From: an uncultured Chloroflexia bacterium
GTDB taxonomy: Bacteria > Chloroflexota > Limnocylindria > Limnocylindrales > CSP1-4
Assembly: GCA_963768655.1 (NCBI GenBank)
Contig: CAVYIM010000009.1
Span: forward strand, 1 to 64,000
Reading direction: 5' to 3'
Length of the DNA stretch: 64,000 nucleotides
Shown here: one piece after another, positions 1 to 64,000 of the stretch
Position numbering within the stretch: the first letter of the stretch is position 1
Layout: each line of letters opens with the position of its first letter
Position numbers and translations under genes: made by a program
The notes under the pieces: model-generated
What the model saw: the letters and a program-made list of their open reading frames with translations, nothing else
What the model was told of the DNA's origin: nothing
The model's database searches: none

Positions 1-641
1 CGATCACGGCCGCCGACATCGACGCAGGCTCGGTCACCAACACCGCCGTTGGCCATGCCAGCTACGCCGGTACCGCGGTCGACTCCGATCCGGGCAGCGT
101 GACCGTGAACGCGGTCCAGGGTCCGGCACTAGTAGTCACCAAGACGGCCAAAGAAACCACCTACGTGACGACCGGCGACATCCTCGACTACAGCTACGAG
201 ATCAAGAACACCGGCAACGTGGACCTCTCCGGGCCGTTCACGGTGACGGACGACAAGACCACGGTCACCTGCCCGGCCACCCCGACCAGCCTCGCCCCCG
301 GTGACACCATCACCTGCACGGCGACCTACACCATCACCGACGCTGACATCGACGCGGGCCACGTCACCAATACGGCCCAGGGCCATGCCGCCTACGACGG
401 CAAGACGGTCGACTCCAAGGAAGTAACGCTGACCGTTAATGAAAAGGCGCAACCCAGCAAATCGCTCGCGGGCGCCACGGGCACTCCTCGCCGATCGGCC
501 ACTCCGCCGGCGACGGATACCTCGTCGGGCCACGGATCGAACGACAACAGCACGCCGCTGTTCGCCCTGCTCATCTGCCTCGCGTTCGGTAGCCTCGCCC
601 TGATCACGGTCGAGGCGCAGCGACGCAGCATCCGCCGCTAA
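1..641 (+). CDS. 3' part of a surface protein with DUF11/DUF7507-type Ig-like repeats and a C-terminal sorting-signal-like tail (starts before the window)
   Basis: Repeat motif YSYEIKNTGNVDLSGPFTVTDD..TCTATYTITDADIDAGHVTNTA; a previous repeat ends at the window start; tail TPPATDT + hydrophobic helix + RRSIRR. Confidence 0.75.
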   Translation, partial: ITAADIDAGSVTNTAVGHASYAGTAVDSDPGSVTVNAVQGPALVVTKTAKETTYVTTGDILDYSYEIKNTGNVDLSGPFTVTDDKTTVTCPATPTSLAPGDTITCTATYTITDADIDAGHVTNTAQGHAAYDGKTVDSKEVTLTVNEKAQPSKSLAGATGTPRRSATPPATDTSSGHGSNDNSTPLFALLICLAFGSLALITVEAQRRSIRR

Positions 642-670
642 CCTCGGCCGCGCGAGCGGCCCCACTACCC

Positions 671-706
671 AGCAAGCGGCGGGTCCCTGCGGGCCCGCCG
701 TTTGCT
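671..706 (+). terminator. Probable intrinsic terminator hairpin
   Basis: AGCAAGCGGCGGG..CCCGCCGTTTGCT inverted repeat 30 nt after the stop codon. Confidence 0.5.
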
Positions 707-766
707 ATCCGGCGCGTATAACCTGACCAGGTACGGATCGGCCCTAGATCCGAGCTGGAGGTATGC

Positions 767-1417
767 ATGGAACGAGACCCGGCACCGCGCCCGGCTCCGT
801 CCCTCGCGCCCGAGCACGAATGGTCCGCCGCGTCCCGTCTTCTGCGCCCTGCGCTCCGGCCGGCCGGGACGGTTGGGGTCGATGGTCGCAACCTTCAGGT
901 CCCGTCCGGGACGGGATTGCCGGGCAAGCCGCTCATCGTGGCCGGGCCCGCCGGGCTGGCGATCGGGTATGTCATCCCGGGGCCGGGCTTCGACGTCCTG
1001 ATTGGCGCGGAGCACCTCCTTTCCTGGGGCGTCGGCCCCGACGAAGTGCACGCCGCGGCCATGGCGAATCTGGCCGTCTGGTCGAGTGGGGCGCCGTGGG
1101 TGGACGAGATCAGCGGGTCGAGGCGCATCGTCTGGTCCGATTGGGGCGAGGGAATGGACGCGGCCCGGATCCTGCTGCCCGACGTTCGGGCGCAGCTGGC
1201 CGCGGACCTGGGCGGGAGCGGGCAGGTCCTGGTCGGTGTCCCAGAGCGGGACCTGCTGATCGCAACGGGTCTGGCCGGGGGCGACCACGAGTTCGTGGCC
1301 ATGCTGGCTGCCTACACGAGCGATCGATCGCACGGCGCGGACGATCCGATCGACCCGCGTCTCTTCGAGCTGGTGGATGGCGAGCTGGTGCTCTTCGCAG
1401 GCCCGTCGGAAACCTGA
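767..1417 (+). CDS. DUF1444 (YtpQ)-like hypothetical protein
   Basis: GGAGG RBS; motifs AAMANL, DAARILLP, VGVPERDLLI. Confidence 0.55.
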   Translation: MERDPAPRPAPSLAPEHEWSAASRLLRPALRPAGTVGVDGRNLQVPSGTGLPGKPLIVAGPAGLAIGYVIPGPGFDVLIGAEHLLSWGVGPDEVHAAAMANLAVWSSGAPWVDEISGSRRIVWSDWGEGMDAARILLPDVRAQLAADLGGSGQVLVGVPERDLLIATGLAGGDHEFVAMLAAYTSDRSHGADDPIDPRLFELVDGELVLFAGPSET

Positions 1418-1531
1418 AGCCGATCGACCGCCGTACCGCCCCCGGCGGGAGGTCCTCGGCCGGCCTCGAGGGCTCGTGGCGGCGACGCCGCCGCTTATGG
1501 CGTCGCCCGTGGCGTCTCGGCCGAGTGCCGC

Positions 1532-3544
1532 CTACGGAACCGTCACGTGGGAGATCCCGGTCTGGCCAAATACGACCGTGTTGCCGGCGAACGACCCGAT
1601 GGCCTGGACACGGACCGACCAATCGCCTGACGGCATCTCGGTCGGCCCCGAGCTGGTCGTGTCCGTCCCGAACGCCACGTAGCAGTCGCCGTCGAGATAC
1701 GAGGGGCTGCCGTCCCAGGCGACCCAGACCAGCTTGTAGGCGTCGAAGCTGAAGCCGCCGGTATATGCGCTCCACGTGAACGTGTAGTTGCTGCCGCCAT
1801 CATCGGCGACGCCCAGGGTGCCCAGGCTCTGGACCGGCGGGTCGGTGGGGGCAGGCTGCGTCGCGTTGAGATGCACGATGCCGGTTTGCGCCCGGATGAC
1901 GATGCCCTTCGATTCGTCCACCACCTGGACCCGGACGGCGTAGTCGCCGACGTCGACGGGGCCGGTCCAGGTGGTCTCGTCGCGGCTGTCGTTGCAAGCC
2001 CAGAATGGCGAGTCCGGGTAGTTGGGCTTCGTCCCCCAGTCGCCATAGACGAGCTTGTAGTACGTGAAGCCGTCGCCCTTGTACTCGGGCCAGGAGAACG
2101 TATAGGTTCCGTCGCCGTTGTCGACGATCGTGAGCTTGCCCAGGCTGGCGGGCCCGGCGGGAGTCGGCTTGGCTGTCGGTTTGGGTGTCGGCTTGCGGGT
2201 GGGAACTGGCGTCGGAGTCGGTATGCGGGTCGGCGCCGCCGTCGGCGCGCTCACCGGCGCAACCGTCGGCGCCGCCGTCGGGGCGACGGCCGGCAACGGC
2301 GTCTGGCTGGGGCTCGACGTGGGCCCCACGTCCACGGCCAGCTCACCGAGAGCGAGCCCTGCCAGGGCGTCGAGCTGGGCGTTTTCGACGAGCCAGGAGT
2401 CGGCCAGAACCTGCGCGCTGATCTGGGTGACGACCGGCTGGCCCTCGGCCGACCCGCCTGCGGCCAGCTCGACCGTGGCGCTCTGACCCTGGCTGAGGCT
2501 GACCTGCACCTTCGGGCCCTGAAGGTTCAGCCCGTCGAGGAGAGCCAGGCCACACGCTTCCTCGCCGCCTGCCGCCGTCGGCTGCAGATCCAGGTCGAAG
2601 GCGGTGCCGGCCGCGACCCAGTTCACCGAGCCGGTCACGACCGTGTACGCGCCGGTGGCTGCGGCGCGGTAGTAGGCGCGGCCGCCGAGCTGATCGACGA
2701 CGACCTGGTTCGCGTCGAGGCCGTCCAGGCGAACGTCAGACCCCGGCGCCATCCGCACGAAGCTCGCGCCTATGGCGAGCGTCGCCTGTCCGCCGGCTCC
2801 AACCTCGATCTCGTCGCCTTCGAGCAGCTGCGCACCCTGAACGAGCGGGCTCGAGACCCCCCCTCGAACGACGGTGGCGGCAACGGCCACGTCGGCCGTC
2901 GCCTGCGGGCGCATCGGGAAGAGCAGTGTGCTGCCGTACAGGAAGCTGGCCATGGCGATCGTGGCCGCGAGTCCGACGGCTACCCAGCGGGCCGGCAGGA
3001 TATGGGTCGACATACGCCAGCGCACCGAAGGTCGCAGCGCGGCGACGTGGTCGGCCGGCGCGGGTGCGAGGTCGGTGGGCTCGACAGCGGGGAGAACGTG
3101 CGGCCGCGTCGTGGAGATCGGCTGAACCTGGCGCGCGCGCCAGCGCTTGCCGGCGTCAGGCGTGGAGGCGCCTCCCTCGTCTCCGGCCGCCGAGCTGGCC
3201 GAGCCCAGCGGGCCCTGCCCGGCCATGACCGTCCGCTCCCGGCGGCCGGCGGCTGCGGCACCGTGAAGGCCGCGCCGCCCGGCGAGGTTCTCGGGGACTG
3301 CGAGTGGCCGGTCCGGCGGAACGGGCATGGCGTCCGGCAGCGACCCCGCTAGCAAGGCCGCGGCCATCGGCGCCGGCCGTGCCCCCGCGAGCTCGCTCAT
3401 CAGCCGGGAGCGCAACTCTGCCGCGAATGCGGCATCCGGTGTCTCGCTGCGAGCAGAGGCGGCGCGGGCGATCTCCCCGGCCTCGGTCAGCTCGGCGGCC
3501 AGCCCTGCGAGCTGCTCCGTCTCGCGGCGGTCGTCAAGCGACAT
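1532..3544 (-). CDS. Membrane-spanning anti-sigma factor candidate: cytoplasmic N-terminus, TM helix, FecR-like domain, Pro/Thr linker, two FN3-like domains
   Basis: Overlaps the ECF sigma stop; PDAAFAAELRSRL N-terminal helix; FecR-like LLEGDEIEVGAGGQATL..GTAF; repeats W..Y.G..F..YKL. Confidence 0.75.
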   Translation of the reverse strand: MSLDDRRETEQLAGLAAELTEAGEIARAASARSETPDAAFAAELRSRLMSELAGARPAPMAAALLAGSLPDAMPVPPDRPLAVPENLAGRRGLHGAAAAGRRERTVMAGQGPLGSASSAAGDEGGASTPDAGKRWRARQVQPISTTRPHVLPAVEPTDLAPAPADHVAALRPSVRWRMSTHILPARWVAVGLAATIAMASFLYGSTLLFPMRPQATADVAVAATVVRGGVSSPLVQGAQLLEGDEIEVGAGGQATLAIGASFVRMAPGSDVRLDGLDANQVVVDQLGGRAYYRAAATGAYTVVTGSVNWVAAGTAFDLDLQPTAAGGEEACGLALLDGLNLQGPKVQVSLSQGQSATVELAAGGSAEGQPVVTQISAQVLADSWLVENAQLDALAGLALGELAVDVGPTSSPSQTPLPAVAPTAAPTVAPVSAPTAAPTRIPTPTPVPTRKPTPKPTAKPTPAGPASLGKLTIVDNGDGTYTFSWPEYKGDGFTYYKLVYGDWGTKPNYPDSPFWACNDSRDETTWTGPVDVGDYAVRVQVVDESKGIVIRAQTGIVHLNATQPAPTDPPVQSLGTLGVADDGGSNYTFTWSAYTGGFSFDAYKLVWVAWDGSPSYLDGDCYVAFGTDTTSSGPTEMPSGDWSVRVQAIGSFAGNTVVFGQTGISHVTVP

Positions 3545-4109
3545 CGGCCGCCTCCTTGGCGATCTCCGCGCGCAGAGCGCGCAGCGCCCGATGCAGCCGA
3601 ACGGCCAGAGTCTCGCGCGAGCAGCCGAACGAGGCGCACAGCTCCTCGGTGTCGAGGTCGTCGTAGAAGCGCATCACGAGGAGCTCGCGATGGCCCGCCG
3701 GCAGTGTCAGCAGGGCCCGCCGGAGCTGGTCTCGGTCGAGGGCGGCAGCCAGGGCATCGAGAGCCAGATCGCCCGGCTCATCGGCCCCCTGCAGGTCGCC
3801 GAGCGAGACCAGGCGACGATTGCGGCGGGCGTGGTCGACGACGGCGTTCGAGGCCACGCGAAACAGCCAGCCGCCGAAACAATCGTTTCGGAAATCGGCG
3901 CGGCGGACGTTCTCGAGCGCTCGCTGGAAAGTCATCGAAGTGAGATCCTCGGCCAGGCAGCGGTCCTGGACGCGGCGAAAGATGAAGCCATAGATGCGAG
4001 GAAGGTAGAAGTCGTAGAGCTCGCCGAAAGCGGCGCAGTCGTCGCGCGACCGTTCCACGAGCTTCCGCTCGCGGTCGGCGGCCATTCGAGATGCTCCGTC
4101 ATCTGCCAT
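3534..4109 (-). CDS. ECF sigma-70 factor
   Basis: Sigma2 AFGELYDFYLPRIYGF..AEDLTSMTF..WLFRVASNAVVD; sigma4 LP..RELLVMRF..RLHRALRALR. Confidence 0.93.
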   Translation of the reverse strand: MADDGASRMAADRERKLVERSRDDCAAFGELYDFYLPRIYGFIFRRVQDRCLAEDLTSMTFQRALENVRRADFRNDCFGGWLFRVASNAVVDHARRNRRLVSLGDLQGADEPGDLALDALAAALDRDQLRRALLTLPAGHRELLVMRFYDDLDTEELCASFGCSRETLAVRLHRALRALRAEIAKEAADVA

Positions 4110-4119
4110 GGAGCCATGA

Positions 4120-4148
4120 ACGGTACGGAGTGACGATTGAGCCGGCAA
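4120..4148 (-). promoter_or_regulatory. Housekeeping-type promoter of the ECF sigma gene
   Basis: TTGCCG-N17-TACCGT, ending 10 nt upstream of ATG 4109. Confidence 0.5.
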
Positions 4149-4311
4149 TCGGCCACCTGTACTGAGAAGTACCGCCCGCCACGGGATCGGCACCGGGCAA
4201 TCGGAAGGCAAGCGGTTCTTGCCGACAGATCGGTTCGGGATCCATTCGAAGTTGCCATCGTCCGTGGCCCGCGGTGGCGTCGTCCTGACTCTGCCCGGTT
4301 GAAACTGCCGG

Positions 4312-4350
4312 GCGAGGGAGGGGCTCCGACTCGCGTCGGAGCCCGCTCGC
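4312..4350 (-). terminator. Strong hairpin between the FN3 protein gene and the sigma gene
   Basis: GGGCTCCGAC-TCGC-GTCGGAGCCC perfect stem with outer GCGAG/CTCGC pairing. Confidence 0.5.
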
Positions 4351-4420
4351 TCTGTGCCATTTCTCGACGGAGGCCTGTCATCGACCCGGCACCTTGCGCC
4401 CGGCCGGCGGGGCCGTCCGC

Positions 4421-5767
4421 CTAGCCTTCACTCGAAGCGCTGGGCGCTTCGGTCGGATCGGCGGGCGGAGTCGGAGTCGCCGCGTCCGGGATGGTCACGG
4501 TCCTCACCGGGGATTCGGCCAGGATGGTCCCGCCGTTGCAGAAGGTTTCCGAGGTCCAGGCGAAAACCCGGTAGTGATACGTGTGGCCGGGCTCGACGTT
4601 CTGGTCGACCCAGGACGTCACGGACACGTCGCCGATCTCCTGGATGACGTCGTCCTGCGTCGGCGTCCCGTCTTCGGTGCGGGCGATCAGATAGTCCTCG
4701 AAGTGGTCGCCCTGGTACTGGTCCCAGGTGAGATGGGCGAAGCCGTCCTTGCCGACGGTCACGGTCAGGCCGAGCGAGGGGATCGGCGCCGCCGCCACGA
4801 CGAGCTTGAGAGTCTCGGTCTTGGCGGCCGCCGCAGCGCCGCTGTCGGGGAAGTAGACGGCTTCGACGTTGACGTTCCAGGTCCCTGGATCGACCTTGAT
4901 GGTCACGCTGGTGGTGCTGTTGTCCAGGCAGGCCCAGTAGTTGCCGTCGTTCTCGACGTAGCCGGGCGTAGCCGGGTAGGGCTGGCCGTCGAGCTTGTAG
5001 TAGGTGAAGTCGGTGTCGCCCGTATAGGCCGCCCAGGTGAACGTGTAGGTGCCATCGGAGTTCTTGACGGCCTGGAGCTTGCCGAGATCCGCCGGGTTGG
5101 CGGTGGGAGTCGGCTTGGGGATAGCCGGGACGGCGATCGTCACGAGGTTCGTGGAGTCGAGGACGACATAGCCGTCGTCGGTGGACTTGACCGCGAAGAC
5201 CTCATATGACCAGGTCTTGCCGGCAGGTGGGCAGTCCGTGTAGGTGAGCGTGGACTGGTCGCTGATTGCCGCGGCGAGCGAGTCGCCGTCGCCGAGCGGC
5301 CAGCTGGCCTCCTTGTCCGAGGAGCGGATGACCTTGTAGTAGGCGAAGTCGGCACCGTCGTAGGCGGTCCAGGTCAGGACCACCTTGCGGCTGCTGAGCT
5401 TGGCCGTGAGCGTCATCGGGTCCGATGCGACCGGTGTGGTGGGCTTGGCCGTGGGCGCTGCGGTCGGCGCTGTCGTCGGCGCTGTCGTCGGGGCCGGAGC
5501 TGTCGTCGGAGCGGCCGTGGGGCCGTCGTCGCCGACGACGACCGGTGTGGCGCTCGCCATCGGCCCCAGGACCAGCGGCCTGACGACGGTCGCGCCGAAG
5601 GCGACGGTCGCCACGACGAGGATCGAGACTATCGCCAGCGGCAGTGAGGCGGCGAAACGGCGAGGCGACACCTTCGTCGGCGTGAGGTGCCTAACGAAGT
5701 CGTCCTCCAACCGTGCGCCCTGGGACGGCGAGGAGCCGTGCTCCTGATCAGGTGTCTGGTTTTCCAT
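4421..5767 (-). CDS. Membrane-anchored surface protein with Pro/Thr linker and three FN3-like domains
   Basis: ATG 5767 with GGAG RBS; TM helix LPLAIVSILVVATVAFG; three domains with W..Y.G..F..Y motif. Confidence 0.8.
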   Translation of the reverse strand: MENQTPDQEHGSSPSQGARLEDDFVRHLTPTKVSPRRFAASLPLAIVSILVVATVAFGATVVRPLVLGPMASATPVVVGDDGPTAAPTTAPAPTTAPTTAPTAAPTAKPTTPVASDPMTLTAKLSSRKVVLTWTAYDGADFAYYKVIRSSDKEASWPLGDGDSLAAAISDQSTLTYTDCPPAGKTWSYEVFAVKSTDDGYVVLDSTNLVTIAVPAIPKPTPTANPADLGKLQAVKNSDGTYTFTWAAYTGDTDFTYYKLDGQPYPATPGYVENDGNYWACLDNSTTSVTIKVDPGTWNVNVEAVYFPDSGAAAAAKTETLKLVVAAAPIPSLGLTVTVGKDGFAHLTWDQYQGDHFEDYLIARTEDGTPTQDDVIQEIGDVSVTSWVDQNVEPGHTYHYRVFAWTSETFCNGGTILAESPVRTVTIPDAATPTPPADPTEAPSASSEG

Positions 5768-5835
5768 TCCGATCGCTCCACTCAATCTGAGATGAATGAG
5801 TCCGCGCGGCAGGTAGGCCAACCGCTTGACAACAA

Positions 5836-5861
5836 AACGCCGCAGATGGGCGGGGATTACA
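5836..5861 (-). promoter_or_regulatory. Putative ECF-sigma promoter
   Basis: TGTAAT-N16-CGTT, resembling SigW/SigX-type consensus, about 70 nt upstream of the FN3 gene. Confidence 0.5.
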
Positions 5862-6030
5862 GGCTGGCCCGGAAGTGGTGTGCGGGGTCAACGTTCGGTC
5901 CGGCGCCTACCTGGGCGGCCCGCCGCCGGGTGCGTTTGACAGCCAGGCGTGACCGACCGCATGCTCGCCCAGACCAATCGCGACGCCCCGGCCCGCCCGG
6001 GCGAGCGCACCATTTCGATCGGGGTAACGA

Positions 6031-6726
6031 ATGCATCGCCGCCCAAGTCCGTTCCCTTCGACGCTTCTCGGCATCGGTATCGCGGCGATGCTGGTGGCCG
6101 GCTGCGGCGGCGCCGGCGCGACCGCGTCGCCAACGGCTCAATCCACTCCCAGCGCCACCGCGACACCGGCGCCGACTCGGACCTCTTCGCCGGTGCCGTC
6201 CGGTTCCGCAGCGCCTTCGACGAGCGCCAGCCCCGAAGCCACCCTGCCGCTCGCTCACGTTGACCCCACCCTGGAGGACAAGCTCCCCGACGTCATCGGC
6301 GGCGTCCAGCTCACGAAGCTGAGCTGGCCGCTCTCCACCTACATCGCCTCGTTGAAGGGCACCGGCGACAGCGTCCTGTACACGCCCTGGCTCGTGAACT
6401 TCGGCAAGAACGCGGACGACATCAACATGGCCATCGCGTCGGACCTGACCGGCACGGAGCACTTCACCGTGCAGGCAATCGAGATGCCCGGCGTCGCCGC
6501 TTCGTCACTCACCAGCGAGTTCGCAAACGTGGCGAAAGCGCAGGGATGGCCGGCCAGCCCGGCATCGATCGGGCCCGAAACGGTCATGGAGATCGTCGAC
6601 CCGGTGACGACCCAGGCGGGCGGCAACGGCACGGCCTACATCTACGCCCAGGGCGACATCATGTACGTCATCATCACCGACGACGCATCGCTGGTCGTCG
6701 AGGCCCTGGCCAAGATCTCTTCCTAG
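6031..6726 (+). CDS. Hypothetical lipoprotein
   Basis: Lipobox LVAGC followed by Ser/Thr/Pro linker and a globular domain. Confidence 0.75.
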
Positions 6727-6812
6727 CCCGCCAGCCGCGGACCGGTTACGAGCCGCACGTCGCCCGCCACGAGTGCGGGCTCGACGCGCCGGAGCCGTAC
6801 AATCGGCCCGAT

Positions 6813-8039
<1,227 letters not shown>

Positions 8040-8043
8040 CCCC

Positions 8044-9111
8044 GTGGCCGTAACGGGCGCCGGTGGCGCGGGGGGCGGGAATTCGCCGGCCCCGGCCATC
8101 GAGACGCACGAGCTGCGCAAGCAGTACGGCCGGATCGTCGCCCTGACCGGCCTGACGATGACGGTGGGCCGCGGCGAAGTCTTCGGCTTCCTCGGGCCGA
8201 ACGGGGCGGGCAAGACGACGGCGGTCAAGCTGTTGCTCGGGCTGTCGGCGCCGACGGCCGGCGAGGGACGGGTCCTGGGCGCGCCGCTGGGCGATCTCGA
8301 CACGCGGCAACGAATCGGCTATCTCCCCGAGCTGTTCCGCTACCAGGGCTGGATGACGGCGCACGAGGTGCTCGCCCTGCACTGCGAGCTGGCCCGCCTG
8401 CGACATTCGAGCTGGCGGGCTGCGATCGACGATGCGCTCGATCTGGTCGGACTGACGGATCGTTCGAACGACCGCGTGGAGACATTCTCGAAAGGCATGC
8501 AGCAGCGCCTGGGACTCGGGGTCGCTCTGCTCGGCCAGCCGGACCTGGTCGTGCTCGACGAGCCGACCTCGGCGCTCGATCCGGTCGGGCGGCAGGACGT
8601 CCGGGCGATCATCGGCACGCTGCGTGCTCGCGGAGCGACGGTCTTCCTCAACTCGCACTTGCTCACCGAGGTGGAGCGGGTCTGCGACCGCGTGGCGATC
8701 GTCGATCGGGGTCGCGTCGTCGCGGAGCTGCGGATGGCGGAGCTGCTCCAGGGAAGTGGCGTCCGACTCCTCGTGACCGGGCTGCCGGATGCCGGGGCCA
8801 TCGCCGGCCGCTTCGCCCATGCCCGCCTCGACGGGGAGTGGCTGGCTCTCGACTCGATCGCAGACGAGGCAGTGCCCGCCCTGGTCGGGGAGCTGGTGGC
8901 TCGCGGCGGCGCCGTCCACGCTGTCGTTCCGACACGCCACACGCTGGAAGAGCGGTTCCTCTCGCTGCTCGGGGCGGCGTCGGACGGGCCGACACGGGAC
9001 GGGCCGGCGGAGCGAGTACCGGACGGGGCAGGGCACGGACCCGATGGGCCGGCGGCCGATGTGGCGGCGCCCGATGTGGCGGCGCCCGACAGCCCGGAGT
9101 CCAGCATATGA
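8044..9111 (+). CDS. ABC transporter ATP-binding protein
   Basis: Walker A GPNGAGKTT, FSKGMQQR signature, LDEPT. Confidence 0.95.
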   Translation: MAVTGAGGAGGGNSPAPAIETHELRKQYGRIVALTGLTMTVGRGEVFGFLGPNGAGKTTAVKLLLGLSAPTAGEGRVLGAPLGDLDTRQRIGYLPELFRYQGWMTAHEVLALHCELARLRHSSWRAAIDDALDLVGLTDRSNDRVETFSKGMQQRLGLGVALLGQPDLVVLDEPTSALDPVGRQDVRAIIGTLRARGATVFLNSHLLTEVERVCDRVAIVDRGRVVAELRMAELLQGSGVRLLVTGLPDAGAIAGRFAHARLDGEWLALDSIADEAVPALVGELVARGGAVHAVVPTRHTLEERFLSLLGAASDGPTRDGPAERVPDGAGHGPDGPAADVAAPDVAAPDSPESSI

Positions 9112-9965
9112 GCCGAGGCGCGATCGGAATCATCGCCCGCCTGACGCTGCGGGAGGCCTTCCGCCGCCGCCTGCTCTGGGCGCTGGTCGGGCTTACGCTG
9201 CTGCTCGTCGCCGTCACCGGCTGGCTATTCGGCAAGGCCGCCGAGCTGAATCCCCTCGAAGGCGGGGAGCAGCAACTCGTCCTGTCGCAGCTGCTGGTGA
9301 TGATCGCTTTCATGTTCAGCTTCGTCCTGACCATGACGGCCGCCTTCGCGGCCTCGCCGGCGATCGAGCCGGAGATCGAGAGCGGGCTGCTCCTGGCGGT
9401 GCTGGCCCGGCCGGTCAGGCGTGCGGACGTGCTCCTGGGTCGCTGGCTCGGCCTGGCGGCCGTGGTCGTCGTCTATGCGCTGGCGGCCGGCTACATGGAA
9501 CTTGCCGTCGTGCGGCTGATGACCGGCTACACGCCCGTCGACCCGATGGTGGCGCCGATCTACCTGGCCGGAGAGTCGCTCATCCTGCTGACGCTGGCCC
9601 TCGTCTTCAGCACGCGGATCGCGCCGGTGGCTTCGGGCTCTATCGCGGTCGTGGGGTTTGGGCTGGCGTGGATGGGCGGCGTCGCCGGCGGCATCGGCGA
9701 TTATCTGAACAACGACACGCTGCGAAACGCGGGCCTGATCGCGCATCTCATCCTGCCGAGCGACACTCTCTGGCGGGGGGCCATGTACGCGCTCGAGCCG
9801 CCGCCCGACGTCCTCGCGGCAGCGGGTTCCCAAGCCCGCATCTTCACAGTGAGCCCCTTCTTCGCCGGCACTCCGCCGCCCCTGGCATGGTTGGCCTGGT
9901 GCGCCATCTGGATCGTGACCGCGCTGGCGATCGGCATCCTGACTCTCCGCCGCCGCGAGCTGTAG
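9108..9965 (+). CDS. ABC-2 type transporter permease
   Basis: ATGA overlap with ATPase; six TM segments; EIESG..LARPVRR..LLGRW motif. Confidence 0.9.
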   Translation: MSRGAIGIIARLTLREAFRRRLLWALVGLTLLLVAVTGWLFGKAAELNPLEGGEQQLVLSQLLVMIAFMFSFVLTMTAAFAASPAIEPEIESGLLLAVLARPVRRADVLLGRWLGLAAVVVVYALAAGYMELAVVRLMTGYTPVDPMVAPIYLAGESLILLTLALVFSTRIAPVASGSIAVVGFGLAWMGGVAGGIGDYLNNDTLRNAGLIAHLILPSDTLWRGAMYALEPPPDVLAAAGSQARIFTVSPFFAGTPPPLAWLAWCAIWIVTALAIGILTLRRREL

Positions 9966-10036
9966 GCCCATCGGCTGAACTGCGGCCTCCGAGTAGGCCA
10001 GCGCAAGCAGGCGAACGCATGCGGTAGGCTTCCCTC

Positions 10037-10879
10037 GTGAAAGCGAAGGGGCCGGAGCCGGCCACCCGACGGAGCAACGCGGCCCAGGCAGCCGTCTCGG
10101 CGGCCCCCGGGTCAGGCCCTGTTGCTGCGCGCGAGGGACGCGTCGTCGTCGTCATGCCGGCCTACAACGCCGCCAGGACACTCGAGCGGACGTATCGCGA
10201 CATCCCCCATTCGATCGTCGACAAGATCATCCTGGTCGACGACGTGTCCAGGGACGACACCGTCGCGATCGCTCGCCAGCTCGGCCTGGACGTGATCATC
10301 CATCGCCAGAACCTCGGCTACGGCGGCAATCAGAAGACCTGCTACGACGCCGCTCTCGAGGCCGGTGCCGACGCCGTCGTGATGCTCCACCCGGACTACC
10401 AGTACGACGCCACGCGCATCCCGGCGCTGGTCAAGCCCATCCTCGATGGCGAGAAGGACCTGATGCTGGGCAGCCGCTTCCTGGGCGATCCGCTGGCGGG
10501 CGGTATGCCGCGCTGGAAGTTCATCAGCAACCGCTTCCTCACGATCATGGAGAATCGCGCTTTCGGCCTCCACCTGTCCGAATACCACACCGGCTTCCGC
10601 GCCTACAGCCGGGATCTGCTCGAGTCGATCCCCTACAGGCTCAACAGCGACGACTTCGTCTTCGACCAGGAATTGGTGGCGCAAGCTGTCGCCTGCCACA
10701 TGCGGGTCGGCGAGATCGCGGTGCCCACGCGCTACTTCGAGGAAGCGAGCTCGGTCGGCTTCCGGCGCAGCGTCGTCTACGGGCTCTCGACCATGAAGGT
10801 CGTTCTGCGCTTCACGCTGCACCGAATGCGGTTGCGCCGCAGCCGCAAGCTCGCCGACCGAAGCCAGCCCACGCGGTGA
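10037..10879 (+). CDS. Glycosyltransferase family 2 (polyprenol-phosphate glycosyltransferase-like)
   Basis: VVMPAYN, ILVDDVSRDDT, NLGYGG, HPDYQY, GSRF. Confidence 0.92.
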   Translation: MKAKGPEPATRRSNAAQAAVSAAPGSGPVAAREGRVVVVMPAYNAARTLERTYRDIPHSIVDKIILVDDVSRDDTVAIARQLGLDVIIHRQNLGYGGNQKTCYDAALEAGADAVVMLHPDYQYDATRIPALVKPILDGEKDLMLGSRFLGDPLAGGMPRWKFISNRFLTIMENRAFGLHLSEYHTGFRAYSRDLLESIPYRLNSDDFVFDQELVAQAVACHMRVGEIAVPTRYFEEASSVGFRRSVVYGLSTMKVVLRFTLHRMRLRRSRKLADRSQPTR

Positions 10880-10940
10880 GCGACGCAGGAACCGTCCGAC
10901 CGAACGGACGCGCGCGCTCCTCCCGACCCGGCGACCGCGC

Positions 10941-11927
10941 ATGAGCCGGCGGCTGAACTCCGGCCTCGCCCGAGGGGCCATCGGGGTCTTGATCTCGCTC
11001 GCGTGCGTCTATCTCGTGCTGCGCGGCGTCGATCTCGGAAAGACCGCCGACCTGCTGCGCGGTGCCCGACCCGCCTGGCTGGCGCTGGCCGTCGCGGCCG
11101 TCGCGAGCGATCTCGTCTTCCGGGCGCTGCGCTGGCAGGTCTTGATGCGACCGATCCGCCGCGTGCCCCTTCGCCGCCTCAGCGCCTACATGCTCGTCGG
11201 GTACCTGGCCAACAACGTCCTGCCGGCGCGTCTCGGCGAGCTGGTGCGAGCTCACTACCTGGGCGACCGAGAGGTCATCAGCCGCAGCGCGACGCTCGGT
11301 ACCGTGGTTGTGGAGCGGGTCGTCGACACCGTGGTCCTCGTGGGGATCGGCGCCCTGGCCATCGTGGTTCTTGATGTCCGTGGCGTGGTCGTAAGCGCGA
11401 TACTCGCCGGAGTGGCGATCGCGGGGCTGCTGTGCGTCGCGCTGGCGGTGGCTCTGGCCGCGCATCGGCTGCCCGGGGCGGGCAGGGCGGCCGCTTTCCT
11501 CGGACGCTGGCCGAGGATCGTCGGCGTGGCCACGCGGTTGCGCGATGGCCTTCGCGTGGCGGCCCTGCCTCGAACGGTCGCCGCGGCCGCGATCCTGAGC
11601 GTCGCCGCCTGGAGCTGCACCGTCGTCGCGGTCCTGGCCGTCGGCCAGGCGCTGGGCATTCAACTCACCGTCGGCGAGGGCGCGCTGCTGGCCGCAGGCA
11701 CGAACCTGGCGACGGCGATCCCGTCCGGGCCGGGATACCTGGGCACCTTCGAGTACGCCGGCCAGACCATCGCCCTGGCATTCGGATTGGGCGCGTCCGA
11801 AGGCCTCGCACTGGCTCTCCTGATCCACGTCATTACGCTGGCGGTCAGCTCGATCGGCGGCGTGGTCGCACTCATCCGCCTGGGCTGGTCGCCCAATCGC
11901 TGCCCTGCCGCCGCGCCGGGAGCCTGA
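10941..11927 (+). CDS. Lysylphosphatidylglycerol-synthase TM domain / flippase-like protein (UPF0104)
   Basis: RALRW, NNVLPARLGELVRA, VVERVVD, PSGPGYLGTFE. Confidence 0.88.
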   Translation: MSRRLNSGLARGAIGVLISLACVYLVLRGVDLGKTADLLRGARPAWLALAVAAVASDLVFRALRWQVLMRPIRRVPLRRLSAYMLVGYLANNVLPARLGELVRAHYLGDREVISRSATLGTVVVERVVDTVVLVGIGALAIVVLDVRGVVVSAILAGVAIAGLLCVALAVALAAHRLPGAGRAAAFLGRWPRIVGVATRLRDGLRVAALPRTVAAAAILSVAAWSCTVVAVLAVGQALGIQLTVGEGALLAAGTNLATAIPSGPGYLGTFEYAGQTIALAFGLGASEGLALALLIHVITLAVSSIGGVVALIRLGWSPNRCPAAAPGA

Positions 11928-12087
11928 CCGCCAACCTTCCGCCCGCCGGTGGCCTCTCACCAGGCGGAGGGCGCGCGACCCCGTCCGCCTCGCGCCTCGC
12001 CCGCCTCCGCCGCCCCGCTCGCCTCGCGCGCCGAACTTGCATGAGGGACGAGACGACAGCGCTCCGGAGGGCTATGGTGTCGTCGCA

Positions 12088-12816
12088 ATGACGATGGATC
12101 AGCGCTCCACCCCCGGTGACGACGGCCGCTGGCTCGAGCAGGCCGGCCGCCGTCTCGCCAATCTCGGCTTCGAGCTCGTCGAGCCGGATCGAGTCGCCGG
12201 AGAAGACACGAGCCATCTGCTGGTGGCCATCCGGCCGGCCGCGACGCTGCGGCATTTCGATCCCGAAACGATCGATTGCTGGACCTGCGAGGCGGGCCGC
12301 GGCAAGGCAGCCAGGTTCGAACGCGAGACGCACTATCCGATCTCGACGGACTACTCGTGGGGCCTGATCTCGCTGACTGACAGGCTGGGCGTCACCAACC
12401 AGTTCCTCAGCTTCGGCGGAGCGCTGCGAGCCCAGGTTACGCCCGACACGACGGTCCTCTTCGACTTCGGCTCGCATGCGCCCATCCTGCGCGGCAGCGG
12501 CCACAGCCAGAGCGTCGATCCGCTCGCGGCCGAGGTCGGCGCGTTCTTCGCCCGGATCAAGGTGCCGATCGATTTCGTGCCCGGCGCCGAGGCGCTCGTG
12601 GCGAAGGCGTCCCCGCTCACGCTTTACTGCGCCTTCATACAACACGTTCGGGAGAAGCTCGGGCAGGCCCGCGGCCTGCGCGAAGCCAATCGCTGGCTGG
12701 CCGACTGGAGCTCGCGCGAGGTCCAGCGCATGGAGGCGTCCGCGGCCGAGCACTGGCAGGCCGCCGCGGAGCTGCGCCGGCAGCTCGGCGCGATCGAGGC
12801 CATCGCCCGGGAGTGA
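12088..12816 (+). CDS. Hypothetical protein
   Basis: Non-repetitive ORF with normal amino-acid composition filling the intergenic gap; TATGGT -10 box 9 nt upstream. Confidence 0.7.
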   Translation: MTMDQRSTPGDDGRWLEQAGRRLANLGFELVEPDRVAGEDTSHLLVAIRPAATLRHFDPETIDCWTCEAGRGKAARFERETHYPISTDYSWGLISLTDRLGVTNQFLSFGGALRAQVTPDTTVLFDFGSHAPILRGSGHSQSVDPLAAEVGAFFARIKVPIDFVPGAEALVAKASPLTLYCAFIQHVREKLGQARGLREANRWLADWSSREVQRMEASAAEHWQAAAELRRQLGAIEAIARE

Positions 12817-12944
12817 TCGGCGCGCCACTGCCACCCGGCCGCCCCTCCCCCCGCCCGCTCACCGCCAGATAGTGCGACGGCGCCCTTGCGGGCGCCGTCG
12901 CTGCGTTTCTGCGATTGACTCCGCACCGCGGCGGAGGCGCGAGG

Positions 12945-13946
12945 TCAGGATGGGCTGGCCGTTGGCTCGGCCGTAGCCGTGGGTGCCGCGGTCGCCGTAG
13001 ACGCCGACGTGGCCGTCGGGGCCGCGGTAGGCGTCGCGGCCGCTGCCGACGTCGACGGGGCGGCCGACGCAGACGGGCTCGGCGAGGCGGGATTGAGGGC
13101 GGCGTTGATCGCCGCGACGACGTCGTCGTAGGTCGGCACGGCGTTCGCACCGGCCGCGGCCACTACGAGCTTGCCGTTGACGTAGATGCTCGGCGTGGAC
13201 GTCGCATCGGCGGGAGCTGCCGTCTGCTCCGCCGCCACCTCGGCCAGGTGTGTCCCGTTCTTGACGCAAGGTTCGAAGGTGGCCATGTTCAGCCCCGCGG
13301 CCTGTCCGAGGGCAATCAGCCGGTCCAGCGTGAAGGCGCCCGCGGCCTCGCGAGGCGATTGGTTGGTGAACAGCCAGTCGTGGTAGGGCCAGAACTGGCC
13401 CTGGTCGTTGGCGCACAGCGCCGCATTGGCAGCGTCACGAGACTCGGTGCTCGGTGGCGTCGAATGCGAGTCGATGGTCAGAAGATCGTGGAATACGAAC
13501 TTGGCCTTGCCGGTCTTGATGTAGTTGGTCACCAGCTCCGGCTCGACGGTCGTGGTGAAGTCGAAACATGCCGTGCACCGGAAGTCTTCCCACGCGTCGA
13601 TGGTGATCGGGGCGTCGGCCGAGCCGAGGGTCCGCCCGTCGGAGGGAAGGCCGCTGGGCGTTACGACGAACGGAGTGATGGGACTCGACGAGGGGGAAAC
13701 CGTCCCCGATTGCTTGGTCAGCAGGAAGGCGCCTCCAATGACCACTACGCCGATCACGACCGCGATCGCGGTCCAGACCATGAGCGTGCCGAATCCGGTG
13801 CCGGAGGTACCAGACGTGCTGGCCCGGGCCAGCGCTCGGTTGGCTTCTCTCTGCGCCAGGCGCTGCTGCCGAGCCGACCGCCGGCTCGTGGGTGGCGTGC
13901 TCTTACCGGTGGGGCCCGGTCGACCGCCTGGACGGCTTTGAGTCAT
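12945..13946 (-). CDS. Membrane-anchored DsbA-family thioredoxin-fold oxidoreductase
   Basis: TM helix, LGSADAPITI, EDFRCTAC (CxxC), cis-Pro STPSIYVNG. Confidence 0.9.
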   Translation of the reverse strand: MTQSRPGGRPGPTGKSTPPTSRRSARQQRLAQREANRALARASTSGTSGTGFGTLMVWTAIAVVIGVVVIGGAFLLTKQSGTVSPSSSPITPFVVTPSGLPSDGRTLGSADAPITIDAWEDFRCTACFDFTTTVEPELVTNYIKTGKAKFVFHDLLTIDSHSTPPSTESRDAANAALCANDQGQFWPYHDWLFTNQSPREAAGAFTLDRLIALGQAAGLNMATFEPCVKNGTHLAEVAAEQTAAPADATSTPSIYVNGKLVVAAAGANAVPTYDDVVAAINAALNPASPSPSASAAPSTSAAAATPTAAPTATSASTATAAPTATAEPTASPS

Positions 13947-13985
13947 GGAGGAATTCCCTCTTTCGAAATGGTTGACGACTGCCCG

Positions 13986-14507
13986 TCAGGCCAGCTCGTC
14001 GGCCGAAACCGACTGGGGTTTCGGCGTCCGCAGGAAGACCCACAGGGCTATCAGGAAACGAAGGATGAGCGAGATTCCGTAGGACTCGCACCAGATGCAG
14101 ATGGCGCCGATGAGGAAGATCTGGGCGAACTGGAACCAGCCCTCGAACAGGACGCCGACGAGCGATAGACCGTAGTGCGCGAGCAGGATCCGGTAGTTGT
14201 TGGTGCGCCACCAGTAGATCGCCAGGCAGAAGAGCGTGATCGAGAGGCAAACCCCGTATACCGCCACCGGGATCCCGAAAAAGGGACGCGAGTACGGGCT
14301 GTTGGCGACGGTCTGGCAGCCGCCCAGGACCGTGCCTCTGGGACACACCAGCTGGCCGCCGCTGAGCTCTTCGTACGAGAGGTACGAGGCGATCCCCAGA
14401 CCGATCAAGTCCAGCGTTGCCAGAACCAGGCCTGGATGGATGTGCCGGATGCGGCCCCAGAGGCCGGCGAGTCCGGAGGGCTCATTCGCCCCTGTCGTGT
14501 CGGTCAT
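13986..14507 (-). CDS. Vitamin K epoxide reductase (VKOR) family protein
   Basis: Loop cysteines C..GCQTVANSPYS..GIPVA and C-terminal CIWC. Confidence 0.9.
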   Translation of the reverse strand: MTDTTGANEPSGLAGLWGRIRHIHPGLVLATLDLIGLGIASYLSYEELSGGQLVCPRGTVLGGCQTVANSPYSRPFFGIPVAVYGVCLSITLFCLAIYWWRTNNYRILLAHYGLSLVGVLFEGWFQFAQIFLIGAICIWCESYGISLILRFLIALWVFLRTPKPQSVSADELA

Positions 14508-14681
14508 GCTCCTGCCTTCGAATTACGCGGTCGGCGGCGAGGCCGGCCCAAACGTTCGCATATCGTACCCGACTCGCGCTTGAGCCTGCCCTGAGCTGAG
14601 GCCGGCAGGGCCGGTCGCGCCGCGCTGCGGACCCGGGCCCGTCGCTCGGCCGCGCCGGGCCGTCGCGCCGGGCCGTCGCGC

Positions 14682-15854
14682 CTACCGCGTGGCCAGGAAC
14701 TCCTCGAGTTCGATGGCAGTGGGCATACCCTCGCGGGCGCCCACGTGTGTGGTAGCAAGTGCGCCCGCGGCCACAGCGCGGCGGACCGCTTCGGCGAGGG
14801 GCCTGCCCTCGGCGATGGCCGCAGCCAGCGCCCCGTTGAAGGCATCCCCGGCGCCGGTGGAGTCGACGGTCGGGACGCGCTCGGCGGGCACTTCCCATAT
14901 GCGAACGCCGTCGGATTCCCTGGCTTTGCGGGCGCTCGCGGCCGCAACAGTCGGGCCGGCCGGTGCGGCGCCGCCGGACTCGCCCGCGGTCGCTCCGTCC
15001 GGCCTGCCGCCGGCCTCGCCCGCCGTCGCTCCGTCCGGCCTGCCGCCGGCAGCCCCGCCTCCGGGAACCTCGCCTCCGGGTGCGACGGCCGACCGACCCA
15101 GCCCGGCTCCCTCTCGCTCCAGGACCATGACGCCGGCCGCGCCGAGGGTCACGATGACCGCCTTGCGGACCCCGGGACCTTCGGGGCCTGGATCCAGCAG
15201 GCGTCGGGCCCGAGAGGGGATCTCCTGGCTCGCATCGGTCCTTCGTCCGGTGCGCAGGGCCTCAGTGTGAAGGAGCATCGAGAGCTCGTTGCGGTTGGGC
15301 GTGACGATGTCGGCCAGGGCGAAGACGGAGCGGTCGATCCCCGTAGCCGGGGCCGGATTCAGGATCGTGGTCGCTCCGGCGGCATGGGCGCAGACGAGCG
15401 CCTCTCGGACGACGTTGAGTGGTACCTCGTTGGACAGGAGCACGACGTCGCCGGTCAACCGACCCAATCGGCTCAGGCAGTCGCGGGCATAGCCCGTTTC
15501 GATGGCGCCGTTCGCCCCGGGTATGACGACGATCTGGTTCTCGCCGTTCGCGTCGTACAGGATCAGGGCGACTCCGGTGGCCTGACCCGGCAGCGAGGCG
15601 ACCATCGAGACGTCCACCCGTTCGGTCGCAAGAGCTCGGCGCGCCTCGACCTCGAACGTGTCATCGCCGAGCGCGCCGATGAACAGCGTGGGGCGCCGCA
15701 ACCGCGAGGCCGCCACAGCCTGGTTGCCGCCCTTGCCGCCCTGGTGCCGATCGTAGCTGCCGCCGGTGACCGTCTCGCCCGGGTGGGGCAGGTGAGGTAC
15801 GCGCGCGACAAGGTCGATGTTGACCGAGCCGACCACGATCACGCGGCCGCTCAT
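14682..15854 (-). CDS. rbsK: Ribokinase (PfkB family) with a low-complexity insertion
   Basis: VVGSVNIDL, GGKGGNQAVA, PNRNE, DSTGAGDAFNG. Confidence 0.85.
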   Translation of the reverse strand: MSGRVIVVGSVNIDLVARVPHLPHPGETVTGGSYDRHQGGKGGNQAVAASRLRRPTLFIGALGDDTFEVEARRALATERVDVSMVASLPGQATGVALILYDANGENQIVVIPGANGAIETGYARDCLSRLGRLTGDVVLLSNEVPLNVVREALVCAHAAGATTILNPAPATGIDRSVFALADIVTPNRNELSMLLHTEALRTGRRTDASQEIPSRARRLLDPGPEGPGVRKAVIVTLGAAGVMVLEREGAGLGRSAVAPGGEVPGGGAAGGRPDGATAGEAGGRPDGATAGESGGAAPAGPTVAAASARKARESDGVRIWEVPAERVPTVDSTGAGDAFNGALAAAIAEGRPLAEAVRRAVAAGALATTHVGAREGMPTAIELEEFLATR

Positions 15855-16026
15855 ACGATCGTGCCTCCACTTCCTGCGCGCCGGCTCCGGCCGCGTGGAC
15901 CGGCCGCTGCTGCAGCCTGATTGTGCGGCAGCGCCGGACACTTGGCACGGTGTTCTCGCCGGGCCACGACCCCGCGCTCGCCGCGGCTGCGCGCTCGCCG
16001 CGGACAGAGACCGCGCCGCAGACAGG

Positions 16027-16056
16027 AAAAGCCCCGTCCGGGCGGGGACGGGGCTT
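16027..16056 (-). terminator. Rho-independent terminator after tRNA-Asp
   Basis: AAGCCCCGTCC..GGACGGGGCTT hairpin with U-tract on the minus strand. Confidence 0.7.
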
Positions 16057-16073
16057 AGAGAATTCGAAGGCGA

Positions 16074-16150
16074 TGGCGGGCTCGACCGGATTCGAACCGG
16101 CGGTCTCCAGCGTGACAGGCTGGCATGTTAGGCCGCTACACCACGAGCCC
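16074..16150 (-). tRNA. tRNA-Asp (GTC)
   Basis: GGGCTCGTGGTGTAGCGG..CTGTCAC..GGTTCGAATCC..GAGCCCGCCA cloverleaf with encoded CCA. Confidence 0.97.
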
Positions 16151-16307
16151 AGCGCCGACGGTGGAGAATAGCATGTGGCGGCGGCCGTGTCCGAGCGATG
16201 CAGTCCGAGCGCCGAGGCCGAGGGACCGCGGCCTAACGGAGCCGCAGTGAGCGGCGATGAGCCGCGGCGAAACCGCGGGCGCAGCCAGCCGACCTATACT
16301 CGACGCC

Positions 16308-17450
16308 ATGACACTCGATGGCCGTGGCGGCCTGGTCGATCTGCGCAGCGACACGGTCACCCACCCCACGCCAGAGATGCGCAGGGCCATGTACGAGGCG
16401 GAGCTCGGCGACGACGTCTTCGGCGACGACCCCACCGTCAACGCCCTGGAAGAGCGGGCCGCGGCGCTGCTCGGCAAGGACGCCGCACTCTTCGTCGCGT
16501 CGGGCACGATGGGGAACCTGGTCGCCCAGCTGGGCCATCTGGGCCGCGGCCAGGAGACGATCGCAGGCGCGTCCACTCACATCGTCTCGGACGAGCAGGC
16601 CGGCCATGCCGTCGTCGTCGGCACCTCGATCACGCAGATGGCCGAGCGCCCCGACGGCACCTGGGACCTCGACGAGCTGAACGACGCCTTCCGGGATCCG
16701 CGCGACCCGCACCAGCCCATCACCGGTCTCGTCGCCCTCGAGAACACCCACGCCCACACGATGGGCCGGCCACTCACCCTGCCCTACGTCCGCCAGGTCG
16801 CCGAGATCGCTCACACACACGGCGTGCCACTCCACGTCGACGGGGCGCGCTTCTTCAATGCGGCGATCGCCCTCGGGGTCGGGCCCCGCGAACTGGCCCA
16901 ACCTGCCGACTCGGTTACGTTCTGCCTGTCGAAGGGCCTGGCCTGCCCGATCGGCTCACTCGTCGTCGGGCCCAGGGACTTCATCGCCCGGGCCCGCCGC
17001 GGCCGCAAGCTCGTCGGCGGCGGGATGCGCCAGGTTGGCGTCCTGGCCGCGCCGGGCCTCGTCGCCCTGAGAGACGGCCCGGCGGGAATGATCGAGCGCC
17101 TGGCCGAGGACCACGCCAACGCCCGGCGCATGGCCGAAGGGCTGGCGGCCCTGGACGGCATCGAATCGGCCGGCGGGCTCGCCCAGCCGGCACCCGGGCC
17201 CCTGGATCCGGACCGCGTCCAGACCAATTTCGTCGTCTTCCGCGTCCGCCGCGACCGGGCCGAGTTCCTCGACGTACTCCGCGGCCGCGGTGTCCTCATG
17301 GTCGAGTATGGGCACAACACCATCCGAGCCGTGACCCACTACGGCGTTGACGCGACCGATGTCGAGCGCGTGCTGGCCGCCTGCCCCGCGGCCCTGCGCG
17401 AGACGTCGCCAGTCGACGTAGCCGCGGCCGCGACCGGGCCGGCCAGCTAG
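16308..17450 (+). CDS. ltaE: Low-specificity L-threonine aldolase
   Basis: [34 protein letters not shown] lysine in CLSKGL. Confidence 0.92.
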
Positions 17451-17484
17451 CCAGGTCACCATCCAGCATCAGGAGAGGCCTCAC

Positions 17485-19182
17485 ATGGCAGAGCTCGTTC
17501 TCCCCCGGCCCGCCTCCAGGCCGACCGCCGGCCCCGCCGACGAAAGCTTCTGGGGCATCGTCGAGGCCGACTTCCGGCGCATGGTGGAGCAGCATCCGAT
17601 CATGGCCACGTACGTCGGGCTGCACGAGGGAGACGACCGTCTCGACGACGCGTCCCGCGACGCCGTCACGCAGGAGATCGCCGAGGCTCACCGGACCGAG
17701 CGCGAGCTGGAGGCTATCGACCCGAACGAGCTGTCCGACAGCGTCCGCTTCGAGCGCGAGCTGGCCCTCCACAACGTCCGCCGCGAGCTCTTCGACATGG
17801 AGGTCCATCGCGTCTGGGAGCGCCGCTCGACCGCCATGGACGCCGTCGGGGACGCCCTCTTCTCCGTCTTCGCCCGCGACTTCGCCCCGCTGAGCGATAG
17901 GCTCGCGTCGCTGACCTCGCGCCTGGAGGCCGTGCCCGCGTTCCTGGAGCAGCACAAGACCCGCGCCACGGCGCCGCAGGTCCGGCTCTGGCAGGAGCTC
18001 GAGATAGAGTCCGGCGGGGAGATGCCGATCCTGTTCGACGAGGTCAAGGCCGCCGGTCACGGCGCGCTGGACAAGCGCGCTCAGGCCCGATTGGACAAGG
18101 CCGTGGAGAAGGCCTCGGCCGCGGTTGCCGCCTACGTCGACGCCCTGAAGGCCAGGATGGGCTCGACGGTCGAGAGCTGGGCCCTCGGCTCCGAGGCGTA
18201 CGACCGTCTCGTGAGCCTGCGCGCTTTCGACGGCCTGGACGCCTCACAGATCCTCGAGATCGGCGAGCAGCAGCTGGCCCTCAACAAGGCCGCCCGCGTG
18301 GACGACGCCCGGCGCATCGACCCCAGCGTCGACGAGCGCACCGTCGTGGACCGAGTCAAATCCAGGCACCCGGACACCTTCGACGAGGCGCTGGCCGCCT
18401 ACAAGGACGCGATGATGCGGGCCCGGGCTTACATCATCGAACACGGCATCGCCACGATGCCCCCCGGCGAGCAGATCTCCGTCATTCCCACTCCGGAGTA
18501 CCTGCGCACGGTGATCCCGTTCGCCGCCTACTTCGAGCCGCCCAAGTTCGACAAGCATCCGTCGGGCATCTACATCGTCACGCCGTCCGTGCGCGACGAT
18601 CCCAACGGCATGCGCGAGCACTACTTCGCCTCGATCAGCAACACCAGCGTCCACGAGGCCTACCCGGGCCACCACCTCCAGCTGTCGGCCGCGATGGCCC
18701 ATCCGTCGATCGTTCGGCTGCTCACCGACGCCCCCGAGTTCGTCGAGGGCTGGGGAATGTACAGCGAGCAGATGATGCGCGAGCAGGGTTTCGACGATGG
18801 GCCCGAATTCCTGCTGGCGATGCACACCGACGCCATCTGGCGGGCCTGCCGGATCATCCTGGACGTCCGAATGCACCGCGGCGAACTGACCGTCGACCAG
18901 GCGACGGCGATGCTCGTCGAGCACACGGGCTTCGAGCACGCCAACGCCCAGGCCGAAGTCTTCCGCTACACTTACACGCCCACTTACCAGCTCAGCTATC
19001 TGCTCGGGAAAGTGCTGCTGCTCCAGCTCCGTGGCGACGAGCAGCGACGCCTCGGCGATCGCTTCAGCCTGATGCGCTTCCACGACTCGCTGCTGAACAA
19101 CGGCAGCCTGCCGATCAGCTTCCACCGCCGGTTGCTGGCGGCCGAGGCCGACGGCAAGGCGGCCGGAGCGGCGAACGGATAG
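17485..19182 (+). CDS. DUF885 family protein (zinc metallopeptidase-like)
   Basis: HEAYPGHH, FVEGWGMYSE, QLSYLLG motifs; AGGAG RBS. Confidence 0.88.
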   Translation: MAELVLPRPASRPTAGPADESFWGIVEADFRRMVEQHPIMATYVGLHEGDDRLDDASRDAVTQEIAEAHRTERELEAIDPNELSDSVRFERELALHNVRRELFDMEVHRVWERRSTAMDAVGDALFSVFARDFAPLSDRLASLTSRLEAVPAFLEQHKTRATAPQVRLWQELEIESGGEMPILFDEVKAAGHGALDKRAQARLDKAVEKASAAVAAYVDALKARMGSTVESWALGSEAYDRLVSLRAFDGLDASQILEIGEQQLALNKAARVDDARRIDPSVDERTVVDRVKSRHPDTFDEALAAYKDAMMRARAYIIEHGIATMPPGEQISVIPTPEYLRTVIPFAAYFEPPKFDKHPSGIYIVTPSVRDDPNGMREHYFASISNTSVHEAYPGHHLQLSAAMAHPSIVRLLTDAPEFVEGWGMYSEQMMREQGFDDGPEFLLAMHTDAIWRACRIILDVRMHRGELTVDQATAMLVEHTGFEHANAQAEVFRYTYTPTYQLSYLLGKVLLLQLRGDEQRRLGDRFSLMRFHDSLLNNGSLPISFHRRLLAAEADGKAAGAANG

Positions 19183-19189
19183 TGCCCTC

Positions 19190-19891
19190 GTGCTGATAGT
19201 CCCGTCCATAGACATCGAAAACGGCCGCTCGCGCATCGTCCACTGGCCGGGCGCGGCCACCGGCGTGGGGACGCCCAGCGACCGGCCGGATCGGATCGCG
19301 GAACGGTTCGTCGCGGCGGGCGCCACGCTCATACACATCGTGGACCTGGACGGGGCGCGGGCCGGGCGGCCCGCGAATCTCGAGGCCATCGGGCGGATCG
19401 CCAGCCGCGTGGCGGTGCCACTCCAGCTGGCCGGGGGCATGGAGGGCGCGGACAACATCCGCCTTGCTTTTGCCGCCGGAGCCACTCGCGTGGTGGTCTC
19501 CATGGTCATGGCGGATCGCCGGGAAACGCTGCGCGAATGCCTGGCCGTGGCTGGCGACTGGCTGGCTGTCGGACTCGACCCACGCCCCGACCGCATTGCC
19601 GCGTATCCTTGGCACCGACCCGCGCCGCCGAGCCTGATCGACCTGGCCGGCGAGCTGGTGGACCTCGGGGTACGCCGGCTCGTCCTGTCGCACGGCGGAG
19701 CGCGTCCGGACCCGAAGTCCCTGGCCGAGATGGCGCGGACGATCCGCGCCGAGATCTTCGTCGCGGGCGGGTCCGTGGATCTCGATTCCATACGAGTCCT
19801 GCGCGACACGTCGATCGCAGGCATCATCCTCGGAGAACCGCTCCTGTCGGGAGCCGTAGACTTCGCCAAAGCCCTGGAGGCCGCCGCATGA
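19190..19891 (+). CDS. HisA/HisF-related TIM-barrel protein (divergent)
   Basis: IVPSIDIENG, IHIVDLDGA, LQLAGG, GATRVVV, FVAGG. Confidence 0.8.
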   Translation: MLIVPSIDIENGRSRIVHWPGAATGVGTPSDRPDRIAERFVAAGATLIHIVDLDGARAGRPANLEAIGRIASRVAVPLQLAGGMEGADNIRLAFAAGATRVVVSMVMADRRETLRECLAVAGDWLAVGLDPRPDRIAAYPWHRPAPPSLIDLAGELVDLGVRRLVLSHGGARPDPKSLAEMARTIRAEIFVAGGSVDLDSIRVLRDTSIAGIILGEPLLSGAVDFAKALEAAA

Positions 19892-20625
19892 TCCTCGCTT
19901 CTCTCCTGTCGACTCCGCGCCGGGTCGCGACCATAGGCCTCATCGCGCTGCTGGCAGCCGCCTGCGCCGTGCCCATGAGCGCGCCCACGCCCTCGCCCAC
20001 GGCCGAGCCGACGATCCCGGCCGGTCCACCGGCCTACACGCTCGGCCCGACTCCCGGTATCTGCCCGACCTCGGCGCCGCCCTCGATGGCCCCCGGCACG
20101 ACGGCCACGGTCACGATGACGACCAACTTCGGCACGATCGTCATCAAGGTAGACGCCTCACTCGGGGCCAACGGCGCCGGTGCCTTCACCTCGCTGGCCA
20201 GCTGCGGCTACTACAACAACGTCCTCTTCCACCGCGTCGTGCCGGGCTTCGTCATCCAGGCCGGCGACGGCGAGTATGCGCGCCTGCCCAGCTTCGACGC
20301 CGACAAGATGGGCCAGGGTGGCCCGGGCTTTACCATTCCCGACGACGCCGTGACCACCCAATACAAGCGGGGAACGGTCGCGATAGCCAACACGGGCTCC
20401 CCCGATACGGGCAGCTCTCAGTTCTTCATCGTCCTCAGCGACACGGCCTGGACGAGCGGGACGCCGACGACCTACGCCATCATCGGCAACGTCACCTCCG
20501 GCATGGACGTCGTGGACAAGATCGCGCAGCTGCCGCTGGGCGGCGACCCGGCCGCCACGGACGCTGCCCAGGACATGCCCACGGTACCGGCCGTCATCAC
20601 CAGCACGACGGTGACGACCCCCTGA
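19888..20625 (+). CDS. Cyclophilin-type peptidyl-prolyl isomerase, lipoprotein
   Basis: Lipobox LAAAC; FHRVVPGFVIQAGD, SSQFFI. Confidence 0.9.
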   Translation: MILASLLSTPRRVATIGLIALLAAACAVPMSAPTPSPTAEPTIPAGPPAYTLGPTPGICPTSAPPSMAPGTTATVTMTTNFGTIVIKVDASLGANGAGAFTSLASCGYYNNVLFHRVVPGFVIQAGDGEYARLPSFDADKMGQGGPGFTIPDDAVTTQYKRGTVAIANTGSPDTGSSQFFIVLSDTAWTSGTPTTYAIIGNVTSGMDVVDKIAQLPLGGDPAATDAAQDMPTVPAVITSTTVTTP

Positions 20626-20711
20626 TCGACACCTGACCCGAGCCGGAGCCGAGCCAGTCAAACGCGGCTCGCCTGCGCCGGGCCGGCCAACGCCTCACCG
20701 AGGAGATACGG

Positions 20712-21203
20712 ATGACCAAGGCGACCATCGAGACGGACAAGGGCACGATCGAGATCGAGATCAACGACAAGAGCGCCCCAAAGGCGGCTGCCAACTTCAT
20801 CGAACTGGCGCGTAAGGGCTACTACGACGGCGTCATCTTCCATCGGCTGGTCCCGGGCTTCGTGATCCAGGGCGGGGACGGGCAGTACGGCAAGATCGAC
20901 AAGCTGGACAACGGCAGCGTCGGCACCGGCGGCCCCGGCTACAAGTTCGCCGACGAGCCGTTCGAGGGCGACTATGTCCGCGGCGCCGTGGCGATGGCGA
21001 ACGCTGGCCCGAACACCAATGGCAGCCAGTTCTTCATCTGCCTGGCCGATCTGTCGGGCGGTCGGCTGCCCAAGCAGTACACCCTCTTTGGTCGTGTCAC
21101 CAGGGGCATGGAGGTCGTCGATGCCATCGCGGCATCGAAGCGAGACAGCCGCGACCGCCCCATCGAGCCGACCGCGATGCGTTCCGTCAAGATCGCCAGT
21201 TGA
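20712..21203 (+). CDS. Cytoplasmic cyclophilin-type peptidyl-prolyl isomerase
   Basis: FHRLVPGFVIQGGD, AMANAGPNTNGSQFFI; AGGAG RBS. Confidence 0.95.
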   Translation: MTKATIETDKGTIEIEINDKSAPKAAANFIELARKGYYDGVIFHRLVPGFVIQGGDGQYGKIDKLDNGSVGTGGPGYKFADEPFEGDYVRGAVAMANAGPNTNGSQFFICLADLSGGRLPKQYTLFGRVTRGMEVVDAIAASKRDSRDRPIEPTAMRSVKIAS

Positions 21204-21420
21204 CCGCCGGCTGCCGCCTGGCCGTCCCGAGGATGCCGGAGGTTCGGTCGGGCGCCAACGGGCGGGGTGGCAACGCCTGGCCGGCGGACGGCCTTGTGAC
21301 GGCTTTGCAACGACTTTTGCAGGCCGTTCCACAGGACGCAACGAAGCCGTAACGTAACCCTCACAAAGTTGCGGGATATTAACCCGTTCGCACGCCAAAA
21401 CCCTTGGTTTGTAGGCTGAA

Positions 21421-21615
21421 GGGGCAGTAGACTTTAGAAGCTGCCAGTCAGCCTGCTGCCCCAGTTACAAGGTCATGGGTAGGTCGGGTTAGGGTAGTCG
21501 GTGCAGCCGACGTGATAGATGCCTTTGTAGCGTGGCAGAAGACGGTCCGTCTCGGCGGGTCGACCCTTCACCGGGACAGCAACGAAGCGGCTCCTTCGGG
21601 AGCCGCTTCGGATTC
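21421..21615 (+). ncRNA. Candidate small non-coding RNA of unknown family
   Basis: Low-GC intergenic tract; TAGGCT -10 at 21412; 5' hairpin GGGGCAGTAG..CTGCTGCCCC; 3' 12-bp hairpin with UUCG loop. Confidence 0.4.
21583..21610 (+). terminator. Perfect 12-bp hairpin with cUUCGg tetraloop
   Basis: CGAAGCGGCTCC-TTCG-GGAGCCGCTTCG. Confidence 0.65.
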
Positions 21616-21796
21616 TCGGGCAGTCTTGGGGGCTGCCGCGACTGCCGGGACGTCGCGTCCCAGATGCCGCATCAACCCGGTCAACTGCTCGGGGGCCGTC
21701 CGGCGCCCGAGAGACGCCGCTCCCCCGGACCGCCCGCCGCTGCTATTCTTGGCTCCCGCGCGGCCGGTCGACTTCGACCGGGCCCGGTGGTATCGC

Positions 21797-21872
21797 GCGC
21801 CTGTAGCTCAGCGGATAGAGCGTCGGCCTCCGGAGCCGAAGGTCGCAGGTTCGAATCCTGTCGGGCGCGCCA
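21797..21872 (+). tRNA. tRNA-Arg (CCG)
   Basis: GCGCCTGTAGCTCAGCGGATAGAGC..CTCCGGA..GGTTCGAATCC..GGGCGCGCCA. Confidence 0.97.
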
Positions 21873-21902
21873 TTGTCGGGCGCGCCAATGTCGGGCGCGC
21901 CA
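21859..21902 (+). repeat. Three tandem copies of the tRNA-Arg 3' 14-mer TGTCGGGCGCGCCA
   Basis: Copies at 21859, 21874 and 21889 (15-nt period). Confidence 0.9.
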
Positions 21903-22148
21903 GGGCCGACTCTGGCGCGAGTTCCACCTCTTGCGGCAACGCCGTGGCGAGCCCCTACACGTACGCGCCGGGCATGAGGCGCACCCGGACGATCGCCCGA
22001 TCGTGCGGCGGGGAGCCGCGCTGGCCGCCAAATCGCCTACATCGATGCGGCAGTGCGCCGACTCCTCCGTTGATTGGTCGTTTCGTGCAACTGGGTCGGA
22101 CTGCACCCCGGGCGGGCCGACCCGGACGGCCTGCTCAGGTATGGACAG

Positions 22149-22910
22149 ATGGCAGACGGACACAGCCCCGAAAACGAGCTAGCACTCCTGGACCGGGTGC
22201 TCGTCGAAGCTGACATCGATGGTCGCCCGGCATCGTTGCGAGCGGTGATCGTGCGGATCTGCCCGACCGAGCTGTGGCTCGGCCTGGCGTCGCCCGACGA
22301 ACGCCTGGAGACGATGGCGGCTGACCAGACGGTCCGACTCACGGTCTCTCGCGAGGGAGCCGCCCTGACGAGCCAGTCGCGCTTCCTCCGACCGCTCCAG
22401 GGCAGCCGGCTGCGCGTATTCGCGGTCTCCTGGCCCGGCGTCCTCGAACGGGTTCAACGACGAGCCCATGTTCGCTACCAGTTCGACTGGCCGATCCACT
22501 TCCGTCGCCTCGACCCGACCACACGGGAGCCGTACGGCCCGGTAGCCAGCGGCACGACGGTGAACGTCAGCGCGGGCGGGCTGCTCTTCGAGTGCGACAC
22601 TCCCGTGAACGTCGATGAAGAACTGGAACTCACGCTGCCCCTCTTCGGCGGCGATGGGGTCAAGATGGACGGCGTCGTGCTGCGAGTCCGAGCAGCGGAC
22701 GAGGGAGAGTCCGGCGGGGACTGCGGGCTCGATCGCACCGAGGCGGCGGTCAAGTTCACGCGCATCACGGCCGTCGACCAGGAGCGCATTGTGCGGTTCA
22801 TCCTGCTCACCGAACATCGTCGCCGCGAGGCGGTACTTCACCCGCTACACGTTCGGGGATCAGAACAGGTGGCGGCCACGCAACTGGCGGTTCCTCGAGA
22901 CGCAGAGTAG
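22149..22910 (+). CDS. PilZ domain protein (YcgR flagellar-brake-like)
   Basis: c-di-GMP motifs QRRAHVR (RxxxR) and NVSAGG (D/NxSxxG). Confidence 0.85.
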   Translation: MADGHSPENELALLDRVLVEADIDGRPASLRAVIVRICPTELWLGLASPDERLETMAADQTVRLTVSREGAALTSQSRFLRPLQGSRLRVFAVSWPGVLERVQRRAHVRYQFDWPIHFRRLDPTTREPYGPVASGTTVNVSAGGLLFECDTPVNVDEELELTLPLFGGDGVKMDGVVLRVRAADEGESGGDCGLDRTEAAVKFTRITAVDQERIVRFILLTEHRRREAVLHPLHVRGSEQVAATQLAVPRDAE

Positions 22911-23176
22911 GCGCGCGCTGAGCCGGCGCCGGGCGCAGTCGGTGGGCCCCGCCGCCCGAGCGGGGAGGCGGGTCTACGAGGAGACGACCCTCTCTGGCGA
23001 GAAGGGCGTCGTCTTCATGGGACTCCAGACTCGATGACAGGGGCTGGACAAGAGGCGCCCGGTCGCGGCGGGCTTCATCGAGCCGTCTGGACAAGCTGGC
23101 TGCTCACCTCTCCCCGCAGGGCTGACGGGTGGGCAGCGGGTCCCGCGCACCGGACGCCGGTTGCGGCTCGCCTGCT

Positions 23177-25891
23177 TCAGGAGGCTCGGCGCAGACCCTC
23201 ACGCCTCTCCGGATAGGCGACCACCGCCGCCGTGCCGGCATTGGCTGCCTGAGGTCTGCCCGAGGCCACGCGGTATTCTGCCGCCCTGCCAGCCCGATCG
23301 AGCTTGAACAGCGCCACCACGGCCTCGAGACTCGTCGCCAGCTCCGTCAGGCTAGCCGCGGACGCCATCACCTCTTCGGCCTGGGCGCTCATCTCCTCCG
23401 TGGCGGCGGAGACCTCTTCAGCCGACGCGGAGTTCTCCTCCGCGACCGCGGCGATGGACTCGGTCGACTCAGTGACGGCTCTGGCGCTGTCGAGCATGTC
23501 CACGGAGGCCTCCGACGTAGACGTGACCGTGCGCCAGATAACGGCCGCGGACGACTCGGCCTGGTCGACGCCGGCCTTGATGGCCTCGTGGGCATTGCCG
23601 ATCCGCGCGAACGCCGTCTCGCGGGCCCCGGCGGCGATGCCGATCTCGGTCAGGGCGGCCGTCGAGGCCTCGGCCAGTCGAGCGCCATCGTCCACCTCGG
23701 CCGCTCCGACGTGCATCGCGTCGACGGCGGCTCCGGTCTCACGCTGGACTTCGGCGATCAACTCGCCGATCTCCTTGGTGGCGCGGCTGGCTCGCTCGGC
23801 CAGCTTGCGGACCTCGTCGGCTACGACGGCGAAGCCCTTGCCCTGCTCGCCGGCCCGGGCGGCCTCGATGGCGGCGTTGAGCGCCAGCAGGTTGGTCTGC
23901 TCGGCGATGTCGTCGATCGTCTCAACGATCGCGCCGATCTGGTCGGACTTGGCCCCGAGCGCAGAGACGGTCTCGCTCGCCTGGGAGACCGCAGACTTGA
24001 TGTGAGCCATCTTGGCGGCCGTCTCCTGGGCGGAGGAAGTGCCTTTGCTGACCGCCTCCGCGGCTCGCTCGGCCAGCGGCTCGATCTCACGCGAGGCCTG
24101 GTCGGCCACGACCATCGCCGCCTTCACCTGCTCGATGGCGGCCCGGTTGGCATCCATGCCGGAGGCGGCCTGCTTGGCGTCGTTGGCGACCCGCGAGATG
24201 AGCCCGTTCAGCACGCCGACGGCTCTCGCGGCATCCGACGCCGCTCGCGCCTGATCGGTCGCGCCCGCGGCCACCTGCCCGATCGTCGCGGCGATCTGGG
24301 TCGAGGCCTGGCCCGACTGGCTCGCCGCCGCGTCGAGATTAGCCGAGCTTGACGACAGCGTCACAGCCCTCTCCTGGACCTCGGCCAGGGCGTCGCTCAT
24401 GCGGGCTCGCGCGACCTCGTACGAGGCCGTCGCCGCGTGGAGAGACGCAAGCATCGAGTTCGCCGCGGCGGCCGTCTGACCGATCTCGTCCTTGCCGGGC
24501 TGGGCGATGGGCGCCGTCCGTTGCCCGACACGCGTCGTGAGGTCGCCCGCGGCGATGGCGTCGAGTCCCGTCTGCAGGTCCACGACCTCACCTTCGGCCA
24601 CGGACGAGACGAGCCGCTGGACGGATCGAGCACCTCGCCCGATGCGCCGGCCCAGGAACCAGCCGCCGATAGAGACGAGAAGTGTGAACAGCAGGCCGCA
24701 CCCGATCGTGGTCAGGACGATGTTGTCGCGGCTAGCGTTGAGCCGGCCCTGGAAGCTGGTGAAGTCGTCCTGGTAGCCGGCCACTCCGATGACCCAATCC
24801 CACGGCGCGAAGTAGCTCACGTAGGCGATCTTGGTGCGAGCCGCGGTCTCTCCGGGGTTCTGCCAGGGGTAGGTGTCCACGGCGACCTGGCCGGGCGAGA
24901 GTGCCACACCGTCATTCACGAGCATCTGTATCGGGTAGTTGCCCTGTGCGTCCTCGGTATCCCAGATGTCCTCGCCGTCTCGCGTCCCGCCCTTGGACAG
25001 GATGTAGTAGCCCCGGCGATCGCCGTGTCCGCCGATCACCCAGACATAGCCGGTCGTGCCCACGGTCGTGTTGAGCATCGTCTGGCGCAGGGTCCCGCCG
25101 GCGAACTGATCGAGCCCCAGGACCAGCGCGCCTAGGACGCGACCAGCTTGGTCCCTGATGGGGGTGGCCGCGATCTCGCACCAGGTCGCGCCGAGCTGCG
25201 CGGGGCCGCGGTACTCGGTGCCCCCCAGCGCAGCGGTCACGAACGGATCGGCCGATCCGTCGGCGTCGGTCGCCGGCACCAGCGTGCCGATCGCCCGGCT
25301 CTTGCCGTCGGCCGTGAGGTCGGTGGCGGCGACGGCCAGCAGACCCGTACCGGTTCCGTCCAGCTGGTACACGGCCACCTGGGTGCCGGTCGTCTTGGCC
25401 AGTCCGTCGATCGACGGGACCTCGCTGGTCGGATCGGTCACCTGCCCGAGCCAGGTTCCGCCGAGGTCGAGCCGGGGCAGGGTCAGCTGCTCCGTCTTGC
25501 CGGAAGCCTGGTCGGTCGCCGTCCAGGTCGTGGTGGTCGTTTCCTCGGCGAAACCGCCGAGCCCCTGCACCGCGTCGACCGCCATCGGCAGAGCGATGTC
25601 GAGCTGCTTTGTGAGCGAGTCGTACTGGAGGCTTACCAGGCTAGCCATGTCCAGCGAGAGTTGTTTGAGGTAGGTCGAATTCTGTGCGTCGGATTCGTCG
25701 ATCGCCTGCTTGGTGAGGCCGTCAACCTGGTTCGTGTCGACGACGGTGAGGGCCACCGTCATGAACAAGGTGCCGATGAGAGTGATGGCCGTCAGCTTGA
25801 CCGTCAGGCTGCCCGACAGCCGCGCAGCGATCCGCCCTACTCTGGACCGGCGGCCTGTGCCGCCGACCTGGGAGCCTGTGTTCCTGTGCAC
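23177..25891 (-). CDS. Methyl-accepting chemotaxis protein with Cache-type sensor, HAMP and MCP signal domains
   Basis: Two TM helices; [38 protein letters not shown]; likely native GTG at 25891 (the track ORF begins inside the IS). Confidence 0.93.
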
Positions 25892-25909
25892 CGAGGACCT
25901 GCCTTCGCG

Positions 25910-27398
25910 GAGGATGTCCCGCTCGTCGTGGAATTTCAGTGAGGGTCGGGTCTCCAGGTTGCTGATCATATCGGTTGGTTGGTAGCGCTCGCCTCGCTTT
26001 CGATGTGGAGCTCGCGCTTTAGCGCAGCGGCAAGAATGGGCAGCTCCCGATAGCCGCAGACTCGGCGGAACTGAGCCTCTGCGGCGAGCATCCCAGCGGC
26101 GGCCCAGCGCAGCGCCATCTCGCCCGACTCCCAGTTCTTCACCCGGCGGGCGTGCGTCTTGACGATCTCGATCATCGATTCCATCGGGTTGGTCGACTCG
26201 AGCGTCCTCCAGAGCGAGCCGCTGATGCCCAGACGCGTCAGGGTGAGCGTGTCGTCGAGCCCCTCGCGCAGCGACGCGGCGGCTCCCGGACGGCTGTGGG
26301 CCAGACTGCGGGCCAGGGAGTGGAGGGCCGCCTTCGCCCTGTCCGGATCTCGCTCGGCCCAGGCGGCCCGAAGCCGGCGCTGGGCGAGCGGTCGTTCGAT
26401 CTCGGGCAGGTGCTCTAGAACGTTGCGCTCTTTGTGGCGATGGCAGCGATGGATCGCCACGCCTTTGCCCAAGAAGGTGGGGATGGCCGAACCGATGGCG
26501 GAGCCGCCGTCGACGACGAAGAGGACGCCTGCGCTTGTGTCCAGACCGCGATCGCGCAAGTCCGCCAGGAGCGCGTTGACCACCGCGCTGTTCTCGGTCG
26601 TGCCCTCGACCACGCCGAGGGGCACCTTGTGGCCGGCGGCGTCGATCCCGAGCGCGCCTACGAGCAGGTGATCGCCCAGGCGAAAGCCATCGAGCATGAG
26701 CACGAGGTAGCGGCGGTCGTCGAGTCTGCGCCCGAGCAGCTCAGCCAGGCGCTCTGCCGTGGCGGCGAGGAAGCGGCGGCTGACGGCGGCGTGGCTGGTC
26801 GAGACGGCGGCCTCCTCGATGGCCTCGCCAACAGGCTCGAGGCCAACCGGATAGTCGCGAGTCGAGAGCCCCGCGAGCATCCGGGCGACGATCCCGTCGG
26901 CGAGCAGATCGCTGGCTCTCGCGGCCTCGTAGGTCGCGAGCGGCAGCTCGGCTGCTCCATCGGCACTTCGCACACGTGGCCGCTCGACGCGGAGTCGGCG
27001 GCCGCCCAGGGTCACGGTTCCGGCTTCACTGCCATGGCGATAGGCAACTCGATCCGCTCGGTGGCGGCCGCGTGGGCCGGCCAGGCCGTCAACCTCAGCC
27101 GCCATCAGCTCGTCGAGGACCTCGAGGCCGACCGCGGTCGAAGCGGCCAGCAGGCCCTCGCGCAGATGGCTCGCGAACGTGGCGAGATGGCCCTCGAGCC
27201 GCCCTGTCAGCTCAGCAGGAAGCTGGTGAACGAGACGGCGAGGTCGGCGGCATCGCTTCTCAGGGCGGGGCCGGACGTGGGACGATGGCATGGGTTCCTC
27301 CAGTTCGACTTTCCGGGTCTCCCGTAGCGTGACAGCTCACGCTCCGGGCTGGAGGACCCACCCCTCAACTCAAATTCCACGGAACTCGGGACAACCTC
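25910..27398 (-). mobile_element. IS256-family insertion sequence, copy 1 (1489 bp)
   Basis: Imperfect TIRs GAGG(T/A)TGTCCCG..CGTGGAATTT.AGT; 9-bp target duplication GCCTTCGCG at 25901-25909 and 27399-27407. Confidence 0.95.
25966..27291 (-). CDS. IS256-family (mutator) DDE transposase
   Basis: [20 protein letters not shown] (CxxH), STNPMES. Confidence 0.93.
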
Positions 27399-27450
27399 GC
27401 CTTCGCGGGGGATATCCTGGTTCTGGACGAGTGGACCCCGCAGACAAGGG

Positions 27451-27478
27451 GTATCGGTTCGGACTCGCTGAGCCTCAA
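27451..27478 (-). promoter_or_regulatory. Possible sigma-28 (FliA/WhiG) promoter of the MCP, now separated from it by the IS
   Basis: TTGA-N16-ACCGATAC versus consensus TAAA-N15/16-GCCGATAA. Confidence 0.3.
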
Positions 27479-27619
27479 GCTGCGGGGCCGCGCCTCAGGC
27501 GGACCAGAGCATCCCGACGCAGGCGTCTTGCCGTGGGTCGGCGGCGGGGTGGTGTCTCGGGCGAGTGGGGCTCGCCTCCTTCCCGCCAACCTCGGCCATT
27601 CTCTGGCTGTACGAGCGCC

Positions 27620-29404
27620 TCAATCTCGGTTCTGGCAGGGAGCAGGCACGACTCCCGGCTGGCCGTAGTAGCGACTATCGGTCCCGAAGAGCTGGACCGA
27701 AAGGTTGGCGACCTCGTTCAGCCTGAGCCGGCTGGTCCAGGTGCCTTGCGTGAGCGTGGAGGCTGGGTGGTAGTTGTAGGGCGGCCCAAGCACGCATTGC
27801 GATATCGAGCTGAGGTGCTGCGCGGTCGCGACGTAGTTCTTGGCCGTGCTCAGGGGAAAGTTGGTCGCGATAGACTTGCCCGCGAGGGCGAGGAGGCTCC
27901 CGAGCTTGGGCAGCATCGCCGGAGTCGCCATCTTCTTCTCGAGAGCTACGAGCACGATCTGCTGACGGTGCGCGCGCTCGTAGTCGTTGGTCGTCTCTCG
28001 TGATCTGACGTACTTGAGGGCTGTCGGCCCGTCCAGGTGGACAGGACCCGCCGGAATGTACGTGCACGTCGAAGGATCGTTGAGGAGAGTCGGGTTGTCG
28101 ATGTCCACGCCGCCGACGAGATCGATCATCTGTGAGAAACCGTCGATGTCGATCTCGGCGTAGTAGTTGACCCGCACGCCCACGAGCCAGCCGACTTCGT
28201 TCGCCAGGGTGACCATGGGCGAATCGGGCGACCCGAACCGCCCCGCCGCGATGGCATTGGCGAACTCGTTGATCTTGAAGGTGGTCGGGGCCTGACCGCC
28301 CCAGTAGAAGGGGAAGGCGGACGTGTCTCGAGGCACGCTGACCATGGCGACCGTTCGGGTCTGGAGGTCGAGGCTCACCAGCATCAGCGTGTCGGTCAAG
28401 GCGTGATGTCGGCCCTGCATGAAGTCCACGCCCGCGAGCAGGATTGTCACCCAATTCGGGTCGGTGCCTGGGCCCCAGGTCGGGCTCGGTGATGGCGAGA
28501 TCGCGGGTGACGGTGTTTGCAGCGGCGAGGCACTGACGGTCTGAGCGGAAGTCGGGCCCGGTGACGGCGAGATCCTGGGAGACGCGGACGGCGACGCCGA
28601 CGCCGACGGCGACGGCGAGCCACTGCCGGTTGAAGGGGAAGCCGGGCCCGGGACTGACGTCAGCACGAAGGGCATCGGTGATGCGGCGACATCAGCCAAT
28701 TCGTTCGAGGGGATCGGCTGGACATCACCCGAAGCGCCGCAGGGCGAACCGGGGGATGGCGAGATCTCTGGGCTGGCGGATGGCAGTGGCGAGGAACCTT
28801 GGGTCGGCCCGTTACTCGGGCTTGGACCTGCGATCAACAGGGAGGGCGTGAGGGAGGGGGTTAGGAAGGGCGTGGGCGAGGCTGCGATGTCGGCGAAGTC
28901 GTTCGAGGCCATCTGCTGGGCCGCGCTGTAGGCATCGAAGGCGTTGGAGAAGACCACATCGCCCATGCCCAACGTCAAGACGAGGAGGATGGCCAGGGCG
29001 GCGCCGGCCCACAAACCGATGCGTCTCGGGCGCTCGACGAGGAACGGATGCGCGATCGACGCGACGCGCCAGGCAGTGAAGGCAGCGGCCACGATCATGA
29101 CCGTCAGCGCATAGCTCTCGTCCAGCATGCCGAGGGCGAAATAGACCAGACCCTGGCTGAGCTGAAGTACTGTCCAGAGGACCACGAACATAGCTGGAAC
29201 GGCAAAGACGATCGCGGAGACGCGGCGGCCCAGGTACAGCTGGCCGGCGCCAGGGAACACGAATGACAGTCCCGCGGCCAACAGCGGCGACTTTGCGGCG
29301 CGGGAAGCGGATGTCGAGGCCCCCGCCGCTGGCTTCTCCGTTGGGGGCGCTCCGGTTGCTGGCGCAGGTGGGTCAGCCTGCGGCGATGGCGAGCTGGTTT
29401 CCAC
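27620..29404 (-). CDS. LCP (LytR-CpsA-Psr) family protein with multi-TM N-terminus and Ser/Pro linker
   Basis: TILLAGVD, TDTLMLVS, MVSVPRD, ALKYVRSR, DYERAHRQQ. Confidence 0.92.
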   Translation of the reverse strand: METSSPSPQADPPAPATGAPPTEKPAAGASTSASRAAKSPLLAAGLSFVFPGAGQLYLGRRVSAIVFAVPAMFVVLWTVLQLSQGLVYFALGMLDESYALTVMIVAAAFTAWRVASIAHPFLVERPRRIGLWAGAALAILLVLTLGMGDVVFSNAFDAYSAAQQMASNDFADIAASPTPFLTPSLTPSLLIAGPSPSNGPTQGSSPLPSASPEISPSPGSPCGASGDVQPIPSNELADVAASPMPFVLTSVPGPASPSTGSGSPSPSASASPSASPRISPSPGPTSAQTVSASPLQTPSPAISPSPSPTWGPGTDPNWVTILLAGVDFMQGRHHALTDTLMLVSLDLQTRTVAMVSVPRDTSAFPFYWGGQAPTTFKINEFANAIAAGRFGSPDSPMVTLANEVGWLVGVRVNYYAEIDIDGFSQMIDLVGGVDIDNPTLLNDPSTCTYIPAGPVHLDGPTALKYVRSRETTNDYERAHRQQIVLVALEKKMATPAMLPKLGSLLALAGKSIATNFPLSTAKNYVATAQHLSSISQCVLGPPYNYHPASTLTQGTWTSRLRLNEVANLSVQLFGTDSRYYGQPGVVPAPCQNRD

Positions 29405-30155
29405 GGCCTCGTGTCACTCCAGTCTCAACTGTCGCGCGGCCCCGCGCCGGGCCAGAATCCAGGCCATTCCGAGTCTGGGCGAACTGAGACGCGGTCCTGT
29501 TCGCTTTGCAGCGATCCAGTCTGCACCTGCCCGCAGAATCGTGATCGCTGCGGGCAGTGAGACCCGCGGGGAGGTGCGAGTGTGGCGGCGGCGCCGGCGC
29601 ATCTGCGACATGTCTGTCCTTGATCGGACTCGCCGGAGACCATCGCGAGTTCCTCGCCCGGGACTGCGCGGCACCGTCGGGGAGGACGGCCCAGTGGCCG
29701 TCGAAGCCGCGCCCTCGACGATCTCGCGAGCCTGCCGGGCGGCCGGTCGTCGGCCCGAGTTCAGGCTGCGGGACACCGAATCTGACCGGCCTACACTGGT
29801 AGGGTTTCGATCCGCTGTAGGAGACGGAAGTGGCCGGCAAGAAGAAGGACAAGAAGGACAAGAAGGGCTAGCAGCCCCAACCGCCCAGTCAGTACCGATG
29901 GCCCCCGGTGAGCGCCGGGGGCCATCACTCTTGCTGGCTCCCTGCCCCGATCTCGACAGCGTGGTCGGCCGAACACTGGCCCAAACGCCCGCCACGACGC
30001 GGAGCGAGCTCGCTCCGCGTCTCCTGCGACCGTCGCAGACGCTCGGAGGCCTCGGCTCACGTTCGTGACGTTCGTTCGTGGAGAGTGGTTGGTGCTGACC
30101 GATCGGCACTGTCCAATGCAAGGCGCCCCGCGTACGATTGGTACGAGGAGCATCT

Positions 30156-30413
30156 ATGGCCGACACGAGTCAGACCATCTCGAGCGTGGCGCATGCGGAG
30201 AGCGTCGCCAGCCTCGAGTGGCACGGCCTGCATCTCCACATCGTCACCCGAGAGCCGCTGTCCGCCGACCAGGTCCGCACAATCAAACGGGTGTTGCCGA
30301 AGATCGTGAGCGTGGGGCAGTTCGCCGACGTGTTGGGCATGGTCCTCGGACGTTCCGTGAGGATCAGGACCGAGCGCCCGTCGCTGGACATCCGGCTCGA
30401 GGTGGGGCTGTAG
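30156..30413 (+). CDS. Small hypothetical protein
   Basis: GAGGAG RBS, TACGAT -10 box, protein-like composition. Confidence 0.6.
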   Translation: MADTSQTISSVAHAESVASLEWHGLHLHIVTREPLSADQVRTIKRVLPKIVSVGQFADVLGMVLGRSVRIRTERPSLDIRLEVGL

Positions 30414-30585
30414 GTGTTGGTCCGCCGTCGCTCCCGCGGCGGTTCCCGGAGTGAACCCGGGGCGATGCCAGGTGACGGGCGGCCGGGCCGATGGCTATGA
30501 CATCCGCACGCGGCCGGTCCGGGAGGTCACGACCAGGTCATTGTCTTGTCGTGGACGGTCGTTCGCGTGTTCCGGTACAGGTCGG

Positions 30586-30903
30586 TCAGCTGCCGGGAGT
30601 CATGGCCATGGCCCTGTCGACGGCTTCCAGGAGAGTCTCTGCCGTGAAGGGCTTGGACAGGAACTCGATGCCCGGTTCGAGCACGCCGTCGTGCACGATG
30701 CCCTTGTCCGTGTGGCCGGACATGTACAGGACCGGCATGCCGGGCTGAGCGGCGGAGAGCCTCGTCGCCACGTCTCGTCCGCTCATGCCGGGCATGACCA
30801 CGTCGGTCAGGAGCAGCTGCACAGCCACGCCGTCCGCCGCCTCGATGGCCGCGGGACCGTCCGAGGCGGTCAGGACTCGGTCGTGAGCCTTCGACGCCCG
30901 CAT
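30586..30903 (-). pseudogene. 5'-truncated response-regulator receiver domain (remnant of a hybrid kinase tail)
   Basis: LLLTDVVMPGMSG..VLYMSG..FLSKPF present, but beta1 and the acidic pocket are missing. Confidence 0.7.
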
Positions 30904-31577
30904 CGGCGCGTCTGACCCTGATAGGCGACGAAGGGCCGGAGGGTGACCTCGTGCAGAAGGGTCGTCACTTGCGAGGGCAGGGAGGGGCTAGAGCCAGGGG
31001 TCGTTGCGAGCGCCGCGGGCACGAGGTGGTCGCTCCCATGCTTCACGCAGGTGCCGGACGAGCGCAGCACCATGACATAATCGGCGCCGATGCGCGCCTT
31101 CATATTCGATCTCGATGGCACCCTCGTTGACACCGTCTACGCCCACGTGGTGGCCTGGCAGAGGACGCTTCAGGAAGCCGGCATACCCATCGACGGCTGG
31201 CGCATCCACCGCCGCATCGGCATGAGCGGCGGACTGTTCACCCGGGCGCTGGCGCGAGAGATCGGCCGACCGCTCTCGACCGAAGAACAGGATCGGCTGC
31301 AGCGTCGACACGGCGAGTTGTACCTGGAGATGCTTCCGTCGCGGCGACCCCTGCCCGGCGCGCGGGACCTGCTTCGGGCGCTCCACGAGGGCGGAGTGCC
31401 GTTCGGCATCGCAACGTCGGGCCTGCATCCGGAGATCGACGCCTCACTCGACGCGCTGGACGTGCCCGCCGACGTCGTCGTCCTCGACCGCGGTGACGTA
31501 CTGCGTGCCAAGCCCGAGCCGGACCTCTTCCTGGCCTGTCAGCAACGCATGGGTGTGCGGCGCGAGGATTGCTACGT

Positions 31578-33066
31578 GAGGTTGTCCCGAGTTCCGTGGA
31601 ATTTGAGTTGAGGGGAGGGTCCTCCAGCCCGGAGCGTGAGCTGTCACGCTACGGGAGACCCGGAAAGTCGAACTGGAGGAACCCATGCCATCGTCCCACG
31701 TCCGGCCCCGCCCTGAGAAGCGATGCCGCCGACCTCGCCGTCTCGTTCACCAGCTTCCTGCTGAGCTGACAGGGCGGCTCGAGGGCCATCTCGCCACGTT
31801 CGCGAGCCACCTGCGCGAGGGCCTGCTGGCCGCTTCGACCGCGGTCGGCCTCGAGGTCCTCGACGAGCTGATGGCGGCTGAGGTTGACGGCCTGGCCGGC
31901 CCACGCGGCCGCCACCGAGCGGATCGAGTTGCCTATCGCCATGGCAGTGAAGCCGGAACCGTGACCCTGGGCGGCCGCCGACTCCGCGTCGAGCGGCCAC
32001 GTGTGCGAAGTGCCGATGGAGCAGCCGAGCTGCCGCTCGCGACCTACGAGGCCGCGAGAGCCAGCGATCTGCTCGCCGACGGGATCGTCGCCCGGATGCT
32101 CGCGGGGCTCTCGACTCGCGACTATCCGGTTGGCCTCGAGCCTGTTGGCGAGGCCATCGAGGAGGCCGCCGTCTCGACCAGCCACGCCGCCGTCAGCCGC
32201 CGCTTCCTCGCCGCCACGGCAGAGCGCCTGGCTGAGCTGCTCGGGCGCAGACTCGACGACCGCCGCTACCTCGTGCTCATGCTCGATGGCTTTCGCCTGG
32301 GCGATCACCTGCTCGTAGGCGCGCTCGGGATCGACGCCGCCGGCCACAAGGTGCCCCTCGGCGTGGTCGAGGGCACGACCGAGAACAGCGCGGTGGTCAA
32401 CGCGCTCCTGGCGGACTTGCGCGATCGCGGTCTGGACACAAGCGCAGGCGTCCTCTTCGTCGTCGACGGCGGCTCCGCCATCGGTTCGGCCATCCGCACC
32501 TTCTTGGGCAAAGGCGTGGCGATCCATCGCTGCCATCGCCACAAAGAGCGCAACGTTCTAGAGCACCTGCCCGAGATCGAACGACCGCTCGCCCAGCGCC
32601 GGCTTCGGGCCGCCTGGGCCGAGCGAGATCCGGACAGGGCGAAGGCGGCCCTCCACTCCCTGGCCCGCAGTCTGGCCCACAGCCGTCCGGGAGCCGCCGC
32701 GTCGCTGCGCGAGGGGCTCGACGACACGCTCACCCTGACGCGTCTGGGCATCAGCGGCTCGCTCTGGAGGACGCTCGAGTCGACCAACCCGATGGAATTG
32801 ATGATCGAGATCGTCAAGACGCACGCCCGCCGGGTGAAGAACTGGGAGTCGGGCGAGATGGCGCTGCGCTGGGCCGCCGCTGGGATGCTCGCCGCAGAGG
32901 CTCAGTTCCGCCGAGTCTGTGGCTATCGGGAGCTGCCCATTCTTGCCGCTGCGCTGAAGCGCGAGCTCCACATCGAAAGCGAGGCGAGCGCTACCAACCA
33001 ACCGATATGATCAGCAACCTGGAGACCCGACCCTCACTGAAATTCCACGACGAGCGGGACATCCTC
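31578..33066 (+). mobile_element. IS256-family insertion sequence, copy 2 (1489 bp)
   Basis: Near-identical to copy 1, inverted; 8-bp target duplication TGCTACGT at 31570-31577 and 33067-33074. Confidence 0.95.
31685..33010 (+). CDS. IS256-family transposase
   Basis: 441 aa; differs from copy 1 at two visible residues (P/R, S/L); GGAGG RBS. Confidence 0.93.
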   Translation: MPSSHVRPRPEKRCRRPRRLVHQLPAELTGRLEGHLATFASHLREGLLAASTAVGLEVLDELMAAEVDGLAGPRGRHRADRVAYRHGSEAGTVTLGGRRLRVERPRVRSADGAAELPLATYEAARASDLLADGIVARMLAGLSTRDYPVGLEPVGEAIEEAAVSTSHAAVSRRFLAATAERLAELLGRRLDDRRYLVLMLDGFRLGDHLLVGALGIDAAGHKVPLGVVEGTTENSAVVNALLADLRDRGLDTSAGVLFVVDGGSAIGSAIRTFLGKGVAIHRCHRHKERNVLEHLPEIERPLAQRRLRAAWAERDPDRAKAALHSLARSLAHSRPGAAASLREGLDDTLTLTRLGISGSLWRTLESTNPMELMIEIVKTHARRVKNWESGEMALRWAAAGMLAAEAQFRRVCGYRELPILAAALKRELHIESEASATNQPI

Positions 33067-33445
33067 TGCTACGTGGTCGGGGATGCAGTCTGGGACCTGC
33101 TCGCGGCCCGCCGCGCCGGGATGTTGAGCGTCGGTCTGCTGAGTGGCGGCTACGGCCAGGACGAGCTGATCCAGGCCGGGGCATTCCGCGTCTATCGGGA
33201 CCCGCAGGACCTGTTCGAGTCGCTCGACGAGCTGGGGGTCACGCTGCCCGGTTGAGGCAGACGAGCGCGGCTGATTCACTCGAACCTCGGAGCGGTTCTT
33301 CGATGTACCGCCGGTAGCCTGTTCGCGGCTGGCGACGGTGGGGGGTCGCCGATCGTGCCCATCCGTGCCGCGATCGTCTGGCGTGCCGACGCCATCGCTC
33401 GATCATAGGGCGCCACGATCGTACGCCCGCCGGTAGAGTAGGGCG

Positions 33446-34096
33446 ATGACCGCATCGCCCCATGCCTTCGTACTGCGCCACACCCACCTGGGTCCTGTGC
33501 TGGGTCTCGAAGAGATCCGACTCCACCTGGCCGACGAGGTGCTGCCGTTGTGGCACGCCCTCCAGATCGAGACCGATGATCTCGACACCGCGCTCCCGTA
33601 CTGGGCCTTCGCGTGGGCGGGCGGGCTGGCGATAGGCCAGTACCTGCGTGAGAACCCGGACGTCGTGGCGGGTCGGCGGGTATTCGATCTCGCGTCCGGC
33701 TCCGGGCTGTGCGCGATCGCAGCGCTGCGCGCCGGCGCGGCCGAGTCGACCGGGGCCGACATCGACGCCTTCGCCGCTGCAGCGATCGACATCAATGCCC
33801 GCGCCAATGGCCGTCGGGTGACCATCGTGCATCGCGATGTCCTCGATGAGGAGCCGCCCGCCGTCGACGTCATCCTTGCCGGCGACTGCTTCTATGACGT
33901 CAACCTTGCCGGTCGGGTCCTGCCGTGGCTCCGGAGAGCTCGCGACCGTGGTATCGAGGTCCTGGTCGGCGACCCCGGTCGTCGCTACTTGCCCCACGAC
34001 GAACTGGTCGAACTCGCCTCGTACGACGTCCGCTCGACGACGCAACTGGAGGACCTGGAGCTCAAGCAGGGCCGCGTCTACGCCTTGCGGCGCTAG
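33446..34096 (+). CDS. Class I SAM-dependent methyltransferase (ETF-beta lysine methyltransferase/METTL20-like)
   Basis: PYWAFAWAGG, DLASGSGL, LAGDCFY, GDPGR. Confidence 0.88.
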   Translation: MTASPHAFVLRHTHLGPVLGLEEIRLHLADEVLPLWHALQIETDDLDTALPYWAFAWAGGLAIGQYLRENPDVVAGRRVFDLASGSGLCAIAALRAGAAESTGADIDAFAAAAIDINARANGRRVTIVHRDVLDEEPPAVDVILAGDCFYDVNLAGRVLPWLRRARDRGIEVLVGDPGRRYLPHDELVELASYDVRSTTQLEDLELKQGRVYALRR

Positions 34097-34260
34097 CCTC
34101 GCGCCAGCCCCCTATCTTGTTCCCCGCGATGGCCCCTTCGTCGCTCATCTCGCCTGTACGCTGCGAAAGCCGCACTTACTCGCGGACATCGGGGGATGTT
34201 CCAAACGCGAGACGGCCCTTGGGGGGCCGTCTCGTCGCGATTTCAGAGAGGGTGAATGGG

Positions 34261-35937
34261 CTAGGGGGCGACTGCGATAGCGGTGGCACCCGCCAGCGTG
34301 GCGCTGTAGTTCGGGGCAGCACCGGACTTGTAGTAGCCCGAACTGATTAGCCGGACGTGCGTCGCGTCGATGGTCGTGTCAGCAGTAAACGCCTCAACGC
34401 GGTAGCTGCCGGCAGCAAGACCTTCTAGCGTGTACGCCCCGGTGCTCGACGTGCTCGAGTATGCGAAGAAGGATCCGGCCACGCTGTTCGCATCGACCGA
34501 GCAGCCACTGCACGCAGCGCCCCCGGTGATCTTCACCGTGCCGGAGATCGAGGCGCCCTTCGGGAGGCGCATGTTGATCCCGGTCTTGTCGCCGGTGACG
34601 ACGATCGAGAGCGCGGAAGACGATACGGAGGTGAAGTCGTTGGGCGGACTGTTGAGGTACCAACCCGCCTGCAGAGTGGGATCGGAAGAGAAGACCGGGT
34701 ACGCCTCGATCGTGTACGTGTTGTTGAGCGGGAGCGGCCCAATGGAGTAGTTGCCGGAGGCGTCGGTGAAGGCGCTCGGATCCGCGACGGCCGTGCCTGT
34801 CCCGCCCGAGGCCTGGACCTCGACGAAGTCGAGGGCCGTGCCGGAGGTGTTAGTGATCTTGCCCTTGATGAAGTAGCCGGTAGGCGGCTCGATGGTCGCC
34901 AAAGTCGTGACCGGCGTGGATATGGTCACAGACGACTCGCTCGCGGTCAGCCTGGCCCAGTAGTAGGGCCCGGTGGCGGAGTAGTAACCGTCAGGCACGC
35001 GCGAACCGTACGGACCGTCCACCTCGACCGTGTACTTGCCGGGGTTCAGGCCGCTGATCGTGTACTTGCCCGTGGCGTCGGTGACGGCCGTTTCGCTCAG
35101 GGAAGATCCCATCGCCCACACGGTTGCGCCGACGATCGGCGCCGGTGTCCCGGCCCTCGTCTTGACGTAGCCCGTGATCTTGAGGCTGTTCCAGATCTTG
35201 GGGCTGATGCCGGCCACGTTCGCCGAGGTGATGACCACGGCCGTGTGCGCGGAGCAGTTGGCGGCGAACTTGGCCGCCACTCCCGTGTACCAGCAACCGG
35301 TCTGGTTGTCGGCCACGGCATCGTGTCCGAAGACGACCTCATAGGATCCGGGCGAGAGGCCCATGAGTGTGTAGTTGCCGGCAGAGTTCGTCGTCGTGGA
35401 GTCGCCGCCGTTCGTGCCTTCGGCACCGACAATGACGTTCGCGATGGCGGTCGTGCCGTTCGAACGAGTGACCTTGCCCGAGATCTTGTAGCCGGCTGGC
35501 AGCCAGATGTTCTGACCGGTAGACGAGGCTGTCGTGATCGTGACGACGGCCGTCCTGGATACGCTGAAGTACGTTGGCCCGGTGGCGTTACGGAAGCCAT
35601 GCTGCAGATTGGTGGCCCGCGGCGGGTCGAAGTAAATCGAGTAGGTGGCGGGCAGAAGGTGGCTGATCGTGTAGACGCCACTTGCGTTCGTGACTGCCGC
35701 ACCCGAGGCGAACGAGCCGGAGATGGTCGTGCTCGACGCGTAGACTTCGACGCTCGGCACGGGGAGCCCCGTCGCCTTGGCGCGGACGGTGCCCGAGATC
35801 GAGTAGGTGGTCTTGGTCACGGCGGGCAACGTGAAGTTCTTGCCCGTGGCGCTGGCCGCGGCTGCCGGCGGCGCCGCAACCAGCAGGCCGGCGACGACGA
35901 GCAACAGGGCTCCGAAGACCCGATACAGCTTCAACAT
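34261..35937 (-). CDS. Secreted protein with five carboxypeptidase-regulatory-like (transthyretin-fold) repeats
   Basis: Signal peptide MLKLYRVFGALLLVVAG..AAA; repeats ISG.V..T...G.YTI.GL.PG.Y.V. Confidence 0.85.
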   Translation of the reverse strand: MLKLYRVFGALLLVVAGLLVAAPPAAAASATGKNFTLPAVTKTTYSISGTVRAKATGLPVPSVEVYASSTTISGSFASGAAVTNASGVYTISHLLPATYSIYFDPPRATNLQHGFRNATGPTYFSVSRTAVVTITTASSTGQNIWLPAGYKISGKVTRSNGTTAIANVIVGAEGTNGGDSTTTNSAGNYTLMGLSPGSYEVVFGHDAVADNQTGCWYTGVAAKFAANCSAHTAVVITSANVAGISPKIWNSLKITGYVKTRAGTPAPIVGATVWAMGSSLSETAVTDATGKYTISGLNPGKYTVEVDGPYGSRVPDGYYSATGPYYWARLTASESSVTISTPVTTLATIEPPTGYFIKGKITNTSGTALDFVEVQASGGTGTAVADPSAFTDASGNYSIGPLPLNNTYTIEAYPVFSSDPTLQAGWYLNSPPNDFTSVSSSALSIVVTGDKTGINMRLPKGASISGTVKITGGAACSGCSVDANSVAGSFFAYSSTSSTGAYTLEGLAAGSYRVEAFTADTTIDATHVRLISSGYYKSGAAPNYSATLAGATAIAVAP

Positions 35938-36315
35938 CGGCACATACCCCGAGCGGACTGGCGTCAGACTCTCCCTGACCTGGAGTTCCAGATCTAACAC
36001 CAAGTTGGTACACAATAGGGGGGAAGCAGACGGGGAGTCGTGGGATCGGGCAAAGTCCCATGGAATGAGCCATGAGCTTCGTCCGGGAGTCCGGTCTGTC
36101 GCGTCGCACGAGCGGCCGCGGGCGAGGTCGTGATTGCGCGGGGCGATTGGCGTCATTGCTCAAGCCAGCGGCTCAGGCAAGGGCGCCTGTCCAGCCGACC
36201 CTTCCCGCCCGCAAGATGCCCAGGCGGCAGGTAGGCGCGGAGACGTGGGCCCGGTGAACCCGCCCCGAGGGGCCCAACCGCCTGCTCCGAAATGGTGTGG
36301 TAGAGTCGGAACGAT

Positions 36316-37713
36316 TTGGATACGAACGCGCCGACCGCGAGAAGCCGCAGGCGATCGCCATCCCTCGCCGCTCTCCTCTCGTTCTTGTGGCCCGGCCTTG
36401 GACAGCTCTACATCCGGAATCGCCGCGCTGCGGTGGTCTTCGCGATACCTCCCGTCCTGGTGCTGCTTCTCCTGGCCTATGCGCTGAGGCGTGGGGAGAT
36501 CGTCCTGGCGGCGCAGCTCTTCGCCGACCGGACCGTCGGGCTGGTCACTGTCGCGATCGTGCTGCTGGTCGGTGCGTGGCGGCTCGTGGCCGTCGTGCAC
36601 GCCTTTGTGGGCGGCCAACATCTCAAGACACGGCGCATCCTCGACCGGGCGGTGCTGGTCGCGCTGGCAGCAGTCATCGTCATCAGCCACCTTGGCGGCG
36701 GCTACTACCTGCTGACATACTCGAACGCCGGGGCGCAGGTCTTCAGCTCCCCCGGCGACAACCCTCTGCTCGACGAGGCCACTCCGGGACCGACTCTGGC
36801 TCCAGGCCAGACGCCGACGCCTGAGGTCACAGACGAGCCGCTGCCGACGGCACCGCCGGGCAGCCGTGTCACGATCCTCTTCACGGGCGTGGACGCCGCC
36901 CCGACGCGGAGCGAGCATCTCTACGACTCGATCATGGTCGTGAGCTACGACCCGAACAGCAACTCGGTCCAGATGATCAGCGTGCCGCGAGACAGCGCCA
37001 GCTTCCCGTTCTACTTCGGCGGCGTGGACTCGGCTGTGACGAAAATCAACTCGATTCCAACGTACGTCAGGAACGGTTGGATCAAGTCGCCCGATAGCCC
37101 GTACATGACTCTCGTCAAGGAAGTGAGCTTCCTCGTCGGCATCCCGATCAACTACTACGCGGTCATGGATCTCAATTCGTTCGTGAACATGATCAACAAG
37201 GTCGGCGGGATCGACATCGTCAACCCGAGCGCGATCAATGACCCTTCCTATGACTGGCTCGACGGCAAGACGCACGGTTTCTACCTGTCCGCAGGTCCGC
37301 ACCACCTGGACGGCAAAAACGCCCTGGCCTACGTCAGATCCCGTCACGGCGCCGACAACAGCGACTACAAGAGGGCCTCGCGCCAGCAGCAGGTGCTGAT
37401 CGCCCTGTTGCACAAGATGGCCGAGCCCGACCAGCTGTTGAAGCTGCCGGACCTCATCACGACGCTCGGATCCAGCATTGCCACCGACTTCCCGGCCGGC
37501 CAGGTGGCCGACTACGTGGCCGACGCTCAGAACGTCCCGAGCGGTAACTTCCAGCAGGTTGTGCTGGGGCCGCCGTACTCCGCCACCGGCATCAGCAGCG
37601 TGACCTCGTCCACCTGTCTGATCAACGCGAAGGTCGCCGCGCTGTCGGTCCAGTGGTTCGGTACGGACAGCACCTGGTACGGGAAACCCGCGCCCGCCAA
37701 TACCTGCCCGTAG
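36316..37713 (+). CDS. LCP family protein (paralog of 27620-29404)
   Basis: TILFTGVD, DSIMVVS, ISVPRD, ALAYVRSR, DYKRASRQQ. Confidence 0.92.
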   Translation: MDTNAPTARSRRRSPSLAALLSFLWPGLGQLYIRNRRAAVVFAIPPVLVLLLLAYALRRGEIVLAAQLFADRTVGLVTVAIVLLVGAWRLVAVVHAFVGGQHLKTRRILDRAVLVALAAVIVISHLGGGYYLLTYSNAGAQVFSSPGDNPLLDEATPGPTLAPGQTPTPEVTDEPLPTAPPGSRVTILFTGVDAAPTRSEHLYDSIMVVSYDPNSNSVQMISVPRDSASFPFYFGGVDSAVTKINSIPTYVRNGWIKSPDSPYMTLVKEVSFLVGIPINYYAVMDLNSFVNMINKVGGIDIVNPSAINDPSYDWLDGKTHGFYLSAGPHHLDGKNALAYVRSRHGADNSDYKRASRQQQVLIALLHKMAEPDQLLKLPDLITTLGSSIATDFPAGQVADYVADAQNVPSGNFQQVVLGPPYSATGISSVTSSTCLINAKVAALSVQWFGTDSTWYGKPAPANTCP

Positions 37714-38080
37714 TCGCCTACGGGGCGGAGCCGGCGCGCCTCCGGACTGGCATGATCGGCCCCCGGTCGGGGCTGGAGAACCCCCGCCGTAGCCGCACCC
37801 GTCGAGCGCCGGTCGGCGTTCCCGGTTCGGGCGAGGGGCTCGCGGAGAGCTGTTTGATCGTCGCTGACGCGTCGGCGGCGCTGACAGCAGTGCAGAAACA
37901 AGGTGCGTCGGCTGCGCCCGCCGGCGCGTATGATGCAGCCGCTCGTCCATCGGGTAGCAGGCCATCCGGACGAGCAACGGGGGCTCAACATATGGCGTGC
38001 GCCGCCGGTCGGTTTGGGGATCCGTAGCAGGTCCGCGGGCGGAACCTGGATCTGCCCGACAACCGAGAGGAGTGGGTTCG

Positions 38081-40837
38081 GTGAAGTCACTCGCCGTGGC
38101 TGCGGTTCACTCTCAGGTGGGCTCAGAGACCTCGGGGCGGCCGTTGGATCGGCTGCGGGGCATCGTCCCGGTCGCGCTCCTGCTGTCCGGGCTCTTCGCC
38201 GTCTGGACAGGGCCGCTGGCCGCGCCGGCGAAGGCGACCGCGCCGGCAGGCCCGGTCGTCGCGTGGGGCGATAACAGCGACGGCCAGGCCACGGTCCCGA
38301 CCGGCCTTACCGGCGTCTCGGCCATCGCCGCCGGTCAGTTCTACAGCCTCGCGCTGCGGTCTGACGGCACGGTGGTCGGCTGGGGCGACGACACGTACTA
38401 CCAGACCGCCATTCCGGCGGGCCTTTCGGGCGTGACCGCGATCGCGGCCGGCATCGACTTCAGCCTCGCCCTCGAGTCAAACGGCACGGTCGTTGGCTGG
38501 GGCGACGACTACGGCGCGACCAATATCCCGAGCGGCCTCTCCGGCGTGACCGCGATCTCGGCCGGCGGCTACCACGCCCTGGCCCTCAAGTCGAACGGAA
38601 CGGTCGTGGCCTGGGGCAACACCACCTTCGGCCAGACCACAGTCCCGACCGGCCTCTCGGGCGTGACTGCGATTGCCGCCGGGAAGTACGACAGCCTGGC
38701 CCTCAAGTCGAATGGAACGGTCGTGGCCTGGGGCAACAACGACTACGGCCAGACCACCGTCCCGACCGCCCTGACGAACTCCAGCACCGCGCACATTACC
38801 GCGATCGCCGCCGGCGGCTGCCACAGCCTCGCCCTCGAATCGGACGGCACGGTCGTCGCCTGGGGCGACGACTCCCGCCACCAGGTCGACGTCCCGGCCG
38901 GCCTCTCGGGCGTCATCGCGATCGCCGCCGGGTTCGACTACAGCGTCGCCCTCAAGTCGAACGGCACGGTCGTGGTCTGGGGGGACGACGAGGGCTACGG
39001 CTTCACGACCATCCCGAGCGGGCTGTCCGGCGTCACCGCGATCGCCGCCGGCTACTACCACATCCTCGCCCTGCTGGCCCCGGTCCCCAGCCCGGTCGCA
39101 TGGGGCCGGAACACCAGCGGCCAGACCACCGTCCCGACGGGCCTGACCGGCGTCAAAGCGCTCACCGCGGACTTCGCCGATAGCCTCGCGCTCAAGTCGA
39201 ACGGCGCCGTGATCGACTGGGGATACAGCGGTTATAGCCTAACTGTCATCCCGGCGGGAGCCCAGTCTGCCGTCAAGGCTGTTGCTGCCGGCTGGTATCA
39301 CAACCTCGCCCTCAGGTCGGACGGATCCGTGGTGGGCTGGGGCTACGACGAAGACGGCGAGACGGACGTCCCCACGGCTGCCCAATCGGATGTCATCGCG
39401 ATCGCGGCAGGCGAGGATCACAGCCTCGCCCTGAAGTCGAACGGCACCGTCGTGGCCTGGGGCGACGACAGCGACGGCGAGACCGACGTCCCGGCCGGCC
39501 TGTCGGGCGTCGTCGCGATCGCCGCAGGAGCCGGCTTCAGCCTCGCCCTGAAGGCGAACGGATCCGTCGTGGCCTGGGGCAATGACGACGAGGGCGAGAC
39601 CGACGTCCCGGCCGGCCTGTCTGGCGTCATGGCAATCGCTACCGGGTACGAGCACAGCCTCGCCCTGAAGTCGGACGGCACCGTCGTGGGCTGGGGTTGG
39701 GACGGCGAAGGCGAGACCAACATTCCGGCCGGTCTGTCGGGCGTCATGGCAATCGCCACCGGGTACGAGCACAGCCTCGCACTGAAGTCGGACGGCACGC
39801 TCGTCGCCTGGGGAGACAATGGCGACGGCCAGATCACGATCCCGCCCGGGTTGTCGAGCGTCACCGCCATCGCCGCCGGCGCCTACCACAACCTCGCCCT
39901 GGAGCCCGAGGCCAGCACGACACACCTGTCCGTCTCGGGCATCGTGAGCCCCTACGTCGCAGGTAGCAAGCACAGCGTCACGGTCACCGCCCGCGACGCT
40001 TCCGGCAACGTCGCCACCGGATACAGGGGCACGGTCCACTTCACCAGCACCGACGCCAAGGCGGTCCTGCCCGCGAACTACACCTTCACGGCAGCCGACG
40101 GGGGCGTCCACAAGTTCAGCCTGGCGCTCACGCTCAAGACCGCCGGCAGCCAGGCCGTCCGGGCCCGCGACACGGTCACGAGCACCATCACCGGTTCGAA
40201 GAGTGGCATCGTCGTCACTCCCGCCGCGGCCGCGACGCTGGCGGTGTCGGGCATCGTGAACCCGTACGTCGCGGGTGCCTCCCACAGCGTCACGGTCACG
40301 GCTAAGGACGCCTACGGCAACGTCGCCACGGGGTATCGCGGCACGATCCATTTCACGACTAGCGATACCAAGTCGACTCTGCCTGCCGACTACACCTTTA
40401 CCGCCGCCGACGGGGGCGTCCACAAGTTCAGCCTGGCGCTCGTTCTGAAGACCGCCGGCAGCCAGTGGGTCCGCGCTACCGACACAACCACTGCGTCCAT
40501 TACCGGGGCCAAGACCGTGACCGTCACTCCGGCCGCGGCCACTCACCTCTCCGTCGGCACCTTCAACCCCTTCCCGTCAGGTAGCACCCACAGCGTCACG
40601 GTCAAGGCTCTCGACGCCTACGGCAACGTCGCCACCGGCTATCGCGGCACCATCCACTTCACCAGCTCCGATCCCAAGGCGACACTGCCCGCCGACTACA
40701 CCTTCACCGCCGCCGACGCAGGTATCCATACGTTCTCGCTCGCTCTGGTCCTAAAGACTCTTGGCAGCCAGTGGGTCCGTGCCACGGACAAGACGACCGC
40801 GTCCATCACCGGGTCTCAGACAGTCACGGTCAGCTGA
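38081..40837 (+). CDS. Secreted RCC1-repeat protein (14 blades, two beta-propellers) with three C-terminal Ig-like repeats
   Basis: GAGGAG RBS; repeats VVAWG..AIAAG..HSLALKSDGT x14; ~100-aa repeats DAYGNVATGYRGTIHFTS..LPADYTF x3. Confidence 0.9.
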   Translation: MKSLAVAAVHSQVGSETSGRPLDRLRGIVPVALLLSGLFAVWTGPLAAPAKATAPAGPVVAWGDNSDGQATVPTGLTGVSAIAAGQFYSLALRSDGTVVGWGDDTYYQTAIPAGLSGVTAIAAGIDFSLALESNGTVVGWGDDYGATNIPSGLSGVTAISAGGYHALALKSNGTVVAWGNTTFGQTTVPTGLSGVTAIAAGKYDSLALKSNGTVVAWGNNDYGQTTVPTALTNSSTAHITAIAAGGCHSLALESDGTVVAWGDDSRHQVDVPAGLSGVIAIAAGFDYSVALKSNGTVVVWGDDEGYGFTTIPSGLSGVTAIAAGYYHILALLAPVPSPVAWGRNTSGQTTVPTGLTGVKALTADFADSLALKSNGAVIDWGYSGYSLTVIPAGAQSAVKAVAAGWYHNLALRSDGSVVGWGYDEDGETDVPTAAQSDVIAIAAGEDHSLALKSNGTVVAWGDDSDGETDVPAGLSGVVAIAAGAGFSLALKANGSVVAWGNDDEGETDVPAGLSGVMAIATGYEHSLALKSDGTVVGWGWDGEGETNIPAGLSGVMAIATGYEHSLALKSDGTLVAWGDNGDGQITIPPGLSSVTAIAAGAYHNLALEPEASTTHLSVSGIVSPYVAGSKHSVTVTARDASGNVATGYRGTVHFTSTDAKAVLPANYTFTAADGGVHKFSLALTLKTAGSQAVRARDTVTSTITGSKSGIVVTPAAAATLAVSGIVNPYVAGASHSVTVTAKDAYGNVATGYRGTIHFTTSDTKSTLPADYTFTAADGGVHKFSLALVLKTAGSQWVRATDTTTASITGAKTVTVTPAAATHLSVGTFNPFPSGSTHSVTVKALDAYGNVATGYRGTIHFTSSDPKATLPADYTFTAADAGIHTFSLALVLKTLGSQWVRATDKTTASITGSQTVTVS

Positions 40838-41008
40838 GCCGGCGGCGGGGCGGCCCTGGAACAATATGGTGGGGCGCTCCGGACACCGTCTGTGCCGAGC
40901 GTCCGAAGCCGGCGCAAGACCATTGGCCGGGCGGGGCTCGGCGGGCGCCAGGGACGCCGGTGCGGCGAGACGTCGTACCCTAGCGGCAACCGCAGGAGGT
41001 CCCTGAAG

Positions 41009-42028
41009 ATGACGCAGAAACCGGCCCTGGACAGCTCGCCCTACGTGGCCCCGGCCGCGAGATACGAGGCCATGCTCTATCGACGGTCCGGCCGGAGCGG
41101 GCTCAAGCTGCCCGTTCTCTCGCTCGGCTTCTGGCACAACTTCGGGGACGGGGCGCCGCTCAGCACGCAGCGGGCCATCGTCCGTCGCGCGTTCGATCTC
41201 GGCATCAGTCACTTCGACCTGGCCAACAACTACGGCCCGCCCTACGGCTCGGCCGAGGAGAACGCCGGGCGCATTCTCCGCTCCGACTTCGGGCGGTACC
41301 GGGACGAGCTGGTCATCTCGACCAAGGCCGGCTGGGACATGTGGCCGGGGCCGTACGGCGACCTGGGCTCGCGCAAGTACCTGCTGGCCAGCCTCGACCA
41401 GAGCCTGCGGCGGCTCGGGCTCGAATACGTCGACATCTTCTACTCGCACCGCCTCGACCCGGACTCGCCGCTCGAGGAGACGCTCGGCGCGCTCGATACG
41501 GCCGTGCGTCAGGGCAAGGCGCTGTACGCCGGCATTTCCTCGTACCCGCCGGCCGAGACGCGCCGGGCGGCGGCGATCCTCCGCGACCTGGGCACGCCGC
41601 TGCTCATCCACCAGCCGTCTTACTCGATGCTGAACCGCCGGATCGAGGACGGCTTGCTCGACGTCCTCGGCGAAGAACAGGTCGGCTGCATCCCGTTCTC
41701 GCCCCTGGCCCAGGGCCAGCTCACCAAGCGCTACCTCGACGGTGTCCCGGCCGGGTCGCGGGCGACGCACTCGCCGTTCCTCCATGTCGAGGAGATCGAG
41801 AAGAACCTGCCGCGCATTCGCGCCCTGAACGCGATCGCGGGGCGCCGCGGCCAGAGCCTGGCCCAGATGGCCCTGGCCTGGGTGCTGCGCGATCCGCGGG
41901 TGACCTCCGCGATCATCGGCGCCAGCTCGGTCGACCAGCTGGAGGACAACGTCCGGGCGCTCGAGAAGCTCGACTTCGCGCCGGAGGAGCTGGCCGAGAT
42001 CGACCGCTGCCTGGCCGGGGGCAAGTAG
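41009..42028 (+). CDS. Aldo/keto reductase, L-glyceraldehyde-3-phosphate reductase (YghZ/MgrA-like)
   Basis: SLGFWHNFG, FDLANNYGPPYGSAE, ISTKAG, YVDIFYSHR; AGGAGG RBS. Confidence 0.93.
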   Translation: MTQKPALDSSPYVAPAARYEAMLYRRSGRSGLKLPVLSLGFWHNFGDGAPLSTQRAIVRRAFDLGISHFDLANNYGPPYGSAEENAGRILRSDFGRYRDELVISTKAGWDMWPGPYGDLGSRKYLLASLDQSLRRLGLEYVDIFYSHRLDPDSPLEETLGALDTAVRQGKALYAGISSYPPAETRRAAAILRDLGTPLLIHQPSYSMLNRRIEDGLLDVLGEEQVGCIPFSPLAQGQLTKRYLDGVPAGSRATHSPFLHVEEIEKNLPRIRALNAIAGRRGQSLAQMALAWVLRDPRVTSAIIGASSVDQLEDNVRALEKLDFAPEELAEIDRCLAGGK

Positions 42029-42513
42029 GACGCCGACATCGCGCCTGCGAGTGGAGCGTCGCCGCGGCTCAGTCGCGGGGCGCGCCGCGGGCCGGCGCGG
42101 CCGGCGTGTTTTCGCCACATACGCCTGGTAGGAGTGTTAGCCGCGGACTTCGCCGACCGCGGAGGCCGGGGCGCCGGGCTCCGAGCGTGGGACGGGCGGA
42201 TTCGTGCTCCGCTGAGCGCTCGTGGGCCGCGTTTCGGGCTCCGGACTGTGGATTGCACGCCCACTGCTGGTATCTGACGGAAACTCGGATCGGCGGCGCC
42301 CCGCCCTGCCCCGCGCCCTGCCCCGCGGCTCAGTCGCCCCGCCCCGCGGCGCCCGCCGCACTCGCTCGGTTTCGGGCCGGCGGCCCATTCCGCGATTGCC
42401 GTGTATGCTTAGTGCCTTCGTGAACGAATGGGCGCTCCGGTCTGCGCCCCGGTGATGCGCCGTCCGATCTCGATCCACTTCTCGCCCTGACCGGTCCCGC
42501 TGGACAAACGCGG

Positions 42514-44238
42514 GTGGGCCGTCAGGAGCCTTGCTCTCATGTCTTCATATCAACTCGGGCGTGCGCCCGAGCGCTCGGCGCCGCGCGCTCGGCCGGGGCC
42601 GGCAAACCAGTCGCCGGCGCCCCAGTCGCCGCCGGCCGCCCAGCCCCCTCGTTCGACCGGCTCGGCCTCGCGCCCGACCTTCTTCGAACGGTGGCCGCTC
42701 AGGGCTACACCGAACCGACTCCGGTCCAGGCCCAGTCGATCCCGATCGTGCTCGCCGGCCGCGACCTCCTTTCCAGCGCCCAGACGGGCACGGGCAAGAC
42801 CGCGGCGTTCGTGCTGCCGATCCTCCAGCTCCTCCATGCCAGCCGGGTCGCGCCCCGGCCCGTCTCGCCCGGCCGGGGCCTGCCGCGTGGCGCGACGGGT
42901 CAGCCGATCCGCTGCCTGGTGCTCACGCCCACGCGCGAGCTGGCGCTCCAGGTCGAGGAAAGCGTCCGAACCTACGGCGCCGGGCGGCCCATTCGCTCGA
43001 CCACCATCTACGGCGGCGTCGGGTTCCAGCCGCAGGTCAACGCCCTGCGCGGCGGCCCGGAGATCGTGGTCGCCACGCCCGGACGGCTCCTCGACCATGC
43101 CGGCCAGGGGACGATCGACCTCGGGTCGGTCGAGATCCTCGTCCTCGACGAGGCCGACCGGATGCTCGACATGGGCTTCATCCGCGACATCCGCAAGATC
43201 CTTGCCCTGCTGCCGGCGCGGCGCCAGAACCTGCTCTTCTCGGCTACCTTCTCGGACGAGATCCGAGAGCTGGCGGGCGGCCTGCTGCACGAGCCGGCCC
43301 AGGTCCAGATCGCGCGCCGAAACGCACCCATCGAGCTGGTTCGCCAGGTCGTCTACCCGGTCGACCGCGAGCGCAAGCGCGAGCTGCTGAGCTACCTCGT
43401 CCGCAGCGGGCGGATCGACCGGGCGCTCGTCTTCACTCGAACCAAGCACGGCGCCAACCGCCTGGCCGAGCAGCTCGGTCAGGACGGCATCCTCGCCGCG
43501 GCGATCCACGGCAACAAGAGCCAGAGCCAGCGCGTGCACGCCCTCGACGATTTCAAGGCCGGACGGGTCGCCATCCTGGTGGCGACCGAGATCGCGGCGC
43601 GCGGCCTCGACATCGACGGCCTGCCGCACGTCGTGAACTACGAGTTGCCGATGGTTGCCCAGGACTACGTCCACCGCATCGGGCGGACAGGACGCGCCGG
43701 CATGGAGGGCGACGCGGTGTCGCTGGTCTGCATCGACGAGAACCTGCTGCTCGGCGAGATCGAGGCGCTGCTCCGCGGCCCGATCAGGCGCGAGGTCGTC
43801 CCCGGCTTCGAAGTCGACCGATCGATCCGCCGCGAGCCGATCCGCCAGCGCTCCGGCGACCTCCGACCGAACGCCGGCCGACGCGCCCCGGCTCGCCAGG
43901 CGGCGTCGCCAACTCGTCCGGCGGCGGCGCCAGGCGGCTACCGGCCGCAGGCACCGGCCCGTCCCGCCACTCGGCTCGCGGCTCGTCCGGCCGCACGCGC
44001 GGCCGCTCCGGGCGGTTACCGCCGACCCGTGCCGGCTGACTTCCGTCAGCCCGCAAACAGCGCATCGTCGATCGGCTACATGCCGGCTCGCCGGCCGAAC
44101 GGCCACGCCCGCCCAACGCCGCTCGCCCGACCGGCCGAGCGCGAGGCGCCCCACCCGTCCCAGCGGCGCGAGCCGAGCGCCCCGCTAGCGGCTCTTCCCG
44201 GCGAGCGCATCGTCCGCCTCGGCAACCGCCCCGGCTGA
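42514..44238 (+). CDS. DEAD-box RNA helicase (RhlE-like); start uncertain, possible frameshift near 42645
   Basis: [39 protein letters not shown]. Confidence 0.93.
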
Positions 44239-44293
44239 CCGCCGATCACGGGGCAGCGTGCTCCCGTGGGATTCGGCCGCAGGTCCGCCCCGG

Positions 44294-44333
44294 AAGCCGA
44301 AGGTCGGAGGCTCAAGTCCTCTCGCGGTGACCA
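44294..44333 (+). pseudogene. tRNA 3'-half fragment (att-site-like remnant)
   Basis: AAGCCGA-AGGTC-GGAGG CTCAAGT CCTCT-CGCGGTG-A-CCA matches anticodon 3' strand, variable loop, T arm, acceptor strand and CCA; no 5' half. Confidence 0.65.
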
Positions 44334-44440
44334 TTCAGGCAGTTCTGCGGCCTACCCTCACTGATTCCGCCCGCACGATCCATGCTTGGCGAGACTCCCT
44401 GGGGCGCTCGGCTGGATCTGTGGCCGACCGTTCGACTGCC

Positions 44441-44857
44441 TCACCGATTGGCCAGGCTAGCCAAGAACTCGGCGGGAGTCATGACCGGCACGACGTCCCG
44501 GAGAACAAGCAGGTGTGAGTCGCCAGACACCAACACGTCCGCAGCCGCGGCACGCGCAAGGTCGAGCAGATACTCGTCGTCCGGGTCAGCGCTGAGCGAC
44601 TCCCCGGCCGGCGGCGGGTCGTCGTGGATCGTTCCCTCATGGCCGATGAGCTCCATGTAGGCGGCGGCTTCGGCCGCGGTGACATAGGGGCGGAACTTGG
44701 GGCGCCCTAGGACCTCGCCAAGCTCGGCCAACAGGTTCGGCGAGACGACGAGCTCGAATGCGCCGGCGCGCAGCTCAAGCAGGAGCGCCGCGCTCGGACC
44801 GCCCGGACTTATCAGCGCCGAAACGAGGACGTTGGTGTCAAGAACCGCGCGAGGCAC
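44441..44857 (-). CDS. PIN-domain toxin (PIN_3 type)
   Basis: AVLDTNVLVSALI, LLAEL, DPDDEYLL, LVSGDSHLL. Confidence 0.9.
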   Translation of the reverse strand: MPRAVLDTNVLVSALISPGGPSAALLLELRAGAFELVVSPNLLAELGEVLGRPKFRPYVTAAEAAAYMELIGHEGTIHDDPPPAGESLSADPDDEYLLDLARAAAADVLVSGDSHLLVLRDVVPVMTPAEFLASLANR

Positions 44858-45086
44858 GCTTCTCGGTCCGGGCCGCGTGGGTTTCGTCGACCGCGAGACG
44901 CATCGCTTCGTCCTCGCCTAGACCGGAGCGGGCCCAGACGCTCGCGAGAACGTCGAAGCCGAGGTATGCGCGCAGCGCCTCCTCCACCACCTCCGAGTCG
45001 CGCTTCTCGGTGCGGGCTGCGCGAACTCGAGCTGCCCGCATCACGTCCGCATCGACATACAGGGTCACTTTCTTCTTCGTCGCCAT
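44838..45086 (-). CDS. Ribbon-helix-helix antitoxin
   Basis: KKKVTLYVDADVMRAARVRAA..SEVVEEALR; overlaps the toxin start. Confidence 0.85.
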   Translation of the reverse strand: MATKKKVTLYVDADVMRAARVRAARTEKRDSEVVEEALRAYLGFDVLASVWARSGLGEDEAMRLAVDETHAARTEKRASRGS

Positions 45087-45089
45087 GGC

Positions 45090-45111
45090 GCCATCATACC
45101 GGCATGATGGC
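45090..45111. promoter_or_regulatory. Operator-like palindrome overlapping the TA -10 box
   Basis: GCCATCAT-N6-ATGATGGC overlapping minus-strand TATGAT. Confidence 0.6.
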
Positions 45112-45278
45112 ATAGCGGCAAGACGGGTCAGACCTGAAGCGCCGTTCATGGATGGCCGCGGCCAGGCCGACCGCGACCCAACTCGGCACGACGATCCGCC
45201 ACGTGAGAATCGCCGGCCCCAATCCTCTCGCCCCGACCACCTGCATGGTTTCGAACCTCGCGCCGAGCGCCGGCCCGG

Positions 45279-45845
45279 TCAGCGCACGCGGAAGGGGGCG
45301 CCGTGGCCGGGGATCACGACGTCGACGCCGTCGAGCAGGCGCTGGCGGTTGCGGGCAAGCTCGGCCGGGTCGGTCGAGTACGGATCCACCTCGGGTGTTC
45401 GGTCGGAGCGCCACCACAGGTGGGTGAAGGCGTCGCGTCCTTCGGCCGTGTCTACGATCAGGCTGGCGTCCTGCGGGGTGTGACCCGGCGTGACCCATAT
45501 CGTCGTGTTGGGCCCGAGCTTGAAGCCCTCGCCCTGGTGCGCGTTCACCTGGTCGTCGCGTCGAGCCGAGCGGAAGTCGACGACCTCCGCCTGCCGAAAG
45601 AGGGCGATGTTGACGGTGTGGTCGAGGTGGTGGTGCGAGACGAAGACGTGGGTCACCTCGTCCGCCGAGATGCCGAGCCGCTCGAGCGGGTCAAGGATCA
45701 GCGAGCGGCTCCTGACCATGCCCGGGTCGACGACGATGACGCGATCGCCGTCGCGGACCAGGCCCACGGTTCCGGCGACCGACGGCGAGTCGGCGTAGCC
45801 GACCACCAGGATGTCGACCTGCGCTGGAGCGATGGCTGCGGACAC
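45279..45845 (-). CDS. Metallo-beta-lactamase-fold hydrolase
   Basis: VVDPG, SHHHLDH, TPGHT, IPGH. Confidence 0.88.
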   Translation of the reverse strand: MSAAIAPAQVDILVVGYADSPSVAGTVGLVRDGDRVIVVDPGMVRSRSLILDPLERLGISADEVTHVFVSHHHLDHTVNIALFRQAEVVDFRSARRDDQVNAHQGEGFKLGPNTTIWVTPGHTPQDASLIVDTAEGRDAFTHLWWRSDRTPEVDPYSTDPAELARNRQRLLDGVDVVIPGHGAPFRVR

Positions 45846-46382
45846 TTGGGCTCCTCCCTGGGTTTCGGGCCCGGCCGGCGGCGCCGGGGCCGCGGCGACC
45901 GGCGGCGGATGGCCGAGAATCGCGGCCGCCTGCGCAATTCTCCCCTATTCCGCCACGTGACTCACACATCAGGTTCAGGGAATCGAAAGGTTGCGCGGTT
46001 CAGATTCGGGTCAATGGCACAGGGCAGGCCGCCGTCAGAGGCCTTAAACTGGAGCCGGAACAGTGAGGCAGTTCGATGGCGATAGCTGGAACGCACCGGG
46101 GCCCGATCTCCGGGCTCACCCACATCCACCTGGTTCGCGAGAGCCCGGCTGTCCGAAGCCGCCGTTCGGCGGACCACGAGAAGGTCGCGGCCACGGGCGC
46201 CGGCGAGATGGACCCCTCGATCGCGAGCCAGCCCGCCGCTGCCGGGGAGTTGCGGTCGACCTCAGCCAGGCCGGCGGTAAGCCCGCGAATGACTGGCTGG
46301 TAAGCCCGGCCGAATGACCGGCTGCTAAGCTCCGATCCGAGCCTCGCGTCGCTGGAGGCTGGCCCTCCCCGAGGTCGGATCG

Positions 46383-48371
46383 TTGACCGCCGCGCTCTCC
46401 GCCGAACGACTGCTCGAAGACCTCAACCCATCGCAACGCGAGGCCGTGACCACCACTTCGGGTCCGCTCGCGATAATCGCCGGCGCGGGCTCGGGCAAGA
46501 CGCGCGTCATCAGCCGGCGGGCGGCGTACGCCATCGAAACGAGCGCGGTTCCGCCGGATCAGATCCTGCTCGTGACGTTCACGGACAAGGCCGCGGGCGA
46601 GATGGTGGGGCGGATGACGGCGCTGGGCCATCGCGGCGTCATGGCCCGCACGTTCCACGCCGCGGCGCTCGCCCAGCTGCGGCACTTCTGGCCGGGCCGC
46701 CACGACGGCACGCCGCTGCCCGCGATCCTCGACTCGAAGCTGCGCCTGATCGTGCCGCTCATCGGCCGGCTGCCGGGCGGCTATCGCTTCACGCCGGCGA
46801 AAGACGTGGCCGACACGATCGAATGGGCGAAGGTGCGCCGCATCCGGCCCGGGCGCTGGGTCCAGGAAGGCGGCGATCGAGCCCCGATCCCGGCCGACCT
46901 GTTCGGCCGCGTCTACCGCGATTACGAGCGCTCGAAGGCAGACGCCGGCCTGCTCGATTTCGAAGACATGCTCGTCCAGACGGTCGAGCTTCTGGAGGCC
47001 GACGCCGAGGCGGCCGCGCTGGTTCGATCGCGTAAGCGCTGGTTCAGCGTCGACGAATACCAGGACACGAATCCGCTGTCCGAACGGCTCCTCGAGCTGT
47101 GGCTCGGCGAATCTCGCGATCTGGCGGTGGTCGGCGATCCGGACCAGACGATCTACTCCTTCACCGGTGCAACGCCGGAGTTCCTGCTCAGCTTCGCCGA
47201 GCGCCATCCCGGCGCGCGAACCGTCACGCTCGCGCAGAACTACCGCTCCAGCCCGCAGATCCTGGAGCTGGCCAACCGGATCGTCGCCGGCGGGCCGCGC
47301 GGCGCGCTGCGGGCGACCCGGGCCGACGGACCGCGGCCCGCCGTCCATCGCTTCGCGGATTCCGAGGCCGAGCTGCGCGAGATCGTCGCTTGGCGCCGCG
47401 CCGCTAGCGCCGCCGGAGTCGCGGCATCGGAGACGGCCGTCCTCGTGCGCGTCAACGCCCAGCTGCCGGCCATCGAGGACGCGCTGACGCGCGCCGGCAT
47501 CGCGTTCACCGTTCGCGGCCAGCGGTTCTTCGATCGGCGCGAGATCCGCGAGGCGGTGCGGCTCCTGAGCCGGGAGCGGCCGGCCGAGTCGGGCGGAGCG
47601 CTCGTCGCCGCCGTCGAGCGGCTGCTCGTGGAGCGGATGGGCCTGGACGACGTCGCCGCCGATGCCGGCTCCGAAGGCCGCGAGCGCGCCGCGTCGCTCG
47701 AACTGCTGCTCGGCATCCTGGAGGACCTCGCGGCCGCGGACCCGGCGCTCGGCATCGACGCCGTCCTCGCCGAGCTGGATCGCCGCGCGACGGCTGAGGC
47801 CGCCGACTCGGCGGACGGCGTGAACCTGCTGACCTACCACCGTGCCAAGGGCCTCGAATGGGATGCCGTCTACCTGCCGGCGCTCGACGAAGGCTTGCTG
47901 CCGATCCGCCAGGCGAAGGAGGAAGACGAGATCGCCGAGGAGCGCCGCCTGCTGTATGTCGGGATCACCCGCGCCCGCAGGTTCCTGGCGCTCTCGTCAT
48001 CGTCGCGCCGCCCGTCGCGGTTCCTCGCGGCCCTGGATCCGGCGAAGCCGAAGGCGCCGCGTTCGGCCGGCGCCGCCGGCCGAGGGTCGAGCCGCGCCCG
48101 CGTCCTGCCCGGCGCGCCGGTGGCAGAGCCGGCCGCCCCCGACGACGCGCTGCTCGAAGCACTCCGCCGCTGGCGCCGCGAGCGCGCATCGGCCGACGGC
48201 GTGCCGGCCTACGTCGTCGCCCACGACACCACCTTGGCAGAGATAGCCGACGTGCGCCCGCGCTCCCTGCCCGCGCTCCGCCGCGTCCGCGGCATGGGCC
48301 CTATGAAGCTGGAGCGTTACGGCCCGGAGATTCTGGCGGTCATCGACCGCGCCGGTCAGCCTCGGCCCTAG
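46383..48371 (+). CDS. UvrD2-like ATP-dependent DNA helicase with C-terminal HRDC domain
   Basis: AGAGSGKT, VDEYQD, VGDPDQ, NYRS, HRAKGLEW, EERRLLYVGITRA; HRDC VPAYVVAHD. Confidence 0.93.
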   Translation: MTAALSAERLLEDLNPSQREAVTTTSGPLAIIAGAGSGKTRVISRRAAYAIETSAVPPDQILLVTFTDKAAGEMVGRMTALGHRGVMARTFHAAALAQLRHFWPGRHDGTPLPAILDSKLRLIVPLIGRLPGGYRFTPAKDVADTIEWAKVRRIRPGRWVQEGGDRAPIPADLFGRVYRDYERSKADAGLLDFEDMLVQTVELLEADAEAAALVRSRKRWFSVDEYQDTNPLSERLLELWLGESRDLAVVGDPDQTIYSFTGATPEFLLSFAERHPGARTVTLAQNYRSSPQILELANRIVAGGPRGALRATRADGPRPAVHRFADSEAELREIVAWRRAASAAGVAASETAVLVRVNAQLPAIEDALTRAGIAFTVRGQRFFDRREIREAVRLLSRERPAESGGALVAAVERLLVERMGLDDVAADAGSEGRERAASLELLLGILEDLAAADPALGIDAVLAELDRRATAEAADSADGVNLLTYHRAKGLEWDAVYLPALDEGLLPIRQAKEEDEIAEERRLLYVGITRARRFLALSSSSRRPSRFLAALDPAKPKAPRSAGAAGRGSSRARVLPGAPVAEPAAPDDALLEALRRWRRERASADGVPAYVVAHDTTLAEIADVRPRSLPALRRVRGMGPMKLERYGPEILAVIDRAGQPRP

Positions 48372-49216
48372 AAGAAGGCTGCCGGAGGCCGGCCGAAGAG
48401 CGCCCGGACGGCCCTCGTGTTCAGGTACGCAAGTATCGAACCGTGGACGACAACGCCGACCAGGTCCGAGGTGTCGAAGCCCCACAGGTACAGCGAGATG
48501 GCGATGAGGCCGATCAGGACGAGGCTGAGGAGGCATGCTCGGCCCCACGCCCACTGCTGCATGGCCCATAGAGATCTGGCGAGGTCGAACACGGCGATCG
48601 ACGTCGCAAAGTAAGCCACACCCATGATGAAGTCGACGGCGACTTCCCCGTTGTCCCCGTAGCTGGTGGCCCAGTTGGCCCAGCCGAACAGGTCGAGTGC
48701 GACGTACAACCCAACCAGACCGATGACGACCTCGACTACGGCCAGGACCGAGATCCCGAACGGCCGCGCTGCGCTGGTCACGGCCGGGCTGCCGACCTGG
48801 TAGCCGGCCGGCGGCGCGCCATAGGGTCCGGTGGCGCCGTTCCAGGGCGGAGCGGGCTGGGCTCCGGACTGACCGAACGGGCTGGGTTGGGGCGCCCCTC
48901 CGGCCCCGGGCCATGGTGGTGGCACGACCGGCGGCGCGCCGGGCGGCGCGTATTGCGGCGGCGCGCCGAGCGGCGCGTATTGCGGCGCCGCGACCGCGGG
49001 CGGATACGGCGCCGCGAACTGCGGCGGAGCGGCAGGGGCGCCCGGGGTCGGCGCGGCCGTGAAGGCCGGCGGAACCGAGGCATATGGGGTCGGGGGCTGG
49101 CCCGGTGGGATGACGGCCTGCCCATTCGAAGCCAGGCTCGAGCCGCAGGCGTAACAGGACGTCGCCCCGGCCCACGATCGAGCGCCGCAGCGCCCGCACA
49201 CAATCACGTCCGCCAA
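48368..49216 (-). CDS. Hypothetical membrane protein (zinc ribbon, Pro-rich linker, four TM)
   Basis: CGRCG..CYACG; RPFGISVLA..YLNTRAVRALF. Confidence 0.75.
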   Translation of the reverse strand: MADVIVCGRCGARSWAGATSCYACGSSLASNGQAVIPPGQPPTPYASVPPAFTAAPTPGAPAAPPQFAAPYPPAVAAPQYAPLGAPPQYAPPGAPPVVPPPWPGAGGAPQPSPFGQSGAQPAPPWNGATGPYGAPPAGYQVGSPAVTSAARPFGISVLAVVEVVIGLVGLYVALDLFGWANWATSYGDNGEVAVDFIMGVAYFATSIAVFDLARSLWAMQQWAWGRACLLSLVLIGLIAISLYLWGFDTSDLVGVVVHGSILAYLNTRAVRALFGRPPAAFF

Positions 49217-49552
49217 CTGGAGCCCTCCTAGAAACGCAGCGTTGAACCTTCAGCCGTCGGGCCGTCTCGCTGGCGAGCCTCTTGACCCTCCGACGGCGCC
49301 GCCTGGAGGTCAGACAGACGGGACCGGCGAGGTCAACCGATTCGGAACGCGAGAGGACGATCCGCACGAGAGAAGGTCGTGCGCAAATCCTACCCTGTCA
49401 GATAGGCCGAGATCAGGCTCGATCGTGCGACAACTACGAGGGGCGCGTCCTGGCGCGGGCGCCGCCGCTCCGGGTGAACCGATGTGGCGCCTGTCCATCG
49501 GTTGGAGGCTCGGTTGTCGTCTCGGTCTCTCGCTCGCCGTGGTGGCCCCAAT

Positions 49553-50083
49553 TCAGGCGGTCCGGCGAAGTCGAGGCAGGATGTCCGCGACGATCTCCGG
49601 CGGGGGTCGGTGCGCGGCGAGTGCGGCGCCGGGCTCGTCGGGTTCGAGCGGCTCGAGCGTCTCGAGCTGGCTGGCCAGGAGCGCGGGGGGCATGTAGTGC
49701 CCCTGCCGGTGCTCCAGGCGATCGGCGATGACGTCCGGCCCGACGACAAGGTGAGCGAACCAGACCGAGGCGTGGCCGCGCCGCAGCAGGTCGCGGTAGG
49801 CGCGCCGCAGTGCCGAGCAAGTGACCAGCGCGTTCTCCCCGGCTCGCTCGCGCTCGCCGATCCACGCCGCGAGGGACTCCAGCCAGGGCCAGCGGTCCTC
49901 GTCGGTGAGCGGCGTGCCCGAGCGCATCTTCGCCACGTTGGCGAGCGAGTGGAAATCGTCCGCTTCCGCGGCCGGCCAGCCGAGCTCGTCGGCGAGCGCT
50001 CGCATGACGGTCGACTTGCCGCAGCCGGACACGCCCATGACGACGATCGTCGTGGTCGGCGAGGGCTGACCCGGGTCAGTCAT
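49553..50083 (-). CDS. gntK: Gluconokinase (GntK/IdnK type)
   Basis: MGVSGCGKST, ADDFH, KMRSGTPLTDEDRWPWL, CSALRRAYR, LLASQLETLE; overlaps larC stop. Confidence 0.93.
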   Translation of the reverse strand: MTDPGQPSPTTTIVVMGVSGCGKSTVMRALADELGWPAAEADDFHSLANVAKMRSGTPLTDEDRWPWLESLAAWIGERERAGENALVTCSALRRAYRDLLRRGHASVWFAHLVVGPDVIADRLEHRQGHYMPPALLASQLETLEPLEPDEPGAALAAHRPPPEIVADILPRLRRTA

Positions 50084-51293
50084 CGCGGCCACGAGCCAGC
50101 GCCGCGGCGCGCTCCAGGACGGTGCGGACCGGCAGCCCCAGTCGCTCGGCCGCGGCCGCCGCGTCGGCGTATTCCGCCTGCACCGTCACCGGCCGGCCGT
50201 CGAGCAGGCCGCGCTTGACGCGAACCGCGCAGCCATCCACCGAGACGACGACTTCGTCGCGGGGCAGCGCCCGGCGAGTGACCGGCCGAACCCGAACGCC
50301 GAGCGTGGTCGATTGAGTGAACAGCACCCGAGCGGCGGCGTCGACGACCTCCTCGCCGACCAGCGCCGTCACGACGTGCCCGGGCCGGCCCTTGCGCATG
50401 ACGACCGGCGTCAGCCAGGCGTCGACGGCCCCCGCGGCAACGAGTGCGTCGAGCACCGCCGGCCAGAGTCGCGGATCGAGGTCGTCGACGGTCGCCGCCA
50501 GCTCGAGCAGGTCGTCATTGCGCCACGGAACGCCGGCCGGCGCCAGGGCGGTGCCGAGCACGACCCTCAGGACGTTGGCACGCTCAGGCGGATCCGCGGA
50601 GCCGGCGCCGACGCCGGTGGAGTCGATGCGCATCGGCGCCAGCGCGCCCCACTCTTTGGCGAGGGTCGCGAGAAGCGCCGCCCCGGTGGGCGTGCACAGC
50701 TCCCCGTCGCCGCCCGCGACTACGGGCACGCCTCGCCCGGCGAGGATCGCCAGGACCGCCGGCACCGGGATTGGCAGCAGGCCGTGCGCCGTCTCCACGC
50801 TGCCGGAGCCCAGCGCGAGGGAGCCGACAACCACGCGCGCGTTCGGCTCGAGCAAGCCAAGTGAGTCCAGCGCCGCGGCGCAGCCGACAACGTCGGCCAG
50901 CGAGTCGAGCGCGCCGACTTCGTGCAGGTGGACCTGCGCCAGGTCCTCGCCGTGGACGGCGGCCTCCGCGGTGCCGAGCACTCGGAACACGTCCGTGGCA
51001 AAGGCGCCCACGGCCGGCGCAAGCTTGGCCGCGGCGGCGAGAGCCAGCACGTCGCCGACCGTGCGCCGCGCCGCCGTGTCGTGGACCACCACCTCCGCCT
51101 TCGTCGCCCTCAGCCCGTGGCGACGGACCTGCCGGGGTCGGATCTCGATCGGCTCGACGCCCAGCGCCGCGATAGCCGCAGCCACCGCCTCGAGGGGCGC
51201 TCCGGCGTCGAGCAGCGCGCCCAGCAGCATGTCGCCCGACGCGCCGGCCGAGGCATCGATCCACGCGCAACGTCCGGCTTGTGCCACTGGCAT
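50076..51293 (-). CDS. larC: Nickel pincer cofactor nickel-insertion protein LarC
   Basis: GASGDMLLGAL, EAAVHG, VHLHEVGALDS, HGLLPIPVPA, ELCTPTGAA, MRKGRPG, TTLGVR, EYAD. Confidence 0.93.
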   Translation of the reverse strand: MPVAQAGRCAWIDASAGASGDMLLGALLDAGAPLEAVAAAIAALGVEPIEIRPRQVRRHGLRATKAEVVVHDTAARRTVGDVLALAAAAKLAPAVGAFATDVFRVLGTAEAAVHGEDLAQVHLHEVGALDSLADVVGCAAALDSLGLLEPNARVVVGSLALGSGSVETAHGLLPIPVPAVLAILAGRGVPVVAGGDGELCTPTGAALLATLAKEWGALAPMRIDSTGVGAGSADPPERANVLRVVLGTALAPAGVPWRNDDLLELAATVDDLDPRLWPAVLDALVAAGAVDAWLTPVVMRKGRPGHVVTALVGEEVVDAAARVLFTQSTTLGVRVRPVTRRALPRDEVVVSVDGCAVRVKRGLLDGRPVTVQAEYADAAAAAERLGLPVRTVLERAAALARGRDD

Positions 51294-51391
51294 CTCCTCG
51301 CGGATAGGGCAACACTATGGGCGACAGCCAGTCGAGTCTGACACAAGCTCGCCTATCCGGGCCAGCGCGCCGGAGAAATGGAAGGACCGCA

Positions 51392-52144
51392 GTGATCCGA
51401 ACCCTCGTCGCCCCCGAGCGAGAAGGCGACCTCATCGGACTCGCGCTGGCAGACCTCGTGGCGGGTGGATCGTTCGAGTCTCCCGGCCAGCTCGACACGG
51501 CAGTCGTCGTGCTGAGCGGCGTCGTCGACGTCGAGGCAGCCGGCGAGAAGCTGGGGTCGGCGGGCGGGCGATCGTCCGTCTTCGAGGGCCCGGGCCACAC
51601 CATCTACGCGCCGCCCGGCGCGACCCTGCGGCTCGTGGCCACGCGACCGGCTCAACTTGCCATCGCCACGGCTCCCGGCGGCGCGGGAGCCCCGTCGAAG
51701 GCACGCATCATCGGGCCGGGCGACCAGCGGATCGGCGAGGCCGGCAAAGGCAACTGGCGCCGCGACATCCGCACGATCCTCGGCCCCGAGCACGCCGCCA
51801 GCCGGCTTCTCCTCGGCGAGACGATCAACCCGCCCGGCAACTGGTCGTCGTATCCGCCGCACAAGCACGACCGCCAGGCGCCGCCCGAGGAGGTCCGGCT
51901 GCAGGAGGCTTACTTCTACAAGGTCGACCCGGCCGGCGGCTTCGGTGTCCAGATCCGGTACGACGACGCCGGCGCGGAAACGTTCATCGTTCGCGACGGC
52001 GACGTGGTCGCGATCCCGAGCGGATACCACCCGGTGATCGCCGCGCCCGGTTACTCGCTCTACTACCTGTGGGTCATGGCCGGCGACGGGCGCCAGATGG
52101 CCCCCTATTTCGACCCGGCCCACGCCTGGGTCCAGGAGTCATGA
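51392..52144 (+). CDS. iolB: IolB/KduI-family uronate isomerase
   Basis: GGRSSVF, GNWSSYPPHKHD, EAYFY, GYHPV, YYLWVMAG. Confidence 0.85.
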   Translation: MIRTLVAPEREGDLIGLALADLVAGGSFESPGQLDTAVVVLSGVVDVEAAGEKLGSAGGRSSVFEGPGHTIYAPPGATLRLVATRPAQLAIATAPGGAGAPSKARIIGPGDQRIGEAGKGNWRRDIRTILGPEHAASRLLLGETINPPGNWSSYPPHKHDRQAPPEEVRLQEAYFYKVDPAGGFGVQIRYDDAGAETFIVRDGDVVAIPSGYHPVIAAPGYSLYYLWVMAGDGRQMAPYFDPAHAWVQES

Positions 52145-52971
52145 CGATGGCGCGAGACAATGCGGGCAACGCGGGCAACGCGGGCACTTCGGGCGCAGCC
52201 GGTGTGGCCCTCTTCGATCTGACCGGCAAGGTGGCCGCGGTCATCGGTGGAGCCGGGGTCCTGGGCAGCTCCGTCTGCCACGGCTTCGGCCGGGCGGGCG
52301 CCACGGTTGCTGTGATGGACCGTTCGCGCGAGCGGGCGGACGAGCGGGTGGCCGCGCTCGAGGCCGAAGGCACCCGCGCCGCCGCCCTGGTGCTGGATGC
52401 CTCCGATCGGGCCTCCGTCGAGCGGGCCCGCGTGGATGTGGAGAAGCTTCTCGGGCCAGTCGACATCCTCGTAAACGCGGTCGGCATCAACAGCTCGACT
52501 CCGTTCTTCGAGCTGGGTCTGGACGAGTGGCACCGCGTTCTCGACACGAACCTGACGTCGGCCTTCATCGCCTGCCAGGTCTTCGGTCGGGCGATGGTCG
52601 ACCGCGGTCGGGGCGGGACGATCATCAACTTCTCCTCCACTTCCTCGGAGGTCCCGCTGTCCCGCGTCCTCACCTACTCCGTCTCGAAGGCGGGGATCAA
52701 CATCCTCACCCGCTATCTCGCCCGCGAGCTGGCGCCCCATCGGATCCGCGTCAACGCCATCGTGCCGGGGTTCTTCCCGGCCGAGCAGAACCGCAAGCTG
52801 CTCGACGAGGCCCGCACCGAGGCGATCCTCCGCCACACGCCGGCCGGCCGGCTGGGCGAGGCCGACGAGCTGGTCGGGACGATGATCTGGCTCGCCTCGG
52901 AGCGCGCCTCGGGCTTCGTGACCGGAGCCCTCGTTCGCGTCGACGGCGGCTTCAGCGCGATGACGATCTGA
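52141..52971 (+). CDS. SDR oxidoreductase resembling D-mannonate oxidoreductase (fructuronate reductase)
   Basis: GGAGVLG, PLSRVLTYSVSK (YxxxK), PGFFPAEQNR, HTPAGRLG, ASGFVTG; ATGA overlap with iolB. Confidence 0.85.
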   Translation: MTMARDNAGNAGNAGTSGAAGVALFDLTGKVAAVIGGAGVLGSSVCHGFGRAGATVAVMDRSRERADERVAALEAEGTRAAALVLDASDRASVERARVDVEKLLGPVDILVNAVGINSSTPFFELGLDEWHRVLDTNLTSAFIACQVFGRAMVDRGRGGTIINFSSTSSEVPLSRVLTYSVSKAGINILTRYLARELAPHRIRVNAIVPGFFPAEQNRKLLDEARTEAILRHTPAGRLGEADELVGTMIWLASERASGFVTGALVRVDGGFSAMTI

Positions 52972-53415
52972 GGCCGCGGCAGTCCGGTGCCAGGTCGTCA
53001 ACAGCTCGAATTCGTCAAGCCCGGAGAGGAAAGCCGCCGGCGTCCGGATCGGGAACTCGCCGGCCAGAGCGAGCAGGTGTCCGTCGCCGGAAACCAGGAC
53101 GGCGCGCTGGTCGGCCGCAAGAGAGAGCAGGTAGTCGTCACCCGGATCAACCGAGCGCACTGGCGGAGAGGCGTCGGGGTCCCTGGAGAGAAAGGCCGAA
53201 CGAGACAGCCAGGCCATGAACGCTTCGGCGTCGCTCGTGGGTATCAGGCGCTGAAGCTTCGGATACGCGAGCGCCCGGCCCAGCTCGGCGAGCAATGCGG
53301 GCGACACGATCAGCTCGAACCGACCCTGCTGCCAGGCCAGCAGCAGTCGGGCCGGGGCGCCCGTCCGCGACAGCAGAGCTGAGATCAGGACGTTGGCGTC
53401 GAGGACTGCGCGCAA
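52972..53415 (-). CDS. Second PIN-domain toxin; no stop at the expected position, so the frame stays open to 52105 antisense to the SDR
   Basis: AVLDANVLISALL, LLAEL, DPGDDYLL, LVSGDGHLL; the lower coordinate is approximate. Confidence 0.8.
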
Positions 53416-53416
53416 C

Positions 53417-53647
53417 CTACGGCCGCGGGCTGCGAGTCTCGTGCTGAGCCTCAACGCCCAGCGCCAGGGCGACATCCGCCGGCAGGTCATTGGTCGCCCA
53501 GAGTCGATCGAGCAGATCCAGTCCCAGGTCGCGCCTGAGCGCCTCTTCGATGACCTCGCTGTCGCCCTTGCCGCTGCGGGCCGCGCGGACCTTTACCGCG
53601 CGCAGGACTTCGTCATCGACGGTCAGGGTAGTTCGGACTTTGGCCAT
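53417..53647 (-). CDS. Second ribbon-helix-helix antitoxin
   Basis: KVRTTLTVDDEVLRAVKVRAA..SEVIEEALR; paralog of 44838-45086. Confidence 0.85.
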   Translation of the reverse strand: MAKVRTTLTVDDEVLRAVKVRAARSGKGDSEVIEEALRRDLGLDLLDRLWATNDLPADVALALGVEAQHETRSPRP

Positions 53648-53701
53648 ATCCGCATCATAGCATCAGCGCATCTCGATGATCACCGGGCCGTCGGATCGGC
53701 G

Positions 53702-54511
53702 TTAGGGCCGACCGCGGGCGATGAGCGCGCCGATCGTGCCGGCACCGACTCCATCATCGATGCCGACGACCGCGACACCCGGCGCGCAGGACGAGAGCAT
53801 CGCCAGCAGCGCGCTCAGCCCGCCGAACGAGGCGCCGTAGCCGACGCTCGTCGGGCAGGCAATGACGGGCACTCGCGCCAGGCCGCCGACGACACTCGCC
53901 AGCGCGGCGTCCATGCCGGCGATGACGACGATCGCGTCGGCCCGCTCGATCTCCGGCTGCTCGCCGAGCAAGCGGTGGAGTCCGGCGACGCCCACGTCGC
54001 CGATCACGCGGACGCCGGCCCCGAGCAGCGAGGCGACGGTCTCGGCCTCCTCGGCGACGGGCAGGTCCGAGGTCCCGGCGGTGAGAATGAGCAGCCGGCC
54101 TCGAGCCGCCGGGACGGCGCGGGGGATCGCCACCAGGCCGGCTCGCTCGCGCCAGATCGTCTCGAGGCCGCGGGCTTCGGCGAGGGACCGGACCGCGTCG
54201 GCGTCATCTGCGGCGACGCGGGTCACGACGACGCTCGACTCGTCGTGCTCCAGTTGCGCCTCGACAATCGCCAGCAGCTGCTCGCGAGTCTTGCCCGGGG
54301 CGTAGACGAATTCCACGATGCCCTGGCGCAGGTTGCGGTGATGATCGACGCGGGCGAAGCCGAGGTCGCTGAAGGGCAGCCGGCGCAGCGACTCGAGCGC
54401 GGTCTCGGTCGGAACGCTGCCGTCGGCGACGCCGCGCAGCAGCTCCTCCAGGGCGGCGGAGTAGGAGGCTCCCAGCGCCGGTCTCCCTGCCGGCCCGTCG
54501 CCCTCAGGCAT
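53702..54511 (-). CDS. larB: Nickel pincer cofactor carboxylase/hydrolase LarB
   Basis: FARVDHHR, AGTSDLPVAEEA, DVGVAGLHR, PTSVGYGA, SSCAPG. Confidence 0.95.
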   Translation of the reverse strand: MPEGDGPAGRPALGASYSAALEELLRGVADGSVPTETALESLRRLPFSDLGFARVDHHRNLRQGIVEFVYAPGKTREQLLAIVEAQLEHDESSVVVTRVAADDADAVRSLAEARGLETIWRERAGLVAIPRAVPAARGRLLILTAGTSDLPVAEEAETVASLLGAGVRVIGDVGVAGLHRLLGEQPEIERADAIVVIAGMDAALASVVGGLARVPVIACPTSVGYGASFGGLSALLAMLSSCAPGVAVVGIDDGVGAGTIGALIARGRP

Positions 54512-55367
54512 TGGAGCTGTCTCCTGCGCCGGTTCCGGCATACGCATCCGAAGACCAGCTCTCGAACCCGAGATCGGCCAGGCGCGTCCGGATCTCGGCC
54601 GCCCGAAGATCCAGCCCGGCCAGATCCTCCGCCTCGACCTCCACGCGGGCATGGCTACCGAAGTCTCGAACGCGAACCTGGCGGAAGCCCATCGCCCGAA
54701 GCGCCAGCTCGGCCGCCTCGACGCGCCGCAGCCGGTCCGCCGTGATCATCTCGCCGAACGGGACCCGGCTCGCCAGGCACGCCGACGCCGGCCGGTTCCA
54801 ACCCTCGATGCCGATCGATCGGGCCAGCAGGCGAAGCTGCTCTTTGGTGATGCCCGCCTCGGCGAGGGGCGAGCGGACGCCCAGCTCGGCGCCGGCCGCC
54901 ATGCCGGGCCGGTCGAGCCGTTGCGTGTCCGAGGCGTTCGTCCCGTCGACGACCCAGGCGTAGCCCTCGGCCTTCGCGATCGCCGCGGCGGCGCCGTACA
55001 GCTCGAGCTTGCAGAAGTAGCAGCGGGAACGCGGGTTGCGGGCGTAGCGGGGGTCGTCCAGTTCCTTCGTCGGGATCGTCCGCCATCCGGTCCCGTATCG
55101 GGCCGCCTCTCCGGCGGCGGCCGCGGCGTCGGTCCGATCCCAGGCCGGCACGGCGGCCGATTCGGCGGTCAGCGCCAGGCAGCGCTCGCCAAGCAGCGGC
55201 GAGGCGACCGCGAGCAGGAAGCTCGAGTCGATCCCGCCGGAGAGCGCCAGCACGCAGGAGCCGAGTCCCTCGACGATCTCCAGCAGGCGGCCGAACCGCG
55301 CCAGGACGACCGGGTCGGCGGCGGCCGGCCCGGATTGCGCGCGCTCCAGCAGGTCGTGGTATGGCAT
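54504..55367 (-). CDS. larE: ATP-dependent sulfur transferase LarE
   Basis: PP-loop SGGIDS, RCYFCK, DGTNASD, RPG, SACLASRVPFG, QVRVR. Confidence 0.95.
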   Translation of the reverse strand: MPYHDLLERAQSGPAAADPVVLARFGRLLEIVEGLGSCVLALSGGIDSSFLLAVASPLLGERCLALTAESAAVPAWDRTDAAAAAGEAARYGTGWRTIPTKELDDPRYARNPRSRCYFCKLELYGAAAAIAKAEGYAWVVDGTNASDTQRLDRPGMAAGAELGVRSPLAEAGITKEQLRLLARSIGIEGWNRPASACLASRVPFGEMITADRLRRVEAAELALRAMGFRQVRVRDFGSHARVEVEAEDLAGLDLRAAEIRTRLADLGFESWSSDAYAGTGAGDSSNA

Positions 55368-55450
55368 CGGCGTGACGATACATCCCATCCGCCGGAGCCG
55401 CCCCGCCCGCCCGCGAGAGGCCCGATACCGGCACGTGTAGAGTTGTGCCG

Positions 55451-56839
55451 ATGCAACACGACAAGACGCCCCATCGCGCGCTCGAGCCCGAGGCGCTTGC
55501 CGATCCGCCCGTCCCGACCGCCCCTGCCGCGGCCGGCGGACCCGCACCGTCGCGCGCTTCCAGCCAGGAGCCGTTCGCGGAGTTCATGCGCGTCAATCTG
55601 CCTCGCTGGGCCCTGGTCCGGCACCACATGGACCCCACTGAAGTGACCGACATCGCCGCGACCGTCGCGGCCGCCCTCGATCCGCAACGCGAGGCGATCC
55701 GGCCCGGCTCGCGAGTCTGCCTGGCCGTCGGCAGCCGAGGCATCGATCGGATCGACCAGGTCGTTCGCGCCGCGGTGGCCTGGGTCCGCGCCGCCGGCGC
55801 CGAGGTCTTCGTCGTGCCGGCGATGGGCAGCCACGGCGGCGCCACGCCCGAGGGCCAGCTGGAGGTGCTCGCCTCCTACGGAATGACGCCCGAGTCGATC
55901 GGCTGCGAGATCCGCTCGAGCATGGAGACGGTCGAGCTGGGCGAGGTCCGGCCCGGCGTCCCGGTCTTCGTCGACCGCCTCGCCCTTGAAGGCGCCGACG
56001 CGATCGTCCCGATCAACCGTGTCAAGCCGCACACGGACTTCACCGGCGAGATCGAGAGCGGCCTGATGAAGATGATCGCGATCGGGCTGGGCAAGCAGAA
56101 GGGCGCCGACACCTTCCATCGCCAGGGCTTCGCCATCTTCCACGAGCTCATCCCGGCGGTCGCCGAGTTCACCCTCTCGAAGGTGAACATACCGTTCGGG
56201 CTGGCCCTGGTCGAGAACGGGTATGCCAGGCTGTGGCGGATCGAGGCGGTGCGACGCGACCGGATCTGGGATCGCGAGCGAGAGCTGCTGGTGATGGCCC
56301 GCGAGCGGATGGCCCGCCTGCCGCTGGACACCATCGACGTCCTGGTGCTCGACTTCATCGGCAAGGACATCAGCGGGCTGGGCATGGATTCCAACGTCGT
56401 CGGGCGCTACTACGCCGGGCCGACGGGCGCGGGTCCGAGCATCCAGCGGATCGTCGTCCGCGACCTGACCGGCGAGACCGAGGGCAATGCCGTCGGCATC
56501 GGCATGGCCGACGTGGTGCTGCGGCGCGCGGTCGAGAAGATGGACGCCCACAAGACGTACATGAACTGCATCACGGCCAAGACGCCCGAAGGGGCGCGGG
56601 TCGCGCTGACCGTGGACACGGACCGGGAGGCGCTCTCGATTGCCATTGCCAGCGCCATCGAGGTCGAGCCGCCCGAGGCGCGGATCGTCCGCATCCGTGA
56701 CACCAAGCACCTCGAGCTGCTCTACGTCAGCGAGCCGGCGCTCGCGGACGTGCTGGCAACCGGGCGCTGCGAGATCGTGGCGCCGCTCGAGGCGATCGAC
56801 TTCGGGGCCGACGGAATGTTCGCCGCGGCGGTGGATTAG
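55451..56839 (+). CDS. LarA homolog (lactate racemase superfamily, probable NPN-dependent hydroxyacid epimerase)
   Basis: GSRGI, PAMGSHGG, KPHTDF, SGLMKM..ADTFH (Lys and His 16 residues apart, as for the LarA cofactor ligands); adjacent to larE and larB. Confidence 0.82.
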   Translation: MQHDKTPHRALEPEALADPPVPTAPAAAGGPAPSRASSQEPFAEFMRVNLPRWALVRHHMDPTEVTDIAATVAAALDPQREAIRPGSRVCLAVGSRGIDRIDQVVRAAVAWVRAAGAEVFVVPAMGSHGGATPEGQLEVLASYGMTPESIGCEIRSSMETVELGEVRPGVPVFVDRLALEGADAIVPINRVKPHTDFTGEIESGLMKMIAIGLGKQKGADTFHRQGFAIFHELIPAVAEFTLSKVNIPFGLALVENGYARLWRIEAVRRDRIWDRERELLVMARERMARLPLDTIDVLVLDFIGKDISGLGMDSNVVGRYYAGPTGAGPSIQRIVVRDLTGETEGNAVGIGMADVVLRRAVEKMDAHKTYMNCITAKTPEGARVALTVDTDREALSIAIASAIEVEPPEARIVRIRDTKHLELLYVSEPALADVLATGRCEIVAPLEAIDFGADGMFAAAVD

Positions 56840-56909
56840 GCGGGCTCGCCCGGGTCCCTCTGCCGGCGCGGCCCTCAGCGCCCGCCGGTACTCGCCGCCG
56901 GCGTGGCCC

Positions 56910-57479
56910 TCAGCCAGCCCGCCGGTACTCGCCGCCGGCCCGGGTCATCAGGCCCGAGACAACCATGTAGCGCCGCAGAGCGGCCACGTCCTCGTGGTAC
57001 CGGCCGAGGCGCTCGTTTACCTCGCGCTCGGAGTACGGCCGGTCGTCGGCGAAGCAGTGCGCCGCGAGATAGCGCAGCACCGCCTGCCGCTTGCGCTCCT
57101 GGGCCGGTAGCGACACCAGCCGCCCGTCGCGAATGAAGGCGCGGAGCACCTTGGCGTCGTAGGCCGGCAACGACTCGCCGTCCGGGCCCGCCAGCTCGGC
57201 GCCGGCTTCGTCCGCCCGTTCGAGACCCGCCAGCTGCTTCGAGACCGCCGCCAGCCGATCGACACGAAGGGCGTACTCCACGTACGGGCGGCGAGGCGTC
57301 GCCTCGACGAGGCCAGCTGCCTCGAGGCGCTGGAGGTGGTGGACGACGGTCCCGGCCGAAAGCCCGCTCGCCGCCGCCAGCTCTTCGACCGCCATCGGAC
57401 GCCCGGCTAACAGCCCGACCAGCCGCAGACGCGAAGCATCGGCCAGGGCGCGGAGAGCTTCCAGTAGTTGCGGATCCAT
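56910..57479 (-). CDS. ArsR-type HTH fused to DUF2087
   Basis: ALADASRLRLVGLL..HHLQRLEAAGLV; LVSLPAQERKR..YSEREVN..DVAALRRYMV. Confidence 0.85.
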   Translation of the reverse strand: MDPQLLEALRALADASRLRLVGLLAGRPMAVEELAAASGLSAGTVVHHLQRLEAAGLVEATPRRPYVEYALRVDRLAAVSKQLAGLERADEAGAELAGPDGESLPAYDAKVLRAFIRDGRLVSLPAQERKRQAVLRYLAAHCFADDRPYSEREVNERLGRYHEDVAALRRYMVVSGLMTRAGGEYRRAG

Positions 57480-57753
57480 GGCGTCAGGATAGCCACGATT
57501 TGATACATGCCAAATCGTCACCCCGGACAAGCTCGGCGATTCAGGCCCGCCCGGCGGCCTGCGTCGGCGGCCTGCGTCGTCGGCCGCCGGATCCACCTCG
57601 GCGTGCCGCGTTTGCGCGCGAATGCCTCACGCGAGGTGCGCCGCTCTTCTATCGTTCCGGAGAGTCCGCGATACGGCCATCCTGGGTCATGGCTGGTCCA
57701 TGGCCAAAAGGTTGGATAGCCGATCAGGTTCGCGGAGGACTAGGGTGCGCCGC

Positions 57754-58230
57754 ATGGATGAGACCAGCCGAATCTGCCCCTGGTGTTCTACGTCGATCCC
57801 CGCCGGAGCGTCTGCCTGCCCCAAGTGCCACGCTACGGTCGAAGGCGCAGTGGCGCCCGAGATCCCCGGCGTCACGGTCGTCGACGGCAAAGCCACGCTA
57901 GGCTCCGGCGAGGGCGTAGTCCCCGATGCCTTCGACCCGAAAGCCTGGCTGCGGGCCGGCTACGAGGACCGGGTCGAGAATGAAGAGGCCATCCTCCCGC
58001 CGAGCGAGGCCGTCCGGCTCGAGATGCGCAAGATGGAGCTCGAGGCGCAGATCGAGAACGCCGGCGGATCGGTCATGAGCGCGACAGGGGACGTCTCGCG
58101 CGACATCGGCAAGCCCTCGCGCGAAGCGCTGGCGGCATACGACGCCGGCCTGCTCGACACCACGGGACCCGCGGGCGAGACAGACATCGCCAACCGCGTC
58201 AAGGCCTGGGAAGAGGAGCAGAAGGGCTGA
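57754..58230 (+). CDS. Hypothetical protein with N-terminal zinc ribbon
   Basis: CPWC..CPKC; GGAGG upstream. Confidence 0.7.
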   Translation: MDETSRICPWCSTSIPAGASACPKCHATVEGAVAPEIPGVTVVDGKATLGSGEGVVPDAFDPKAWLRAGYEDRVENEEAILPPSEAVRLEMRKMELEAQIENAGGSVMSATGDVSRDIGKPSREALAAYDAGLLDTTGPAGETDIANRVKAWEEEQKG

Positions 58231-58303
58231 CGCTCGCTCCGGCGAGGTGGGGCGAGGTCGGGCCATTTGACTCGCGCCCGTCCACGGGCTTAGCCTGCCG
58301 GAA

Positions 58304-59575
58304 ATGCGACTCCTCCTCGCGGCGGCCCTGGCGCTCACGACCCTGATGGGGCTGCCCGCGGTCACGCCACCACCCACCGCCAGCGCCGCTTCCGTCTGCA
58401 CCGGCTGGACGAGTGCGCGCGTGCCGCCAAACACGATCCGCGTGCTTCGGACGGCGACCGGGAAGGTCCAGGTCGTCAACTTCGAGACGTACGTCCAGGT
58501 CGTGATGAGAGCCGAGTGGGGCTCCGACACCACCTGGCCGGTGGCGGGGCTCCAGGCTGGCGCGATGGCCGTCAAGCAATTCGGCTGGTACTACACGATG
58601 CACTGGCGTGGCGGGACGGCCCACGGATCCTGCTACGACGTGCGCGACGATAACAGCGACCAGATCTATGACCCGAGCCGGGCGGCCAGGCCTGACGAGG
58701 TCGCCGCGACAAACGCGACCTGGACCGAGTCGGCCACCAAGAACGGCTCGTTTCTGCTGATGGGCTATCGCTCCGGTGCGTCCGTCGCCTGCGGCGCCGA
58801 TGCCGACGGCTACCACCTGTACCAGCACAGCTCGCGGGCGTGTGCCTCGGCCGGGATGACGGTCGACCAGATCCTCCACGTCTACTTCGACCCGGGGTTG
58901 GCGCTTTGGGAGCCACCTGCCACGCCCTCGGCCATCTTCATGTCGCCAGCCGAGCAGGAGCAGGTGACCGTCGGGACTTCGGCGACGCTCGCGTGGGTGG
59001 AGCAACCGGCCAGCGGGACGACGATCTCCAGCCGGCACGTCTCGTTGTTGATGGCTCTGCCGCTCAACGGCAGCTGTGCCGTCGACCGCTGGGTGCCCGC
59101 CGCGCCGCCGTGGCAGTCCACCGCCGCGTCGCCGCAGACCGTGACGGGTCTCCATGCCGGGTACTGCTACCGCGCTGTCGTTGCGTTGACGGACTCAACC
59201 GCTGCCACGACCGAGTGGCAGTCCGGCACGATGCTGGTCGATCCGGCGGCGCCGAAAGGAACCTTCACCAGCCCGCATCCGAACGTCGTGACGGCGATCG
59301 GCGGCACGACCGCCCCGGTGCGCTGGACCGAGACGCTGACGGCCGGGACGCACCTGATCAGCCGCAGCCTCGTCACCGAGCGGGCGGCACAGGCGGCTCC
59401 GGGGACCTGCGCCGGCGCGCAGTGGGGCGCCCTTACCTCGACCAACTCCGCGTCGCCCGTCACGTCCACCGGGCTCGGCAAGCTGTTCTGCTACCGCTAC
59501 CGGCTGATCCTGACCGACAGCGCCGGTCACCAGAGCACGACGGTCTCCGGCATCCTGATGGGCCCGTCCGCCTGA
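58304..59575 (+). CDS. Secreted SpoIID/LytB-like protein with two C-terminal FN3-like repeats
   Basis: Signal peptide; FETYVQVVMRAEW, LQAGAMAVK, DQIY, QILHVYF; TTGACT-N18-TAGCCT promoter. Confidence 0.8.
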   Translation: MRLLLAAALALTTLMGLPAVTPPPTASAASVCTGWTSARVPPNTIRVLRTATGKVQVVNFETYVQVVMRAEWGSDTTWPVAGLQAGAMAVKQFGWYYTMHWRGGTAHGSCYDVRDDNSDQIYDPSRAARPDEVAATNATWTESATKNGSFLLMGYRSGASVACGADADGYHLYQHSSRACASAGMTVDQILHVYFDPGLALWEPPATPSAIFMSPAEQEQVTVGTSATLAWVEQPASGTTISSRHVSLLMALPLNGSCAVDRWVPAAPPWQSTAASPQTVTGLHAGYCYRAVVALTDSTAATTEWQSGTMLVDPAAPKGTFTSPHPNVVTAIGGTTAPVRWTETLTAGTHLISRSLVTERAAQAAPGTCAGAQWGALTSTNSASPVTSTGLGKLFCYRYRLILTDSAGHQSTTVSGILMGPSA

Positions 59576-59790
59576 CGTCCGAGCCGTCCGACCCGACCGA
59601 CCCATCCGATCCGACCGACGTCCGCTCAGGCTCACACGCGGGCGTCGCACCGGCCGCCCACGCTGGACCGCGGGCGTCGCGCCGGCCGGCCACACCGAGC
59701 CCCGCATTCGACCGGGGTCCGTTCCGGGCGTAGGATTGACCGTGCCTGACGTCGAGGGGCAAGTTCCTCGCCGCAGATCGGGGTGATGAA

Positions 59791-60168
59791 ATGGAACCGA
59801 ACGAGCAGGGTGGCGAGACTGGCGGAGCCGGCGATCAGGGCGGCGGACCGCGCATGGAACAAGCCCGAGCCGCGGCCGAGAAGATGATCGCGCAGCTCCA
59901 GGTGATGATCGACCAGACCGGCAAGACCGCAGGTCCAGTCCTCCGCGACGTGGCCGCGAAGGCCGCCGAGCTGGCCGCCGTCGCGGCCGAGAATGCCGGC
60001 CCGGTCGCGCACAAGGCAGCGGACGTGACCGAGCATGTCGGCGATCGCCTGGCGGCCCGGAGCAAGGACCTCGCCGCGGATCTTCGAAAGGCCGCCGAGG
60101 CTGCCCGCGCCCGAAACGCCGAGGGCACCGACGAAGGCTCCAAGCCGGACGACGCACCGAAGGCGTAG
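59791..60168 (+). CDS. Hypothetical Ala-rich helical protein
   Basis: Coherent amphipathic ORF with GGGGTG RBS. Confidence 0.65.
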   Translation: MEPNEQGGETGGAGDQGGGPRMEQARAAAEKMIAQLQVMIDQTGKTAGPVLRDVAAKAAELAAVAAENAGPVAHKAADVTEHVGDRLAARSKDLAADLRKAAEAARARNAEGTDEGSKPDDAPKA

Positions 60169-60489
60169 CGGGGGAGCAGGCCGGCAGGCGGCGGCGGACC
60201 AGCGGCGGCGGGCTTGCGGCGGTGAACGGCGGTCGGCGGCTGGCTCAGCCCGCGGCGGCCCAGCCGAGGTTTCCGGATTCACATGACGTGGGCATTCGGA
60301 AAAGGCTCGGGTGGGCCGGACTCCGAATGCGACCCCGACGAACGCCCTGCGAGCCCGGTGCACGCTCGAATGCGCTCGAGTCGGCCGATCGGACGTGACA
60401 GGACGGCCCGTCGAGCGTTCCGGCGGTCTCCCATCGTTGCCCAATGACGTTCTGGTGGGAATTCGGAAAGAACGGCCGAGGGCGGGCAC

Positions 60490-60639
60490 GGACGCCGACG
60501 GCGGCGGGCGGGCCGCGCCGCTAGCCCAGCCCTTCGGGCAGGACGCCGACGGCGGCGGGCGGGCCGCGCCGCTAGCCCAGCCCTTCGGGCCGCGCCGCTA
60601 GCCCAGCCCTTCGGGCCGCGCCGCTAGCCCAGTCCTTCG
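60490..60639. repeat. Nested 51-bp and 26-bp tandem repeats duplicating the thioesterase 3' end
   Basis: CCGCGCCGCTAGCCCAG(C/T)CCTTCG occurs four times; the last copy holds the real stop. Confidence 0.85.
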
Positions 60640-61433
60640 AGGCGCGCCCTGAAGATGTCGGTGCCGTTCTGGCCGGTCAGGCGATAGGCCCAGCCGCCTT
60701 CGTGCGGCCAGGTCCGCCCCAGCAGCGGCTCGTCGCGCTCGGCGGAGCTGGCGAAGTCCAGGAGATAGCGGCGCGGCACCGTCCGCATTGCCTCGACCTG
60801 CCCGGCCGCTTCCAGCGCCTCCTCGAAGTAGTCGAGGTAGACGCTGTTGTTGACGTGGTCCAGCGGGTCCAGGTCGCGGCGGTGTACGTGGAAGCGCCGC
60901 TCGACGGCGTCCAGCGGCGCCTGCGGCAGCGCCACCTTGAGCATCTCGAAACTGGCGGCGCCGTCGACGACGAACTTGTGGAAGTCGTCCGGCACGCGCG
61001 TCGGAACGCCCCGCTCGTTGGTCATGACCCAGTCGATCTCCAGGCGCGCCAGTAGCTCGCCCGACGGGTTGCGGACGTCGGTTTCGCGCCGGGCGCTGAT
61101 GCGCCGATAGCCCGCGACTCGCGTGCTCACGAACACCCCGTCGTAGGTGTGGATCGGCGCCAGGACGTCCAGGCGGATCGCCCGAACCAGCCAGAAGAGG
61201 CCGCGCTCGGTGTACCAATCGCGCCCGAACCCGAGCAGCGTCGAGTGCTGCCAGGCGACGTCGGCTGTCCAGGCCAGGTAGATCGCCGCCCGGATCGTCT
61301 CGCTGACGGTCGACTCCTCGAAGCGGACCCTGAAGGGACGAACGATCCGGTAGGGCAGCTCGTCGCGCAGGGCCGCCGGAATCTCCGGCGCGCCGGCAGG
61401 CGTCGCGGCCTCGTCGAGGACCCACTCACTCAC
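60624..61433 (-). CDS. Acyl-ACP thioesterase (double hotdog fold)
   Basis: FRVRFEE, WLVRA, RRDLDPLDHVNNSVYLDY. Confidence 0.88.
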   Translation of the reverse strand: MSEWVLDEAATPAGAPEIPAALRDELPYRIVRPFRVRFEESTVSETIRAAIYLAWTADVAWQHSTLLGFGRDWYTERGLFWLVRAIRLDVLAPIHTYDGVFVSTRVAGYRRISARRETDVRNPSGELLARLEIDWVMTNERGVPTRVPDDFHKFVVDGAASFEMLKVALPQAPLDAVERRFHVHRRDLDPLDHVNNSVYLDYFEEALEAAGQVEAMRTVPRRYLLDFASSAERDEPLLGRTWPHEGGWAYRLTGQNGTDIFRARLEGLG

Positions 61434-62505
61434 GGGCGAGCCCCCCGAGCTCGTCGATGGTCTCCAGGGCGACCAGCCGCGTCCCCTCGCGGCGGGCGGT
61501 CGATCGAGCGAGCCGGATCGCGGCCGACCTTCGGGCGTCGAAGACCACCAGGGCGACGGTGAGGTCGACCTCCTCGTCGGCGGCGTGCGACCGGGCGTCG
61601 TCGAGCTGGTTGAGGACGTCGGCGTTGATGCCCCGGGCGCCCCACTTGCAGTCGTACACGGCAGGCCGCTCCGGCAACTCGACCGTGACGTCGTAGGGGT
61701 GGATCTCCGCCGGGACGCCGTCGAAGAGGACGCGCCGCTCCCGGCGCACGGGTCCGTCACGGCGGGCGAGCAGCTGCGCGGTCAACTCTTCGACGACGGC
61801 GCCGCGGTACGAGCTGCGGGCCTGCTCGCCGCGATTGGCGACCTCGAGGGAGGCCGCAAGGAGGCTCTCGGCGTGGGCGCGCAACTCGGCCGCGGGCCCC
61901 GCGCCTGCGGGCCCCTCGCCAAAGAGCGCCGGAAACATCCACCGCCAGATCTCGGGGTCGGTTCGCTCGCCGTTCATCACGGCGCGGGCCATCCAGCGCT
62001 CCGCCGGGGTGGCAGCGGCGAGCAGCACCGCCACTCTCGCGACGAGCGGGTCGGCCTGTATCCCGGCGTAGACCACGGTTCGAGCGTCGCGGGCGGCGTC
62101 CTGGAATCTCGATCGGTGGAACCGCAGCAGCACGCCGAAGGGCGAGTCGTCGTCGGGACCCGGCGGTTCGGGCCCGGCCGCCTCCGTGCCTTCGGCCGAG
62201 GCCGACTCGGGCCCCTCGACGTCTCCGCCGAGTGCGATCGCCACCACGTGCGGGAAGGTCGAGAGCCAGTCGATGGCCCGATGCGGGTCGCTTATCAGCC
62301 CGATCTCGGCGATCGCCTCGTCCACGGCCGCAGCCGCCCCGACGGGGAGCGGCGCCGTCCCGCCGCCCAACGCGCGGATGCTCGGCAGATACGCGTCGGT
62401 CAAATCCGTGACGTACTGCCACTCGTCCTCGACCGTCTCGGCCAGGTCGGCCAGGGCGCGGTAGGCCACGGCGGCGCGTTCGGCGGCGTCGGCTCTCTCG
62501 CTCAC
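61426..62505 (-). CDS. Hypothetical protein with possible C-terminal PD-(D/E)XK nuclease-like domain
   Basis: RGAVVEEL..HPYDV..VYDCKWG..VLNQL spacing. Confidence 0.55.
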   Translation of the reverse strand: MSERADAAERAAVAYRALADLAETVEDEWQYVTDLTDAYLPSIRALGGGTAPLPVGAAAAVDEAIAEIGLISDPHRAIDWLSTFPHVVAIALGGDVEGPESASAEGTEAAGPEPPGPDDDSPFGVLLRFHRSRFQDAARDARTVVYAGIQADPLVARVAVLLAAATPAERWMARAVMNGERTDPEIWRWMFPALFGEGPAGAGPAAELRAHAESLLAASLEVANRGEQARSSYRGAVVEELTAQLLARRDGPVRRERRVLFDGVPAEIHPYDVTVELPERPAVYDCKWGARGINADVLNQLDDARSHAADEEVDLTVALVVFDARRSAAIRLARSTARREGTRLVALETIDELGGLARE

Positions 62506-62539
62506 CCGCCAAGCGTACCGGATGCGCAGAGGCGCCGAC

Positions 62540-63925
62540 CTATGGAAAGATCCAGGTCAGGCCCCCGTCGTGGGTCTCGGCGAACTCGCCCTTGTCGGGC
62601 AGCGAGCCCATGCAACCGTTCACGGGCGGCGGGCAGACCGGGTTGATCTCGAAGATGGCCCAGCCGTCCGTCGCGCTCACGAACGAGACGGCCATGATGT
62701 GCCAGCCGGCCGGGACGGCTCCGGTCGAGGTCGTCCAGGTCTCGCCGGCGTCGGAAGTGGCTCGCACTTGTATGGCCCCATCGCCAGTCGTGAAGTCCAG
62801 CCATGTCTGACCGTCCACGATTGCCCAGACGTCCGTCTCCGATTCGGCAGACGCGGTGAACGCCGGCCGCCAGCTCAGACCGGCGTCGGCGCTCACGTAT
62901 GCGGTAGGCTCGTAAGGGGTGGTGGGGCCGCCTATAAAGGCAAGCAGGACCAGCTGAGGGCCGAAGGCGCGCAGTAGAGACACACCGGCGTACCGCGGGG
63001 CCGCCGATCCGCTGGTAGCGGGCAGACTCACGGTGGACCAGTGCGCCCCGCCATCTTGCGTCCGCAGGACCGCCCGCCAGCCCGCGATCACGCCATCGAG
63101 CGGGCCCGAGAAGACGATGACCGGGAGAGGACCGCTCATCGGAGGCTCGTCGGGCAGCGTCACGGCGCGGACGCGCTGCAGGCTCGCTCCCCCGTTGCCG
63201 GTCCTGTACAGTACCCACGGTTCCGCGCTCTGGCTGTTGTCGGCCGATAGCAGCAAGTAGCCCGTCGATGCCGAGACGAAGCTCATGCTGGCGCTCATGC
63301 CCGTCCTCCCGGCCGGCAAGGCGGTTTCCTGCCAGCTCCGGCCGCCGTCGGCCGTCCGCCAGAGCGGGCCGTCGGCACCGAGGAACCAGCCGTGATTAGC
63401 GTCGACGAATTCGATGATCGGCTGGCTTGACTGGCCGGGTGGCGTGGCATCCCGCCAGGTCGCCCCGGCGTCGTCAGTGATGATGAGGTGCGGGGTTGTG
63501 AACATGGCCGAGCTCGACACGTAAGCCCAGCCGGTCGTCTCGTCGATCCGCCCTATGGCGGCGACACGTAGTCCTGGTGAGGCGATTAAGGACAGCGGCG
63601 ACGCGGACGGGCTAGGCGACCCAGACAGGATCGGCGACCCGGACGGGTTGACCACGGCACTCGCAGAGGCCGAAGGCGCGACGGCCGAGCGCTGGCGCGA
63701 GAGGCCGAAGCCAACGCCGGCGACGACCAGGGTGATCAGCAGGACTGCAGCCAAACCAGCCACCGAATGCCGCGATCGGCCTCGCTTCATCACGCCAACC
63801 TCGACCTTCGCGCTCAGCACTTCCGGTCGCGCCGCGGGCGGACGCGACATGGCCGTGAGATCCGCCCACTCCCCGATGCGGCGATCCGCGCCGCCGCGAT
63901 CTTCCGTCGATTGGCCGTTCATCAC
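62540..63925 (-). CDS. Single-TM protein with extracellular BNR/Ycf48-like beta-propeller; probable anti-sigma factor
   Basis: Repeated Asp-box T.DGG.(S/T)W and FVD...GW; overlaps the upstream sigma stop. Confidence 0.78.
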   Translation of the reverse strand: MMNGQSTEDRGGADRRIGEWADLTAMSRPPAARPEVLSAKVEVGVMKRGRSRHSVAGLAAVLLITLVVAGVGFGLSRQRSAVAPSASASAVVNPSGSPILSGSPSPSASPLSLIASPGLRVAAIGRIDETTGWAYVSSSAMFTTPHLIITDDAGATWRDATPPGQSSQPIIEFVDANHGWFLGADGPLWRTADGGRSWQETALPAGRTGMSASMSFVSASTGYLLLSADNSQSAEPWVLYRTGNGGASLQRVRAVTLPDEPPMSGPLPVIVFSGPLDGVIAGWRAVLRTQDGGAHWSTVSLPATSGSAAPRYAGVSLLRAFGPQLVLLAFIGGPTTPYEPTAYVSADAGLSWRPAFTASAESETDVWAIVDGQTWLDFTTGDGAIQVRATSDAGETWTTSTGAVPAGWHIMAVSFVSATDGWAIFEINPVCPPPVNGCMGSLPDKGEFAETHDGGLTWIFP

Positions 63926-64000
63926 GCTTCCTCCAGCTTCCGCCGGGCGCGGAAGACCGCGGACCGAACCGCCGCGGAAGTCGTACCGAGAGCCGCCGCC
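63922..64000 (-). CDS. C-terminus of an ECF sigma factor (partial)
   Basis: Minus frame reads AAALGTTSAAVRSAVFRARRKLEEA*, a sigma4 HTH tail. Confidence 0.7.
   Translation of the reverse strand, partial: AAALGTTSAAVRSAVFRARRKLEEA

Follow-up and report, generated by a model that had tools for sequence, protein, structure and literature searches.

The locus described here places genes for synthesis of the nickel-pincer (NPN) cofactor among genes for sugar-acid enzymes. It lies in a 64,000-nucleotide stretch of DNA (the window) from a soil-type Chloroflexota bacterium, whose genome is 3.37 Mb and 88.6% complete. Profile matches to each gene (Table 1) showed that the genes named in a preliminary description were real. 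We propose that the cluster probably combines the genes for making NPN, which one of its enzymes needs, with a self-contained route by which a hexuronate (D-glucuronate being the likeliest) enters the pentose phosphate pathway.

Table 1. Features of the cluster and its flank, with coordinates in the window
Feature	Position	Strand	Profile match
gntK, P-loop gluconokinase, GntK/IdnK type	49553-50092	-	TIGR01313 169.9 bits, cutoff 113.75
larC, nickel-inserting cyclometallase for NPN cofactor, LarC1 and LarC2 fused	50076-51293	-	PF01969 E 4.1e-117
IolB/KduI-family cupin, lar-linked paralog	51317-52144	+	PF04962 E 6.3e-73; TIGR04378 208.2 bits, cutoff 205
Short-chain dehydrogenase (SDR), proposed fructuronate reductase (D-mannonate oxidoreductase type)	52141-52971	+	PF13561, PF00106
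PIN-domain toxin (VapC-like)	about 53000-53412	-	PF13470 E 5e-15; TIGR00305 47.4 bits, cutoff 29.15
Ribbon-helix-helix (RHH) antitoxin, partner of PIN gene	53417-53647	-	PF01402 E 1.7e-7
larB, NaAD carboxylase/hydrolase for NPN synthesis	53702-54652	-	NF033503 237.8 bits, cutoff 175; PF00731
larE, sacrificial sulfur transferase for NPN synthesis	54504-55547	-	TIGR00268 246.3 bits, cutoff 150
LarA homolog, group 22 (LarAH22), NPN-dependent enzyme	55445-56839	+	NF052515 499.7 bits, cutoff 400
ArsR-type HTH protein with DUF2087 domain	56910-57596	-	PF09860, PF01022

The cluster runs gntK-larC, iolB-like gene-SDR, a PIN/RHH pair, larB-larE and the LarA homolog. As the preliminary description claimed, gntK overlaps the larC stop, by 8 or 17 nt depending on whether it starts at the ATG at 50083 or the GTG at 50092, and the cupin gene is divergent from gntK-larC and coupled to the SDR, whose start overlaps the cupin stop (ATGA). 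larC exceeds the cutoff on both of its models (TIGR00299, 179 bits; NF052512, 116 bits). By contrast, larB and larE, described as following the SDR, do not share its orientation: both are on the minus strand, so that they converge on the SDR and point away from the LarA homolog. The PIN toxin and RHH antitoxin between SDR and larB had been missed. In the orthologous clusters L116-L121 the toxin is absent and the antitoxin has no tblastn match; the pair belongs to a visible insertion of ~0.7 kb, recent and unrelated, that lies outside the pathway. Several starts may need revision: the actual start of the cupin may be the GTG at 51392, which a GGAAGGA ribosome-binding site precedes; larB, in which the NF033503 match covers residues 102-313, probably starts internally near 54547; and larE, with a TIGR00268 match over residues 87-334 and the PP-loop SGGIDSS seen in its translation, probably starts near 55367-55388. 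The ArsR-type/DUF2087 gene keeps its place by LarAH22 in the two closest relatives, and its product, 89-93% identical where it adjoins LarAH22 in L116, L117 and L006, is a candidate regulator.

The rest of the window holds no iol or uxa genes, in line with the claimed absence of other iol genes, uxaC and uxuA, and neither the window nor the genome gave matches to UxaC, UxuA or UxaE, or any match at the level of IolD (best score in the genome 212 bits, cutoff 715). Eda also had no match in the genome, and at 88.6% completeness these absences are provisional. No GH88 gene was found in the window, and neither the cluster nor its surroundings contain a PfkB kinase or a transporter. Gnd, of the short type, is encoded outside the cluster.

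The gene context best supports conversion of a uronate through fructuronate, mannonate and gluconate to 6-phosphogluconate, with the cupin replacing UxaC and mannonate dehydratase bypassed. The cupin would turn glucuronate into fructuronate, the job of UxaC, and the translationally coupled SDR would reduce fructuronate to D-mannonate. LarAH22, carrying the NPN that LarB, LarE and LarC supply, would then invert C2 of D-mannonate to give D-gluconate; for this it would use the hydride-shuttle mechanism of LarA, of which it keeps both catalytic histidines. GntK would phosphorylate gluconate to 6-phosphogluconate, which the Gnd encoded elsewhere would decarboxylate. We infer every substrate, and the order of the second to fourth steps.

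The proposed chemistry finds support in comparative genomics. Relatives with a LarAH22 at 72-75% identity have canonical UxaC and a gluconokinase-like FGGY kinase just ahead of the same SDR-LarAH22 pair. The order is UxaC-FGGY kinase-SDR-LarAH22 on one strand in G194, G291 and G182 and UxaC-SDR-LarAH22 in G017, and L014 has the same order; that UxaC passes the glucuronate isomerase equivalog (431 bits, cutoff 387). UxaC alternates with the cupin, and FGGY with P-loop kinase, at the same cluster positions, while the SDR-LarAH22 core is conserved across related clusters. UxaE (E 1e-121 to 1e-123) lies between cupin and SDR in three of six genus-mate clusters, preceded by a LacI regulator and an ABC transporter, and these three contain no kinase within the retrieved span. 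The window's cluster and those of three of the six genus-mates include GntK, whose orthologs in L116, L117 and L118 are 76-88% identical and sit next to either larC or the cupin. In one genus-mate (G020) the gene after GntK encodes a Gnd scoring 415 bits on TIGR00872 (cutoff 297), and at L008 a gluconokinase-like FGGY kinase and Gnd (373 bits, cutoff 297) flank LarAH22. A Neobacillus locus (L079) has the order LarAH22-SDR-LarE-FGGY kinase-LarB-LarC.

In a sample of 41 genomes of the genus, which are related and not independent observations, all 22 with the cupin paralog also had LarAH22 (within ~6 kb on one contig in 18), and none of the nine without LarAH22 had the paralog. Among the 31 genomes with LarAH22, 19 carried only the cupin, eight only UxaC, three both and one neither. 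Across 80 species-level LarAH22 loci, cupin and P-loop GntK accompanied LarAH22 at only one and any SDR match lay inside the locus at only 15; a majority of the distant group-22 members therefore probably serve other contexts. Co-occurrence of iolB, SDR, gntK and the LarA homolog, as the preliminary description envisaged it, does not hold widely, and only a single genus has all of these genes together. The hexuronate chain claimed there is still the one best supported by context, although its strands, its omission of the toxin-antitoxin pair and its wider synteny did not stand.

The LarA homolog had been implied to be GntE-like, an identity that we rejected. GntE enzymes belong to groups 19/20, whereas among NCBIfam LarA-family models this protein matched only "NPN isomerase group 22" and, at 22.5 bits against a cutoff of 500, malate racemase; no match in that search was annotated GntE, and phmmer against 4NAR gave E 0.021. 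The specificity positions of group 22 are T-D in the loop, versus the E-V/S signature of known GntEs. The predicted structure (pLDDT 92.3, pTM 0.87) found only LarA-family proteins among the 14 top Foldseek matches listed (E 3e-12 to 7e-8), the best including Sar 9EIA, Mar2 7S91, LarA 5HUQ and GntE2 4NAR. The His/Lys/His cofactor-site equivalents are retained, as claimed: in 52 family sequences H130, H196, K209 and H225 never vary and R98 is nearly invariant, these residues corresponding by motif to H108, H174, K184, H200 and R75 of LarA. Group 22 lacks equivalents of LarA D72 and K298 and has basic residues of its own (K307 invariant; R192, K194 and R321 nearly invariant).

Desguin et al. 2020 list 20 members of group 22, among them Rubrobacter xylanophilus Rxyl_2987 and Bacillus coagulans Bcoa_1745, give its function as unknown and tabulate its equivalents of LarA residues in Dataset S2 (PMC7583248); the literature searched, texts and supplement, gave no assigned function. 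The window's protein resembles this group in keeping R, H, H, K and H, in being non-acidic at D72 and non-lysine at K298, and in the T-D that comes next to the second histidine, a feature shared with Rxyl_2987 and Bcoa_1745. The gene neighborhoods published for the group likewise resemble sugar-acid loci (SDR 45%, FGGY-type kinase 25%, UxaC 20%), and contexts in Table S1 are mixed, including COG0129 dehydratases and TRAP transporters (PMC7583248). Whereas the published group carries no assigned function, the context found here suggests a specific testable substrate, and we propose that LarAH22 may be a D-mannonate/D-gluconate C2-epimerase.

The same overall route could run with the kinase first, a GntK-like enzyme phosphorylating D-mannonate and LarAH22 acting as a 6-phosphomannonate/6-phosphogluconate 2-epimerase. 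We consider this unlikely, though it is the foremost of the alternatives. Both activities were shown in Lactobacillus suebicus extracts, neither with a gene assigned (PMC6978723), and our full-text literature search met 6-phosphomannonate together with an epimerase only in that report. However, that paper itself cites earlier work in which mannonate was no substrate for E. coli GntK, Lactobacillus is not among the 20 group-22 proteins of the Desguin dataset (PMC7583248), and the window's kinase is of the P-loop GntK/IdnK type and passes its subfamily cutoff. With scores of 339-478 bits, well under the gluconokinase equivalog cutoff of 648.55, the FGGY kinases next to LarAH22 may be something other than plain gluconokinases, and the conserved basic residues of group 22, in the absence of the GntE signature, would also suit a kinase-first order. 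On the other hand, the most conserved neighbor of LarAH22 is the SDR and not the kinase, and five of ten loci (L128-L137) have SDR-LarAH22 with no kinase in the retrieved span.

The best model for the SDR is D-mannonate oxidoreductase (NF006132), as the earlier description had it, at 264.9 bits, just below the cutoff of 281; next is gluconate 5-dehydrogenase (201 bits). The missed cutoff and this second-best model would fit an epimerase acting before the reductase, again on the same overall route, with LarAH22 inverting C2 of fructuronate (5-dehydro-D-mannonate) to 5-dehydro-D-gluconate and the SDR, as a 5-ketogluconate reductase, yielding D-gluconate for GntK. The chemistry would be allowed, since fructuronate too is a 2-hydroxy acid, and the pairing of an SDR with an IdnK-type kinase, which recalls the idonate branch of E. 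coli, also counts for this order. Nevertheless, we find it improbable and place it second among the alternatives, as the mannonate oxidoreductase model scores ~64 bits above the 5-ketogluconate model for the window's SDR and every ortholog tested, the L079 ortholog passes the cutoff (289.5 bits against 281), and the activity measured for Thermotoga is mannonate/gluconate (PMC7583248). SDR orthologs with 65-91% identity share the cluster of LarAH22 in 14 of 16 related loci, directly adjacent in most.

The cupin passes the IolB equivalog only marginally (Table 1), and its metal ligands H182, H184, E197 and H238 are invariant in 13 of 13 copies. In the tree, lar-linked cupins form one clade (support 99/99) that groups with KduI-context copies (98/93) and not with inositol-cluster copies. 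It shares PF04962 and conserved metal ligands with KduI and IolB, and the order of cupin then SDR with KduI-KduD. It differs in being a separate clade, 37-42% identical to copies of both kinds (same class), in accompanying UxaE, LarAH22 and GntK instead of GH88 and KdgK or iol genes, and in not meeting the model of E. coli KduI (22.7 bits against 250). E. coli KduI, which also belongs to PF04962, was reported to aid the conversion of glucuronate and galacturonate (PMC3578941), and we propose that the lar-linked cupin may be a uronate (aldose-ketose) isomerase standing in for UxaC. The least probable reading is that the cupin is a genuine IolB or KduI, with 5-deoxy-glucuronate or 5-keto-4-deoxyuronate as its substrate in a deoxy sugar acid cluster, or that sugar genes merely adjoin a lar cluster whose LarAH22 uses an unrelated 2-hydroxy acid. 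The IolB cutoff passed, the KduI-context copies as nearest clade, the lack of these partners at a majority of the distant group-22 loci and the mixed contexts of Desguin's Table S1 (PMC7583248) agree with it. Against it, the genome has neither an IolD-level match nor Eda, GH88 and PfkB genes are missing as described above, and a LarA-type enzyme would not be expected to use 2-deoxy or 2-keto products. The inositol-cluster copies reach 300-314 bits on TIGR04378 and are only 41-42% identical to the lar-linked cupin, which in all 22 genomes that have it occurs with LarAH22 and which sits where relatives have UxaC, and UxaE between cupin and SDR points to hexuronates.

The hexuronate route through mannonate and gluconate is favored by UxaC in the cupin's place, the insertion of UxaE, Gnd after GntK and a cupin found only with LarAH22. 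Its limits are an SDR under its cutoff, an IolB cutoff passed, three of 31 genomes with both UxaC and cupin, a group 22 lacking the GntE signature, UxaE clusters lacking the kinase, and no adjoining transporter.

Part of this route has a precedent in Thermotoga maritima, in which an SDR, a LarA homolog, GntK and Gnd take fructuronate through mannonate and gluconate to 6-phosphogluconate (passages of PMC3750489, PMC6978723 and PMC7583248), with the operon gnd-uxaR-uxaE-uxaD-gntE-gntK (PMC3750489). Its galacturonate-to-pentose-phosphate branch was, according to secondary passages, proposed by Rodionova et al. 2012, and the activity of GntE2 (LarAH group 20, PDB 4NAR) was assayed by Desguin et al. 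2020 (PMC7583248). Both systems cluster an SDR reductase, an NPN-dependent LarA homolog and a gluconate kinase, joined in the window's relatives by UxaE and Gnd, and in both the logical product is 6-phosphogluconate with mannonate dehydratase bypassed; here, however, the epimerase is of group 22 and not 19/20, the isomerase is a KduI/IolB cupin and not UxaC, and the cluster includes larB, larC and larE. The hybrid isomerase-phosphoketolase pathway of L. suebicus similarly joins the upper isomerase pathway to 6-phosphogluconate via C2 epimerization, but in another step order, with a mannonate kinase and then a 6-phosphomannonate 2-epimerase, and with no genes assigned; that paper mentions neither LarA nor nickel (PMC6978723).

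The claim that the gene set is an undescribed unit therefore holds in part, as the mannonate/gluconate/6-phosphogluconate segment was already published for T. maritima. What is new is the group 22 enzyme in what would be the role of GntE, and a KduI/IolB-family cupin, restricted to one genus, that would take the place of UxaC.

The sugar-acid cluster lies in a region of 70-75% G+C, where long spurious ORFs are common for that reason, and the gene map in the table comes from family scans of candidate reading frames. These scans bore out the gene content of the preliminary description, which had grouped a gluconokinase gene, larC, an IolB/KduI-type cupin gene, an SDR gene, larB, larE and a LarA homolog. 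Its strand for larB and larE was wrong, as both genes are on the minus strand, and it had missed a PIN/RHH toxin-antitoxin pair between the SDR gene and larB. The PIN gene follows the small RHH gene directly, 4 nt away, as expected for a VapBC-like pair, and the two form a ~0.7 kb insertion (52990-53700) between the convergent ends of the SDR gene and larB that is absent from all six orthologous genus-mate clusters. The cupin stop and SDR start share an ATGA, and the overlap between gntK and the larC stop is 8 or 17 nt, according to which start codon is used. The true cupin start may be the GTG at 51392, preceded by a GGAAGGA site, since in one genus-mate (L117) the first 25 codons are not kept as protein. 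The cluster is flanked by a UvrD-type helicase gene, an unassigned ORF and the ArsR-DUF2087 gene, and family scans found no transporter or further sugar-acid gene in the window. No riboswitch was found near the lar genes, the sole Rfam matches over threshold being two tRNAs, and promoter and terminator scans gave counts close to shuffled expectation.

Features of the window, with the family evidence for each
Feature	Position	Strand	Evidence
tRNA	16077-16150	-	Rfam
tRNA	21797-21869	+	Rfam
Mutator-family copy 1	25907-27398		transposase, PF00872
Mutator-family copy 2	31578-33069		transposase, PF00872
Aldo-keto reductase	40838-42028		NF007388 459 vs 448 bits
gntK	49553-50092	-	TIGR01313 169.9 bits, cutoff 113.75
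larC	50076-51293	-	PF01969 E 4e-117
KduI/IolB-family cupin	51317-52144	+	PF04962 E 6.3e-73; IolB model TIGR04378 208.2 bits, cutoff 205
SDR	52141-52971	+	best model D-mannonate oxidoreductase NF006132 264.9 bits, cutoff 281; gluconate 5-dehydrogenase 201 bits
PIN toxin	about 53000-53412	-	TIGR00305 47.4 bits, cutoff 29.15; PF13470
RHH antitoxin, 76-aa ORF	53417-53647	-	PF01402
larB	53702-54652	-	NF033503 237.8 bits
larE	54504-55547	-	TIGR00268 246.3 bits
LarA homolog (LarAH22)	55445-56839	+	NF052515 499.7 bits, cutoff 400
ArsR-DUF2087 protein	56910-57596	-	PF09860, PF01022

The LarA homolog belongs to group 22 of the superfamily (hence LarAH22), matching the model "NPN-dependent isomerase, group 22" over profile positions 1-389 of 392, and the malate racemase model, at 22.5 bits, was its sole other NCBIfam match. 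Similarity to solved LarA proteins was negligible: a single-sequence PDB search gave just E 0.021 to 4NAR, and a profile search returned only TAL-effector repeats, which we regard as a composition or repeat artefact. A fold search was used for this reason. Modelled with AlphaFold from 52 family sequences (pLDDT 92.3), LarAH22 shows the two-domain LarA fold, as all 14 of the best PDB matches listed by Foldseek were LarA-family proteins (E 3.3e-12 to 6.6e-8, TM ~0.45-0.53), among them Sar, Mar2, LarA and GntE2/4NAR. Across the 52 sequences, H130, H196, K209 and H225 are invariant and R98 nearly so. Judged by motif (GSRG, PAMGSHG, KPHT, ESGLxKM) and by the group-22 rows in Dataset S2 of PMC7583248, H130 and H196 would correspond to the catalytic H108 and H174 of LarA, and K209, H225 and R98 to the NPN-binding K184, H200 and R75.

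Equivalents of LarA D72 and K298 are missing, with V95 and V319 in their place by motif, and the group-22 rows of Dataset S2 carry A/V and I/T/V/L at these positions (PMC7583248). Groups lacking such residues might catalyze other hydride-mediated reactions, according to the text of Desguin 2020 (PMC7583248). The specificity signature of GntE (LarAH groups 19/20), as given in the text of PMC7583248 and PMC11770544, is E then V/S after the second catalytic His, W in helix 11 and A/V (and H) in helix 14. LarAH22 has T197-D198 after H196 instead of E-V/S and thus lacks this signature; group-22 rows have T-D or T-A there, and V/G/A/S then L/I at the W358/T359 positions (Dataset S2, PMC7583248). Group 22, with 20 proteins, is listed as "Unknown function" in the dataset of Desguin 2020, which gives its genomic context as SDR 45%, COG0129 dehydratase 30%, LarE 30%, TRAP transporter 30%, FGGY-type kinase 25% and UxaC 20% (PMC7583248). 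No later function for the group was found in the text of PMC11770544 and PMC12611868 or in full-text literature, where figures and trees could carry one, and group-22 organisms had no match in a JBC 2024 supplement file.

Group 22 is large, with 1117 clusters at 50% identity (E < 1e-30) and at least 7977 at 90%. In the LarAH22 cluster itself, larB, larC and larE all score over their NCBIfam cutoffs, and the three genes also stand beside LarAH22 at loci L006, L038, L039, L047, L053, L074, L079, L116-L121, L132 and L133. A protein search found one LarAH22 copy in its own genome; a Lar_N (PF09861) search of the genome had no match, missing even LarAH22, and is therefore uninformative on other LarA homologs.

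The cupin passes the IolB equivalog cutoff only marginally, compared with 300.2 and 313.9 bits for copies in inositol clusters and 222.2 bits for a copy in a KduI context. Its metal ligands H182, H184, E197 and H238 are invariant in 13 of 13 copies. It scored 22.7 bits against the 250 of the E. coli-type KduI equivalog (NF002091), and it is 41-42% identical to the inositol-cluster copies L124, L125 and L127, which does not indicate IolB orthology. In a tree of 29 cupin copies, whose root is arbitrary, for which the tool gave a long-branch warning and in which two inositol-type rows come from unpublished genomes, the seven lar-linked copies fall together (99/99) behind a long stem and group with three KduI-context copies (98/93), separately from the 19 rows of inositol type. 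Since a KduI-context copy passes it (222 vs 205 bits), the NCBI IolB equivalog model seems to over-call IolB. In genus-mates this second family cupin sits in a cluster (L122, G020:C3, 6960-12865; also L123 and L126) that runs ABC transporter-GH88-FAA hydrolase-cupin-SDR-PfkB and looks like KduI-KduD-KdgK.

For the SDR, the D-mannonate oxidoreductase model always came first, ahead of gluconate 5-dehydrogenase by 59-72 bits; the orthologs at L009, L010 and L130 scored 263.7-272 bits, and that at L079, with 289.5, exceeded the cutoff. GntK is over its subfamily cutoff and under those of the E. coli equivalog models (117.6 vs 265 and 108.4 vs 304 bits). LarAH22 is linked to an SDR of the fructuronate-reductase type and a gluconate kinase in the window and at L116-L118, L128-L130, L079, L008 and L014.

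Co-occurrence of iolB, the SDR, gntK and the LarA homolog across lineages, a check set by the preliminary description, failed. Scanning one genome per GTDB species gave at least 600 LarAH22 matches, and among the best 80 loci the whole gene set occurred in one (L006, 91% identity) when window proteins were searched by tblastn (E 1e-10 or better, coverage at least 0.6); neither IolB nor the P-loop GntK was found in the other 79. A wider tblastn panel (E 1e-8 or better, coverage at least 0.5) found any SDR at 15 of the 80 loci, LarC at 9, LarE at 8, LarB at 7, an FGGY kinase at 4, Gnd at 3 and UxaC at 1. We reject broad co-occurrence on the strength of the single full set and these low counts.

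Other loci carry related sets. L008 (69% identity) has an ABC transporter, an FGGY kinase, an IlvD/Edd-family dehydratase, LarAH22 and Gnd; the best model of its kinase is gluconokinase, at 438 bits under the 648 cutoff, and its Gnd is over TIGR00872 (373 vs 297 bits). In L079, from Neobacillus, the genes run LarAH22, SDR, LarE, FGGY kinase, LarB and LarC, the kinase scoring 478 bits against the gluconokinase model. L014 has UxaC, an FGGY kinase, SDR and LarAH22, in an order taken from tblastn, as the GC3-based ORF filter is crude and missed its frameshifted genes. At L009 and L010 (67% identity), SDR-LarAH22 is followed by an EamA transporter and is divergent from cupin_2, DegT-type aminotransferase and SIS-domain genes, a context that does not fit the hexuronate reading.

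Comparison within the class showed how narrowly the cupin is distributed. In a sample of 301 genomes, which includes the window's own and nine flagged unpublished, 163 had an IolB match at E 1e-10 or better; just seven, all of the window's genus, had a copy of at least 68% identity, all other matches were at most 49% identical, and two genomes had both kinds. The low-identity copies lie either in inositol-type clusters with IolE-like, IolG-like, aldehyde dehydrogenase and PfkB genes, or with ABC transporter, GH88, FAA hydrolase, SDR and PfkB genes. All six genus-mate orthologs (L116-L121) are in lar clusters, two of them with the gene order of the window. One genus-mate (G020) has LarAH22 and LarE, then SDR-cupin, then GntK-Gnd (Gnd 415 vs 297 bits, TIGR00872); in three others (G146, G122, G014) UxaE (E 1e-121 to 1e-123) stands between the cupin and SDR, with LacI and an ABC transporter ahead of this set and LarB, LarE and LarAH22 after it. 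An enolase-superfamily (MR_MLE) gene adjoins larC in the UxaE-containing L119-L120 (G146, G122); its best, weak NCBIfam match is glucarate dehydratase (177 bits vs cutoff 829), and the gene may add an acid-sugar dehydratase branch to this locus.

A LarAH22 of at least 61% identity was present in 17 class genomes, 10 of which have no cupin paralog. Three of these (G194, G291, G182) carry UxaC-FGGY kinase-SDR-LarAH22 on one strand and a fourth (G017) UxaC-SDR-LarAH22, with UxaC over the glucuronate isomerase equivalog cutoff (431 vs 387 bits). In four others the pair SDR-LarAH22 occurs, accompanied in two by larB, larC and larE; LarAH22 stands alone at one locus, and another has a Gnd-like gene 1.6 kb upstream. 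Among 41 related, and so not independent, genomes sampled from the genus, 22 held the cupin paralog, 13 UxaC and 31 a full-length LarAH22 ortholog. LarAH22 was present in all 22 cupin genomes, with both genes within ~6 kb on one contig in 18. Within the 31 LarAH22 genomes, the cupin occurred without UxaC in 19, UxaC without the cupin in 8, both together in 3 and neither in 1; the nine genomes without the ortholog included none with the cupin and two with UxaC. One further genome (G320), left outside these counts, has at C5:143002-149486 a degraded form of the cluster in which both genes are fragmentary: a cupin copy of 52% identity with two in-frame TGA codons, and no more of LarAH22 than a C-terminal fragment.

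The conserved core consists of the SDR and LarAH22. UxaC alternates with the cupin upstream of this core, where UxaE is optional, and FGGY kinase with P-loop GntK beside or downstream of it, sometimes with Gnd. The most economical prediction is a route in which the cupin would convert glucuronate to fructuronate, the SDR fructuronate to D-mannonate, LarAH22 D-mannonate to D-gluconate, and GntK D-gluconate to 6-phosphogluconate. E. coli KduI, of the same Pfam family as the cupin, is reported to facilitate hexuronate conversion (PMC3578941, in part), which gives the cupin step a precedent. A Thermotoga operon (gnd-uxaR-uxaE-uxaD-gntE-gntK, in the passage of PMC3750489) has the same logic as the SDR-LarAH22 clusters, and, according to the text of PMC7583248, interconversion of mannonate and gluconate was demonstrated for Thermotoga GntE, a group-20 protein.

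The three middle steps could also run in another order: the kinase could act first, or fructuronate could be the LarA-type substrate. A kinase-first variant is described for L. suebicus extracts, which have a 6-phosphomannonate/6-phosphogluconate 2-epimerase activity with no assigned gene in the passage of PMC6978723. We think it improbable that group-22 LarA homologs are this missing epimerase and the adjoining kinases mannonate kinases while, in parallel, the lar-linked cupin is a third, unrelated hexuronate isomerase class that evolved in one Chloroflexota genus from a KduI-like ancestor. If the 6-phosphomannonate reading were true, this would be the first NPN action on a phosphorylated sugar acid.

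6-Phosphogluconate would enter the pentose phosphate pathway most simply, as the genome has Gnd and no KDPG aldolase match. The assembly (3.37 Mb, 9 contigs) is 88.6% complete, which makes its absences provisional: UxaC, UxuA and UxaE also had no match there, and the best match to IolD, an enzyme of the pathway that supplies the IolB substrate, was 212 bits against a cutoff of 715, with no iol genes in the window. One IlvD/Edd-family gene and one short-type Gnd were found.

Elsewhere in the window, an aldo-keto reductase ~8 kb from larC was considered because NPN-dependent enzymes of this family (NphT) were described in 2026, with AKR14A1 as the non-binding control (PMC13524815). We rejected it as a second, NphT-like NPN client, since it is of the canonical YghZ/AKR14A1 type; this L-glyceraldehyde-3-phosphate reductase-type protein is probably not a nickel-cofactor client. 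The two Mutator-family copies are 1492 nt each, 100% identical and inverted, and because they flank a 4179-nt segment (a LytR_cpsA_psr gene and a HAD hydrolase gene), the whole resembles a composite transposon, or else a segment able to invert. After the second tRNA, 21.9-25.7 kb contains no ORF with the usual third-position G+C bias of the genome and may be foreign or non-coding DNA beside the IS copies.

In conclusion, the cluster is a clear, testable functional prediction and not a categorically new system. The pathway type is known, and the variant is new in three respects: an uncharacterized LarA subgroup, a cupin putatively recruited for UxaC, limited to one genus among the genomes searched, and embedded cofactor genes. 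The genomic contexts give group 22 named partners and a candidate substrate, D-mannonate/D-gluconate or their 6-phosphate or 5-keto forms. If confirmed, a KduI/IolB-family cupin would take the place of UxaC here; this bears on annotation, since both the cupin and the KduI-context copy pass the IolB model and neither is in an inositol cluster. Confirmation would also mean that NPN-dependent hexonate C2 epimerization arose at least twice within the superfamily, and that a redox-neutral route from hexuronate to ribulose-5-phosphate, which is of interest in converting pectin and glucuronan (in the passage of PMC6978723), extends to abundant soil and freshwater Chloroflexota.
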